The notes under the pieces were generated by a model. That model had not been told where the DNA came from, did no database searches, and saw only the letters and a program-made list of their open reading frames with translations. From positions 1-36,888 of IMG/VR virus record IMGVR_UViG_3300044698_000184: a stretch of 36,888 bases of DNA; one strand, written 5' to 3'. Source of the stretch: a virus. Taxonomy: Duplodnaviria > Caudoviricetes. Numbering within the stretch: position 1 is the stretch's first letter; every line of letters begins with the position of its first letter. Both the position numbers and the translations under genes were made by a program. This document shows, piece by piece, positions 1-36,888 of the stretch.

Positions 1-127
1 CGAAGACGTCACCGGATGCCAGGAGTGCGCATGACCACCATCGACGTCCACCGCACCCTCACCGCGCTCGATCTCGTCCAGTTCCTCGACGAACACGCAC
101 GACGGCAAGGCGTCGGACTCGACCAGG
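1..127. repeat. 127-bp direct terminal repeat (identical to 36762-36888); circular-assembly overlap
   Basis: Bases 1-127 equal 36762-36888. The ORF ending at 36795 couples via ATGA to the ORF at 31 across the junction. Confidence 0.97.
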
Positions 128-270
128 TCGAGATCGTCGGCCTCGAGATCGTCGACCGTCCCCGGCAGCCGACCCCACCTGGCGGCACCCCCTACATCGA
201 AGTGTGGGACGCCCGGCTGCACCTGCGCGTCAACTGCCCACCTGACTGCATCGCAGGATGGGACTGGTGA
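31..270 (+). CDS. hypothetical phage protein
   Basis: ATG at 31 after AGGAG, overlapping the upstream stop across the circular junction; high-GC codon pattern. Confidence 0.7.
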   Translation: MTTIDVHRTLTALDLVQFLDEHARRQGVGLDQVEIVGLEIVDRPRQPTPPGGTPYIEVWDARLHLRVNCPPDCIAGWDW

Positions 271-602
271 TGACCGCCGAACAGCTCACCCTCGACGCCG
301 CCGGCGAAGTCACCGTCGCCCCACGCCGCCGCACCGTCCGCGAGAAGTACCAGGCGTGGCTGAACACCAACCCGACCGGCCTGGCCGAGGTCGCCGCAGT
401 CACGCGCGCCATGTCGGCCCACAACGGCCGGGCCCCCACGATCGCGCAGGTCTTCGACGAACTACGCACACGGCGCATCACCGCAGGCCCCGAACTGCAC
501 TGGGACAACACGCTGCGCGCCCCCGTCGCGCGGGGCGTGATGCGCCGCTACCCCGACCTGGCCGGAACCTTCCCCACACGCCGATCCAAGGTCGACCCAT
601 GA
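270..602 (+). CDS. conserved-looking hypothetical phage protein
   Basis: Coupled TGATG start. The NP...ELR...DNTLRAPVAR..M..YPDL.G.F pattern resembles a recurrent small phage family (from memory). Confidence 0.7.
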   Translation: MTAEQLTLDAAGEVTVAPRRRTVREKYQAWLNTNPTGLAEVAAVTRAMSAHNGRAPTIAQVFDELRTRRITAGPELHWDNTLRAPVARGVMRRYPDLAGTFPTRRSKVDP

Positions 603-907
603 GCCCATTCGGCGACGGACCCCTCGACCTGCCCTACGAGGAGCAGGACGTCACGCCGCTCACCGACAACTTCGCCGTGTCCGGCGGGGCGGTCGTCATG
701 GCCGCCGTGATCAACGTGGCCGGCCGTCCCGAACCTGCCCTGGTGTTCCGGTTCGCCCGCGCAGACGACGACGGGTTCTTCCCGCCGGTCCTGCTGTGCG
801 TGGACGACGGACAGACCCACGAGTTCGGCGTCACCGTCACCGCAGCCGCCCGCACCGCCATCCGGCAGGCACGACAGGCCAGACGCGACATGAAGGACAC
901 CCCATGA
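599..907 (+). CDS. hypothetical protein
   Basis: ATGA overlaps at both ends (MSPFGDGP...). Confidence 0.7.
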   Translation: MSPFGDGPLDLPYEEQDVTPLTDNFAVSGGAVVMAAVINVAGRPEPALVFRFARADDDGFFPPVLLCVDDGQTHEFGVTVTAAARTAIRQARQARRDMKDTP

Positions 908-1230
908 CCACCTCGCAGCGCATCGAAGCCCAAGGCTGCCTCACCCGGATGTTCGTCCTGTGCGCTGCAGCCCTGATCTCACCATCGGACGTCGCCATCG
1001 TGGCGCTGGCAGCCCTGGCCCTGATCAACGCCGTGACCTACCCGTGGAGCAGCACCCGGATTTCGAAGACACCGAAGGTCGAACCGTCCGCGGATCTCCG
1101 GTCGGCGGCATCGGTCACTCGGCAGATGTTCGTCGCGCTCGTCGACGAGGGCTACAGCGAAGCCCAGGCGCTCACGCTCGTCCACGGGGTTCTCACGTCA
1201 GGGATCAAGCGCGGGAAGGGCCAGCCATGA
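904..1230 (+). CDS. putative membrane protein
   Basis: ATGA overlap; hydrophobic N-terminal half. Confidence 0.6.
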   Translation: MTTSQRIEAQGCLTRMFVLCAAALISPSDVAIVALAALALINAVTYPWSSTRISKTPKVEPSADLRSAASVTRQMFVALVDEGYSEAQALTLVHGVLTSGIKRGKGQP

Positions 1231-1424
1231 GCGACGAGAAGGTGAACACCGAAGCGGGCTGCCCTGCAGCCCGCTGCAACGGCCTGCTCGTGCTGGCCGC
1301 GTCCGGAGTCGACGCCAACGGCCGCCAGCTCGAGTACCTGACCTGCGACACGTGCAGCCGGTTCGTGGAACGCCAGGTCCCGCTCGACCATCCGGCCCTG
1401 CCCGGCCTGGAGGTCGACGCATGA
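1227..1424 (+). CDS. small Zn-ribbon-like protein
   Basis: ATGA overlap; CPAARC...CDTC motif. Confidence 0.6.
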   Translation: MSDEKVNTEAGCPAARCNGLLVLAASGVDANGRQLEYLTCDTCSRFVERQVPLDHPALPGLEVDA

Positions 1425-1461
1425 CCCCTGCGGTAACGCCAACAGCCAGGGAGGATCATCT

Positions 1462-1842
1462 ATGAGCGTGACCAGATACGACCCGCAGGGAGCCCGCCAA
1501 GTCCGTTGGCGGTTTGGTGAGGTCCGAACCCATGACCGCGACGGCCAGCCGTCGTTGGTGCCCGGGCTGCGCCTGTACCGCGTTCGGATCACGGTCGAGG
1601 AGGTCGAACAGCACGACGTTGCGGCGCTGGTCGCATGGCTGTCCGAGAACGTCGGCACGCCCTCGCGCTACGAGTGGATCCCAGGCGACGTCGGCTACGC
1701 CGTCCACGACTGCCCGGACTGCTGTTGTGTCGAGGACAACCGCCTGGTCGCCACGGTCACGCTCCCCGCGCCCTCGTGGCAGGAAGCCGAGCGTGCCTTC
1801 AGTAGATCGCCGGTGCGGCTCCCAGAACTGATCGCCGCATGA
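1462..1842 (+). CDS. hypothetical protein
   Basis: Strong GGGAGG RBS; 126 aa. Confidence 0.7.
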   Translation: MSVTRYDPQGARQVRWRFGEVRTHDRDGQPSLVPGLRLYRVRITVEEVEQHDVAALVAWLSENVGTPSRYEWIPGDVGYAVHDCPDCCCVEDNRLVATVTLPAPSWQEAERAFSRSPVRLPELIAA

Positions 1843-1876
1843 CCCCCGAGGTAGTGCCCAACAGCGGAGGGCCAGA

Positions 1877-2305
1877 ATGACCGACAGCGAACGCCACGAC
1901 CGTGTCATTGAGGCCGCCAACCTCCTACGCGAACACGGCTACGCCGTCGTGCCCGCCTACATGGCCGACCGTATGTATTCGGCCATTGACCAGTCCCACG
2001 AACTGTCCCGTAAGTCCTACGACGCGCACCTGCCGCTGCTGTGGGCCATGCAGGGCCTGGTCGATGCGGCCACCCGAGCCCTGGCCCCCTCACGCCCCGT
2101 GTGGCTACGTCGGGCGCGGTCGTTCCTGCACAACTACCACTGGACCGAGCAGATGCAGGTGTCCGGGTTCCCCACCGACAGGGACGGGTGGAAGGCACAC
2201 GCCCGCGCAGGGGAGTCGTGGAAGGCCGCCCGTGATCGCGTGCGGCCGAAGTACCGAGAGATGCTGAGAGGGCGGGACATGACCTCAGATAGGGACGGTT
2301 CCTAG
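1877..2305 (+). CDS. hypothetical protein
   Basis: GGAGG RBS; 142 aa. Confidence 0.7.
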   Translation: MTDSERHDRVIEAANLLREHGYAVVPAYMADRMYSAIDQSHELSRKSYDAHLPLLWAMQGLVDAATRALAPSRPVWLRRARSFLHNYHWTEQMQVSGFPTDRDGWKAHARAGESWKAARDRVRPKYREMLRGRDMTSDRDGS

Positions 2306-2518
2306 ATGGCTGAACACACGCACACGACCCGCGTCGTCGGCTGCCTCCGATGCGACAACGACCGACTCCGTGCCGCCCTGGTGGCCGCACGCGGCGAACT
2401 CGAAAAGTGGGGATGGGGCGACCACCACTACGGCGAAGCATGGCAGGAGCGACGTGTGGTGGATGCCATCGAGGACATCAACCGGGCACTCAACCCGCCA
2501 CCACAGATGGGAAGCTAG
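2306..2518 (+). CDS. hypothetical protein
   Basis: Abuts the upstream stop; CxxC followed by a helical segment. Confidence 0.6.
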   Translation: MAEHTHTTRVVGCLRCDNDRLRAALVAARGELEKWGWGDHHYGEAWQERRVVDAIEDINRALNPPPQMGS

Positions 2519-2521
2519 ATC

Positions 2522-2812
2522 ATGGCATCCAAGGACACTTCCGCCTCACGGATCGTGCAACTCCTCCTGCTGTGGCCCTTCACCATCGCGGTAGACGCCG
2601 TCGCCGCGTCCGCACTGTGGCGCTGGTTCGTCACCCCGCTCGGCGCACCCGAGATCACCCTGGCGCACGCCTACGGGCTAGCAACGCTCGTCGGATGGGC
2701 GACCTACCAGTTCATCCCTGACCGTGAACCCGTTGACATGGCCACCAGTTCCATCGGTGCAGGACTGGCCGCGCTTGGGATGGGATGGCTGGCCCTTCAG
2801 TTCATGACCTGA
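2522..2812 (+). CDS. membrane protein (about 3 TM)
   Basis: Hydrophobic segments; LWRWFVTPLG..EITLAHAYGL. Confidence 0.7.
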   Translation: MASKDTSASRIVQLLLLWPFTIAVDAVAASALWRWFVTPLGAPEITLAHAYGLATLVGWATYQFIPDREPVDMATSSIGAGLAALGMGWLALQFMT

Positions 2813-2848
2813 CCCGCTCTAGAACGCCGCATACCGAAGGGTAGACCC

Positions 2849-3031
2849 ATGGCACGACAGATCGCCGCTGCAGCCCTCGCCGCCCTGGTTCTTGCCGGCT
2901 GCGGCGGGGTCGCTCGCGGCCAACTCACCGAGAAGACCATCGAGCTCGAGGACGGCCGCACCATCACCTGCGTGACCTACCGGCCACCTGCGGGTGGCGG
3001 CCTCTCGTGCGACTGGAACACACCGAACTGA
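2849..3031 (+). CDS. small lipoprotein
   Basis: Signal peptide with LAGC lipobox; DGRTITCV...GGLSCDW. Confidence 0.75.
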   Translation: MARQIAAAALAALVLAGCGGVARGQLTEKTIELEDGRTITCVTYRPPAGGGLSCDWNTPN

Positions 3032-3046
3032 CCGAGGAGACACCAG

Positions 3047-3310
3047 ATGGTCCCGAACTTCCACGACGAGATGACGTTCCGCGACATCCTCGAGCCCGCG
3101 ATGGACATCGCCAAGCGGCGCGACAAGGCCGAGGCCGCACAGTTCATCGACGCCTACGCCGCCCACCTCATGCGCCGGAACCAGTGGGGCGCCGAGGAGG
3201 CACTTCGGGTCGTGCTCGAAAACCTCGGGTACATGGCGGGCTACTGCGGACCCGCTGCCATGGACGAGGTACGGGAGACGTTCGGTGCCCGGCACCCGGT
3301 CTTCGGCTGA
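3047..3310 (+). CDS. hypothetical protein
   Basis: GAGGAG RBS; NLGYMAGY...FGARHPVFG. Confidence 0.75.
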   Translation: MVPNFHDEMTFRDILEPAMDIAKRRDKAEAAQFIDAYAAHLMRRNQWGAEEALRVVLENLGYMAGYCGPAAMDEVRETFGARHPVFG

Positions 3311-3333
3311 GGCCGGGGCACAAGGAGGATTAC

Positions 3334-3585
3334 ATGACTGACGAGTTCCAGATCACCATGACGTGCGCTCGGACGCCCTACGCCACCATGACCGCGTCCA
3401 GCCGGGAACAGGCTGAGGCTTGCGCACGGTTGAAGGCGCGTGAGTGGGAGCGCAGAACGGGCGGTCCAGTTGAGGTGCAGGTCCAGATCCATCGACGGCA
3501 GGTGACTCCCTGGATCGAGGACGGCGAGGTCTACGAGTTCAGCACCACCGACCTGGATAGAGCCGACGCACCGACCGTCAAGTAA
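3334..3585 (+). CDS. hypothetical protein
   Basis: AAGGAGG RBS before ATG 3334. Confidence 0.7.
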   Translation: MTDEFQITMTCARTPYATMTASSREQAEACARLKAREWERRTGGPVEVQVQIHRRQVTPWIEDGEVYEFSTTDLDRADAPTVK

Positions 3586-3622
3586 CTGGCCTTCCACAAC
3601 CCCCACGACAAGGAGACGACGA

Positions 3623-3814
3623 TTGGCTGAGTACTGGATCCAGCTCGACATCGAGACCGACGCGGACATCACCACGGTCATCAAGACTGCGGCCGAGCTC
3701 GCACAGTTGGTCGGGTTCGACCATCACGTCGCCGGCGTATCCGTCAGCCGCTGGACCGACGACGGGGCCGTCGAGGAGACCGTGGACCCCGACCTCGTGC
3801 ACACCGCCGACTGA
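3623..3814 (+). CDS. small acidic hypothetical protein
   Basis: AAGGAG RBS, TTG start; fills the gap before WhiB. Confidence 0.6.
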   Translation: MAEYWIQLDIETDADITTVIKTAAELAQLVGFDHHVAGVSVSRWTDDGAVEETVDPDLVHTAD

Positions 3815-3820
3815 CCAGGA

Positions 3821-4093
3821 ATGACCATCGCCGCGAAGACCTCGAGCAGCAACGACACCGGGCCGGGCTCCTGGCTGGACGCCTTGTGCCGGCAGGGCGA
3901 CACCGACTGGTGGTTCTCGTTCGACGGCACCGAGCACCGCGACGCGGCCGTGGCGATCTGCCGGGCATGCCCTTGCCGGGTCGACTGTCTCGAATGGGCT
4001 CTCGAACACAACGAGCAGTACGGCATCTGGGGTGGCCTCACCGAACGGCAGCGCCGCACGATCCTCAGCCGCAAACACCGAGGGCAGCCGTGA
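3821..4093 (+). CDS. whiB: WhiB-family Fe-S transcriptional regulator
   Basis: Four Cys (C..CxxCPCxxxC) and the GIWGGLTERQR motif. Confidence 0.95.
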   Translation: MTIAAKTSSSNDTGPGSWLDALCRQGDTDWWFSFDGTEHRDAAVAICRACPCRVDCLEWALEHNEQYGIWGGLTERQRRTILSRKHRGQP

Positions 4094-4551
4094 TGGTCGA
4101 CGACGACCCGTTCTCCGACCCGGCCGTCATCGAGGCCCTGAAACGCATCGGGTCCAAGACTGCGACGGCGGCCCTGTGCCCCGGGTGTGTCCGCCGTGAC
4201 CTGCCCGACGGGGCGGACTGGTGCGAGGTCTGCGCCAAGGAACGCCGGCTCACGTCGAAGCGGGACTGGTGGGCCCGGCAGGGCGACTACCGGTGGCTGC
4301 TGTCCCAAGGCCACCGCCCCCGTGAGGCCGCAGCCCGATGGCTCGCCCACCGGCTCCGCAAAGGTCCGGTCCCTGCCGCCGACGTGAGACAGGACGCGTC
4401 CCGGCAGGGCATCGCACCCAAGACGTTGCGCCGCGCTCGCGAGCAACTGCAGGCCGAAAGCCGCCTGGTCGTGGACCGTGGCGGCCGGCTCGGCCGGGGA
4501 CGGTCACAGTGGCGGTCGACGGCCACCGCCGAACGGGAGGGTTCTTCGTGA
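4093..4551 (+). CDS. hypothetical Zn-finger/HTH-like protein
   Basis: TGATG coupling; CPGC...CEVC, then an A.RWL...L..GPVPA.DV...A...GI..KTLRRAR winged-helix-like tail. Confidence 0.6.
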   Translation: MVDDDPFSDPAVIEALKRIGSKTATAALCPGCVRRDLPDGADWCEVCAKERRLTSKRDWWARQGDYRWLLSQGHRPREAAARWLAHRLRKGPVPAADVRQDASRQGIAPKTLRRAREQLQAESRLVVDRGGRLGRGRSQWRSTATAEREGSS

Positions 4552-4601
4552 CCACCTGGGCACAAAGACGCGGCCGTCTAGCAGTCACCCACCATCGTGG
4601 C

Positions 4602-4943
4602 ATGGCCCTACGACACTGCCCCTCCTGCAGCGCCCTCCGCAACGGCGACCGCTGTACCGCCTGCGGATGGACCCACTCACGCCTGGCCGCCAACCGCAAG
4701 CCACGCACCCGCGCCGACCTCGGCACCAACGAATGGAAACGCCGGTCACGCAACGCCCGCGAACACCACGTCGCCACCCACGGCCTGTGGTGCCCCGGCT
4801 GGCCACCCGTACACCACCCGGCCCACAACGTCGACGACATCGGCATGCTTGCCCTGCACGAGCTCGACGGGCCCGGCTCACACCCCGACCGGTGCGTCGT
4901 CCTGTGCCAACACATCAACTCCTCCATCGGAGCGCCCACATGA
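4602..4943 (+). CDS. HNH-like endonuclease (degenerate), possibly packaging-associated
   Basis: N-terminal CxxC/CxxC, WCPGW...HP...LALHE...VVLCQHINSSIG; located just before the presumed cos; alternative GTG start at 4548. Confidence 0.6.
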   Translation: MALRHCPSCSALRNGDRCTACGWTHSRLAANRKPRTRADLGTNEWKRRSRNAREHHVATHGLWCPGWPPVHHPAHNVDDIGMLALHELDGPGSHPDRCVVLCQHINSSIGAPT

Positions 4944-5185
4944 ACACCTCAGCCCCGAGCGACCGCTTGCAGCCAGGCATGCGCGTCACGCTGTACACGA
5001 GCGATGCCACCTACCTGGGTGTGATCCTGAACCGCAGCGAAGTCGGCATCACCATCGAAGGCTGGCGCCGCCACGCCCCACCGTCAGACCCCAAGTTCGG
5101 CGCCTGGCCAATCCGATGGGACGACATCACAGGCCACGTCGTCGTTGAGGAACAGGTCACCGAGCCCGGAGAGTCGTTCTCATGA
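4940..5185 (+). CDS. small beta-rich protein, possibly Sm/SH3-like fold
   Basis: ATGA overlap; RVTLYT..YLGVILN....ITIE...IRWDDI pattern. Confidence 0.6.
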   Translation: MNTSAPSDRLQPGMRVTLYTSDATYLGVILNRSEVGITIEGWRRHAPPSDPKFGAWPIRWDDITGHVVVEEQVTEPGESFS

Positions 5186-5361
5186 GCAGGCTCATCCGGC
5201 TCGCACGCCGGATCATCCGCCCACGTGACAGACCATGGGCACGTCCTGTCATCGTCGTCTACGAGACAAGCCCCGCTGCTGGTAGCCGCCCGACCACGAT
5301 CCTCGAAGAGGAGCTGCTCGACACACCCCCCCGCCCCGTCGTTGGAGGTGCGCCCCAGTGA
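5182..5361 (+). CDS. 59-aa ORF carrying a copy of the TerL Walker B segment (PTTILEEEL)
   Basis: ATGA overlap with the upstream gene; translated by hand (below the ORF-track cutoff). Confidence 0.5.
   Translation: MSRLIRLARRIIRPRDRPWARPVIVVYETSPAAGSRPTTILEEELLDTPPRPVVGGAPQ
5288..5312 (+). repeat. 25-bp exact direct repeat shared with terL 7485-7509
   Basis: gcccgaccacgatcctcgaagagga occurs at both positions. Confidence 0.95.
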
Positions 5362-5449
5362 GCCCCTCCACGTCCACGATCGGCGCCGCCCCGGTAGGTC
5401 GATGCCGCGGGGCGTGTCCGTGCGTCTACGGGCATCCTGACGCGTCCAG

Positions 5450-5570
5450 CCAGGAGGGGAGGGGGGTCCAAAAGTTCAGAAGGGCGGCACCCCCGACCCT
5501 GCATCCCTCGCAACTGTGTCCGTTCCCGGTATTCGCGCGCCGTTTGCCCCGTGCGGGTTTTTTCGCGCAG
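5450..5570. other. probable cos/packaging initiation region
   Basis: G-run/AAAA (ggaggggaggggggtccaaaa) and T-run between HNH genes upstream of terS; strand composition switches from C/A-rich to G/T-rich here. Confidence 0.5.
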
Positions 5571-5638
5571 GGTCGGGCGCGGTCCGCTCGGGGTGAGGGC
5601 CCGGTCGCCGGCGGTGCGGTGGGGGTGGTGGTCGACCG

Positions 5639-6280
5639 ATGACCCGTCGTCCGGACGTCGTTGCCTGTCGTGACTGCGGGCGGAGCTTGCGCGTGTCGGC
5701 GACGGGTCCCCTTCCGGTTCGGTGCCACAACTGTCGCCAGAGGAAGTCCCGACGGAAGCGGCGGGCGGAGACGGTCGGGCCATGCCGCGTCTGCGCGGAT
5801 CCGATCCCGGTGGGTCGATCGAAGTACTGCAGCGCCGGATGCAGCCGGTGGGCCAACCAGCTGCTGCGGGACAACCCAAGCCGGTGGTCGGCGGTGTTCT
5901 GGCTGCCGTGCGATGAGTGCGGATCGTGGTTCGCGTCACCCTCGGCGTTGCGTCGCCTCTGCTCCGCCGCGTCATGCCGCAGGGCACGTGCGCGTGTTCA
6001 TGAGCGCCGCCGGCAGCGCGCCCCCAGACCAGCCACCTACACGACGTACACGCTGGACGAGGTCGGGGACCGTGACGGCTGGCGGTGCTATCTGTGTGGC
6101 CATTCTGTCGATCGGACCCGTCGTGGCCGGCACCGCCTGACCCCGACCGCTGATCACCTGATCCCGCTGTCCGAGGGGGGCGAGGACACGTTCGAGAACG
6201 TCGCGTTGGCCCACTACGGGTGCAACTCGGGGCGAGGCAAGCGACCGGTCGAGCATCCCCGGTTGAGTCTGGTGTCGTGA
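5639..6280 (+). CDS. HNH endonuclease with N-terminal Cys-rich Zn fingers
   Basis: RDGWRCYLCG...TADHLIPLSEGGEDTFENVALAHYGCNSGRG. Confidence 0.92.
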   Translation: MTRRPDVVACRDCGRSLRVSATGPLPVRCHNCRQRKSRRKRRAETVGPCRVCADPIPVGRSKYCSAGCSRWANQLLRDNPSRWSAVFWLPCDECGSWFASPSALRRLCSAASCRRARARVHERRRQRAPRPATYTTYTLDEVGDRDGWRCYLCGHSVDRTRRGRHRLTPTADHLIPLSEGGEDTFENVALAHYGCNSGRGKRPVEHPRLSLVS

Positions 6281-6281
6281 C

Positions 6282-6911
6282 ATGGGCCGCTATCCGAAAC
6301 CCAAGGATCAGGCTTCCGGCCATCGGACCAAGTCAGAGTTGGATGGACGGTCGACGTCGGTGACGTTGCCGGCCGCCGCCGGCGGGCTGGCGATGCCGGA
6401 GGAGCTGACCCGGCCGACGGGGCGCTGGTTGAAGAAGATCAAGGACGACTGGGCGATCATCTGGAACGTGGCCGAGTCGTCGATGCTGCGGCCGCATCAT
6501 GTGACCGCACTGCGCCGGCTGTACGACATGTACGACGAGCTCGAGCGGATGGAGCGGCTGGTCCGCAAGAAGAAGAAGATCGTGTCGCCGGTCGATGTCG
6601 ACGACGACGGCCATGCGATCTACGGCCGGATCGACATCCCTGGCCACCTGGAGATGGGGTCGCAGGGCCAGCTGGTCGAGTCGGTCGAGTCGAAGAAGGT
6701 GGACCGGCTGCGGCGTGAGGTCCGCCAGATGGAGGACCGGTTCGCCGGCACGCCGATGGCGCAGTTCCGGCTGGGGTGGCAGCAGGCCGCGATGCTGAAC
6801 GAGCAGGCACGGGCGGCGGAGGCGACCGCGATCGCACGCGCGGCCGCGGAGATCCGTGCAGGTCACGAGCAGCGGGAGGTCGAGGTCCTCGGCACCGAGC
6901 GTGACGAGTAG
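6282..6911 (+). CDS. terminase small subunit
   Basis: Directly upstream of TerL; MGRYPKP start and E.RFAGTP.AQFRL C-terminal motif like actinophage TerS. Confidence 0.8.
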   Translation: MGRYPKPKDQASGHRTKSELDGRSTSVTLPAAAGGLAMPEELTRPTGRWLKKIKDDWAIIWNVAESSMLRPHHVTALRRLYDMYDELERMERLVRKKKKIVSPVDVDDDGHAIYGRIDIPGHLEMGSQGQLVESVESKKVDRLRREVRQMEDRFAGTPMAQFRLGWQQAAMLNEQARAAEATAIARAAAEIRAGHEQREVEVLGTERDE

Positions 6912-8569
6912 TGGCTGCCACGGCGACTCTGGTTGATCTGCCGGCACCGTCGACTGGCGACTTCCATCCGATCTACTCGGGCCGGTGGACCCCGGAGCCG
7001 CTGCGCGACGACGGGTCCCGGTTTGCGACGATGGGATTCGCCGCGGCGGCGTGGATCAACGCGAACACGAAGATCCGGCTGGACCCGTGGCAGATCGAAC
7101 TGCTGCGCCGGGCGTTCCTGTACTACCCGGTGGTCGTCGACGGGGACCTGGTCGGGTTCGACTGGATGGTCCGCGACATCCTCGTGGTCGGCCCGGAGGG
7201 GCTCGGCAAGTCGGCATTCTTCGCCGGGATCGGACTGTGGCTGCTCGAAGGGCCGTGCCTACCTCCTGACGACCGGCCGGGCCCGCATCCGATGCCCGAC
7301 ATCCCGGTCGTGTCGGCGGCACTGTCGTTGACCCGCAACGTGCACCGGTTCGCCCGGTCGCACGTGAAGGACGGCCCCCTCGACGGGCGGGTCCAGGTGG
7401 AGAACACCAAGATCTTCCGGTCCGACGACGAGGCCCACCGGCTGTGGTTCCCGGCCGGGTCCGGCGCCTACCAGCAGGGCGGCGGCCCGACCACGATCCT
7501 CGAAGAGGAACTGCACGTCGCCAACGCCGCCGGCGTGAAAGTCGACGGCGTGGAGACCATCGAGGTGATCAGCTCCAAACGGTCGAAGAAGGCCTACCCG
7601 GGGGCGTTGAAAGTCCAGCGGTTCACGATCACCAACCCCGACGACGGCGACGAACACTCGCTGCTCGGCCGGCGGTGGCAGCATGCCGAACGGGTCCTGC
7701 GCGGCATCGTCGAGGACCCCGAACTGCTGGCGATCCACTTCCATGCGGCGCTGCCGTGGGATCTGGACGACCCGGCCGATCTGCGGCGCGGGCTGCTTCA
7801 GGCCATGCCGTCGTCGTTCGCCGACATCGAGGCGATCGCCGCGAAGTACGAGAAGGACCGCCAGTCGCCCGGCTGGTTCATGCGCTACTCGGGTGGGCTG
7901 TTCCACGCCGCCGACGACCAGGTGTTCGACGAGGGCGTGCTCGAGGCGCGTGCCGCCCATCCGCGCAAGCGCCGGCCACCCAAGAAGGGAACCGACCGGA
8001 TCGCGCTGGCGTTCGACGGGGCCCGCAACCGCGACTCGGTGTGCCTGTACGGGTTCACCGAGAAAGGGTTCGGGTGGACCCACAACAAGTGGGAACGCCC
8101 GGCAGGTGCCAAAGGGGAGGGGTGGCGGTACCCGAAGTTCCAGATCGCCCTTGCGGTCGAGGAGGCGATGGACGTCACCTACCCGACGGCCTATCTGGCG
8201 GTCGACCCGACGTGGTTCGAGGACTTCGTGCTGGACGGGTGGCACGACGAGAACGGCGACTTCCACGAACCGTGGGCGGAACGGTGGGCGGAACGGATCG
8301 TGCTGGACGTGCAGAAGGAAGGCTCGGAGGCGTGGACGGTGTACCGGCAGGACGTCATGGACGGGGCGATCACCCACGACGGCGACACTGACCTGTACCG
8401 GCACATGCGCAACGCCCGGGAGAAGCTGAACCGGTACGGCCGCCGGCCGGTGCTGACCAAGAAGTCGTTCGACGGCAAGCACCCGATCGACATCCTGGTC
8501 ACGGCCACGTATGCGAACCGGCTCCGCAAGAACCTGCCGGAACCGCCGCAGGACCCCGTTATCCGCTGA
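6911..8569 (+). CDS. terminase large subunit
   Basis: LDPWQ adenine-binding motif, Walker A GPEGLGKS, Walker B ILEEELH, ITN coupling motif, nuclease LAFDGARNRDS...PIDILV. Confidence 0.92.
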   Translation: MAATATLVDLPAPSTGDFHPIYSGRWTPEPLRDDGSRFATMGFAAAAWINANTKIRLDPWQIELLRRAFLYYPVVVDGDLVGFDWMVRDILVVGPEGLGKSAFFAGIGLWLLEGPCLPPDDRPGPHPMPDIPVVSAALSLTRNVHRFARSHVKDGPLDGRVQVENTKIFRSDDEAHRLWFPAGSGAYQQGGGPTTILEEELHVANAAGVKVDGVETIEVISSKRSKKAYPGALKVQRFTITNPDDGDEHSLLGRRWQHAERVLRGIVEDPELLAIHFHAALPWDLDDPADLRRGLLQAMPSSFADIEAIAAKYEKDRQSPGWFMRYSGGLFHAADDQVFDEGVLEARAAHPRKRRPPKKGTDRIALAFDGARNRDSVCLYGFTEKGFGWTHNKWERPAGAKGEGWRYPKFQIALAVEEAMDVTYPTAYLAVDPTWFEDFVLDGWHDENGDFHEPWAERWAERIVLDVQKEGSEAWTVYRQDVMDGAITHDGDTDLYRHMRNAREKLNRYGRRPVLTKKSFDGKHPIDILVTATYANRLRKNLPEPPQDPVIR

Positions 8570-8777
8570 TGCCGCCGTGGGATTTTGCGACGCTCACCCG
8601 AGCCTCTGGCTGTAGCCACTTGTCCACGTCGGCCTTCCGGTAGCGCACGGAGTGGCCAGCCATGACGGCCGGAGGCCCCTCGCCGTTGCTGCGCCAGCGG
8701 TAGACGGTCCACCGCGAGATCCGCAGGTAGTCGGCGAGCTCGTCGACCGTCAAGAGGCGGTCATCGGCTATTGGCAT
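8559..8777 (-). CDS. excisionase/AlpA-like (MerR-type HTH) DNA-binding protein
   Basis: LLTVDELADYLRISRWTVYRWRSNGEGPP...VRYRKADVDKWL; AGGAG RBS. Confidence 0.9.
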   Translation of the reverse strand: MPIADDRLLTVDELADYLRISRWTVYRWRSNGEGPPAVMAGHSVRYRKADVDKWLQPEARVSVAKSHGGISG

Positions 8778-9023
8778 GGTCTGCTCCTGTAGGTGGTGAG
8801 AGCGGACCCGTTTGGGGTCCAGGGGTCATGGTGAAGCGATAGTGGTCAGATGTAAACAGCGCGGACCCGTGTGTTTGAAACACGCATAGAGATAGGTCGC
8901 AAACTGCCGAACGAGCGGAGATTTCACGCCGGCATGTGCACACGTGCACACGTGCTCGGGGGGATACGCGCGAGGGTCTAGGCGACCGGCACGCTTGCTC
9001 TGTCCCCGACGGAGCATCGCCAC

Positions 9024-9218
9024 GTGTCGACTGAGCCGCCACGCCGGCGGACCGTGAAAGTTGCCCGGTCGGCCCGCCGGCCGGTCAGTCCGATCGTGTC
9101 CGAACTGCTCGTGCTCGCAGGGTTCGCCGGGATCCTGTGGGTGCTGGCCACGTTCGACTGGCGGATCTCGGTCGCCCTGGCGTCGTTCGCGGCGATCCGT
9201 GTCGGGGCGTCCACGTGA
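9024..9218 (+). CDS. small membrane protein preceding portal
   Basis: Two hydrophobic segments; GTGA overlap with portal. Confidence 0.6.
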   Translation: MSTEPPRRRTVKVARSARRPVSPIVSELLVLAGFAGILWVLATFDWRISVALASFAAIRVGAST

Positions 9219-10453
9219 GCCGCCTCTACGAGGCGCTGATGGGCCGGTCCCTGGAATCGCCGTCGACACGGCTGACCGGCGCCAACATCCTCAAGCTCCT
9301 CGGCGGGTCGATGGCCTCCGACGCAGGCATCTACGTGTCGCCGGACACGGCGATGCGGTTCTCCGCGGTGTACCGGTCGGTATCGCTGCTGGCCGGCACG
9401 ATCGCGTCGTTTCCGCTGCACACCTACGTGCGGCCCACCACCGGCGGCCGCGAAAAGTACGACTCGGTGCTGCTGCGGGATCCGCACCCGGACATGACCC
9501 CGTACGAGTTCTGGGAGTTCGCGGTCACGTCGATCTTGCTGCAGGGCGACGCGACGACGTGGAAGGCCCGGGACAGTCAGGGCCGGATCGCGCAGCTGTG
9601 GCCGCTGCACCCCAAGGACGTACGGATCTTCCGGGACAAGCCGACGTCGGACAACCCGTCAGGGAAGCTGTTCGAGGTCACCGACCCGCCGTCAGGGTCG
9701 CAACGCACGTTCACCCGCAACGAGATTCTGCACATCCCGGCGATCTCGATGGACGGCGTGAAGGGCCTGTCGCCGATCGCTGCGTCCCGGCAGGCGATCG
9801 GGCTCGGGCTGGCAGCCGAGCGGTTCGGGGCCCGAATGTTTTCCCGCGGGGCGCTGCTGCAGGGGGTCCTGCGGACCGACAAGGAACTGAAGGACGCCGC
9901 GGTCGACCGGCTCAAGCAGCAGTGGCGCGACAAGACCACCGGCCCGGACGCCCACTGGGACATCCCGGTCCTCGACCAGGGCACCACGTACGTGCCGATC
10001 GGGCTGCCGCCGGAGGACGCGCAGTACATCGAGGTCCGCAAGTTCCAGATCGACGACGTGGCCCGCGTGTTCGGTATCCCGCCGCATCTGCTCGGCAGCG
10101 TCGAGAAGTCCACGTCGTGGGGCACAGGGATCGAACAGCAGAACATCGGGCTGGTGGTCTACACGCTGCGGCAGATCACGACCCGGATCGAACAGCGGGT
10201 CACCAAGGAGCTGCTCCCGGCCGGCCGGTACGCCCGGTTCTCGATGGATGCGCTGCTGCGCGGGGACGCGCGGGCCCGCGCCGAGTTCTACGCGAAGTTG
10301 CGTCAGTACGCGAACGTCGGCGGCGACGAGATCCGTGAGTGGGAGGACCTGCCGCCACGCGACGGCGCCGACGAGATGTGGCGTCCCAAGAACATGGAAG
10401 TGGTCGGTGCCGAGCCGCCCGCCGACGACCTCGAGGAGGCCGACGATGAGTAA
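9215..10453 (+). CDS. portal protein, HK97 family
   Basis: AVYRSVSLLAGTIASFPL, EILHIP...GLSPI, DAQYIEVRKFQIDDVARVFGIPPHLLG, LLRGD. Confidence 0.97.
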   Translation: MSRLYEALMGRSLESPSTRLTGANILKLLGGSMASDAGIYVSPDTAMRFSAVYRSVSLLAGTIASFPLHTYVRPTTGGREKYDSVLLRDPHPDMTPYEFWEFAVTSILLQGDATTWKARDSQGRIAQLWPLHPKDVRIFRDKPTSDNPSGKLFEVTDPPSGSQRTFTRNEILHIPAISMDGVKGLSPIAASRQAIGLGLAAERFGARMFSRGALLQGVLRTDKELKDAAVDRLKQQWRDKTTGPDAHWDIPVLDQGTTYVPIGLPPEDAQYIEVRKFQIDDVARVFGIPPHLLGSVEKSTSWGTGIEQQNIGLVVYTLRQITTRIEQRVTKELLPAGRYARFSMDALLRGDARARAEFYAKLRQYANVGGDEIREWEDLPPRDGADEMWRPKNMEVVGAEPPADDLEEADDE

Positions 10454-11342
10454 CCGTGACCGCCGTCACCAGCGCCTGCTACGCGCCGGAGTGCCCGACC
10501 TCGAGGGACGCGAGTTCCGCGGGGTCGCCCGATCCAAGCCGCGGGTCGACACGGCCGGCCGGATCATGGTCGAAGCCCAGGTGCAGCTGCGCGCCGACGA
10601 GGACGACGAGGGCCCCATCATCGAGGGCACCGGGACCGTCTACGACACGTGGGCCACGATCGGCCGGTACTGGCCGTTCCGGGAAAAGTTCGCGCCGGGC
10701 GCCTTCTCGAAGACCCTGACCGACGGTGCCGACGTCCGGTCGATGAAGAACCACGACATCAACCATCTGCTGGCCCGCACGAAGGCCGAAACGCTCGAGC
10801 TGTGGGAGGACGACGAGGCGCTCCGCTACCGGATCCACGTCAACCCTGACGACCCGTCGGCGATGTCCACCCACGCCCAGGTCAAGCGCGGCGACATCGA
10901 CGGGTCTTCCATCTGGTTCGAGGTCGTCGCCGAGCAGTGGACGTTCGCCAACGAGGACAACGGCCTCGAGATGGACGAGGTCATCGTCACCGAAGGCAAG
11001 CTGCACGAGACCGGCCCGGTCGTGTTTCCCGCCTACGAGACCACCGAGTCCCACGCCCGCGCGCTGGACACGATCCTGCGCGCCGGCGAACACCTCGAGG
11101 AGCAGCGCCAGCACGTCCAGGTCGCCATCGACGACCCGTCGACCCTGCTGCGGCAGCTGCAACACGCCGGCGTCGACGTGGCCGCGCTGGCCCGTCTAGC
11201 CGCCCCTGACGATGACAGTGCAAGTCAGCGGGCCGCCGAGGAGGCACCTGCAGCCGACGCGCCGCCGAGGAGGCACGAGTCGGAACGCCGAGACCACCTG
11301 GCCGCCATGCGGCGGCTGACCGACAACCTGATCAAGGAGTAG
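10446..11342 (+). CDS. HK97-type prohead protease
   Basis: FREKFAPGAF, NHD..LLART...L.L.ED, RGDIDGSSIWF, LHETGPVVFPAY. Confidence 0.95.
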   Translation: MSNRDRRHQRLLRAGVPDLEGREFRGVARSKPRVDTAGRIMVEAQVQLRADEDDEGPIIEGTGTVYDTWATIGRYWPFREKFAPGAFSKTLTDGADVRSMKNHDINHLLARTKAETLELWEDDEALRYRIHVNPDDPSAMSTHAQVKRGDIDGSSIWFEVVAEQWTFANEDNGLEMDEVIVTEGKLHETGPVVFPAYETTESHARALDTILRAGEHLEEQRQHVQVAIDDPSTLLRQLQHAGVDVAALARLAAPDDDSASQRAAEEAPAADAPPRRHESERRDHLAAMRRLTDNLIKE

Positions 11343-11346
11343 GCAC

Positions 11347-12681
11347 ATGCCTCCCACCCCGACCGTAACGGCCGAGGATCCCGACGTCCGCCGTGACGCA
11401 CGGGCCCGGCTCGACCATCACCTCGAGGAACGTCAGCGTGCCGTTGAGGCCGCCAACGCGATCCTCGAAGGCGCCAACGCCCGCGCGGAAGGCGAGCAGG
11501 AGTTCACCAGCGAGGAGCTGCAGTCGCACTCTCGTGCGACGGCCGACATCCTCCGGCACAACGAGCAGGTCCAGGTGCTGCGTGCCCACCTCGGGCTCGT
11601 GGAACCGCTGGCCTCCCAGATCCGCTACGAGGACATCCCCGTCGGCGGGTCCCCGCTCGACGTGCCGTCCGACCAGCGTGGCACCCCCACCGCCGGTGCG
11701 GACCTGACCGAGCTCGAACGGCGTGCCGCCACCGCCGAGTACCGGCAGGCGTTCGTGGCCTACCTGCGGCGCGGCATGGCCGGCCTCAACCAGGACCAGC
11801 GGGACCTGCTCGAAGGGGTCCAGCGTGCCCAGTCGTCCCAGGACGACCAGACCGGCGGGTATCTCGTCCCGACCCAGCTGGCCAACCGGGTCATCGAGAC
11901 CGCGCAGACCTGGAACGGTGTCGAACGTGCCGGCGCGACCGTCGTCACGACCGAGAACGGTGTCGAGATCCAGTTCCCGACGGCCTCGGCGGTCGACGAG
12001 GGCGAGATCATCGGCGAGAACGACGAGGTCACCGAGGACGACGAAGAGTTCGGGCTGGTCGCGATCCGGGCCTACATCTTCTCCTCGAAGATGATCCGGG
12101 TCCCCCGGTCGCTGCTGCAGGACGCCGGCATCGACCTGGACGGCTACCTGTCCGGACGGCTCGGCCGCCGCATCGGCCGCCGTCAGGGCCGCGCGTTCAC
12201 GACCGGTTCCGGGTCCTCGCAGCCCGAAGGGATCACCGTCGGCGCGACCGTCGGAGAGACCGCCGCGTCCGCCACGGCCGTCACCTACGGCGAACTGGTC
12301 GACCTGAAGTACTCGGTCGACGAGGCGTACCGGATGAACGGCCGGTGGATGTTCCACGACACCACGCTGGCCGCGATCCTCAAGCTGGTCGACGGCGACT
12401 CCCGTCCGCTGATCAACTGGGACCCGCGCGTCGGCGAACCGGACACGATCCTCGGTGACCCGTTCACCACCAACAACCACATGCCGACGATGGCGACCGG
12501 CAACAAGTCGGTCACCTACGGCGACCACTCCGGCTACATGATCCGGCGCGTCCGCGGCGTCGAGATCCTGCGGCTCGAGGAGCGGTACGCGGAACGTCAC
12601 CAGATCGCCCTGCTCGGGTTCCAGCGTGCCGACGGTGCACTGCTGGACACCGGCGCCGTCAAGACGCTGCAGCAGGCCTGA
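11347..12681 (+). CDS. major capsid protein, HK97 fold with N-terminal scaffold (delta) domain
   Basis: GGYLVPT, TGSGSSQPEGI, LVDGDSRPL, GDHSGY.IRR, RADG. Confidence 0.97.
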   Translation: MPPTPTVTAEDPDVRRDARARLDHHLEERQRAVEAANAILEGANARAEGEQEFTSEELQSHSRATADILRHNEQVQVLRAHLGLVEPLASQIRYEDIPVGGSPLDVPSDQRGTPTAGADLTELERRAATAEYRQAFVAYLRRGMAGLNQDQRDLLEGVQRAQSSQDDQTGGYLVPTQLANRVIETAQTWNGVERAGATVVTTENGVEIQFPTASAVDEGEIIGENDEVTEDDEEFGLVAIRAYIFSSKMIRVPRSLLQDAGIDLDGYLSGRLGRRIGRRQGRAFTTGSGSSQPEGITVGATVGETAASATAVTYGELVDLKYSVDEAYRMNGRWMFHDTTLAAILKLVDGDSRPLINWDPRVGEPDTILGDPFTTNNHMPTMATGNKSVTYGDHSGYMIRRVRGVEILRLEERYAERHQIALLGFQRADGALLDTGAVKTLQQA

Positions 12682-12760
12682 CCCCCGCGGCCCCGGGCAG
12701 GAACTACGCCCGTCCGGGGCCACGGCCCACAACCAGCGACAACGAGCAGGAGCACACCAC

Positions 12761-13159
12761 ATGTTGAAGGAGAACCGCACCTCCGTCGCGTCGACGATCC
12801 GGCCGCAGGCAGCCACGGCGACCGTCACCGGCGAGACCGTCGACCTGGCCGGCTACGACGCTGCCACGGTCGTCCTCGACGTCGGCGCCTGGACCGACGG
12901 CACCCACACGTTCTCGGTCGAAGAGGCCGAAGACGACGGGGCAGGGTCCCCGGACACGTGGGCAGCCGTCGCCGACGCAGACCTCGACGGCACCGAACCG
13001 GTCGTGGACGGCGCCGCCGACGACGACACCATCGTGGCGATCGGCTACTGGGGGACCGCACGGTTCCTCCGGGTCGTGAACACGGTCACCGCGGCGCCGG
13101 CGACCGGCCTCGTGTTCGCCGCGACCGTGATCCGCGGTGCCCCGCGCCGTCTGTCCTGA
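12761..13159 (+). CDS. virion accessory/decoration-like protein
   Basis: AGGAG RBS; beta-rich; VDLAGYD...GYWGTARFLRV; follows the capsid gene. Confidence 0.7.
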   Translation: MLKENRTSVASTIRPQAATATVTGETVDLAGYDAATVVLDVGAWTDGTHTFSVEEAEDDGAGSPDTWAAVADADLDGTEPVVDGAADDDTIVAIGYWGTARFLRVVNTVTAAPATGLVFAATVIRGAPRRLS

Positions 13160-13644
13160 TGGGCGCAGGACACACGGTCGTTCGGGTCCGGCAGTCAATC
13201 GCCGGACCCGAACATGCCCATCCGGTCGGCCAACTTGTCGACATGCCCGTCGACGTCGCCGGCCGCTACCACGACGACGGCGTCGTCGACTACGTGGACG
13301 ACTACGAGGAGGAGGACGTCGTGCCGTTCGGACCCGACCGCCGCAACGTCGCACCCGCAGGCCGCCGGCCGGACGCCGAACCGGCAGGCCGACAGGCAAC
13401 TGCGGAACCGGCACGGACGGACACGTCGTCGTCGCCCGCCGGCGACAACCGCAGCAGCGCCGACGACGACAGTGAGGACGCCGGGGGCGATGATGACGGC
13501 GACGTACCGGACAACGTCGACGACGTGAAGGCTTGGGTGGGCGACGACCCGGCCCGCGCGGCCGCGGCCCTGCAGGTCGAACGTGCCCGGATCCGCGGGC
13601 CCCGCAAGACCTTGGAGCCGTGGCTCGCCGAACTGGCAGGATGA
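13159..13644 (+). CDS. head-associated hypothetical protein with C-terminal 45-aa helical module
   Basis: TGATG coupling; module shared with 14974-15330. Confidence 0.7.
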   Translation: MGAGHTVVRVRQSIAGPEHAHPVGQLVDMPVDVAGRYHDDGVVDYVDDYEEEDVVPFGPDRRNVAPAGRRPDAEPAGRQATAEPARTDTSSSPAGDNRSSADDDSEDAGGDDDGDVPDNVDDVKAWVGDDPARAAAALQVERARIRGPRKTLEPWLAELAG

Positions 13645-13647
13645 CCT

Positions 13648-14505
13648 GTGCAGCGGGCGCTCGCGGGCGCAGACACGACAGTACGTCTGCAGCTGCTCGA
13701 CGGTAACGGCGAGCCGGCCGTCCCGAGCGCCCCCCCGGACGTCACGGTCGTCGACGCCGCCGGCACCGAAGTCGCCGGCTCCCCGTTCGCCACGTCGATC
13801 GTCGAGAACGACGTCGTCGAGTTCACCCTGCCCGCCGCAGTCACCGGCACCCTCGGCACCTACACGGCATCCGCGTCCGCAGCCACCGCCGGCGGGGCGA
13901 CCATCATCGGGTCTCTCGTCGTGGAGACCGTCGGCGGGTTCCTGTTCGGGGTCAAGCAGCTCCGCGACCGGGACCCCACCATGTTCGACGACTCCGGCGT
14001 GTACACCGACCAGTTCCTGCGCACCGCCCGTACCGCCATCGAGGAACGCCTCGAGCGGGCCGCACGTCGGGCGTTCGTGCCCCGGGCCCGCCGGATCAGT
14101 GCGGTGGTCGACCGTCGCGGCGGGCTGGCCTTGCCCGACATCGACATCCGTGCGGTCACCGCAGTCGTGGTCGACGGGGCTGCGGTCGACGTCGCCGACG
14201 TGGAGTTGACCGGCAGCACGTTCGGGACGCTGCGGCCCGCCGATTCGCGATGGATCGAAGGCGACCCGATCACGGTCGCGTACGAGTTCGGGCTCGACAC
14301 GCCACCGCATCCGGTCGTCGACGCTGCCATCACGTTCGCGCGCGAGGCGATCGTGAAGTCGGCGCTGCCCGCCAGGGCCACCTCGATCGCAACCGAACAG
14401 GGAACGTTCCGGATCACCGTGGCCGGCCGCGACGGATGGACCGGCATCCCCGAAGTGGACGTGGTGCTGCGCGACTTCGGCCGCAACGAACCGGCCGTGG
14501 GATGA
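13648..14505 (+). CDS. head-to-tail adaptor with N-terminal Ig-like extension
   Basis: Position; IEERLERAARRAFVPR...ITVAYEFG...TGIPEVDVVLRDF. Confidence 0.75.
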   Translation: MQRALAGADTTVRLQLLDGNGEPAVPSAPPDVTVVDAAGTEVAGSPFATSIVENDVVEFTLPAAVTGTLGTYTASASAATAGGATIIGSLVVETVGGFLFGVKQLRDRDPTMFDDSGVYTDQFLRTARTAIEERLERAARRAFVPRARRISAVVDRRGGLALPDIDIRAVTAVVVDGAAVDVADVELTGSTFGTLRPADSRWIEGDPITVAYEFGLDTPPHPVVDAAITFAREAIVKSALPARATSIATEQGTFRITVAGRDGWTGIPEVDVVLRDFGRNEPAVG

Positions 14506-14963
14506 CCGCCACGACCGCATGGGCAGCCATCGACGGGCTCGAAGCGGCACTGAAGGCCTCCGACGGGCTGACCGCGAAACGGACCCGGATCTCGCAGGGG
14601 TTCCCGACCGGAGGGCCACTGTCGGACCGCCCCGAAGTGTGGATCCCGGCCGAGATCGACGACCTGAACCAGGTCGCGGACCTGTCCGGCACCGCCGGCG
14701 TCGGCAAGTTCGAGGAGACCTACCGGCTGCGGATCTACATCGTCCGGATCGTGCCCGCGTCGGGGACCTTCAAGGACCATCGGGCCAAGCTCGAGGAGAT
14801 CGTCGACCCGGCCGTCGACGCCGTCCGTGCCGACCAGCAGCTCGGCGGTGCCGTGCACCTGGCAACCCCCGCCGGGATCGCCCTGTCCGAGTCGTTCGCG
14901 TCCGAGACGACCCGGTCCCTCGACGCGGTCATCTGGGTCGACGTCGAAGCGTTCGTGTGCTGA
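14502..14963 (+). CDS. tail terminator/completion-like protein
   Basis: ATGA overlap; AVRADQQLGGAV motif; position before the major tail gene. Confidence 0.6.
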   Translation: MTATTAWAAIDGLEAALKASDGLTAKRTRISQGFPTGGPLSDRPEVWIPAEIDDLNQVADLSGTAGVGKFEETYRLRIYIVRIVPASGTFKDHRAKLEEIVDPAVDAVRADQQLGGAVHLATPAGIALSESFASETTRSLDAVIWVDVEAFVC

Positions 14964-14973
14964 AAGGACCGTC

Positions 14974-15330
14974 ATGCCTTCTGTCCCGCTGATCGGACCG
15001 GCCACCGTCGTGTGGCACGAACCGGGCCGTGGCCGCATCCGGGTCCGGTTCGACCCTGGACGGATCGTCCCGTCCGGGCCCGACGAGGAGACCGCCGCCA
15101 ACCGCATCGCTGTGCTTGCAGCAGCAAGCACACGGGGGGTGCCGGACACCGTCGACGACGTGAAGGCCTGGGTGGACGAGGACCCGGCCCGCGCCGGCAG
15201 GGCGCTGCAGGCAGAACGTGCCCGCCCCGGCGGGCCCCGCAAGACCCTGGAGCCGTGGCTGGAGGGTCTAGCCGCGCCCGACGATGACACCGGTGGCGAT
15301 GACGCCGCCGACGACCACGAGGAGTCCTGA
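14974..15330 (+). CDS. hypothetical protein with duplicated 45-aa helical module
   Basis: AAGGA RBS; VPDTVDDVKAWV...GPRKTLEPWL. Confidence 0.7.
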   Translation: MPSVPLIGPATVVWHEPGRGRIRVRFDPGRIVPSGPDEETAANRIAVLAAASTRGVPDTVDDVKAWVDEDPARAGRALQAERARPGGPRKTLEPWLEGLAAPDDDTGGDDAADDHEES

Positions 15331-15331
15331 C

Positions 15332-16306
15332 GTGATCCAGACTGCGATCTCCGACGTCGGCGTCGCCCTGCAGTCCGCCAAAGGCAGCGCCGCAGCCAAC
15401 CCGACCTACCAGCACGGCGTGAAGGGCGGCCAGGTCGCCCAGGTCGAGATCTCCCAGGACGCCGAGGACCTCACGTCCGGCGTCCGGGTCGCCGGACATG
15501 CCAACCGGGTCGCCGCCATCGCCGGCGCCGACTGGACCTCCCGTGTGTGGAAGGACCAGATCGGCCTGCTGCTGTACCTGGCGCTCGGTGGCTACTCGGT
15601 CACCGGCGTCGGCCCGTACACCCACACGATCACCCTGGCCGGGTCGCTGCCGTACGCGACCGTGTGGGGCACCCTGAACGGCAACCACCTTCGGCTCGAC
15701 GACGCCAAGCTCGACGAACTGCAGATCTCCTGGGACCGCAACAACCCCCTCGAGGTCGCCTGCACGTGGCTCGGTATCGACCTGACCCCCGGCGTGTCCG
15801 ACCCCACACCGGATTCGGACGTGACCTGCGACACCTACCTGACCCCGGTCGGTGGGACGTTCCGGATCGACGTCGACGGGGCGACGCCCGCCGCTGCGAA
15901 GGTCACCGCCGGCGAGATCACCATCGCCAACAACGTGGTCACCGACCCGATCTCGGGGGCGATCACGCCCGACGACATCGACGAGGCCCGCATCGACCTG
16001 GGCGTGTCGCTCACGATCAAGCCCGACACCCTCGACGTCTGGCGCGAATCGGTGTTCGGGGCCGCCGCCGGCACCGACATCGAAGAGACCGTCGTGTACG
16101 GGTCGTTCGACGTCGCGTTCACCGACGGGACCAACACGCTCACCATCGCCGGGGAACGGGTCCCGTTCCTGTGTTCGATCCCCGACGCGAACCCGTCCGG
16201 CGGGCCCGCCACGATCACCCTGGAAGGGATGCTGCTCGGCTGCGGCGCCACCGACGAACCCATCGAGGTGACGCTGGTCAACAGCGTCGCCGACTACACC
16301 GCCTGA
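15332..16306 (+). CDS. major tail (tube) protein
   Basis: GAGGAG RBS and GTG; GPYTHTIT; beta-rich and acidic; precedes the tail chaperones and TMP. Confidence 0.85.
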   Translation: MIQTAISDVGVALQSAKGSAAANPTYQHGVKGGQVAQVEISQDAEDLTSGVRVAGHANRVAAIAGADWTSRVWKDQIGLLLYLALGGYSVTGVGPYTHTITLAGSLPYATVWGTLNGNHLRLDDAKLDELQISWDRNNPLEVACTWLGIDLTPGVSDPTPDSDVTCDTYLTPVGGTFRIDVDGATPAAAKVTAGEITIANNVVTDPISGAITPDDIDEARIDLGVSLTIKPDTLDVWRESVFGAAAGTDIEETVVYGSFDVAFTDGTNTLTIAGERVPFLCSIPDANPSGGPATITLEGMLLGCGATDEPIEVTLVNSVADYTA

Positions 16307-16319
16307 AAGGCACGTCCGC

Positions 16320-16643
16320 ATGGCCACGCCCAAGACCGCTCTGCCCGTCGACGTCTATCTCGACGGCGACGTCCACCATCAGATCATCGTCGGCGCCCGC
16401 GAACGCATCGAGACGTCCCGGCACTTCAACAAGCCGATCGCGGAACTGCTCGGCGACGGCAACGAGGAGGCCCTGGCGTACCTGGCCTGGCTGGCATGCC
16501 GCAGGAACACCGGCATGGACGTCCCGGACAAGTTCGACGAGTTCGTCAAGGTGCTGATCGCGGTGGAACCCGACCTGCCCGACGACGAGGACGGCAACGA
16601 CGCCGACGACGAGGAGGACGGCGACCGTGGGGGGCGAGACTGA
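16320..16643 (+). CDS. tail assembly chaperone (gpG-like)
   Basis: Between the major tail gene and TMP; ends in GGG GGG CGA slippery-like sequence. Confidence 0.8.
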   Translation: MATPKTALPVDVYLDGDVHHQIIVGARERIETSRHFNKPIAELLGDGNEEALAYLAWLACRRNTGMDVPDKFDEFVKVLIAVEPDLPDDEDGNDADDEEDGDRGGRD

Positions 16644-16830
16644 CCCGGACGTGGACCTGGTGGCCCGCATGTCGCTGGCCACCCAGACGCCCGTACCGGA
16701 TCTGCTCGACACCCCACCGGACGTGTTCGACCGGCTCGTCGAACTTGTCATCGAATGGCAGAAACAGGATCAGCAGCAACGGGCCCGTGAACAGCTGAAG
16801 GCCCGCCTCGGAGGACGTCGTGGCCGGTGA
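16627..16830 (+). CDS. frameshift extension of tail chaperone (gpT-like), -2/+1 frame
   Basis: Overlapping ORF entered at the G6 run (16629-16634); LVARMSLATQTPVPDLLD. Confidence 0.65.
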   Translation: MGGETDPDVDLVARMSLATQTPVPDLLDTPPDVFDRLVELVIEWQKQDQQQRAREQLKARLGGRRGR

Positions 16831-17374
16831 CCGGTTCCTGCAGGTCAAGCGCGGGTTCGGCGTCGACGTCTCGATCATCGGCCTGGCCGAGCTCGAGAAG
16901 GGCCTGCGGTCCTTCGACCCGACCCTGGCCCGCATCATGAACCGCGAGTTCCGCGACGCCCTGACACCCGTGGTCAAGGAGGCGCAACGCAACGTCCCCG
17001 CCGTGGCGCTGTCGGGGTGGGACGCCACGGGCGACGGCGAATGGTCCACCCGGCTCGGCTGGGACTCCGGCCAGGTCGCCAAGGGCATCAAGGTCCGCAA
17101 GGGTGCCGGCCGCACCCGGCGGCGCACCCGCGGCGGCGTGCAGGTCGCCTGGCGGATCGTCAACGAGAACCCGGCCGGGGCCGTGTTCGAACTGGCGGGC
17201 CGTCGCAACGGCGGCTCCGCGATGGGCCAGGCGTTGACCGGCCGGCACGGGCAGGCGTCACGGCTGATCTGGGACGCCTGGGAGAAACGCGGCTCCCAGG
17301 TCGAACCGAAGATCCGCATGGCCGTCGCCAACGCCGAACGGGCCCTGCAGGCCGCCGTCGACGGGATGGTGTGA
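16820..17374 (+). CDS. HK97 gp10-like tail/neck protein
   Basis: IIGLAELEKGLR...AVFELAG...RLIWDAWE; basic. Confidence 0.65.
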   Translation: MAGDRFLQVKRGFGVDVSIIGLAELEKGLRSFDPTLARIMNREFRDALTPVVKEAQRNVPAVALSGWDATGDGEWSTRLGWDSGQVAKGIKVRKGAGRTRRRTRGGVQVAWRIVNENPAGAVFELAGRRNGGSAMGQALTGRHGQASRLIWDAWEKRGSQVEPKIRMAVANAERALQAAVDGMV

Positions 17375-17377
17375 CCC

Positions 17378-19951
17378 ATGGCAGTGGTCATAAATGTCGT
17401 CGGCAAGACGAACCTTGCGGATCTCGCCAAGGCGTCGGCGGAGATGGACAAGCTCCGCCGCGACGCCGAGAAGATGGCCCAAGGGGTCGGCGGGTCGATC
17501 CAGAAGTTCGGGCAGAAGGTGTCCGACGTCGGGCAGGGCATGGCCAACGTCGGCGACAAGATGTCCAAGACGGTCACCTTGCCGGTCATCGCCGCCGGCG
17601 GCGCGTTCCTGAAGATGTCCACCGACCTGAACAAGGGCATGGCCAACGTGCAGGCCCTCGGCGTCGCCGAGGAACGGGTCCGCGAGCTCAAGACTGGGGT
17701 GCAGGACCTCGCCGTCGTCGTCGGTAAGTCCACCGACGACCTGTCCGAGGGCCTGTACAACGTCGTGTCCGCGTTCGGTGACTCGTCCGACTCGATGAAG
17801 ATCCTGGAAACCAACGCCCGGGCGGCCACCGCCGGGCTCGCGTCGACGACCGACGCGATCAACCTGACGTCCGCGGTCACCAAGGGCTACGGCGACGTGT
17901 CCGCCGCGGCCGTCACCAAGGCGTCCGACCTTGCGTTGAAGACCGTCGAGCTCGGCCAGACCACGTTCCCGGAGTTGGCCGCGTCGATCGGGAAGGTCAC
18001 CCCGCTGGCGTCGGCGCTGAACGTGTCCCAGGAGGAACTGTTCGGGACGATGGCGACGTTCACCGGCGTGACCGGCGGCGCCGCCGAGGTGTCCACGCAG
18101 CTGCGGGGCGTCATGCAGGGGCTCATGCAGCCCACCGCCGACATGTCGGCGCTGATGGAGAGCCTCGGGGTCGAGTCGGGCGCCGCGATGGTCGAGCAGT
18201 TCGGGCTGCAGGAGTCCCTGAACCTGATCGTCAAGGCCGCCGAGGATGCCGGTCAGCCGCTCGGCAAGTACCTGTCGTCGATCGAGGGGCAGACGATCGC
18301 GCTCGCCGCGACCGGCGGGCAGGCCGACGCGTACACGGACAAGATCAAGGCGATGTCCGGTGCGGCCGGTACGACCGATGCGGCGTTCAAGGCGCAGACC
18401 GAAGGGATCAACGCGGCCGGGTTCCAGATGGAGCAGGCCAAACAGCAGGCGATCGTGCTCGGGCAGCGGCTCGGGGACACGCTCGCGCCGATGCTGATCG
18501 ACGTGTTCGACGCGGCCAAGCCGCTGGTCGCCAAGGTCGAGGAGGCCGTCGCCTGGTTCACGTCCCTGGACGAAACGCAGCAGCGCAACATCGTCAAGTG
18601 GGTGGCGATGGTCGCGGCGATGGGGCCGGTCCTGTCCATCACCGGACGGATCCTCAAACCGATCGGGTCGATGATCCGCGGCGTCGGCAAGGTCACGTCG
18701 GTCACCATCAAAGCCGCCCGTGCGATGCCTGCACTGACGCGTGCGGTCCGGGTGTACGGGTGGACGGCCGGCAAGGCGATCGGCGGGGCGGCACGGGCGG
18801 CCGCGTCCGGGACCGCCACGGCCGTCAGGGCGCTCGCGTCGTGGGTCGCTGCCGGGGCCCGGTGGGTCGCCTCGCAGGTCGCCCAGGCGGCCAAGGCAAC
18901 CGCGTCGATGGTCAGGACCGCCGCCCAGTTCGTCGCCCAGTACGTGCGGATGGCGGCCGCGTCGCTCGCTCAGGCCGCCCGGATGGCCGCGTCGTGGATC
19001 ATCGCCATGGGCCCGGTCGCATGGGTCATCGCCGGCGTGGTCGCCCTGGTGGCGCTGATCATCGCGAACTGGGACAAGGTCGTGCGTGCCACCCGGGCCG
19101 CCTGGGAATGGGTCGGCGACAAGGTCAAGGCCGTGTGGCAGTGGATCAAGGACACGACCCGCGCCGCGGTCGACGGCGTCGTCGCGTTCTTCGGCAACCT
19201 CAAGGACCGTGCCGTCGCGCTTGTCACCGGACTCGTCCGGTGGCTGATCGACCATCATCCGATGGTGATGCTGTGGCGGCTCGCCCAGGAATGGGTCCCC
19301 AAGGTCGTCAGCTGGTTCGTGGACCTGAAGGACCGGGCCCTGTCGGTCGTGGCGAACTTGCGTGACCGGGTCGTGGGGTTCTTCACCGGCATCAAGGACC
19401 GGGCCGTGAAGATCGTCACCACGATGAAGGAAAACCTGGTCGGCAACTTCAACCGGATCGTCGAGTTCGTGACCGGCCTGCCCGCCAAGATCCGTACCGC
19501 CGCGTCCGGCATGTGGGACGGCCTCAAGGACGCGTTCCGCGGGGCAATCAACTGGATCATCGACAAGTGGAACCGGCTCGAGTTCCGGATCCCCGGGTTC
19601 GACCCGCCAGGCCCGGGCCCGAAGTTCTCCGGGTTCACCCTCGGCCTGCCCGACATCCCGCGTCTGCAGATGGGCGCGATCGTCCCGGCGACACCCGGCG
19701 GCCGACACGTCGTCACGTCCGAGGCAGGCGCCGACGAAGCCGTGATTCCATTGCCGCACGGCTGGCGCAACGGCCGGTCCGGGCCGCTGGCAGGCGGAAT
19801 CAGTGTCGCGAAGGGCGCCGTGTCGGTCACGGTCGTGCTCCAGGGCGACCCGGGCGACCACTCGGCGCTGGCCAGGACGGTCCGCAAGGCCGTCAACGAC
19901 GCCCTGGCCGACGTGGTCGACGGCGTCGCCTACGGCGCAGGAGCAGCCTGA
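17378..19951 (+). CDS. tape measure protein (TP901-like core)
   Basis: 857 aa, Ala-rich helical; GQTTFPELA, W/F-periodic repeats, IPRL..G.IV. Confidence 0.96.
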   Translation: MAVVINVVGKTNLADLAKASAEMDKLRRDAEKMAQGVGGSIQKFGQKVSDVGQGMANVGDKMSKTVTLPVIAAGGAFLKMSTDLNKGMANVQALGVAEERVRELKTGVQDLAVVVGKSTDDLSEGLYNVVSAFGDSSDSMKILETNARAATAGLASTTDAINLTSAVTKGYGDVSAAAVTKASDLALKTVELGQTTFPELAASIGKVTPLASALNVSQEELFGTMATFTGVTGGAAEVSTQLRGVMQGLMQPTADMSALMESLGVESGAAMVEQFGLQESLNLIVKAAEDAGQPLGKYLSSIEGQTIALAATGGQADAYTDKIKAMSGAAGTTDAAFKAQTEGINAAGFQMEQAKQQAIVLGQRLGDTLAPMLIDVFDAAKPLVAKVEEAVAWFTSLDETQQRNIVKWVAMVAAMGPVLSITGRILKPIGSMIRGVGKVTSVTIKAARAMPALTRAVRVYGWTAGKAIGGAARAAASGTATAVRALASWVAAGARWVASQVAQAAKATASMVRTAAQFVAQYVRMAAASLAQAARMAASWIIAMGPVAWVIAGVVALVALIIANWDKVVRATRAAWEWVGDKVKAVWQWIKDTTRAAVDGVVAFFGNLKDRAVALVTGLVRWLIDHHPMVMLWRLAQEWVPKVVSWFVDLKDRALSVVANLRDRVVGFFTGIKDRAVKIVTTMKENLVGNFNRIVEFVTGLPAKIRTAASGMWDGLKDAFRGAINWIIDKWNRLEFRIPGFDPPGPGPKFSGFTLGLPDIPRLQMGAIVPATPGGRHVVTSEAGADEAVIPLPHGWRNGRSGPLAGGISVAKGAVSVTVVLQGDPGDHSALARTVRKAVNDALADVVDGVAYGAGAA

Positions 19952-21576
19952 TGGCCACCCAGACGCTACGTCCCGACGCGACCCCGCACGACAGTGCGAA
20001 GTTCGCCCGCACCGGCGGAACCACCAAACACGGGGTGGTCTCCGACGACTCGGACGCGACCTACCTCACGGCCGACTGCGACATCAACGACTCCGACATC
20101 GTGTTCAGCCTCGGCACCTACACGCTCGCGGCCGGCGAACGGGTCGCCCGCGTGCGCGCCAGGGTCCGCGGCCGCGTCGGCGCCACCGCCGGCCGCATCC
20201 GGTTCTACCTCGACATGTTCGGGGCGTCGCCCCCCGCCGGCGACCGTGCCGTGTACACCACGTTCGACTCCGGCAACCTCACCGCGTCGTTCGCGGAGGT
20301 CGCCGGCGCCTGGTTCGACGCGTCGGCCGTCGGGCTCGGGGCGACCAACCAGCAGGTCGGCATCGACGCGCACGGGGCGATGCTGTCGACCCGCAACATC
20401 TCCGGGTCCGCGGTCGTCGACATCGCCGAGGTGTACTTCGACCTCGACGTCTGGCAGGCACCCGGGACCCCGTCACCCACGCCGTCCGGGACGGTCAACG
20501 ACACCGACATCCCCACGGTCGAGTGGACCGCCACCAAGAACGACGGCGACCCCGGCACGTACACGTGGGTCGCCTACATCTATCACGAGGACGACTACAC
20601 GCTGCCCGGATGGGAGGTCGGCGACACCCTGCCGGCCTGGTACGGATTCGGCGTCGGCGTCGGCGAGACGGCTGCACTCAACGGGTCGGTGCCGTACTCG
20701 TCCGGCTACAGCCCGACGTCGTCGTCCGGGGCCGGGGCGACCGCCCCGCCGGTCCCGCTGATCAACGGCGAGACCTACCGGGTGTACGTCTTGGTCTCCA
20801 AGAACAACGTCGGCGGGACAACCCCGCTGTCGTCCGACTACGGGTTCGCGACGTTCACCCTGTCGCTCACCCTGCCGACCGCCCCGACCGTCGCGGTCGT
20901 CGTCGACCAGACCGACGGCCGGCAGACCATCACGGTCACGACCCCGGGCGCGTTGACCCACGACACCGCCGAAGGGATCGAAGTCCAACGGTCCGACGAC
21001 GGCGGAACCAACTGGGCCACGATCCGCGACGGCACCCTCGACACGTTCGACGTGGCCACCGCCTACACGTTCCACGACTACGACGCCCCGCGGGACACCG
21101 AACTGCTCTACCGGGTCCGCACCGTGGAAGGCCTCACGTCGTCGGGCACGACAATCGGGTCGGACTGGGTCACCCCGTCCTCGGTCGCGCATCCGCTCGA
21201 CGGCCGCTGGTGGCTGTACGACGTCGACTCCTGGACCCGTGTGGTCGCCGGCGCCCGGATCTCGGAGAACCCGGAGGAGGACATCGCCCAGGACGTCGGT
21301 GTGTTCCGCCCTCCCGGCCGCACGACCGCCGTCGTGGTGTCCGGCACCGTGCACGGCAACGACGGCTCCTACGCGATCCTGGCCACCGGCAGCGACGACT
21401 GCGACGACCTCGACACGATCGGCCGGTACGCCGGCACGGTCCTGGTCAAGTCCCCGTTCGGGTGGCAACGCTACGTCCGGTGGGTGGCCCGCAGCCGGGT
21501 CGTGCGCGGCACCCCGGCCGAACCGAAGCTGACCTGGACCGTCGGGTTCGTCGAAGTCGACGACGGGATCGGCTGA
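19951..21576 (+). CDS. minor tail protein (distal-tail-like, with Ig/FN3-like segments)
   Basis: Coupled to TMP; VQRSDDGGTNW..IR, DYDAP....YRVR. Confidence 0.8.
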   Translation: MATQTLRPDATPHDSAKFARTGGTTKHGVVSDDSDATYLTADCDINDSDIVFSLGTYTLAAGERVARVRARVRGRVGATAGRIRFYLDMFGASPPAGDRAVYTTFDSGNLTASFAEVAGAWFDASAVGLGATNQQVGIDAHGAMLSTRNISGSAVVDIAEVYFDLDVWQAPGTPSPTPSGTVNDTDIPTVEWTATKNDGDPGTYTWVAYIYHEDDYTLPGWEVGDTLPAWYGFGVGVGETAALNGSVPYSSGYSPTSSSGAGATAPPVPLINGETYRVYVLVSKNNVGGTTPLSSDYGFATFTLSLTLPTAPTVAVVVDQTDGRQTITVTTPGALTHDTAEGIEVQRSDDGGTNWATIRDGTLDTFDVATAYTFHDYDAPRDTELLYRVRTVEGLTSSGTTIGSDWVTPSSVAHPLDGRWWLYDVDSWTRVVAGARISENPEEDIAQDVGVFRPPGRTTAVVVSGTVHGNDGSYAILATGSDDCDDLDTIGRYAGTVLVKSPFGWQRYVRWVARSRVVRGTPAEPKLTWTVGFVEVDDGIG

Positions 21577-22691
21577 TGTATCCGGTGTCCGCCGCATTCC
21601 TGACGGCCGTCCGGCAAGCCCACACGGCCACCACGCTCGTCCACGTCATCGACGGCGCCACCGGCAACCCGACCGTGGTGCAGCCCGTCGACCTCGAGGT
21701 CACCATCGACCGGACCCGGGACGTCCGCCGCACCGTGTCCGGCACGATCGCCGACCCGACCGGGGACCTCACCCCCGCGGACGCCGACGCGCTGCTGGCC
21801 CCGTTCGGCAACGAGCTGCGCATGTGGCGGGGCGTCATGTTCCCCGCCGGCACCGAGGAAACCGTCCCGCTCGGCGTGTTCCGGCTGACCGACTTCACCG
21901 TCAACGACGGCGCCGGCGGGGTCACCATCGACATCGAGGGCGCCGACCGGGCCCTGGTCGTGCAACGCAACCGGTGGGTCGACCCGTACGTGATCACGTC
22001 CGGCACCCCGGTGGAGGACGCCGTCGCCGACCTGCTCGCCGACCGGTACCCGGACGTGCAGACCAACTTCCCCACGACCGGGCAGACCACCCCCAAGGTC
22101 GTGCTGGACGCCGGCGCCGAATCCGACCCGTGGCGCGACGCCCGGGAACTGTTCCGCGCGGCCGGCTACGAGCTGTACTTCGACGCCGACGGGATCGCCG
22201 TCGCGACCGCACCCCCCACGTTGGACACCAACCCGACGATCACCTACGCCGACGGGGCCGACGCGGTCCTGCTCGACCTGTCCCGTCAGGTGTCCACCGC
22301 CGCGTCCGTGTACAACGGCGTGGTCGCCGCCGGCGAAGGCACCGAACTCGAAACGCCCGTCCGGGCCGAAGCGTGGGACGACGACCCGACCTCGCCGACC
22401 TACCGGTACGGCCCGTTCGGGCAGGTCCCGCTGTTCTACACGTCGCCGCTGATCACGACCGCCAGCCAGGCACAGACCGCCGCGGACTCCCGCCTCGCAT
22501 CCATCCTCGGGGCGTCCGAACAGGTCGAATGGGGCCAGATCGTCAACCCGGCCCTCGACGCCGGCGACGTCCTCGAGATCACCCGCGCCAGCGCCGGCCT
22601 CGACGCCGTCCGGATCATCCTCGACACGGTGTCCATCCCGCTGCGTGCCGCCGAGGCGATGTCCGGCGCGGGACGGCGGAGGTTCCTGTGA
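21576..22691 (+). CDS. minor tail/baseplate hub protein (DUF5047-like)
   Basis: MYPVSAAFLTAVRQAH, VPLGVF, WDDDPTSPTY..GPFGQVP.FY.SPLI. Confidence 0.85.
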   Translation: MYPVSAAFLTAVRQAHTATTLVHVIDGATGNPTVVQPVDLEVTIDRTRDVRRTVSGTIADPTGDLTPADADALLAPFGNELRMWRGVMFPAGTEETVPLGVFRLTDFTVNDGAGGVTIDIEGADRALVVQRNRWVDPYVITSGTPVEDAVADLLADRYPDVQTNFPTTGQTTPKVVLDAGAESDPWRDARELFRAAGYELYFDADGIAVATAPPTLDTNPTITYADGADAVLLDLSRQVSTAASVYNGVVAAGEGTELETPVRAEAWDDDPTSPTYRYGPFGQVPLFYTSPLITTASQAQTAADSRLASILGASEQVEWGQIVNPALDAGDVLEITRASAGLDAVRIILDTVSIPLRAAEAMSGAGRRRFL

Positions 22692-23266
22692 GCGTCCGCC
22701 CGACCCGCGACCTTGCCGCCACCCTGCGGCGGGGCGGTGGCGTCCGGGTCCGGCAGGGCACCGTCGACGCGGTCAACGCGGACGGGACCATCGACGTGAC
22801 CCTCGGCGGATCCACGGTCGTGGTCCCGTCGGTCGTGACGCTCGGCGGGATCACGGGAGCCGCCGGTGACGGAGTGTGGCTGCTGCAGTGGGATCGGGAT
22901 CTGCTGGCCATCGGCGGCGCTGCCGGCGGCTGGACGGCCCCGACACTTGCGAACTCCTGGGTCGACTACGGCGGCGGCTACGAGACGGCCGGGTACCGCC
23001 GCGACCCGGGCGGGATCGTCCGCCTCAAGGGCGTGGTGAAGAACGGAACAGCTGCCGCGACGCTGTTCACGCTGCCTGTCGGGTACCGGCCGGACGAGGT
23101 AGCCATCTACATCGTCAAGGGCCGGACATCTGGGGGAACCTACGGCGACGCACGCGTCGACGTGGACCCATCCGGTGCCGTGTCGCTCAGCGCCAACGCC
23201 GGGATCTCGCCCGGCGGGGCGGCTGCCTGGGTGTCCCTGGCCGGCATCACCTTCCCGGCGGTCTAG
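22688..23266 (+). CDS. tail spike/fibre-like minor tail protein
   Basis: GTGA overlap; OB-like N-terminus and a GIVRLKG...LFTLPVGYRP...VSLAGITF tip domain. Confidence 0.75.
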   Translation: MSVRPTRDLAATLRRGGGVRVRQGTVDAVNADGTIDVTLGGSTVVVPSVVTLGGITGAAGDGVWLLQWDRDLLAIGGAAGGWTAPTLANSWVDYGGGYETAGYRRDPGGIVRLKGVVKNGTAAATLFTLPVGYRPDEVAIYIVKGRTSGGTYGDARVDVDPSGAVSLSANAGISPGGAAAWVSLAGITFPAV

Positions 23267-23302
23267 CACTCACCGACCATCAACCTGCGACAGGAGATCC
23301 GG

Positions 23303-23647
23303 ATGGCATCACCCGGCACCTACAACATGACCCACGTCCAGGGCGACGACTGGTCCACCGAACTGACGGTCGCCGACGCGGGCGGCGACCCGATCGACAT
23401 GACCGGCTACACGTTTCTCGCGCAGGCGCGGACCGCCCCGGGGGCGGCCACCGTCGCGTTCACGTTCACGGTGGACACGACCGACGCCGCCACCGGAATC
23501 CTGGTCCTCACCGTCGCCGACACCGTCACCGACGACCTCGAGCCCGGCAGGTACTTCTGGGACCTGCAGTGGACCGACGGGGCCGGGGCGGTCCGCACGA
23601 TCCTGGCCGGGATCGTCACCGTGCTGGCGGAGGTGTCACGCCCATGA
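23303..23647 (+). CDS. BppU-N-like small virion protein
   Basis: QGDDW...IDMTGYTFLAQAR...YFWDLQWT...TILAG. Confidence 0.75.
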   Translation: MASPGTYNMTHVQGDDWSTELTVADAGGDPIDMTGYTFLAQARTAPGAATVAFTFTVDTTDAATGILVLTVADTVTDDLEPGRYFWDLQWTDGAGAVRTILAGIVTVLAEVSRP

Positions 23648-25098
23648 GCGACGTCAACGTCACCGTCACCGAAGACGTCGTGCAGATCGCGGTGCCCGAA
23701 ACGACCGCCGGTCACAAGGCTGCCGCCGGCGCCGCCGCGCACGCCGGGCTGGCGATCGTGTCGGCGGCCGCCCCGGCCGCCCCGGCCGCCGATCAGCTGT
23801 GGTACGACAAGACCGCCAAGGTGCTGAAACGGTGGACGGGCGCGGCGTGGGAGACCTCCGGTAGTGACACATACCTGGCGGGTGAAGAAAACTCGTCACG
23901 GGGATCGGGGGCGCTACTGCTGCGCGTTCTCGACATCGGGTGGGAGTCCGCTGTCCTGTCGCTGAACGGCGACTCGACCACCGACGGAACCGGCGAAGCC
24001 CTGTACCTGCTCGGGCAGGCGCTCGGCGACAGGTACGACCCACTGACGGTGGGCCACGCACTCTGGGATGACGGCACGCAGGCGTACGGCACCCCCACGA
24101 TGGTCCAGCAGGGCGACGGTGCTGGACCGACGATCTTCCACGACGCGTTCGCCCGTGCCGACGGGGCAGCGGGTACCGCCGACTCTGGGCAGACGTGGTC
24201 GTCAGGAACGATCACGTCCGGGGCGCTGACCGCGACGGGCATCGTGGACGTATTCCAACCTGACGTGGACGTGCAGGCGACGATCAACCCGGCCACAGCC
24301 GGTGGGAACCGGATCACGGTGCGCCGCAAGGACTCGTCCAACCATGTGTTCGTGGACTTCTCTGCAACGTCCATGACGATCTTCAAACGGGTCGCAGGGT
24401 CCGCGACCAACCTGGGGTCCACAACCATTTCGATTGCCAACGGCACCCCCGAGACGGTGACGGTGAAGGCACGCGGCCCCTACATCGAAGCGACCTGCGA
24501 CGGGCAGACCTTGTCGGTCACCCTGTCGATAGCCGACGTGATAGCAATGTCGGCGTCCGGGCTGATGTCGACCTCGTTGGAGTTCATCTGCGCGACCAAC
24601 GGCACGTTTGACGACATCGTCGTCAAGTCGGCTCCGACCCTCACCATCTTCAACGGCTCGCATGGTGGCGCGAACGCCGCGTACCACTACGACGGGGTCC
24701 GGTTCCCGAAGATTGTGCCGCTCCGTCCGACACTTGCCATTGTGAGCCTGTCCCACAATGAAGGCGGCGCGTCCAACGGGACGTCGTGGTCGGGGCTGGC
24801 GACCCTGTGTGCCCTGGTGCAGTCGACGTACTCGGGTACGCCGATGCTGCTCACGATCCAGAACCCGAAGGCTGATCCGGCCGACGAGTGGCGCCAACTC
24901 GGCCACTACCGCCGAGCCAACCAGATCGCCAACTACGCCCGCCAGAACAACTACGGCGTCGCGGACGTGATGCGCGCCATGATCGACAACGACCCGACCC
25001 TTGCGGCCTACGTCAGCGGTGATGGAACCCATCCGACAACGGCCGGTGCTGAGTTGTGGCGCGACGAGTACCTGCGCGCACTCGGGATGCCAGCCTGA
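23644..25098 (+). CDS. receptor-binding/tail protein with SGNH esterase and inserted lectin-like beta domain
   Basis: GDSTTDG (block I), NGSHGG (II), LSHN (III), DGTHP (V); beta-sandwich insert. Confidence 0.8.
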   Translation: MSDVNVTVTEDVVQIAVPETTAGHKAAAGAAAHAGLAIVSAAAPAAPAADQLWYDKTAKVLKRWTGAAWETSGSDTYLAGEENSSRGSGALLLRVLDIGWESAVLSLNGDSTTDGTGEALYLLGQALGDRYDPLTVGHALWDDGTQAYGTPTMVQQGDGAGPTIFHDAFARADGAAGTADSGQTWSSGTITSGALTATGIVDVFQPDVDVQATINPATAGGNRITVRRKDSSNHVFVDFSATSMTIFKRVAGSATNLGSTTISIANGTPETVTVKARGPYIEATCDGQTLSVTLSIADVIAMSASGLMSTSLEFICATNGTFDDIVVKSAPTLTIFNGSHGGANAAYHYDGVRFPKIVPLRPTLAIVSLSHNEGGASNGTSWSGLATLCALVQSTYSGTPMLLTIQNPKADPADEWRQLGHYRRANQIANYARQNNYGVADVMRAMIDNDPTLAAYVSGDGTHPTTAGAELWRDEYLRALGMPA

Positions 25099-25102
25099 CC
25101 CC

Positions 25103-25124
25103 TGCGCTATGGGTTCATAGCGCA
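25103..25124. terminator. stem-loop after the RBP gene
   Basis: tgcgctatg-ggtt-catagcgca, perfect 9-bp stem, no U-tract. Confidence 0.5.
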
Positions 25125-25178
25125 CGGGTGATCTAGCCGGCCTCGACACTTCTGGAAGACCCTCCCAGGAGACACCGG

Positions 25179-25457
25179 TTGGCTGCCAGCGCACGCCGGG
25201 TCGACGTGACCGACACGCCCACCCGCCTGTCCACCCCTCCCTCAGACAGCGTCGCCGGCGCCGCACTGGACGTCCACAACCCGGCCGGGTCCGGCGATAC
25301 CGTCGACCTCGGCGGACCGGCCGTGGCCACCGGCGCCGGCTACGCGCTTGCCCCCGGCGAATCCAAAGCCATGACGTTCATGGGCGACGACGAACTGTGG
25401 GCGGTCGCACCGGCCGCCCAGACCGTCACCGTCCACGTCCTCGAACTGGGGATCTGA
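25179..25457 (+). CDS. small beta-rich virion-type protein
   Basis: AGGAG RBS, TTG start; VDLGG..V....GYALAPGES. Confidence 0.7.
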   Translation: MAASARRVDVTDTPTRLSTPPSDSVAGAALDVHNPAGSGDTVDLGGPAVATGAGYALAPGESKAMTFMGDDELWAVAPAAQTVTVHVLELGI

Positions 25458-25458
25458 C

Positions 25459-25749
25459 GTGCCGGCCGGGATCGGTCCGACCAGCACCCCCGGCACGGTG
25501 GCCCGCACCGTCCGGCAGGCATCCGGCAACATCGCCACGGTCACCACCGTCGAGCTCGAGGTCACCTGGCCGCTGCCGTTCGACAACCTGAACTACACGG
25601 TCGCGGTCGTGCTCGAGCACACCGCGTCGCCGCCTGACCTGGTCTGGGCCGTCCGGTCCCGCACGACCGACGGCGCAACGATCGCGGTCCGTAACACGTC
25701 CCTGGGAACCCGGTCCTGCACGGTGCACGCCCTCGCTACCGCAGACTGA
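25459..25749 (+). CDS. small H-type-lectin-like tail protein
   Basis: VTWPLPF....YTV.V...SRTTDGATI.VRN...VHALA pattern. Confidence 0.6.
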   Translation: MPAGIGPTSTPGTVARTVRQASGNIATVTTVELEVTWPLPFDNLNYTVAVVLEHTASPPDLVWAVRSRTTDGATIAVRNTSLGTRSCTVHALATAD

Positions 25750-25800
25750 CCGGCGTGTTCTAGCGGCCTGTGACCATAACTGCATCGAGAAGGAGACCCG

Positions 25801-25872
25801 ATGGGAATCGAACAGATCCTGGTCATCGTGATCCTCGTGGTCCTCGTCATCATCCTGCTCAAACGCGTGTGA
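25801..25872 (+). CDS. 23-aa single-TM micropeptide
   Basis: GAAGGAG RBS; MGIEQILVIVILVVLVIILLKRV (hand-translated). Confidence 0.7.
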   Translation: MGIEQILVIVILVVLVIILLKRV

Positions 25873-25873
25873 C

Positions 25874-26113
25874 GTGAGGCGTTCGTCCGAGCGACTCATC
25901 GACGCGGTCGTCCTGTTGATGCTGCTCGCGTTCGCCTGGCTGATGCGTGAAGACCAGCCGGGCCTTGCTGGGGTGATCGTCGGTGCGGCGATCCAGTTCT
26001 GGCTGTCCAAGAACGCGTCCGAGCCGCACTTGTCGATTGAACAGGCCGCCGCGAAGGCCGCCGCCGAAGTCCTCGAAGTTGCCCGCACAGCCGCAGACCC
26101 CTCCAAGGAGTGA
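25874..26113 (+). CDS. 2-TM membrane protein (lysis cassette)
   Basis: Two hydrophobic helices. Confidence 0.65.
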   Translation: MRRSSERLIDAVVLLMLLAFAWLMREDQPGLAGVIVGAAIQFWLSKNASEPHLSIEQAAAKAAAEVLEVARTAADPSKE

Positions 26114-26115
26114 CC

Positions 26116-26421
26116 ATGTTGAACTCGCAGTCGGACCCGTCGGGCCTGTACGGCACCATCGTCGGGGTCGGTGCCGCGTTCCTGGCGCTGCTGATCGCCT
26201 TTGGGATCCCGCTCACCCCGGATCAGACTGAGGCGATCCAGAACATGCTGATGGTCGGCGGGCCGCTGCTGACCGCATGGCTGATCCGCCGCAAGGCATG
26301 GGCCCCCACGTCGGTGGACTACGCCACCGCAGCGTCGTACGACGCCGGCAGGGAAGGCCGTCCGCTCGCCGACTCCGAAGACCTCCTCACCGACGGGCGC
26401 GCCGGGACCGACCAGCCGTGA
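26116..26421 (+). CDS. holin
   Basis: AAGGAG RBS; LLIAFGIPLTPDQ..AI...WLIRRKAWAP, a two-TM actinophage holin pattern. Confidence 0.8.
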   Translation: MLNSQSDPSGLYGTIVGVGAAFLALLIAFGIPLTPDQTEAIQNMLMVGGPLLTAWLIRRKAWAPTSVDYATAASYDAGREGRPLADSEDLLTDGRAGTDQP

Positions 26422-26870
26422 TCGCCGTGTTCGGCTACCGGGGCCCCGACCGACGCCGCCCTTCCCTGCTCGCACGCGCCCGACGGCGCCTGTACTACCG
26501 GGGCGCGCTGGCGGCCTGCACGTTCCTGTACGGGGTCATGGCCGTCACGGTCCCCCTGTCGTCCGGCGTGCACGTCCCGCTGGTCTTCGAAGCCCTGTTC
26601 GGTGTGGCCGCCATCTCGGGGATGGTCGTCGTGTGGCGTCCCCGCATGAACCTGTTCCGACACGTGTCGGCGATGACGGCGGTGGCCGCACCTGCGGCAC
26701 GTGCGTTGATCATCGCCGTCACCACCTCGGACCTGACCGGCCCGTCACAGATCAGCGCCGTGGCCGTCTGGACCCTGTGTGCAGGGCTCGCATTCCTAGT
26801 TTGGCCGGTGATCCTGCCGCCACACATCGACGTGGGAAGGCTCGCCGCCGCCCTCGACGGGCAGGGGTGA
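26418..26870 (+). CDS. 4-TM membrane protein (lysis cassette)
   Basis: GTGA overlap; four hydrophobic segments. Confidence 0.7.
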   Translation: MIAVFGYRGPDRRRPSLLARARRRLYYRGALAACTFLYGVMAVTVPLSSGVHVPLVFEALFGVAAISGMVVVWRPRMNLFRHVSAMTAVAAPAARALIIAVTTSDLTGPSQISAVAVWTLCAGLAFLVWPVILPPHIDVGRLAAALDGQG

Positions 26871-27175
26871 CCGTGGAAGCCGTCGGGGGAATCTACGAGC
26901 AGGTCATCATCGCCGTGGTCGTGGGGCTGCTGGCCTACGTGACCGGGTCGCGGGTCCGCAACCAGGACTCGGGGTGGGCGCAGCTGGTCAAGGCCGCCGG
27001 GTCGCACATCTCCAACCTGCAGAAGTCTCTGTCCGCTGCGTTGGCCCAGAACGTCGAGCTGCAGCAGGCGCTCCGCGAGGCCCGTGCTGAGGCGCTCGTG
27101 TGTCCGTATCCGCATCCGCATACCGAACAGGTGGACGTGACGGGACCGCTCCCGCGCGGCCACTGGGGAGAGTGA
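26867..27175 (+). CDS. TM plus coiled-coil protein (lysis cassette)
   Basis: N-terminal TM, then heptad-like ISNLQKSLSAALAQNVELQQAL. Confidence 0.7.
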   Translation: MTVEAVGGIYEQVIIAVVVGLLAYVTGSRVRNQDSGWAQLVKAAGSHISNLQKSLSAALAQNVELQQALREARAEALVCPYPHPHTEQVDVTGPLPRGHWGE

Positions 27176-27182
27176 GTGACCC

Positions 27183-27923
27183 ATGACACGTCGCGCCTAC
27201 GCCCTGCAGCAGCTGCTGTCCGAGGTCAACGCCCGGTTCCCCCTGCGGGACACGTCGACAGATGGGTGGGTGGGAGACTCGGCCCATCAGGCCCGGCCGT
27301 CCGACCACAACCCCAACGGCGCCGGGGTGGTCTGCGCGCAGGACTTCGACGAGGACGCCAAGGACGGCCCCGAACTGGTCGGCCGCGCCCTGTGGACGTT
27401 CCTGCTCGACCGTCGGGACCGCCGGGTCGGCTACGCGATCTACGAAGGCCAGATGGTCCGCGACTACGACAAGCCCGGCATTCCCGCCTGGACGGTCGCC
27501 CCCTACACCGGGAGCAACGGCCACTTCGGACATCTGCACCTGTCCGTCGACCAGGACCCTGCCCTGTACGACGACCCGAGCCCGTGGGGGTTCGACAGCT
27601 GGATGGAGGACCCGATGAACGTAATCCGGATCGTGGACGGCCAGTTCTCTGACCGGTTCGGGACGGCCTGGGCGATCGCCCGGACCCGGTTCCCGAGACC
27701 CGACGGCGGCAAGACGGTCGCGATCGCCCGCGACGGCTCCCCCGACGCACAGTTGGGGGTGTCCCTCGGGTATCCGTTGCTGCTGGTCACCAAGGACTCG
27801 GTGCCCGGCGGGACTGCCGCGGCGCTGAAGTTCTACAACGTCGAGACGATCCTGGTCCTCGGCGGCGAACAGTCGGTGCCCAAGTCCGTGGTGGACCGGG
27901 CGGCCGAGATCGCCGCAGGGTGA
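27183..27923 (+). CDS. endolysin: N-terminal Zn-peptidase-like domain plus cell wall binding repeat 2 (CWB2)-like module
   Basis: DGWVGD.AH..RPSDHNP...V.AQD...H.GHLHLS; DRFGTA..IA...PLLLV...ILVLGGEQSV. Confidence 0.85.
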   Translation: MTRRAYALQQLLSEVNARFPLRDTSTDGWVGDSAHQARPSDHNPNGAGVVCAQDFDEDAKDGPELVGRALWTFLLDRRDRRVGYAIYEGQMVRDYDKPGIPAWTVAPYTGSNGHFGHLHLSVDQDPALYDDPSPWGFDSWMEDPMNVIRIVDGQFSDRFGTAWAIARTRFPRPDGGKTVAIARDGSPDAQLGVSLGYPLLLVTKDSVPGGTAAALKFYNVETILVLGGEQSVPKSVVDRAAEIAAG

Positions 27924-28000
27924 ACCCCGAACAAGTCGGGCTGGCGATCCTGGCCGGGTTGGCGTTGCTGGCCCTGGCCGGACTGCTGTTCCGCAAGTGA
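27920..28000 (+). CDS. 26-aa single-TM micropeptide
   Basis: GTGA overlap with the endolysin stop; NPEQVGLAILAGLALLALAGLLFRK. Confidence 0.55.
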   Translation: MNPEQVGLAILAGLALLALAGLLFRK

Positions 28001-28007
28001 GGACCCC

Positions 28008-28124
28008 ATGCTCCTGACCATCTCGGCTGCCGCTCTCGCCGCCTTGTGGCTGGTGCGCGGCTGGATCTGGCGGGGCGTCACCCGCCTGCTGGTCGTGCGC
28101 TCGGGACGAAGGATGCTGCCATGA
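28008..28124 (+). CDS. 38-aa membrane micropeptide
   Basis: GAGGA RBS; MLLTISAAALAALWLVRGWIW...; ATGA overlap with the next gene. Confidence 0.55.
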   Translation: MLLTISAAALAALWLVRGWIWRGVTRLLVVRSGRRMLP

Positions 28125-28339
28125 CCTGCCACGGGTGCGGACAGTCCCACTGGCAGTGGTGCTCAGAATGCGGGGACCGACGGTGTCTGCGCCGCCGGTG
28201 TGCCGACTGCGGCCGTGAGCAGTGGATGCTGCTCGAGGAGCTCGCCGCCCGCAACCGCGACGGCGACCTGGCCGGAGCACGGTTAGCGTCGCGGCATGCG
28301 TTAGAACCCGGCGGAGCGGCAGGCATCGCTCATGACTGA
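28121..28339 (+). CDS. small Cys-rich protein
   Basis: CHGC, CSEC, CADC; GAAGGA RBS. Confidence 0.55.
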   Translation: MTCHGCGQSHWQWCSECGDRRCLRRRCADCGREQWMLLEELAARNRDGDLAGARLASRHALEPGGAAGIAHD

Positions 28340-28672
28340 GGCTGCATCCACGAACTGATCGACTGTGCCCGTTGTCGCGGCGGCGAGCAGACTGCGCGCT
28401 GCGCGCTGTATCTCCTCCGTGGCGATCACCGCGTTGTCGTCGACCTCTTTGAGCTGGTCCCGAATCTCGGCATCGGTCAACACCCCGTCCGCGACATCGC
28501 CCATGACGTTGCGAAAACGCCTGCAGGCCAGCTGCGAGTCGTCGTGTGTGCCGCTACCCGAGCTTGTCGACTCGGTGGAGCTCGTCGCCGACCTGGCCGG
28601 CGTCTGAGGATCACCTCCACACGCGACCAGCATCGACGCAGCCACCACGGCAACAATCGCCTCGCGAATCAT
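28301..28672 (-). CDS. lipoprotein, candidate lysogenic conversion/superinfection-exclusion factor
   Basis: LVAC lipobox, Ser/Thr linker, helical domain with two Cys; downstream of the integrase on the leftward strand. Confidence 0.8.
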   Translation of the reverse strand: MIREAIVAVVAASMLVACGGDPQTPARSATSSTESTSSGSGTHDDSQLACRRFRNVMGDVADGVLTDAEIRDQLKEVDDNAVIATEEIQRAARSLLAAATTGTVDQFVDAASVMSDACRSAGF

Positions 28673-28766
28673 CCCGATCCCCTTTCTGCGGACACCACCT
28701 CGAGCGGGTCCGGCCCCTACGGACTGTAGGTTGCCGCGCTCTGCGGTGTCCCGAGTTTCAGTGGAA

Positions 28767-28794
28767 CGGCCCCGACGCTGGAACGTCGGGGCCG
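28767..28794. terminator. 11-bp stem-loop downstream of the integrase
   Basis: cggccccgacg-ctggaa-cgtcggggccg. Confidence 0.6.
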
Positions 28795-28825
28795 AATCCG
28801 GGGTACTGGGCGTGACACCCCGAAC

Positions 28826-29746
28826 CTACGAAGCCCAATCCAGAGACTCCATCGCAGCCTGCACGTCGTGCTCCCATGTGCGTACGTAGATCATGGTGGT
28901 TCGCGGGTCCCGATGGCCGGTCCATGCCATCGCCACCGGCACACCGTGGGTCTTCGCAACCTTCGACGTGCCCGCGTGCTTCAACTGGTGCGTGGTCAAC
29001 TCGAGCCCCAGGTCGGCAGCAAGGTTGCGCGTCCACGACCAGATCGTCGCCGGGGTCACATGCGGACGTCCGCGGTCGCCCACGAACAGGAACGGTGAGT
29101 GGCACTGTGGCCGCCACACGTCCAGCGCCTCACGCAGCCGAGGATGCACCGGCAGGGTGGCGATGTCGCCGGTCTTGGCGCGCTGCCACGACCACCGGTC
29201 ACCGGCATCCGAGGTCCACGCAGCCCGCGCAATCTCCACACGCCGCTTGGACAGGTACAGCCCGAGCAGGACCGCGACACCTTCACGTTGCCCGTTGAGC
29301 GCCCGCCTGTGCGCTTCTCCTTCGATCTGTGCCGTGTGGTCGTCGGACGGTGCCGACGGCATCGGCTGCGGCTTACGTGGACACCTGACCGCTGTCGTGA
29401 GGTCTTCCCTGTTCGCGAACTGGCACCATCGCCCCAGCGCCGACCGGGCCCCCTTCCTCGACGAATGGGAATACGGGATGGTGTCGTCGGCCCACTGGCG
29501 CACCTGACTCCGTGTGACCGCCTCGGGGATGACCCTGTGCTGGTCGCACCATCGGTGCAACCGGTCGATCCACTTCACATATTCGGTCACGGTGGAGTCG
29601 GCGTAGCCGTGCCCCCACAGGAACGTCTCGAATGGCTCTTGCCCCAAGGATCTACCGCCTTGTCGTGTACTAGGGACGCGACAGATTGCACGAACGGAGG
29701 CGGTGAGTGTTTGCTCAAACGCACGGGTTGCGAGGAGGGCGGTCAT
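28826..29746 (-). CDS. int: tyrosine recombinase/integrase (short, XerC/D-like)
   Basis: SAM-like N-domain; catalytic R (SKRRVEI), K (AKTG), HQLKH, GH..PRTTMIY. Confidence 0.92.
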   Translation of the reverse strand: MTALLATRAFEQTLTASVRAICRVPSTRQGGRSLGQEPFETFLWGHGYADSTVTEYVKWIDRLHRWCDQHRVIPEAVTRSQVRQWADDTIPYSHSSRKGARSALGRWCQFANREDLTTAVRCPRKPQPMPSAPSDDHTAQIEGEAHRRALNGQREGVAVLLGLYLSKRRVEIARAAWTSDAGDRWSWQRAKTGDIATLPVHPRLREALDVWRPQCHSPFLFVGDRGRPHVTPATIWSWTRNLAADLGLELTTHQLKHAGTSKVAKTHGVPVAMAWTGHRDPRTTMIYVRTWEHDVQAAMESLDWAS

Positions 29747-30048
29747 GCGTAGACGCGTGCGCGGAGCCCGAAAGGCAGGCGACTGAGCAACCCCGGATTA
29801 GTGAGGTCGCGCAGAGTATCGACCCACACCTCGTGGAGCACATCGCGGGGTTCGTCCAAGGCCTCGGCGAGTGCGGTGAGTTGAGGTCCCTGGATGTCTC
29901 GGATACCGAGGCCACGTTCCCATCGCGAGATCGTGGTCTGGTGGACGTCGACGATGGTGGCGACGTCCACCGCTGAGAGTCCGAGCTCGATCCGTCTGCC
30001 GCGGATGAACTTGCCGAACGGGGTGTGCGCGGGGGCGAGGGCTGGCAC
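29743..30048 (-). CDS. immunity repressor, XRE-family HTH
   Basis: AGGAG RBS and GTG at 30048; FGKFIRGRRIELGLS..DVA..VDVHQTTISRWERG; divergent from cro. Confidence 0.88.
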   Translation of the reverse strand: MPALAPAHTPFGKFIRGRRIELGLSAVDVATIVDVHQTTISRWERGLGIRDIQGPQLTALAEALDEPRDVLHEVWVDTLRDLTNPGLLSRLPFGLRARVYA

Positions 30049-30063
30049 GGGGCGTCTCCTTCT

Positions 30064-30226
30064 GTAAGCGCGAGGCAAGTATGCGCGTGGAGCGTACAGA
30101 CCGTCAAGTAATGACGTAAGCACATTGCTCCACTTCGTAACTACAGGGCGGTAACTACGCCCATCGGGAACCCGCCCAGAGAAGTATGCACGAAACGCTT
30201 GACGCTGGTAGGCACTTCGTGCTTAC
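30064..30226. promoter_or_regulatory. divergent lysis-lysogeny switch with five GTAWGCRC operator-like boxes and two TTGACG -35 elements
   Basis: Boxes at 30064, 30079, 30116, 30184 (+) and 30219-30226 (-); TTGACG at 30199-30204 (+) and 30102-30107 (-); leftward -10-like CATACT at 30078-30083. Confidence 0.7.
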
Positions 30227-30234
30227 CTCCGAAC

Positions 30235-30495
30235 ATGCCTAGAACAGCCACCAACCCCACCCGCCGTGTCGATCCGATCGCCCGCGCCTGGGGCGACGAA
30301 ATCAAGATCCGTCGGCGGGACGCCTACACGCAGGCCGAACTCGCCTTCGAGTGCGGCGTCCACCAGACCACGATCAGCCAGGTCGAACGGGGCGTGCTGA
30401 TCCCATCCCCACGCCTTCAGCGTCAGCTGTGCAGGGTGCTCGGGCTCGACCCGCACACCGTCTACCGGCTCGTCCGCGGAACGGACGCCGCGTGA
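30235..30495 (+). CDS. Cro-like XRE HTH protein (probably leaderless mRNA)
   Basis: YTQAELAFECGVHQTTISQVERG; no RBS, ATG about 30 nt after the -35. Confidence 0.88.
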   Translation: MPRTATNPTRRVDPIARAWGDEIKIRRRDAYTQAELAFECGVHQTTISQVERGVLIPSPRLQRQLCRVLGLDPHTVYRLVRGTDAA

Positions 30496-30529
30496 ACGGC
30501 AGCCGACCGGGAGCAGGTCGCATGAGTTG

Positions 30530-30583
30530 GTCAGGGCTGGGCTCGGACCGGCAAGGCTCGTCATGGCATGGCTTGGCTGGCGC
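30530..30583 (+). repeat. upstream phased GGC-NN pentamer array (putative guide RNA unit)
   Basis: gtcAG ggcTG ggcTC ggaCC ggcAA ggcTC gtcAT ggcAT ggcTT ggct ggcgc. Confidence 0.85.
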
Positions 30584-30605
30584 ACACGAATCGTCTGTAA
30601 CGAAG

Positions 30606-30635
30606 TCCATCCCGACCGGTCCGGGTCGGGATGGA
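30606..30635 (+). other. perfect 12-bp stem-loop between the upstream array and the RAMP-like gene
   Basis: tccatcccgacc-ggtccg-ggtcgggatgga. Confidence 0.8.
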
Positions 30636-30669
30636 AGGCCATACCCCCAACAGTGAGAAGGAGTACGAC

Positions 30670-31287
30670 ATGGCCAACGATACCGCACAGGTCCACATCG
30701 ACCGCATACCCGCGGAGACCATCCGTGTCCCGCTCGTCGGCACGTCCCCGCTGATCGTCCACCGGTTTTCCGAGAAGGCGAAGCGGCAGATGCTCGACGC
30801 GATGCAAGGCCGCAAGTCACCGAAGCAGGCCAAGGACCCGGAGGCCGAGTACGAGGCGTCGTTCTACCGCCTGAAGGACGGCACGTTCGGGTTCCCGACC
30901 ATCGCCTTCAAGGCCGCGACCGTCGGGGCAGCCAGGTTCTACGCGCAGTTGACGATGACGTCGTTGAAGCAGTCCATGTTCTTCCGTGGCGAGCCGGGCG
31001 AGGACGGCCAGCAGTTGTGCAGGATCGACGGTGAACCGCGGATGCGTGAGGACGCCGTCCGGGTCGGTCGTGGCGGGTCGGACCTGCGCTACCGCGGCGA
31101 GTTCTTGGAGTGGTCTACCTACGTGGACGTGACCTACGTGACGTCGGCGCTGACCCGCGAGTCGGTCCTGTCGCTGATCGACGCGGGCGGGATGGGTGTC
31201 GGAATCGGTGAGTGGCGTCCAGAGAAGGACGGCGACTTCGGCACGTACCGCATCGACCCGACCCGGGAAGTGGAGGTGCTGGCATGA
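30670..31287 (+). CDS. standalone RAMP/Cas7-like RNA-binding protein (205 aa)
   Basis: GAAGGAG RBS. IRVPLVGTSPLIVH (beta1), GFPTIAFKAA (like IPxSxxKG) and C-terminal Gly-rich loop GVGIGEWRPEKDGDFGTY match the RAMP motif order. No other cas genes are present. Confidence 0.75.
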   Translation: MANDTAQVHIDRIPAETIRVPLVGTSPLIVHRFSEKAKRQMLDAMQGRKSPKQAKDPEAEYEASFYRLKDGTFGFPTIAFKAATVGAARFYAQLTMTSLKQSMFFRGEPGEDGQQLCRIDGEPRMREDAVRVGRGGSDLRYRGEFLEWSTYVDVTYVTSALTRESVLSLIDAGGMGVGIGEWRPEKDGDFGTYRIDPTREVEVLA

Positions 31288-31700
31288 CGTTGCGGGAACA
31301 GCTGCAGGCGATTTACGACGAGCACGGCCGGCTGACCGCAGGCCTGGTCGTGGACGCGTCGAAGGCGAAGTCCCATCCGCTGCATGCCCGGTACTGGTCG
31401 CTGGCGGACCGTGAGGCCGCGTACGAGTACCGGAAGGTGCTGGCCGCGAAGGACATCCGGTCGGTCACGGTCGTCTATCGGGAGGCCGACGAGAGCTCAC
31501 CAGCCGAACACGTGCGGGCGTTCCACGCGGTGCGCGACGAGGAGGGTGAGTACTCCTACGAGCCGGTCGAGAAGGTCGTGCAGTCCGAGTTCCTCACCAA
31601 GCTCCTGCTCGCAGACATGGAGCGCGAGTGGAAGGCGCTGAAGCGCCGGTACGACACGTTCACCGAGTTCTGGCAGATGGTGAAGTCCGATGTTGCTTGA
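31284..31700 (+). CDS. helical partner protein of the RAMP-like gene (138 aa)
   Basis: ATGA-coupled; LQAIYDEHGRLTAGLVVDAS....HPLH..Y...D.EAAYEYR...A...IRSV. Confidence 0.8.
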   Translation: MTLREQLQAIYDEHGRLTAGLVVDASKAKSHPLHARYWSLADREAAYEYRKVLAAKDIRSVTVVYREADESSPAEHVRAFHAVRDEEGEYSYEPVEKVVQSEFLTKLLLADMEREWKALKRRYDTFTEFWQMVKSDVA

Positions 31701-31712
31701 ACAGCGGAGTGA

Positions 31713-31913
31713 GGCAGGCGTGGCAGGGCAGGGCGCGGCAAGTCCGCACCCGGCGCGGCAAGGTCCGTCAGGGCAGGCACGGTTCCGCACGGCTCGGAAT
31801 GGCCGATCTGGGCTGGGCGGGGCGTGGCTAGTCGTGGCTTGGCACGGTGAGGCAGGCGTGTCTTGGCTCGGCTCGGCACGGCAGGGTGCGACCTGGCATG
31901 GCTTGGCAGGTGA
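31713..31913 (+). ncRNA. downstream phased GG(C/T)-NN pentamer array, three units split by GGCA tetramers (putative guide RNA array)
   Basis: 36 pentamers (11+15+10), 27 starting GGY; GGCA at 31713, 31772, 31851, 31905. The repeat is directly visible; RNA status is inferred. Confidence 0.75.
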
Positions 31914-31916
31914 CTC

Positions 31917-32462
31917 GTGAAGTCGCCCCGAACCGCCCCGCACCCGCAATATCCGCATAACTCCAGTTATCCGGAATCCGCGGGGCGCCGGTCGGGCCGG
32001 GCCCGGCTGCTCGCCGCAGCCGCCCTGCTGGCCTCCACCGTGCCCGCGGCACCCACCCCCTCGACCCCGGCCGCGGCTCACCATCACGTGTCGCGGCCGC
32101 GGCCGCCGGCACCCGCGGCGGGTGTCCATCCCGTCGCCACCGCGCTTGCCGGCGCGGCGCCGGCCGAGCCGAAGGCCGCCACGTGCGTCTCCTCGTGGTA
32201 CGGAGAGGCGCACCGTGGCCGGCCCACCGCGTCCGGCGTCCCGTTCGACCCTGACGCGTTGACCGCCGCGTCATGGAACCACGACTTCGGCACCCGGCTG
32301 GCTGTCACACACGGGACCCACACCGTGGTCGTGACCGTCAACGACCGTGGCCCTGCCCGGGCCCTGAACCGCTGCGTGGACCTGTCCGCCGCAGCGTTCG
32401 CCCGGCTCGCCGACCTCGACGCCGGCCTGATCGACGTGACCGTCGAGGAGGTCGCCCCGTGA
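31917..32462 (+). CDS. RlpA-like (DPBB) secreted lytic transglycosylase
   Basis: SWYG...GRPTASG..FDPDALTAAS...FGTRL.VT...VVVTVNDRGP...VDLS.AAF. Confidence 0.9.
   Translation: MKSPRTAPHPQYPHNSSYPESAGRRSGRARLLAAAALLASTVPAAPTPSTPAAAHHHVSRPRPPAPAAGVHPVATALAGAAPAEPKAATCVSSWYGEAHRGRPTASGVPFDPDALTAASWNHDFGTRLAVTHGTHTVVVTVNDRGPARALNRCVDLSAAAFARLADLDAGLIDVTVEEVAP
31950..31977. other. dif-like 11-6-11 tyrosine-recombinase core site
   Basis: tatccgcataa-ctccag-ttatccggaat. Confidence 0.45.
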
Positions 32463-32611
32463 ACGACCTCACCATGCATGCGGTGCTGCTGCTCGTCGTC
32501 GGGATCATGCTGGTCGCCGTCGGCGTCCTCGCCTGGCGTGACACCCGCTACGGCGGGGCGCTGCTCGGCTGCCTCGGCGTTCTCGCGCTCGCCCAGGCGG
32601 TGCTGGCATGA
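32459..32611 (+). CDS. small 2-TM protein
   Basis: GTGA/ATGA overlaps; hydrophobic. Confidence 0.65.
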   Translation: MNDLTMHAVLLLVVGIMLVAVGVLAWRDTRYGGALLGCLGVLALAQAVLA

Positions 32612-32931
32612 GCCTGCAGTGGGCCGACGAAGACCAGCCGGCGCCCGCGGTGTTCCAACTGCCGTCGACGCCTGCCAGCGTCCTGGCGTTTCGCCGCACC
32701 GCGGGCGCCGCACGTTCGACGCTGCTTCGCCGCGTCCTCCGATCCGGTCAGGTGAAGGCCTGGGGAAGCCGGGCCGGAGGGCGTGACGTGGCCGTGCCGG
32801 ACCCGGCGTACCCCTCGTCGGTGGGAACCGTGGCCGTCCATCCCCAGGACGGTCGCTCCCGGCCCGCGTCGGCTGCCCCGCCTGACGCGGCTTGTCGTCC
32901 GGGGGCTCCCACCCGGCACGGCCGAACCTAG
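32608..32931 (+). CDS. hypothetical protein
   Basis: ATGA overlap; low-complexity C-terminus, uncertain. Confidence 0.4.
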   Translation: MSLQWADEDQPAPAVFQLPSTPASVLAFRRTAGAARSTLLRRVLRSGQVKAWGSRAGGRDVAVPDPAYPSSVGTVAVHPQDGRSRPASAAPPDAACRPGAPTRHGRT

Positions 32932-32992
32932 AAGGAAACGCCCCGCCGTGACCGCTTGATCGGCGGAAGTCACGACGGGGCCCGAGAGAAGG

Positions 32993-33226
32993 ATGGTACT
33001 GATGGGCCGCGACGTCCAGACGATCTACGTGTACTCGTGCGATTCGCCGCCGGCCTGCGGCGACGTCATGCGGATCCCCAAGGGCGCCGAGGTGCTCGAC
33101 CGTGGCATGACCCACGTCCCGGTTGCCTCGGCCGTCGACGCCGACGAGGTCGCCCAAGCACACGGCTGGTACTTCCGGGGCGGACGGGCCATCTGCCCCC
33201 GCCACGTCATGGAAGGCGGCCGATGA
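32993..33226 (+). CDS. small Cys/His protein
   Basis: SCD...CG...HGW......ICPRH. Confidence 0.65.
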   Translation: MVLMGRDVQTIYVYSCDSPPACGDVMRIPKGAEVLDRGMTHVPVASAVDADEVAQAHGWYFRGGRAICPRHVMEGGR

Positions 33227-33426
33227 TGGAACCGTTCCAGATCACCACCTTCGACCTGCTGTTCCTCCTGGCCGCCGGCGTGACCATCGGGGCGCTCCTC
33301 GGGGCATGGGCGACCATCGAGGCGCTCCGTGCCGGCGACCGGATCGTCAACAGCCGCAGGCAGCTGCTCACCGTCGCCGACCAACCCGACGGGGCGCCCC
33401 GTCCACACCTCGAGGTGGCGTCGTGA
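33223..33426 (+). CDS. small membrane protein
   Basis: ATGA overlap; one TM. Confidence 0.65.
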   Translation: MMEPFQITTFDLLFLLAAGVTIGALLGAWATIEALRAGDRIVNSRRQLLTVADQPDGAPRPHLEVAS

Positions 33427-33698
33427 CCGCGGCCGGCTACGACATCACCCGTGCCCGCCACAACGGCATCGCCGCGCTCGTGAAGGCCCGCGACACCCTC
33501 GACGGGGTCGCCCGCGTGTCCGACAAGACGTTGACGTCCACGACCCCGGTCCGGGTCAACTGGGCGATCGCGGACTGGCTCGTCCTCAACGGGCTGGCGC
33601 ACTCCCCGGACCCGTGGGGCGACTCGTTCATCGCGCTGACCGATCGGGGCGTCGACGCCGCCGTCGACCTCGGGCTGCTGCAGGAGGCCGACCGGTGA
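33423..33698 (+). CDS. hypothetical protein (winged-helix-like C-terminus)
   Basis: GTGA overlaps; WLVLNGLA...IALTDRG. Confidence 0.65.
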   Translation: MTAAGYDITRARHNGIAALVKARDTLDGVARVSDKTLTSTTPVRVNWAIADWLVLNGLAHSPDPWGDSFIALTDRGVDAAVDLGLLQEADR

Positions 33699-34099
33699 AC
33701 CTGTCGCAGCTGCCCCAGGCCGCCGCCGCGTACACACGCGGCCGGCTCGCCGACCTACTCGCCCCGGCGGCGGCGCCCGTCCGGGCGTTCGACCCGACCG
33801 ACCCGTCCCGGATCCTGATCCTGGACGCCGACACCCGGCTGGTCATCCATCCGCCCGCCCCGCCGCCAGCCGCAACCGGCCGTGACGACGCCCCGCAGCC
33901 ACAGCCCGGCACGGTCACCGGCGGCGGGGCGCAGTATCGGCGTCTGGCGGTCGCGCACGGCGATGCGCAGTGCGAGTGCGGGAAGGCGGTCCGCCACTTC
34001 GACGTGATCCTCGAGGTCGCCCGGCACGACTGGCGCTGCCAGGAATGCACCACAGTGATCCGGCATCTGCACGACCCGACGGCACCCCTATGGCCATGA
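33695..34099 (+). CDS. hypothetical protein with C-terminal Zn site
   Basis: GTGA overlap; CECG...WRCQEC. Confidence 0.6.
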   Translation: MNLSQLPQAAAAYTRGRLADLLAPAAAPVRAFDPTDPSRILILDADTRLVIHPPAPPPAATGRDDAPQPQPGTVTGGGAQYRRLAVAHGDAQCECGKAVRHFDVILEVARHDWRCQECTTVIRHLHDPTAPLWP

Positions 34100-34332
34100 C
34101 CGCAGCAGAAGCCCAGGCGGTCAACGTGCTGCTGACCGCCGTGTACGGCCCCCCGACGATCCGGGCAGGCCTTCCCACCCGCGGCGACGTCCGGACCGCA
34201 GCCGTCACCCTGGCGTCGTCGGCACGTGCACGTCTGCGGGGCGGGTTCCGGCCCGACCAGATCCCCGACGTGCCGCCGGCACACACCCGTGATCTGGCCG
34301 TCGGCGTCGAATGGGAGCCGCCGGATGCGTGA
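34096..34332 (+). CDS. hypothetical protein
   Basis: ATGA overlap; MTAAEAQAVNVLL. Confidence 0.6.
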   Translation: MTAAEAQAVNVLLTAVYGPPTIRAGLPTRGDVRTAAVTLASSARARLRGGFRPDQIPDVPPAHTRDLAVGVEWEPPDA

Positions 34333-34579
34333 CCAGATCGTCGACACGTCCGTGCGCTGCCGGTTCTGCGGGGCGTCGTTCTACTGGGCCCTGACCGTCA
34401 ACGGGAAGTTCATGCCGATCGAACCGGCCGCCGAACCGGGCCCGGCCGGGAACCTGGTCCTGCAGGACACCCTGCTCGAAACCCGGGTCGTGGTCGTCGT
34501 CGGACCCGGCGACGGCACCCACCGTCACCACAAGACCACCTGCCACGGCTGGCAGGAACACAACGAGGACGACACGTGA
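34325..34579 (+). CDS. Zn-finger phage protein
   Basis: CRFCGASFYWALTVNGKFMPIE...GNLVL...HHKTTC. Confidence 0.75.
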   Translation: MRDQIVDTSVRCRFCGASFYWALTVNGKFMPIEPAAEPGPAGNLVLQDTLLETRVVVVVGPGDGTHRHHKTTCHGWQEHNEDDT

Positions 34580-35241
34580 AACCGATCGAGATCTCCGACG
34601 AGCTCGCTGCCGCAGTCGAAGCGATCGCCGCCTACGAACACCGCACCGCCGCCGAGGTGGTCGCCCCGGTGCTTGCCCGCCTGGTCGAAGACCATCATGC
34701 GCGCCTGGCCGAAGTCCTCGCGCAGCTGGCCCCGACCGTCGACGTGCTCGGCCGTGCCGTCAAGGCCACCATCCCGCCGCAGCTGCGTGCCGAGGACCAG
34801 CCGGCCACGAACGGCGGCGCAGCGAAGGTCCCCCCCAAGGCGAAGCCAAAACCCAAGGCGAAGCCGGCGAAGTCCGGTGCACGCACCTGCGACGTGGCCG
34901 GCTGCTCGAAGCCGTACCAGGCCCGCGGAATGTGCCCGATGCACTACTCCCGGTGGAAGGTCGGGACCCTGACCGTCGCTCCGGACGGGACACCATCGCC
35001 CGCGAACAAGGGCGTCGAGCCCACGGCCGCCACGGCGCCGTCCAACGGGGCAGGCACCGACCCACGCGGCTGCGTCGCCAAGGGGTGCACGCAGCCGCGT
35101 ATCGCCAAGGACGCGAAGCTGTGCCGGGATCACACCACGACACTGCGGGACATGGCCGCGTCGCTGCGGCCGCGGTTCGGCGCTGACGCCGGCCAGGAAG
35201 CTCTCGCCCGCCTCATCGACGGCCGATCGGCGGCCGCATGA
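34576..35241 (+). CDS. putative DNA-binding protein (RHH-like N-terminus, Cys/His Zn motifs)
   Basis: IEISDELAAAVEAIA; CDVAGC.KPY.ARGMCPMHY.RW; CVAKGC...LCRDH. Confidence 0.7.
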   Translation: MKPIEISDELAAAVEAIAAYEHRTAAEVVAPVLARLVEDHHARLAEVLAQLAPTVDVLGRAVKATIPPQLRAEDQPATNGGAAKVPPKAKPKPKAKPAKSGARTCDVAGCSKPYQARGMCPMHYSRWKVGTLTVAPDGTPSPANKGVEPTAATAPSNGAGTDPRGCVAKGCTQPRIAKDAKLCRDHTTTLRDMAASLRPRFGADAGQEALARLIDGRSAAA

Positions 35242-35615
35242 CCCGAGACCAGTGGACGTTGGACGTCCCTGACGCGCCGTACGCGACGCCCAACAGCCGG
35301 CAGCACGCCGCCAAACGGGGCGCGATGGGTGCCGTGTGGCGTGAAGCGACCGCCTGGATCGCGCTCGCACAGAAGGTCCCCAAGGACCTGCAGAAGATCC
35401 GGGTGCAGCTAGTGATGCTGCCTGCCGACGCCCGGGCGCGCGACGAGGACAACCTGGTCTCCGGGGTGCTCAAGCACATGATCGACGGCCTGGTCGACGC
35501 CGGCATCGTCTGTGACGACACCCCGGACCACGTCGTGGCCGAGATGCCACGCATCCATGCGCCCGCGCAGCGCACCTGCCACCGGTGGCTGCTCACCATC
35601 ACCAGGCTGGCCTGA
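35238..35615 (+). CDS. RusA-like Holliday junction resolvase
   Basis: RARDEDNL....KHMIDGLVDAGIVCDD. Confidence 0.85.
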   Translation: MTRDQWTLDVPDAPYATPNSRQHAAKRGAMGAVWREATAWIALAQKVPKDLQKIRVQLVMLPADARARDEDNLVSGVLKHMIDGLVDAGIVCDDTPDHVVAEMPRIHAPAQRTCHRWLLTITRLA

Positions 35616-35698
35616 CCTATCACGAGGGGAGTACCACCAGTGCCTTGCAACATCCCGAACCGGAATCACAACGGTGATGTTCCACGGTGGTGGTTCCC

Positions 35699-36580
35699 AT
35701 GAGCGCCGAAGCCGTCGGGTGGGTGTTCCGCCATTCGCCCTACTCCGGCCTCAAGTTCGCGGTCCACCTCGCGATCGCCGACTCCGTCAACGACCAGCAC
35801 GACCAGGAACTGTGGATGTCCCAGTCCCGTCTGGCATCCAAGGCCCGGTGCTCCCGCCCCCGCGCGAACGAGGCCCTGGTCGAGCTTGTCGACGACGGGT
35901 ACCTCGTCCTGCTCGAGGAGCACGTCGGCAGAGCAAACCGGTACCGGTTCGTGTTCCCGGACGTGCCGGTGTCCTACGAGTCCCGACCTCGCAAGGCCAC
36001 CCTGAACACCGGCGGACCTGTTCCGTCACGGAACACCCCCCCGAACGACCAGGTGTCACCTGGCGGAACACCACCTGTTCCGTCACGGAACACCCACCTG
36101 TTCCGTGGCGGAACACCACCTGTTCCCTCACGGAACACAGAACCCAAGAAACCCAAGGCTGGAACCCAACCTCCACCTCCCGCACGACGGTCGCAACTCC
36201 TCGACGACCTGGCCGCGATCGGCCGGGAGGAGGCGGAGGAACATCTCACCCAGATCCGCCGGCGGCTGCACGGCGACCTGCCCGGACGTCTCGACTGCGA
36301 CCCGGCCGCCGACGACCTCCTCGACGCCCTGGTCGAGATCGCCGCCCGCGGTTGGACCCCGCCGCAGGCTGCCGTCGCGCTCACCGCCGACCCGCTCGGC
36401 GACGCCCGGTCGATCGCCCGCGTCCTGGCAGCCCGGGCCCGTCACCTCGCCGACCTCGACCCGCCGCAGCACCGCAGTACCGCAGCAGCGCAGGACTGCC
36501 GAACCTGCGCCGGGTCCGGCTGGATCGCCGCCACCGACGAACGGGCCGTGGTGGCCTGCCCCTGCAAGGCCGCAGCATGA
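35699..36580 (+). CDS. replication initiator with N-terminal winged HTH (lambda O-like layout)
   Basis: MSAEAVGWV...VHLAIAD...WMSQSRLASKARCSR...LVELVDDGYL...NRY; internal iterons; C-terminal CxxCxGxGW...CPC. Confidence 0.82.
   Translation: MSAEAVGWVFRHSPYSGLKFAVHLAIADSVNDQHDQELWMSQSRLASKARCSRPRANEALVELVDDGYLVLLEEHVGRANRYRFVFPDVPVSYESRPRKATLNTGGPVPSRNTPPNDQVSPGGTPPVPSRNTHLFRGGTPPVPSRNTEPKKPKAGTQPPPPARRSQLLDDLAAIGREEAEEHLTQIRRRLHGDLPGRLDCDPAADDLLDALVEIAARGWTPPQAAVALTADPLGDARSIARVLAARARHLADLDPPQHRSTAAAQDCRTCAGSGWIAATDERAVVACPCKAAA
36016..36170 (+). repeat. iteron array / probable replication origin
   Basis: Four 22-bp ACCTGTTCCGTCACGGAACACC-type copies (36016, 36073, 36096, 36118), one degenerate copy (about 36053), then three AACCCAA. 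Confidence 0.85.
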
Positions 36581-36795
36581 GCTGGGCCACCCTCGCCGCC
36601 GAACTCGAAGGGTCCACCGACCTCGGCGTCGACCTGGTTGACCGTGCCGCCGCCCACGGGCTGACCGTCACCGACGACGACCAGGTCCTCGACGGGCTGG
36701 CCAACACCGGCCTCGAGCTCTGCCCCGGCTGCGGATGGTTCGTCGCCACCAACGACCTACGCGAAGACGTCACCGGATGCCAGGAGTGCGCATGA
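36577..36795 (+). CDS. small Zn-ribbon protein
   Basis: ATGA overlaps; CPGCGW...CQEC. Confidence 0.65.
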   Translation: MSWATLAAELEGSTDLGVDLVDRAAAHGLTVTDDDQVLDGLANTGLELCPGCGWFVATNDLREDVTGCQECA

Positions 36796-36888
36796 CCACC
36801 ATCGACGTCCACCGCACCCTCACCGCGCTCGATCTCGTCCAGTTCCTCGACGAACACGCACGACGGCAAGGCGTCGGACTCGACCAGG
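36762..36888. repeat. terminal repeat copy of 1-127
   Basis: Exact match to the window start. Confidence 0.97.

What the first reader, a model, noticed from the sequence alone, without database searches (positions are those of the whole stretch)
30530..31913. Standalone Cas7/RAMP-like gene plus partner gene bracketed by GGY-NN pentamer arrays: candidate CRISPR-independent RNA-guided phage system
Seen: directly after cro lies a compact cassette of pentamer array, 12-bp hairpin, 205-aa gene, ATGA-coupled 138-aa gene and a longer pentamer array. Both arrays are on the sense strand, with a constant GG(C/T) triplet and a variable dinucleotide every 5 nt. Established: RAMP/Cas7 proteins have an N-terminal beta strand (xSPLxI), an IPxSxxKG-type helix start and a C-terminal Gly-rich loop, and polymerise along guide RNA with a fixed period. 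The 205-aa protein shows these motifs in order (VGTSPLIVH, GFPTIAFKAA, GVGIGEWRPEKDGDFG). The genome has no cas1/2/3/5/6/10 and no repeat-spacer CRISPR array. Inference: each subunit binds one GGY and displays the NN for pairing, giving a non-contiguous guide code that a temperate phage could use early in infection against competing phages or host genes, probably by binding or repression since no nuclease motif is evident. From memory this resembles recently reported VIPR-type systems; I cannot verify that here.
Basis: partly seen in the sequence, partly recalled or inferred. Interest (0 to 1): 0.96.

Follow-up and report, generated by a model that had tools for sequence, protein, structure and literature searches.

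The report
Actinophage VIPR with staggered guides
This complete phage genome, likely from an actinobacterial host, carries a copy of VIPR, a small CRISPR-related system published in 2026 that silences DNA with five-letter-repeat guide RNAs; its four predicted guides sit mostly back to back, one may aim at a rival phage's capsid gene, and it is a new example of a known kind.

Summary
The 205-aa protein models as a RAMP/Cas7 fold (best Z 10.7). Its only significant sequence match in the PDB is SUSP1 Vipr (profile E 5e-7), and it keeps five guide-reading residues. The 138-aa partner looks winged-helix-like and is unlike SUSP1 Vap1. The arrays are real but not uniform: 33 of 45 units start GGY, and the downstream tract is three guides joined by one-base GGCA|G overlaps, the published but bench-untested 'staggered' layout. 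48 of 49 homologous loci with enough flank carry sense-strand arrays. Guides from three other loci match this vipr gene under the one-base-skip code, skipping wobble positions, which supports that code in this clade. Own targets are unproven. The upstream guide matches a Hiyaavirus-like capsid gene 18/18, but matches of that length also arise by chance. No target was found for the other three guides. This scan has already reported many staggered VIPR loci on other DNA. Verdict: new member of a known kind; moderate interest.

The parts
30235..30495 (+). cro-like HTH gene (context); the cassette follows it in the same direction, likely on the early lytic transcript
   Evidence: Pfam HTH_3 E 5.7e-11; divergent cI-like HTH gene and tyrosine integrase on the - strand
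30530..30579 (+). predicted upstream vrRNA U: 9 units (30530-30574) closed by a junction-like GGCT|GGC
   Evidence: 7 of 10 in-phase GGY; 0 of 300 shuffles reach this
30606..30635 (+). 12-bp perfect hairpin between guide U and the vipr ribosome-binding site; likely 3' cap of U or a processing/attenuation element
   Evidence: stems of 8 bp or more within 80 nt before vipr in 12 of 24 loci with an upstream array (0.8 expected) and 14 of 68 without (2.6 expected)
30670..31287 (+). vipr: stand-alone RAMP protein, 205 aa (PHROG 4652)
   Evidence: SUSP1 Vipr profile E 5.2e-7; AF2 model pLDDT 85; Csm3/Cmr/Cas7 top fold hits; H31, R142, E181, W182, R183 align to SUSP1 H17, R138, D177, W178, R179
31284..31700 (+). 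vap: accessory protein, 138 aa (PHROG 15946); winged-helix-like residues 1-99 plus C-terminal helices, predicted DNA binder
   Evidence: model pLDDT 93; best Z 7.2, rmsd 3.2, 70 aligned, to a forkhead domain, with Fur and MarR domains close behind; homolog in 37 of 49 loci with enough flank
31713..31775 (+). opening junction plus predicted vrRNA A (11 units, 31717-31771) and its GGCA junction
31776..31854 (+). predicted vrRNA B (15 units, 31776-31850) and its GGCA junction
31855..31913 (+). predicted vrRNA C (10 units, 31855-31904), closing GGCA junction and one trailing unit

Best explanation
This is a phage VIPR cassette with a staggered guide array, in which Vipr subunits likely polymerise one per five-base unit on four guide RNAs and would silence, without cutting, gapped DNA sites in competing phages. 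Shown here: the anatomy, the RAMP fold of the model, homology to SUSP1 Vipr, kept GGY-reading residues, and the clade-wide link to sense-strand staggered arrays. Taken from the SUSP1 and P. fulva systems: each subunit buries a GGY and shows NN; NN pairs read double-stranded DNA skipping every third base; binding represses transcription. Inferred: the cassette is transcribed from the early lytic promoter behind cro. Each GGCA|G slip breaks the filament register, so separate filaments form and the junction is cut or simply left bare. The winged-helix Vap strengthens the roadblock on DNA. Targets are rival temperate phages of the same host; the lead for guide U, a P22-coat-family capsid gene, has odds of about 1 in 4.
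For: Only PDB sequence hit of the single protein is SUSP1 Vipr (E 1.1e-3; profile E 5.2e-7; hhalign 95.8% over 62 columns). The model's top fold hits are Cmr/Csm3/Cas7 RAMPs (Z 10.7, rmsd 3.5, 151 aligned; Foldseek E 3e-6). Five SUSP1 GGY-contact residues are kept or conservatively changed (contacts from .720927). Guide lengths of 9-15 units fit the published 9-16. Sense arrays occur in 67 of 99 homologous loci and antisense arrays in 0 of 99. Of the 49 loci with at least 700 nt downstream, 48 have an array, 42 a staggered junction and 37 a Vap homolog (about five loci are near-duplicates). 254 of 266 one-base slips are GGCA|GGY. Of 213 foreign guides, 5 match this genome at 80% or better with a one-base skip, and 3 of the 5 fall in vipr (1.7% of the genome), all skipping codon position 3; shuffled guides and other skips give none in vipr. 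The sites are early and late codons, as reported for anti-vipr guides (.759431). No self-target: best 14-19 of 22-32 bases.
Against: Similarity to SUSP1 Vipr covers only the C-terminal 60-75 residues. The SUSP1 DNA-contact residues K33, R39, G87 and K88 are not kept in my alignment (K82 aligns to R89), although that region aligns poorly. The partner shows no similarity to SUSP1 Vap1, and its fold score is under the level the tool calls distinctive. 12 of 45 units lack GGY, and GGY changes abolished silencing in SUSP1. There is no invariant tail after each guide. No convincing target was found for A, B or C. The anti-vipr signal rests on three guides at 82-85%.
Confidence: 0.88

Rival explanations
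1. The cassette is a true VIPR relative but is decaying or partly dead: the guides have drifted and no longer hit anything.
For: 12 of 45 units are degenerate. No firm target was found for any guide. U and C share 11 of 18 NN bases (0.2% of between-locus and 0.5% of within-locus pairs do), as if copied and drifted.
Against: Both genes are intact and coupled. Degenerate units are common across the clade (1,214 GGY among about 1,450 internal units). All junctions are kept. No close relative of this phage turned up in the collections searched, so missing targets are expected.
Confidence: 0.07
2. Staggered-array VIPRs use the same parts but act mainly on RNA, on host genes or on the phage's own lysis-lysogeny switch rather than on rival phage DNA.
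For: The cassette sits directly behind the cI/cro switch. The nearest folds are the RNA-targeting Csm3/Cmr backbones. SUSP1 VIPR can pair with ssRNA in vitro. The host genome was not available to search.
Against: No self-target. Foreign guides hit vipr on both strands (two on -, one on +), which fits DNA. The partner looks like a DNA-binding winged helix.
Confidence: 0.04
3. The arrays are GC-rich simple repeats or short ORFs unrelated to the protein.
For: The genome is 69% GC. Cultured phages annotate 'hypothetical proteins' over such tracts.
Against: Strict strand bias and linkage, shuffle controls, fixed junction word, homology to a protein shown to bind such RNA.
Confidence: 0.01

Closest known systems
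VIPR systems with 'staggered' vrRNA arrays (bioRxiv 10.64898/2026.04.26.720920, results text and legend of fig. S18)
   Same: vipr plus one vap in a phage; guides of alternating GGY/NN overlapping by one base; no cas genes, no CRISPR array
   Different: Nothing categorical. This locus also has a lone upstream guide followed by a hairpin. The type number (I-VII) could not be assigned because figure 5 and data S4 were not visible. The paper confirms ribozyme and single-guide layouts by RNA sequencing, not the staggered one.
Type II VIPR of coliphage SUSP1 and the Pseudomonas fulva prophage (PDB 36pp; 10.64898/2026.04.26.720927; 10.64898/2026.10.15.759431)
   Same: homologous Vipr; GGY-reading residues kept; guide - vipr - vap - guide array order; vipr gene matched by rivals' guides at early and late codons
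   Different: 27% identity over 75 residues only; no invariant pseudoknot tail per guide; partner unrelated in sequence to Vap1; likely actinobacterial host
Class 1 CRISPR RAMP backbones (Csm3, Cmr4/Cmr6, type VII Cas7)
   Same: RRM core, thumb, glycine-rich loop in the model; polymer along a guide (from the literature)
   Different: 7-18% identity; no repeat-spacer array, no other cas genes; five-base guide unit with three-base target step instead of contiguous pairing
Unnamed homologs in cultured Gordonia phages (Pipp, UmaThurman, Ecliptus, ODay) and Mycobacterium phages (Donkeykong and others)
   Same: 62-65% and 48% identity; Pipp, Ecliptus and Donkeykong carry staggered arrays; Pipp and Ecliptus carry the same Vap family
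   Different: annotated only as hypothetical proteins; array between vipr and vap (Pipp, Ecliptus) or upstream (Donkeykong)

Membership tests
VIPR | Stand-alone RAMP with RRM core, thumb and G-loop | tested here: met
   AF2 pLDDT 85; top rows all Cmr/Csm/Cas7, Z 10.7, rmsd 3.5, 151 aligned
VIPR | Homology to a characterised Vipr | tested here: met
   SUSP1 Vipr 36pp, profile E 5.2e-7; hhalign 95.8%
VIPR | GGY-reading residues (SUSP1 H17, R138, D177, W178, R179) | tested here: met
   H31, R142, E181, W182, R183; R142, E181, W182, R183 invariant in 97 homologs
VIPR | DNA-contact residues (SUSP1 K33, R39, K82, G87, K88) | tested here: inconclusive
   K82 aligns to R89; the others are not kept in a poorly aligned region
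VIPR | Minimal locus: vipr + vap, no cas genes, no CRISPR array, in a virus | tested here: met
   complete circular phage genome (127-nt end repeat); not every ORF was scanned
VIPR | Flanking non-coding tracts of 9-16 YNNGG units | tested here: met
   9, 11, 15 and 10 units; controls; clade-wide
VIPR | vrRNAs are expressed and bound by Vipr | not testable with these tools
   needs small-RNA sequencing and pull-down
VIPR | Targets follow the one-base-skip rule | tested here: inconclusive
   Supported for the clade (3 of 5 foreign-guide hits in vipr, wobble-aligned; 21/22 hit). Own guides: one chance-level lead and three without target.
VIPR, staggered-array layout | Successive guides overlap by one base | tested here: met
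   four GGCA|GGY slips downstream
VIPR type II (SUSP1) | Invariant structured tail after each guide; vap1 partner | tested here: not met
   downstream guides abut without tails; no similarity to SUSP1 Vap1
VIPR types I, III-VII | Placement by Vipr phylogeny and vap family | not testable with these tools
   reference tree and data S4 not visible
CRISPR-Cas class 1 | Repeat-spacer array and cas operon | tested here: not met

The most novel reading that the evidence does not exclude
Staggered VIPR arrays need no tail or dedicated nuclease: the one-base GGCA|G slip alone divides one transcript into independent guide filaments. This temperate actinophage uses guide U to silence the capsid gene of Hiyaavirus-like rivals, while rivals' guides silence its own vipr. 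That would be a guide-versus-guide arms race in actinophages that can be tested at once in cultured Gordonia and Mycobacterium phages, and a natural design for multiplexed guides.
Probability: 0.18. Interest if true: 0.62.

Novelty: new member of a known kind. Interest (0 to 1): 0.33.

Why it matters
VIPR is proposed as a forerunner of CRISPR effectors and as a compact programmable repressor, but in the text I read the functional work is on type II systems of E. coli and Pseudomonas phages. The staggered layout is described without bench confirmation, so how its guides are separated is open. This compact locus (1.4 kb, four guides) and its 62-65% identical relatives in cultured Gordonia phages make that question testable. 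The wobble-aligned anti-vipr matches suggest the published code and anti-VIPR conflict extend to this clade. The locus itself adds no new component.

Tried and rejected
Family scans: no informative Pfam, NCBIfam or PADLOC family for either protein and no Rfam match in 29700-32500.

Target searches under the one-base-skip rule. Guide B: a 9-unit exact scan of IMG/VR gave 0. A 7-unit scan returned 120 of about 210 stretches, best 22 of 32. The 5' 8 units gave 61 hits, best 23 of 32. Guide A: one 9-unit hit, 18 of 24. Guide C: 24 hits, best 20 of 22, in a 45% GC contig and judged chance. Guides A, B (3' 11 units) and C with up to 3 mismatches matched 0 of 23 related phage records, and no guide beat its shuffles on 100 VIPR loci. 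Guide U: the 29 exact 9-unit matches in GTDB are scattered over many phyla; two actinobacterial MAG hits lie in a patatin-like gene at 44-46% GC; all were rejected as chance. Foreign guides show no clear excess on the Galactica genome and the other cultured-phage loci scanned with it (4 vs 2 shuffled).

The hairpin region as a whole folds no better than shuffles (z -1.25), so the case for it rests on the clade count. No sigma-70 promoter or terminator was found for the cassette.

No RNA holder listed. The one DNA run may be the source itself, so it is not independent. Left open: whether a phage with the matching capsid site occurs in the same sample, whether Vipr and Vap are predicted to bind each other, and the deep profile search for remote relatives; none of these gave a result.

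Full report
Setting. The window is a whole phage record, 69% GC, closed by a 127-nt end repeat. It has terminase, portal, capsid, tail, WhiB, a tyrosine integrase and divergent cI-like and cro-like HTH genes. The only run holding it is a sediment metagenome that may be its source; one contig there matches 28500-32220 without differences.

Observation. The arrays exceed chance: 7 and 8 GGY in ten in-phase units, against at most 5 elsewhere in the genome and 4-6 in 30 shuffled genomes; local shuffles reach these scores in 0 and 1 of 300. Only 33 of 45 units begin GGY. The downstream tract slips register by one base four times, always at GGCA|GGY, which divides it into guides of 11, 15 and 10 units; the upstream guide has 9.

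The protein. It has 3,949 homologs at E 0.001 or better among 4,129 candidates and belongs to PHROG 4652, of unknown function. Its only PDB sequence hit is SUSP1 Vipr (E 1.1e-3; profile of 97 sequences E 5.2e-7, where a second row scores E 0.1). The AlphaFold2 model (pLDDT 85) matches Cmr, Csm3 and Cas7 RAMPs (Z 10.7, rmsd 3.5, 151 aligned); those structure libraries returned no Vipr chain. SUSP1 residues that read GGY (H17, R138, D177, W178, R179; 10.64898/2026.04.26.720927) align to H31, R142, E181, W182 and R183. Against: sequence similarity is limited to the C-terminal third, and the DNA-contact residues K33, R39, G87 and K88 are not kept in that alignment.

The partner. It is 138 aa, PHROG 15946, with 74 hits among 121 candidates, one of them itself, and nearest Atlas clusters that are mostly viral and unnamed. 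The model (pLDDT 93) resembles winged-helix domains over residues 1-99 (best Z 7.2, rmsd 3.2, 70 aligned), a score that may reflect only a common arrangement. It shows no similarity to SUSP1 Vap1. The discovery paper lists winged-helix-like Vaps among its predicted DNA binders. No nuclease family was hit.

Relatives. Among 99 homologous loci (15 IMG/VR, 4 cultured phages, 80 metagenome contigs; about five near-duplicates; many short), 67 have a sense-strand array within 1.5 kb and none an antisense one. Of the 49 with at least 700 nt downstream, 48 have an array, 42 a staggered junction and 37 a Vap homolog. Of 341 adjacent runs, 266 are offset by one base, 254 of these at GGCA|GGY; most segments hold 9-11 units. 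Stems of 8 bp or more precede vipr in 12 of 24 loci with an upstream array (0.8 expected) and 14 of 68 without (2.6 expected), Fisher p 0.009. The hairpin's shape recurs while its sequence varies.

What is published. I read the whole text of 10.64898/2026.04.26.720920 (figures not visible; supplement PDF searched; data files not seen, and they bear on the type assignment). I read parts 1-2 of 6 plus passages of .720927 and parts 1-3 of 8 plus passages of 10.64898/2026.10.15.759431. They define VIPR as vipr plus vap with vrRNAs of 9-16 YNNGG units that read dsDNA with a one-base skip, usually at the wobble position, and repress transcription. 'Staggered' arrays with one-base overlaps are described (fig. 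S18 legend), but only the ribozyme and single-guide layouts were confirmed by RNA sequencing. Searches for the system's name and for 'vrRNA' with 'staggered' listed three papers and one paper. Earlier notes of this scan report many staggered VIPR loci on other DNA and none on this genome.

Does the code hold in this clade? I extracted 454 distinct guides from homologous loci. Of the 213 with 10-17 units, 5 match this genome at 80% or better with a one-base skip, and 3 fall inside vipr, which is 1.7% of the genome: L146 18/22 at 30703-30735, L209 18/22 at 30727-30759 and L157 22/26 at 31242-31280. All three skip codon position 3. Shuffled guides give 2.7 hits per round and none in vipr; skips 0, 2 and 3 give 1, 2 and 0 hits, none in vipr. 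The L209 guide matches another vipr at 21/22. Early and late codons of vipr are where the third preprint places anti-vipr guides. The numbers are small, but this is direct support for the published code here.

Own targets. No self-target. Guide U matches, 18 of 18 and wobble-aligned on the antisense strand, the P22-coat (PF11651) major capsid gene of a 68% GC phage contig, L271. It matches Streptomyces phages Galactica, Hiyaa and Spocter at 17 of 18 and Keanu at 16; these were chosen because of the hit and are not independent. For: L271 is the only one of 41 eight-unit hits with GC of 62% or more, and it is an essential gene of an actinophage. Against: 9 of those 41 extend to nine units, in three unrelated groups, and GTDB gives 29 exact nine-unit matches across phyla, so this length is at chance level. 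Only 4 of 121 family members carry the matching NIMDFGEQL peptide, and no other guide hits these genomes. I put the lead at about 1 in 4. Guides A, B and C have no credible target. U and C share 11 of 18 variable bases in register, seen in 0.2-0.5% of other pairs, which suggests a shared origin.

Mechanism and verdict. Most likely the cassette is read from the early lytic transcript behind cro (inferred from gene order). Vipr would coat each in-register segment, one subunit per unit (by homology). The one-base slips would separate filaments and perhaps expose a cut site (inferred; untested in the papers I read). The complexes, aided by a DNA-binding Vap, would block transcription of rival phages' genes without cutting (by homology). 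Membership in VIPR is met on fold, homology, key residues, locus and guides; type II features are not met; expression and own targets are untested. It is a new member of a known kind. Interest 0.33: a clean, small example of a layout that still lacks bench data, with cultured relatives that make the test easy.

Noticed in passing
L017:4617-4886 (Gordonia phage Pipp gp43); L018:3501-3887 (Mycobacterium phage Donkeykong gp48): Annotated 'hypothetical proteins' lie over staggered vrRNA arrays and are probably not proteins. 34 phage records (27 Mycobacterium, 5 Gordonia; some are duplicate deposits) carry an unnamed Vipr homolog.
   Followed up: partly
window 30703-30759 and 31242-31280: This vipr gene is matched by guides of loci L146, L209 and L157 under the one-base-skip code, wobble-aligned.
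   Followed up: yes
window 30530-30580 and 31860-31910: Guides U and C are 78% alike, with non-GGY units at the same two positions, suggesting growth by duplication.
   Followed up: partly
L006:4066-4543 and other loci: A second junction type occurs in some relatives: a slip nine bases after the last GGY, often GGCAGTCnn|GGY (67 of 341 junctions have offset 9).
   Followed up: no
L005, L012, L014, L004: Very long staggered arrays (2-3 kb, dozens of guides) in 114-177 kb phages; L004 also has a run of identical three-unit repeats.
   Followed up: no
window 36016-36143: Four 26-nt direct repeats, each holding a short palindrome, inside the 427-aa ORF 35512-36795; iteron-like, possibly the replication origin.
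   Followed up: no
window 13504-13625 and 15139-15260: A 122-nt segment is duplicated at 86% identity in the structural region.
   Followed up: no
window 31917-32462: An RlpA-like lytic transglycosylase (DPBB_1) gene starts right behind the array; a 9-pair stem lies within 80 nt after the array.
   Followed up: no
window 30107-30078 (- strand): One sigma-70-like promoter match pointing at the cI-like gene.
   Followed up: no
window 1-127 and 36762-36888: Identical end repeat: the genome is circular and complete.
   Followed up: yes

What the first reader, a model, noticed from the sequence alone, without database searches (positions are those of the whole stretch)
31713..31913. Downstream array is punctuated into three guide-like units with decodable NN strings
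Seen: the 5-nt phase is exact except at four GGCA tetramers (31713, 31772, 31851, 31905), each shifting the phase by one and delimiting units of 11, 15 and 10 pentamers. NN strings: A (31717-31771) GT-AG-AG-GC-AA-CG-CC-GC-AA-CC-AG; B (31776-31850) AC-TC-AC-TC-AT-CG-TG-TG-GG-GT-TA-GT-TT-AC-GA; C (31855-31904) GT-TT-TC-TC-AC-AG-GC-CT-AT-TT. Of 36 triplets, 27 are GGY and most variants keep the third C (GTC, GAC, ATC, CGC, CAC). The NN positions are 50% A+T (36/72), well above this GC-rich genome, and are not homogenised as in a slippage microsatellite. Inference: GGCA-GG marks processing boundaries and the NN strings encode targets, possibly gapped. Skipping every third target base would fit codon positions 1-2 of a high-GC gene or an AT-richer promoter.
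Basis: partly seen in the sequence, partly recalled or inferred. Interest (0 to 1): 0.88.

Follow-up and report, generated by a model that had tools for sequence, protein, structure and literature searches.

The report
Staggered VIPR guide array, temperate actinophage
The five-base repeats split by GGCA sit right behind a Cas7-like phage gene and are likely three back-to-back guide RNAs of a VIPR gene-silencing system described in 2026; no target was found for these three, but the same kind of units in cultured Gordonia phages match genes of rival phages two bases out of every three, so this is a new example of a known system.

Summary
The array follows a two-gene operon in a temperate phage. 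The first gene (30670-31287) has a RAMP/Cas7 fold, and its only significant PDB sequence hit is SUSP1 Vipr. This is a VIPR locus with the published "staggered" array layout (bioRxiv 10.64898/2026.04.26.720920, fig. S18 legend). GGCA makes up 289 of 383 four-base phase slips across 21 homologous loci plus the window. No target was found for units A, B or C. In four Gordonia phages with the same two genes, 9 of 15 units matched other Gordonia phages best at a one-base skip and beat all 40 shuffles. All 9 were antisense to the gene, skipped the wobble base and stopped at the junctions. A fourth unit upstream of vipr matches an actinophage capsid gene 18/18; this is a lead, not significant alone. 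Processing at GGCA is untested. The scan has found this layout on other DNA at least six times. Verdict: new member of a known kind.

The parts
31713..31908 (+). Staggered vrRNA array: GGCA junctions at 31713, 31772, 31851 and 31905 (each reads as a GGC-AG pentamer sharing its last G with the next unit)
   Evidence: family-wide junction
31717..31771 (+). Unit A, 11 GGY/NN pentamers; target not found
31776..31850 (+). Unit B, 15 pentamers; target not found
31855..31904 (+). Unit C, 10 pentamers; target not found
30530..30578 (+). Upstream single unit U, outside the finding: 9 clear pentamers plus a GGCT junction, 5' end degenerate; candidate target in a P22-like actinophage capsid gene
30670..31287 (+). 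vipr gene, 205 aa, RAMP/Cas7-like fold, G-loop GIGEWRP
31284..31700 (+). Accessory (vap-like) gene, 138 aa, overlapping the vipr stop; phrog_15946; fold unresolved
30606..30635 (+). 12-bp hairpin between unit U and vipr; role unknown
   Evidence: z -1.84 for the 81-nt stretch
30199..30495 (+). Cro-like HTH gene heading the rightward early operon (context)
29743..30123 (-). CI-like HTH repressor (context)
28826..29746 (-). Tyrosine integrase (context)

Best explanation
The GGCA-punctuated repeat tract lies directly behind a vipr gene and its accessory gene in a temperate phage and is likely a staggered array of three VIPR guide RNAs, predicted to be cut apart at the GGCA junctions and to steer a Vipr filament to silence genes of rival phages. 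Shown here: the sequence layout, the RAMP fold, kinship to SUSP1 Vipr, the family-wide junction, and separate 1-nt-skip targets for units of Gordonia homologues. Taken from the published type II systems: one Vipr subunit binds each GGY and presents the NN pair, every third target base is flipped out, and the bound complex blocks transcription. Inferred: co-transcription with cro-vipr-vap in the early operon, processing at GGCA (by an unknown nuclease), and targets that are conserved codons of competing actinophages read antisense with the wobble base skipped.
For: Protein: the only PDB sequence hit of the single protein is SUSP1 Vipr (E 0.0011; profile E 3e-7). In that alignment R142 and E181-W182-R183 match SUSP1 R138 and D177-W178-R179, residues the cryo-EM paper names for GGY binding; all four are invariant in 42 aligned sequences. 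The model (pLDDT 86) matches Cas7/Csm3/Cmr RAMPs (Foldseek E 2.4e-6; Z 10.8, rmsd 3.6, 153 aligned). Locus: 23 of 24 homologous loci carry a GGY/NN tract (the other ends at the gene), 17 of 24 the accessory gene, and 21 of 24 a strict GGCA junction. GGCA is 289 of 383 four-base slips, and 117 of 171 bounded units have 8-11 pentamers. Code: 9 of 15 Gordonia units beat all 40 shuffles at skip 1, four of them perfectly (20/20, 18/18, 16/16, 14/14), and scored lower at skips 0, 2 and 3. All 9 are antisense with the skip on codon position 3, in tape measure, major tail, integrase and small early genes. Their best own-genome matches are 65-79%. The window's own units have no self match of 80% or more, and all four favour antisense decoding by 4.2-7.9 bits.
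Against: 6 of 15 Gordonia units had no hit. An all-against-all test of 113 units on 34 loci showed no clear excess at skip 1 (5 vs 1 shuffled at 85% or more, one of the five pre-selected). Two Nonomuraea units found 0 and 1 weak match in 110 genomes. Two more homologue units found nothing in viral contigs. Antisense preference across the family is modest (81 of 129 units) and confounded by the rarity of C-first dinucleotides. The units lack the 3' tail that type II vrRNAs use, so the type II mechanism is an extrapolation.
Confidence: 0.92

Rival explanations
1. It is a VIPR array, but not cut at GGCA: Vipr assembles on one long transcript and the one-base slip only breaks the filament register, so units act as separate modules of one RNA.
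For: No nuclease is evident (accessory protein fold unresolved); there is no tail or ribozyme between units (no Rfam hit); the paper's sRNA-seq confirmation covers ribozyme and single-guide layouts, not staggered ones.
Against: The fig. S18 legend speaks of 'individual processed vrRNAs'. The junction is a specific word rather than any slip (289 of 383), which suits a recognition site.
Confidence: 0.15
2. The complex acts mainly on mRNA or nascent transcripts rather than double-stranded DNA, because the guides are complementary to the message.
For: All 9 Gordonia hits (8 independent) and candidate U are antisense to the gene; SUSP1 Vipr can pair with ssRNA in vitro.
Against: Published type II targets lie on both strands, either strand silences GFP, and RNA targets give mostly incomplete filaments. 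Pairing with the non-template DNA strand gives the same bias.
Confidence: 0.1
3. The tract is a small protein-coding gene (76-aa frame 31690-31920) or a decaying microsatellite with no guide function.
For: One + frame is open across the array; GenBank annotates hypothetical CDSs over the arrays of Pipp, UmaThurman and Donkeykong.
Against: The period is 5, not 3; GC3 is 0.67 against 0.89 in vipr and vap; no CDS is annotated over the Ecliptus and ODay arrays; NN are conserved between relatives and decode to real phage genes in homologues.
Confidence: 0.02

Closest known systems
VIPR systems with staggered vrRNA arrays (bioRxiv 10.64898/2026.04.26.720920 = PMC13142463, Results and fig. S18 legend)
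   Same: Phage-borne vipr plus accessory gene; GGY/NN tracts of 9-16 repeats; units overlapping by 1 nt; one upstream guide and three downstream, as in SUSP1.
   Different: The word GGCA occurs 0 times in the supplement text searched; the text I read reports targets for types II, III and V and none for staggered arrays as such. Figures and data S1-S4 were not visible.
Type II VIPR of phage SUSP1 and the P. fulva prophage (same paper; 10.64898/2026.04.26.720927; 10.64898/2026.10.15.759431; PDB 36pp)
   Same: RAMP fold, G-loop and thumb residues, 1-nt skip on the wobble base, competing mobile elements as targets, no self-targeting.
   Different: Type II vrRNAs each end in a structured tail of about 40 nt, whereas units here abut through 4 nt. 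The protein is only distantly related (E 0.0011). Type II targets lie on both strands; the homologue targets found here were all antisense.
Class 1 CRISPR Cas7/Csm3/Cmr4 RAMP backbones
   Same: Same fold; filament on a guide RNA with periodic base flipping (per the papers).
   Different: No repeat-spacer array, and no cas family among 43 ORFs scanned against Pfam; guide information is non-contiguous.

Membership tests
VIPR | Stand-alone RAMP-fold Vipr protein with thumb and G-loop | tested here: met
VIPR | Minimal locus: vipr plus accessory gene, usually in a phage or provirus | tested here: met
   vap-like gene 31284-31700, homologue in 17 of 24 loci; portal, capsid, tail, integrase and repressor in the window
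VIPR | Flanking tracts of 9-16 YNNGG repeats with variable NN | tested here: met
   11, 15, 10 and 9 pentamers
VIPR | NN specify a target with a 1-nt skip (window's own units) | tested here: inconclusive
   A, B, C: no target; U: 18/18 candidate, not significant alone
VIPR | NN specify a target with a 1-nt skip (Gordonia homologues, Vipr 62-65% identical) | tested here: met
   9 of 15 units
VIPR | No self-targeting at 80% NN match or more | tested here: met
   A, B, C against the window at skips 0-3; U was not run at nucleotide level against the window
VIPR | vrRNA is expressed, processed and bound by Vipr; target is repressed | not testable with these tools
   needs RNA and bench data
VIPR, staggered arrays | Units overlap by 1 nt, the end of one being the start of the next | tested here: met
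   GGC-AG/GGY overlap at four junctions; compared with the legend only, figure not seen
Type II VIPR (SUSP1-like) | Conserved structured 3' tail after each repeat tract | tested here: not met
   units abut through 4 nt; the terminal hairpin folds no better than shuffles
VIPR types I-VII | Placement in the published Vipr tree and vap class | not testable with these tools
   data S4 and figures not held
CRISPR-Cas | Direct repeat-spacer array and multiple cas genes | tested here: not met
   5-nt period, no spacers; no Rfam hit in 30100-32300; no cas family in 43 ORFs
TIGR-Tas | Array with 18-nt period and a Nop-domain effector (recalled) | tested here: not met
   period 5; RAMP fold

The most novel reading that the evidence does not exclude
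GGCA-staggered VIPRs are a mechanistically separate, tail-less branch: GGCA is a dedicated cut signal read by Vipr or its accessory protein, and the guides are strand-specific, always complementary to the message of essential virion and integration genes of rival temperate phages. The cultured Gordonia pairs found here (Pipp to Gambino, ODay to Kuwabara and Lucky10, Ecliptus to Spooky) make guide maturation, strand choice and unit gain directly testable in one host.
Probability: 0.3. Interest if true: 0.62.

Novelty: new member of a known kind. Interest (0 to 1): 0.35.

Why it matters
The system, code and array layout are published, so the window itself adds one more example. The useful addition is evidence that GGCA-bounded units are independent guides, with natural targets in cultured Gordonia phages sharing one laboratory host. 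That gives ready test pairs for open questions: how tail-less guides mature, whether strand matters, and how new units are gained. It also suggests that several annotated 'hypothetical proteins' in actinophage records are mis-called guide arrays.

Tried and rejected
Self-targets at skips 0-3: none at 80% or more. Unit A 20/22 in L164/L119: rejected; about chance for 119 seeds, and by my reading the skip falls on codon position 1. Best B 23/30 and best C 19/20 (GC 0.44 contig) are chance-level. A, B and C against three Streptomyces phages and the Gordonia panel: no better than shuffles or than other skips. Decoded peptides against 90 held sequences: nothing for A, B, C. Units of 8 or more pentamers against 120 capsids and 120 Vipr proteins: only 6-of-8 matches. 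Host identification failed: integrase homologues carry no organism names, and the cell-wall-binding protein hit 3 of 401 genomes at about 40%. No RNA holder listed. Rfam: no match. No rightward sigma-70-like promoter or terminator called. The accessory protein model was poor (pLDDT 60, single sequence) with no fold match; the Atlas gave unnamed viral clusters only. One search was a first pass with a faulty parser and is superseded. In one search, Pipp_2 and Uma_4 contain an internal slip that the parser dropped, so their misses may be artefacts. Literature searches: 'vipr', 'vrrna', 'gordonia' gave 0 papers; 'staggered' and 'vrrna' gave one work.

Full report
Observation. Every number in the finding is reproduced: four GGCA tetramers at 31713, 31772, 31851 and 31905; units of 11, 15 and 10 pentamers; 27 of 36 GGY triplets; 36 of 72 A/T in NN. 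The periodicity is far beyond chance (8 of 10 in-phase GGY against at most 6 in 100 shuffles). NN is A+T-richer than the window (p=0.0008) but not than codon positions 1+2 (p=0.12); in homologues NN is 52% A+T over 3104 bases. A second tract lies upstream of the first gene, with 9 clear pentamers at 30530-30574 and a GGCT junction.

Context. The held genome is the window alone, a virus record. It encodes terminase, portal, prohead protease, capsid, tail, integrase, and divergent CI-like and Cro-like genes, at 69% GC. That it infects an actinomycete is inferred from GC and from the hosts of its Vipr homologues; the host was not identified. The order is cro, unit U, ORF 30670-31287, ORF 31284-31700, array.

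Protein. ORF 30670-31287 has 3949 homologues at E 0.001 or better and no Pfam family. Its only PDB sequence hit is SUSP1 Vipr (36pp_D; E 0.0011 alone; 3e-7 as a 42-sequence profile). Counting along the alignment, R142 and E181-W182-R183 fall on SUSP1 R138 and D177-W178-R179, which the structure paper names as GGY contacts; they are invariant in the alignment. The AlphaFold2 model (pLDDT 86) matches Cas7-family RAMPs; these fold libraries end in April 2026 and listed no Vipr entry. The second ORF has homologues in 17 of 24 related loci and in the same four Gordonia phages; its fold is unresolved.

Family anatomy. In 21 homologous loci plus the window (L002 and L229 carry the same array), GGCA is 289 of 383 four-base phase slips, and 171 GGCA-bounded units peak at 8-11 pentamers. 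The tetramer reads as a last GGC-AG pentamer sharing its G with the next unit, which fits the '1 nt overlapping positions' of the fig. S18 legend. Between close relatives L005 and L012, 14 of 22 units have a same-length counterpart; there NN differ at 12 of 254 positions and triplets at 30 of 381. So NN is the conserved information and units turn over as blocks.

Targets of the window's units. No self match reached 80% at any skip. Eight-dinucleotide seeds in viral contigs gave 8 and 61 loci for B, 119 for A and 24 for C, with chance-level extension. Full A gave 0 in metagenome contigs. The B seed gave 119 loci there, best 23/30. The 3' 12 dinucleotides of B with up to 3 mismatches gave 0 of 401 Actinomycetota genomes. 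For unit U, 41 seed hits held one contig above 60% GC; it extends to 18/18, antisense and in wobble register, in a major capsid gene at the motif NIMDFGEQL. About 2.6 such extensions are expected among 41 seeds, and eight low-GC loci, apparently one phage family, also extend, so this is a lead. Streptomyces phages Galactica and Hiyaa match 17/18 and Keanu 16/18, but they were picked by capsid homology and are not independent. 3 of 120 capsid relatives fit all nine residues and 16 fit eight. A, B and C do not hit those phages.

Test of the code in homologues. Gordonia phages Pipp, Ecliptus, UmaThurman and ODay carry Vipr at 62-65% identity. I searched their 15 units of 7 or more pentamers against 16 Gordonia phage genomes (arrays masked; panel chosen by DNA similarity to Pipp and Ecliptus, and including the four sources). 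Nine units beat all 40 shuffles at skip 1 and scored lower at skips 0, 2 and 3 (shuffles were run at skip 1 only): Pipp_3 20/20 in Gambino; Ecliptus_3 16/16 and its homologue ODay_2 14/14 in Spooky; ODay_3 18/18 in Kuwabara and Lucky10; ODay_1 19/20; Ecliptus_1 18/20; Uma_1 18/20; Uma_2 17/18; Ecliptus_4 16/18. Six units had no hit. The targets are tape measure, major tail, integrase and two small genes near the antirepressor. All are antisense with the skipped base at codon position 3; 8 of 8 independent units gives two-sided p about 0.008 by my arithmetic. Neighbouring units hit unrelated sites, and the target continues with AG after the unit in only 1 of 9 cases, so the junction is not templated. 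Own-genome best matches are 65-79%. Against this, an earlier all-against-all test on mixed loci showed no clear excess, and four other homologue units found nothing significant.

Mechanism. Shown: layout, fold, kinship, conserved junction, and separate gapped targets in homologues. Published for type II: one protomer per repeat, GGY sequestered, every third target base skipped, R-loop triplex, transcriptional silencing of competing elements. Inferred for this phage: early co-transcription, maturation at GGCA, and silencing of conserved genes of rival actinophages. Processing is the weakest step: the paper's sRNA-seq confirmation covers ribozyme and single-guide layouts only.

Literature seen. 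10.64898/2026.04.26.720920: whole text and a term search of its supplement PDF; figures and data S1-S4 were not visible and may hold the GGCA junction, the type and strand counts. 10.64898/2026.04.26.720927: parts 1-2 of 6. 10.64898/2026.10.15.759431: part 1 of 8 and passages. 10.64898/2026.10.21.760802: passages. A search for VIPR with Gordonia found 0 papers. I recalled VIPR as a lead before and then checked it. Six earlier scan notes describe the same layout on other DNA, one with a target and one with an antisense reading; they were read last and are not support.

Verdict. A real feature and a new member of a known kind: a staggered-array VIPR locus. Interest 0.35, mostly for the testable Gordonia guide-target pairs and the strand bias.

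Noticed in passing
window 30520-30578: Upstream single GGY/NN unit with a degenerate 5' end; candidate target in a P22-like capsid family widespread in actinomycete prophages, a different family from the window's own capsid (PF05065).
   Followed up: partly
L233:3617-3886, L407:1531-1854, L234:2501-2887: GenBank CDSs Pipp gp43, UmaThurman gp40 and Donkeykong gp48 lie over vrRNA arrays and are probably mis-called genes.
   Followed up: partly
L408:1622-1666 (ODay unit 3): Perfect match to the tape measure genes of Kuwabara and Lucky10, while a similar-looking site in ODay's own genome matches only 13/18: possible self-avoidance by amino-acid divergence.
   Followed up: partly
L005, L012, L014, L230: Very long arrays: 19-32 cleanly bounded units per fetched locus, on contigs of 114-177 kb and in a Nonomuraea genome; L005 and L012 lack the accessory gene homologue in the fetched stretch.
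   Followed up: partly
L229, - strand, about 290 bases upstream of vipr: A unit of L229/L002 matches its own upstream region 17/20 at skip 1: possible autoregulation, or chance.
   Followed up: no
window 30606-30635: 12-bp hairpin between unit U and the vipr start; no T run, no Rfam hit.
   Followed up: partly
window 36064-36138: 22-nt repeat, 3.4 copies, inside the replication-initiator gene: likely origin iterons.
   Followed up: no
L228: The record is titled Flavobacterium MAG but carries a GC-rich Vipr locus 69% identical to the window's; possibly a misbinned contig.
   Followed up: no
homologous arrays: NN starting with C are under-used (CG 67, CT 69 of 2777), and triplet degeneracy is lowest at unit ends (91-94% GGY against 73% mid-unit).
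   Followed up: partly
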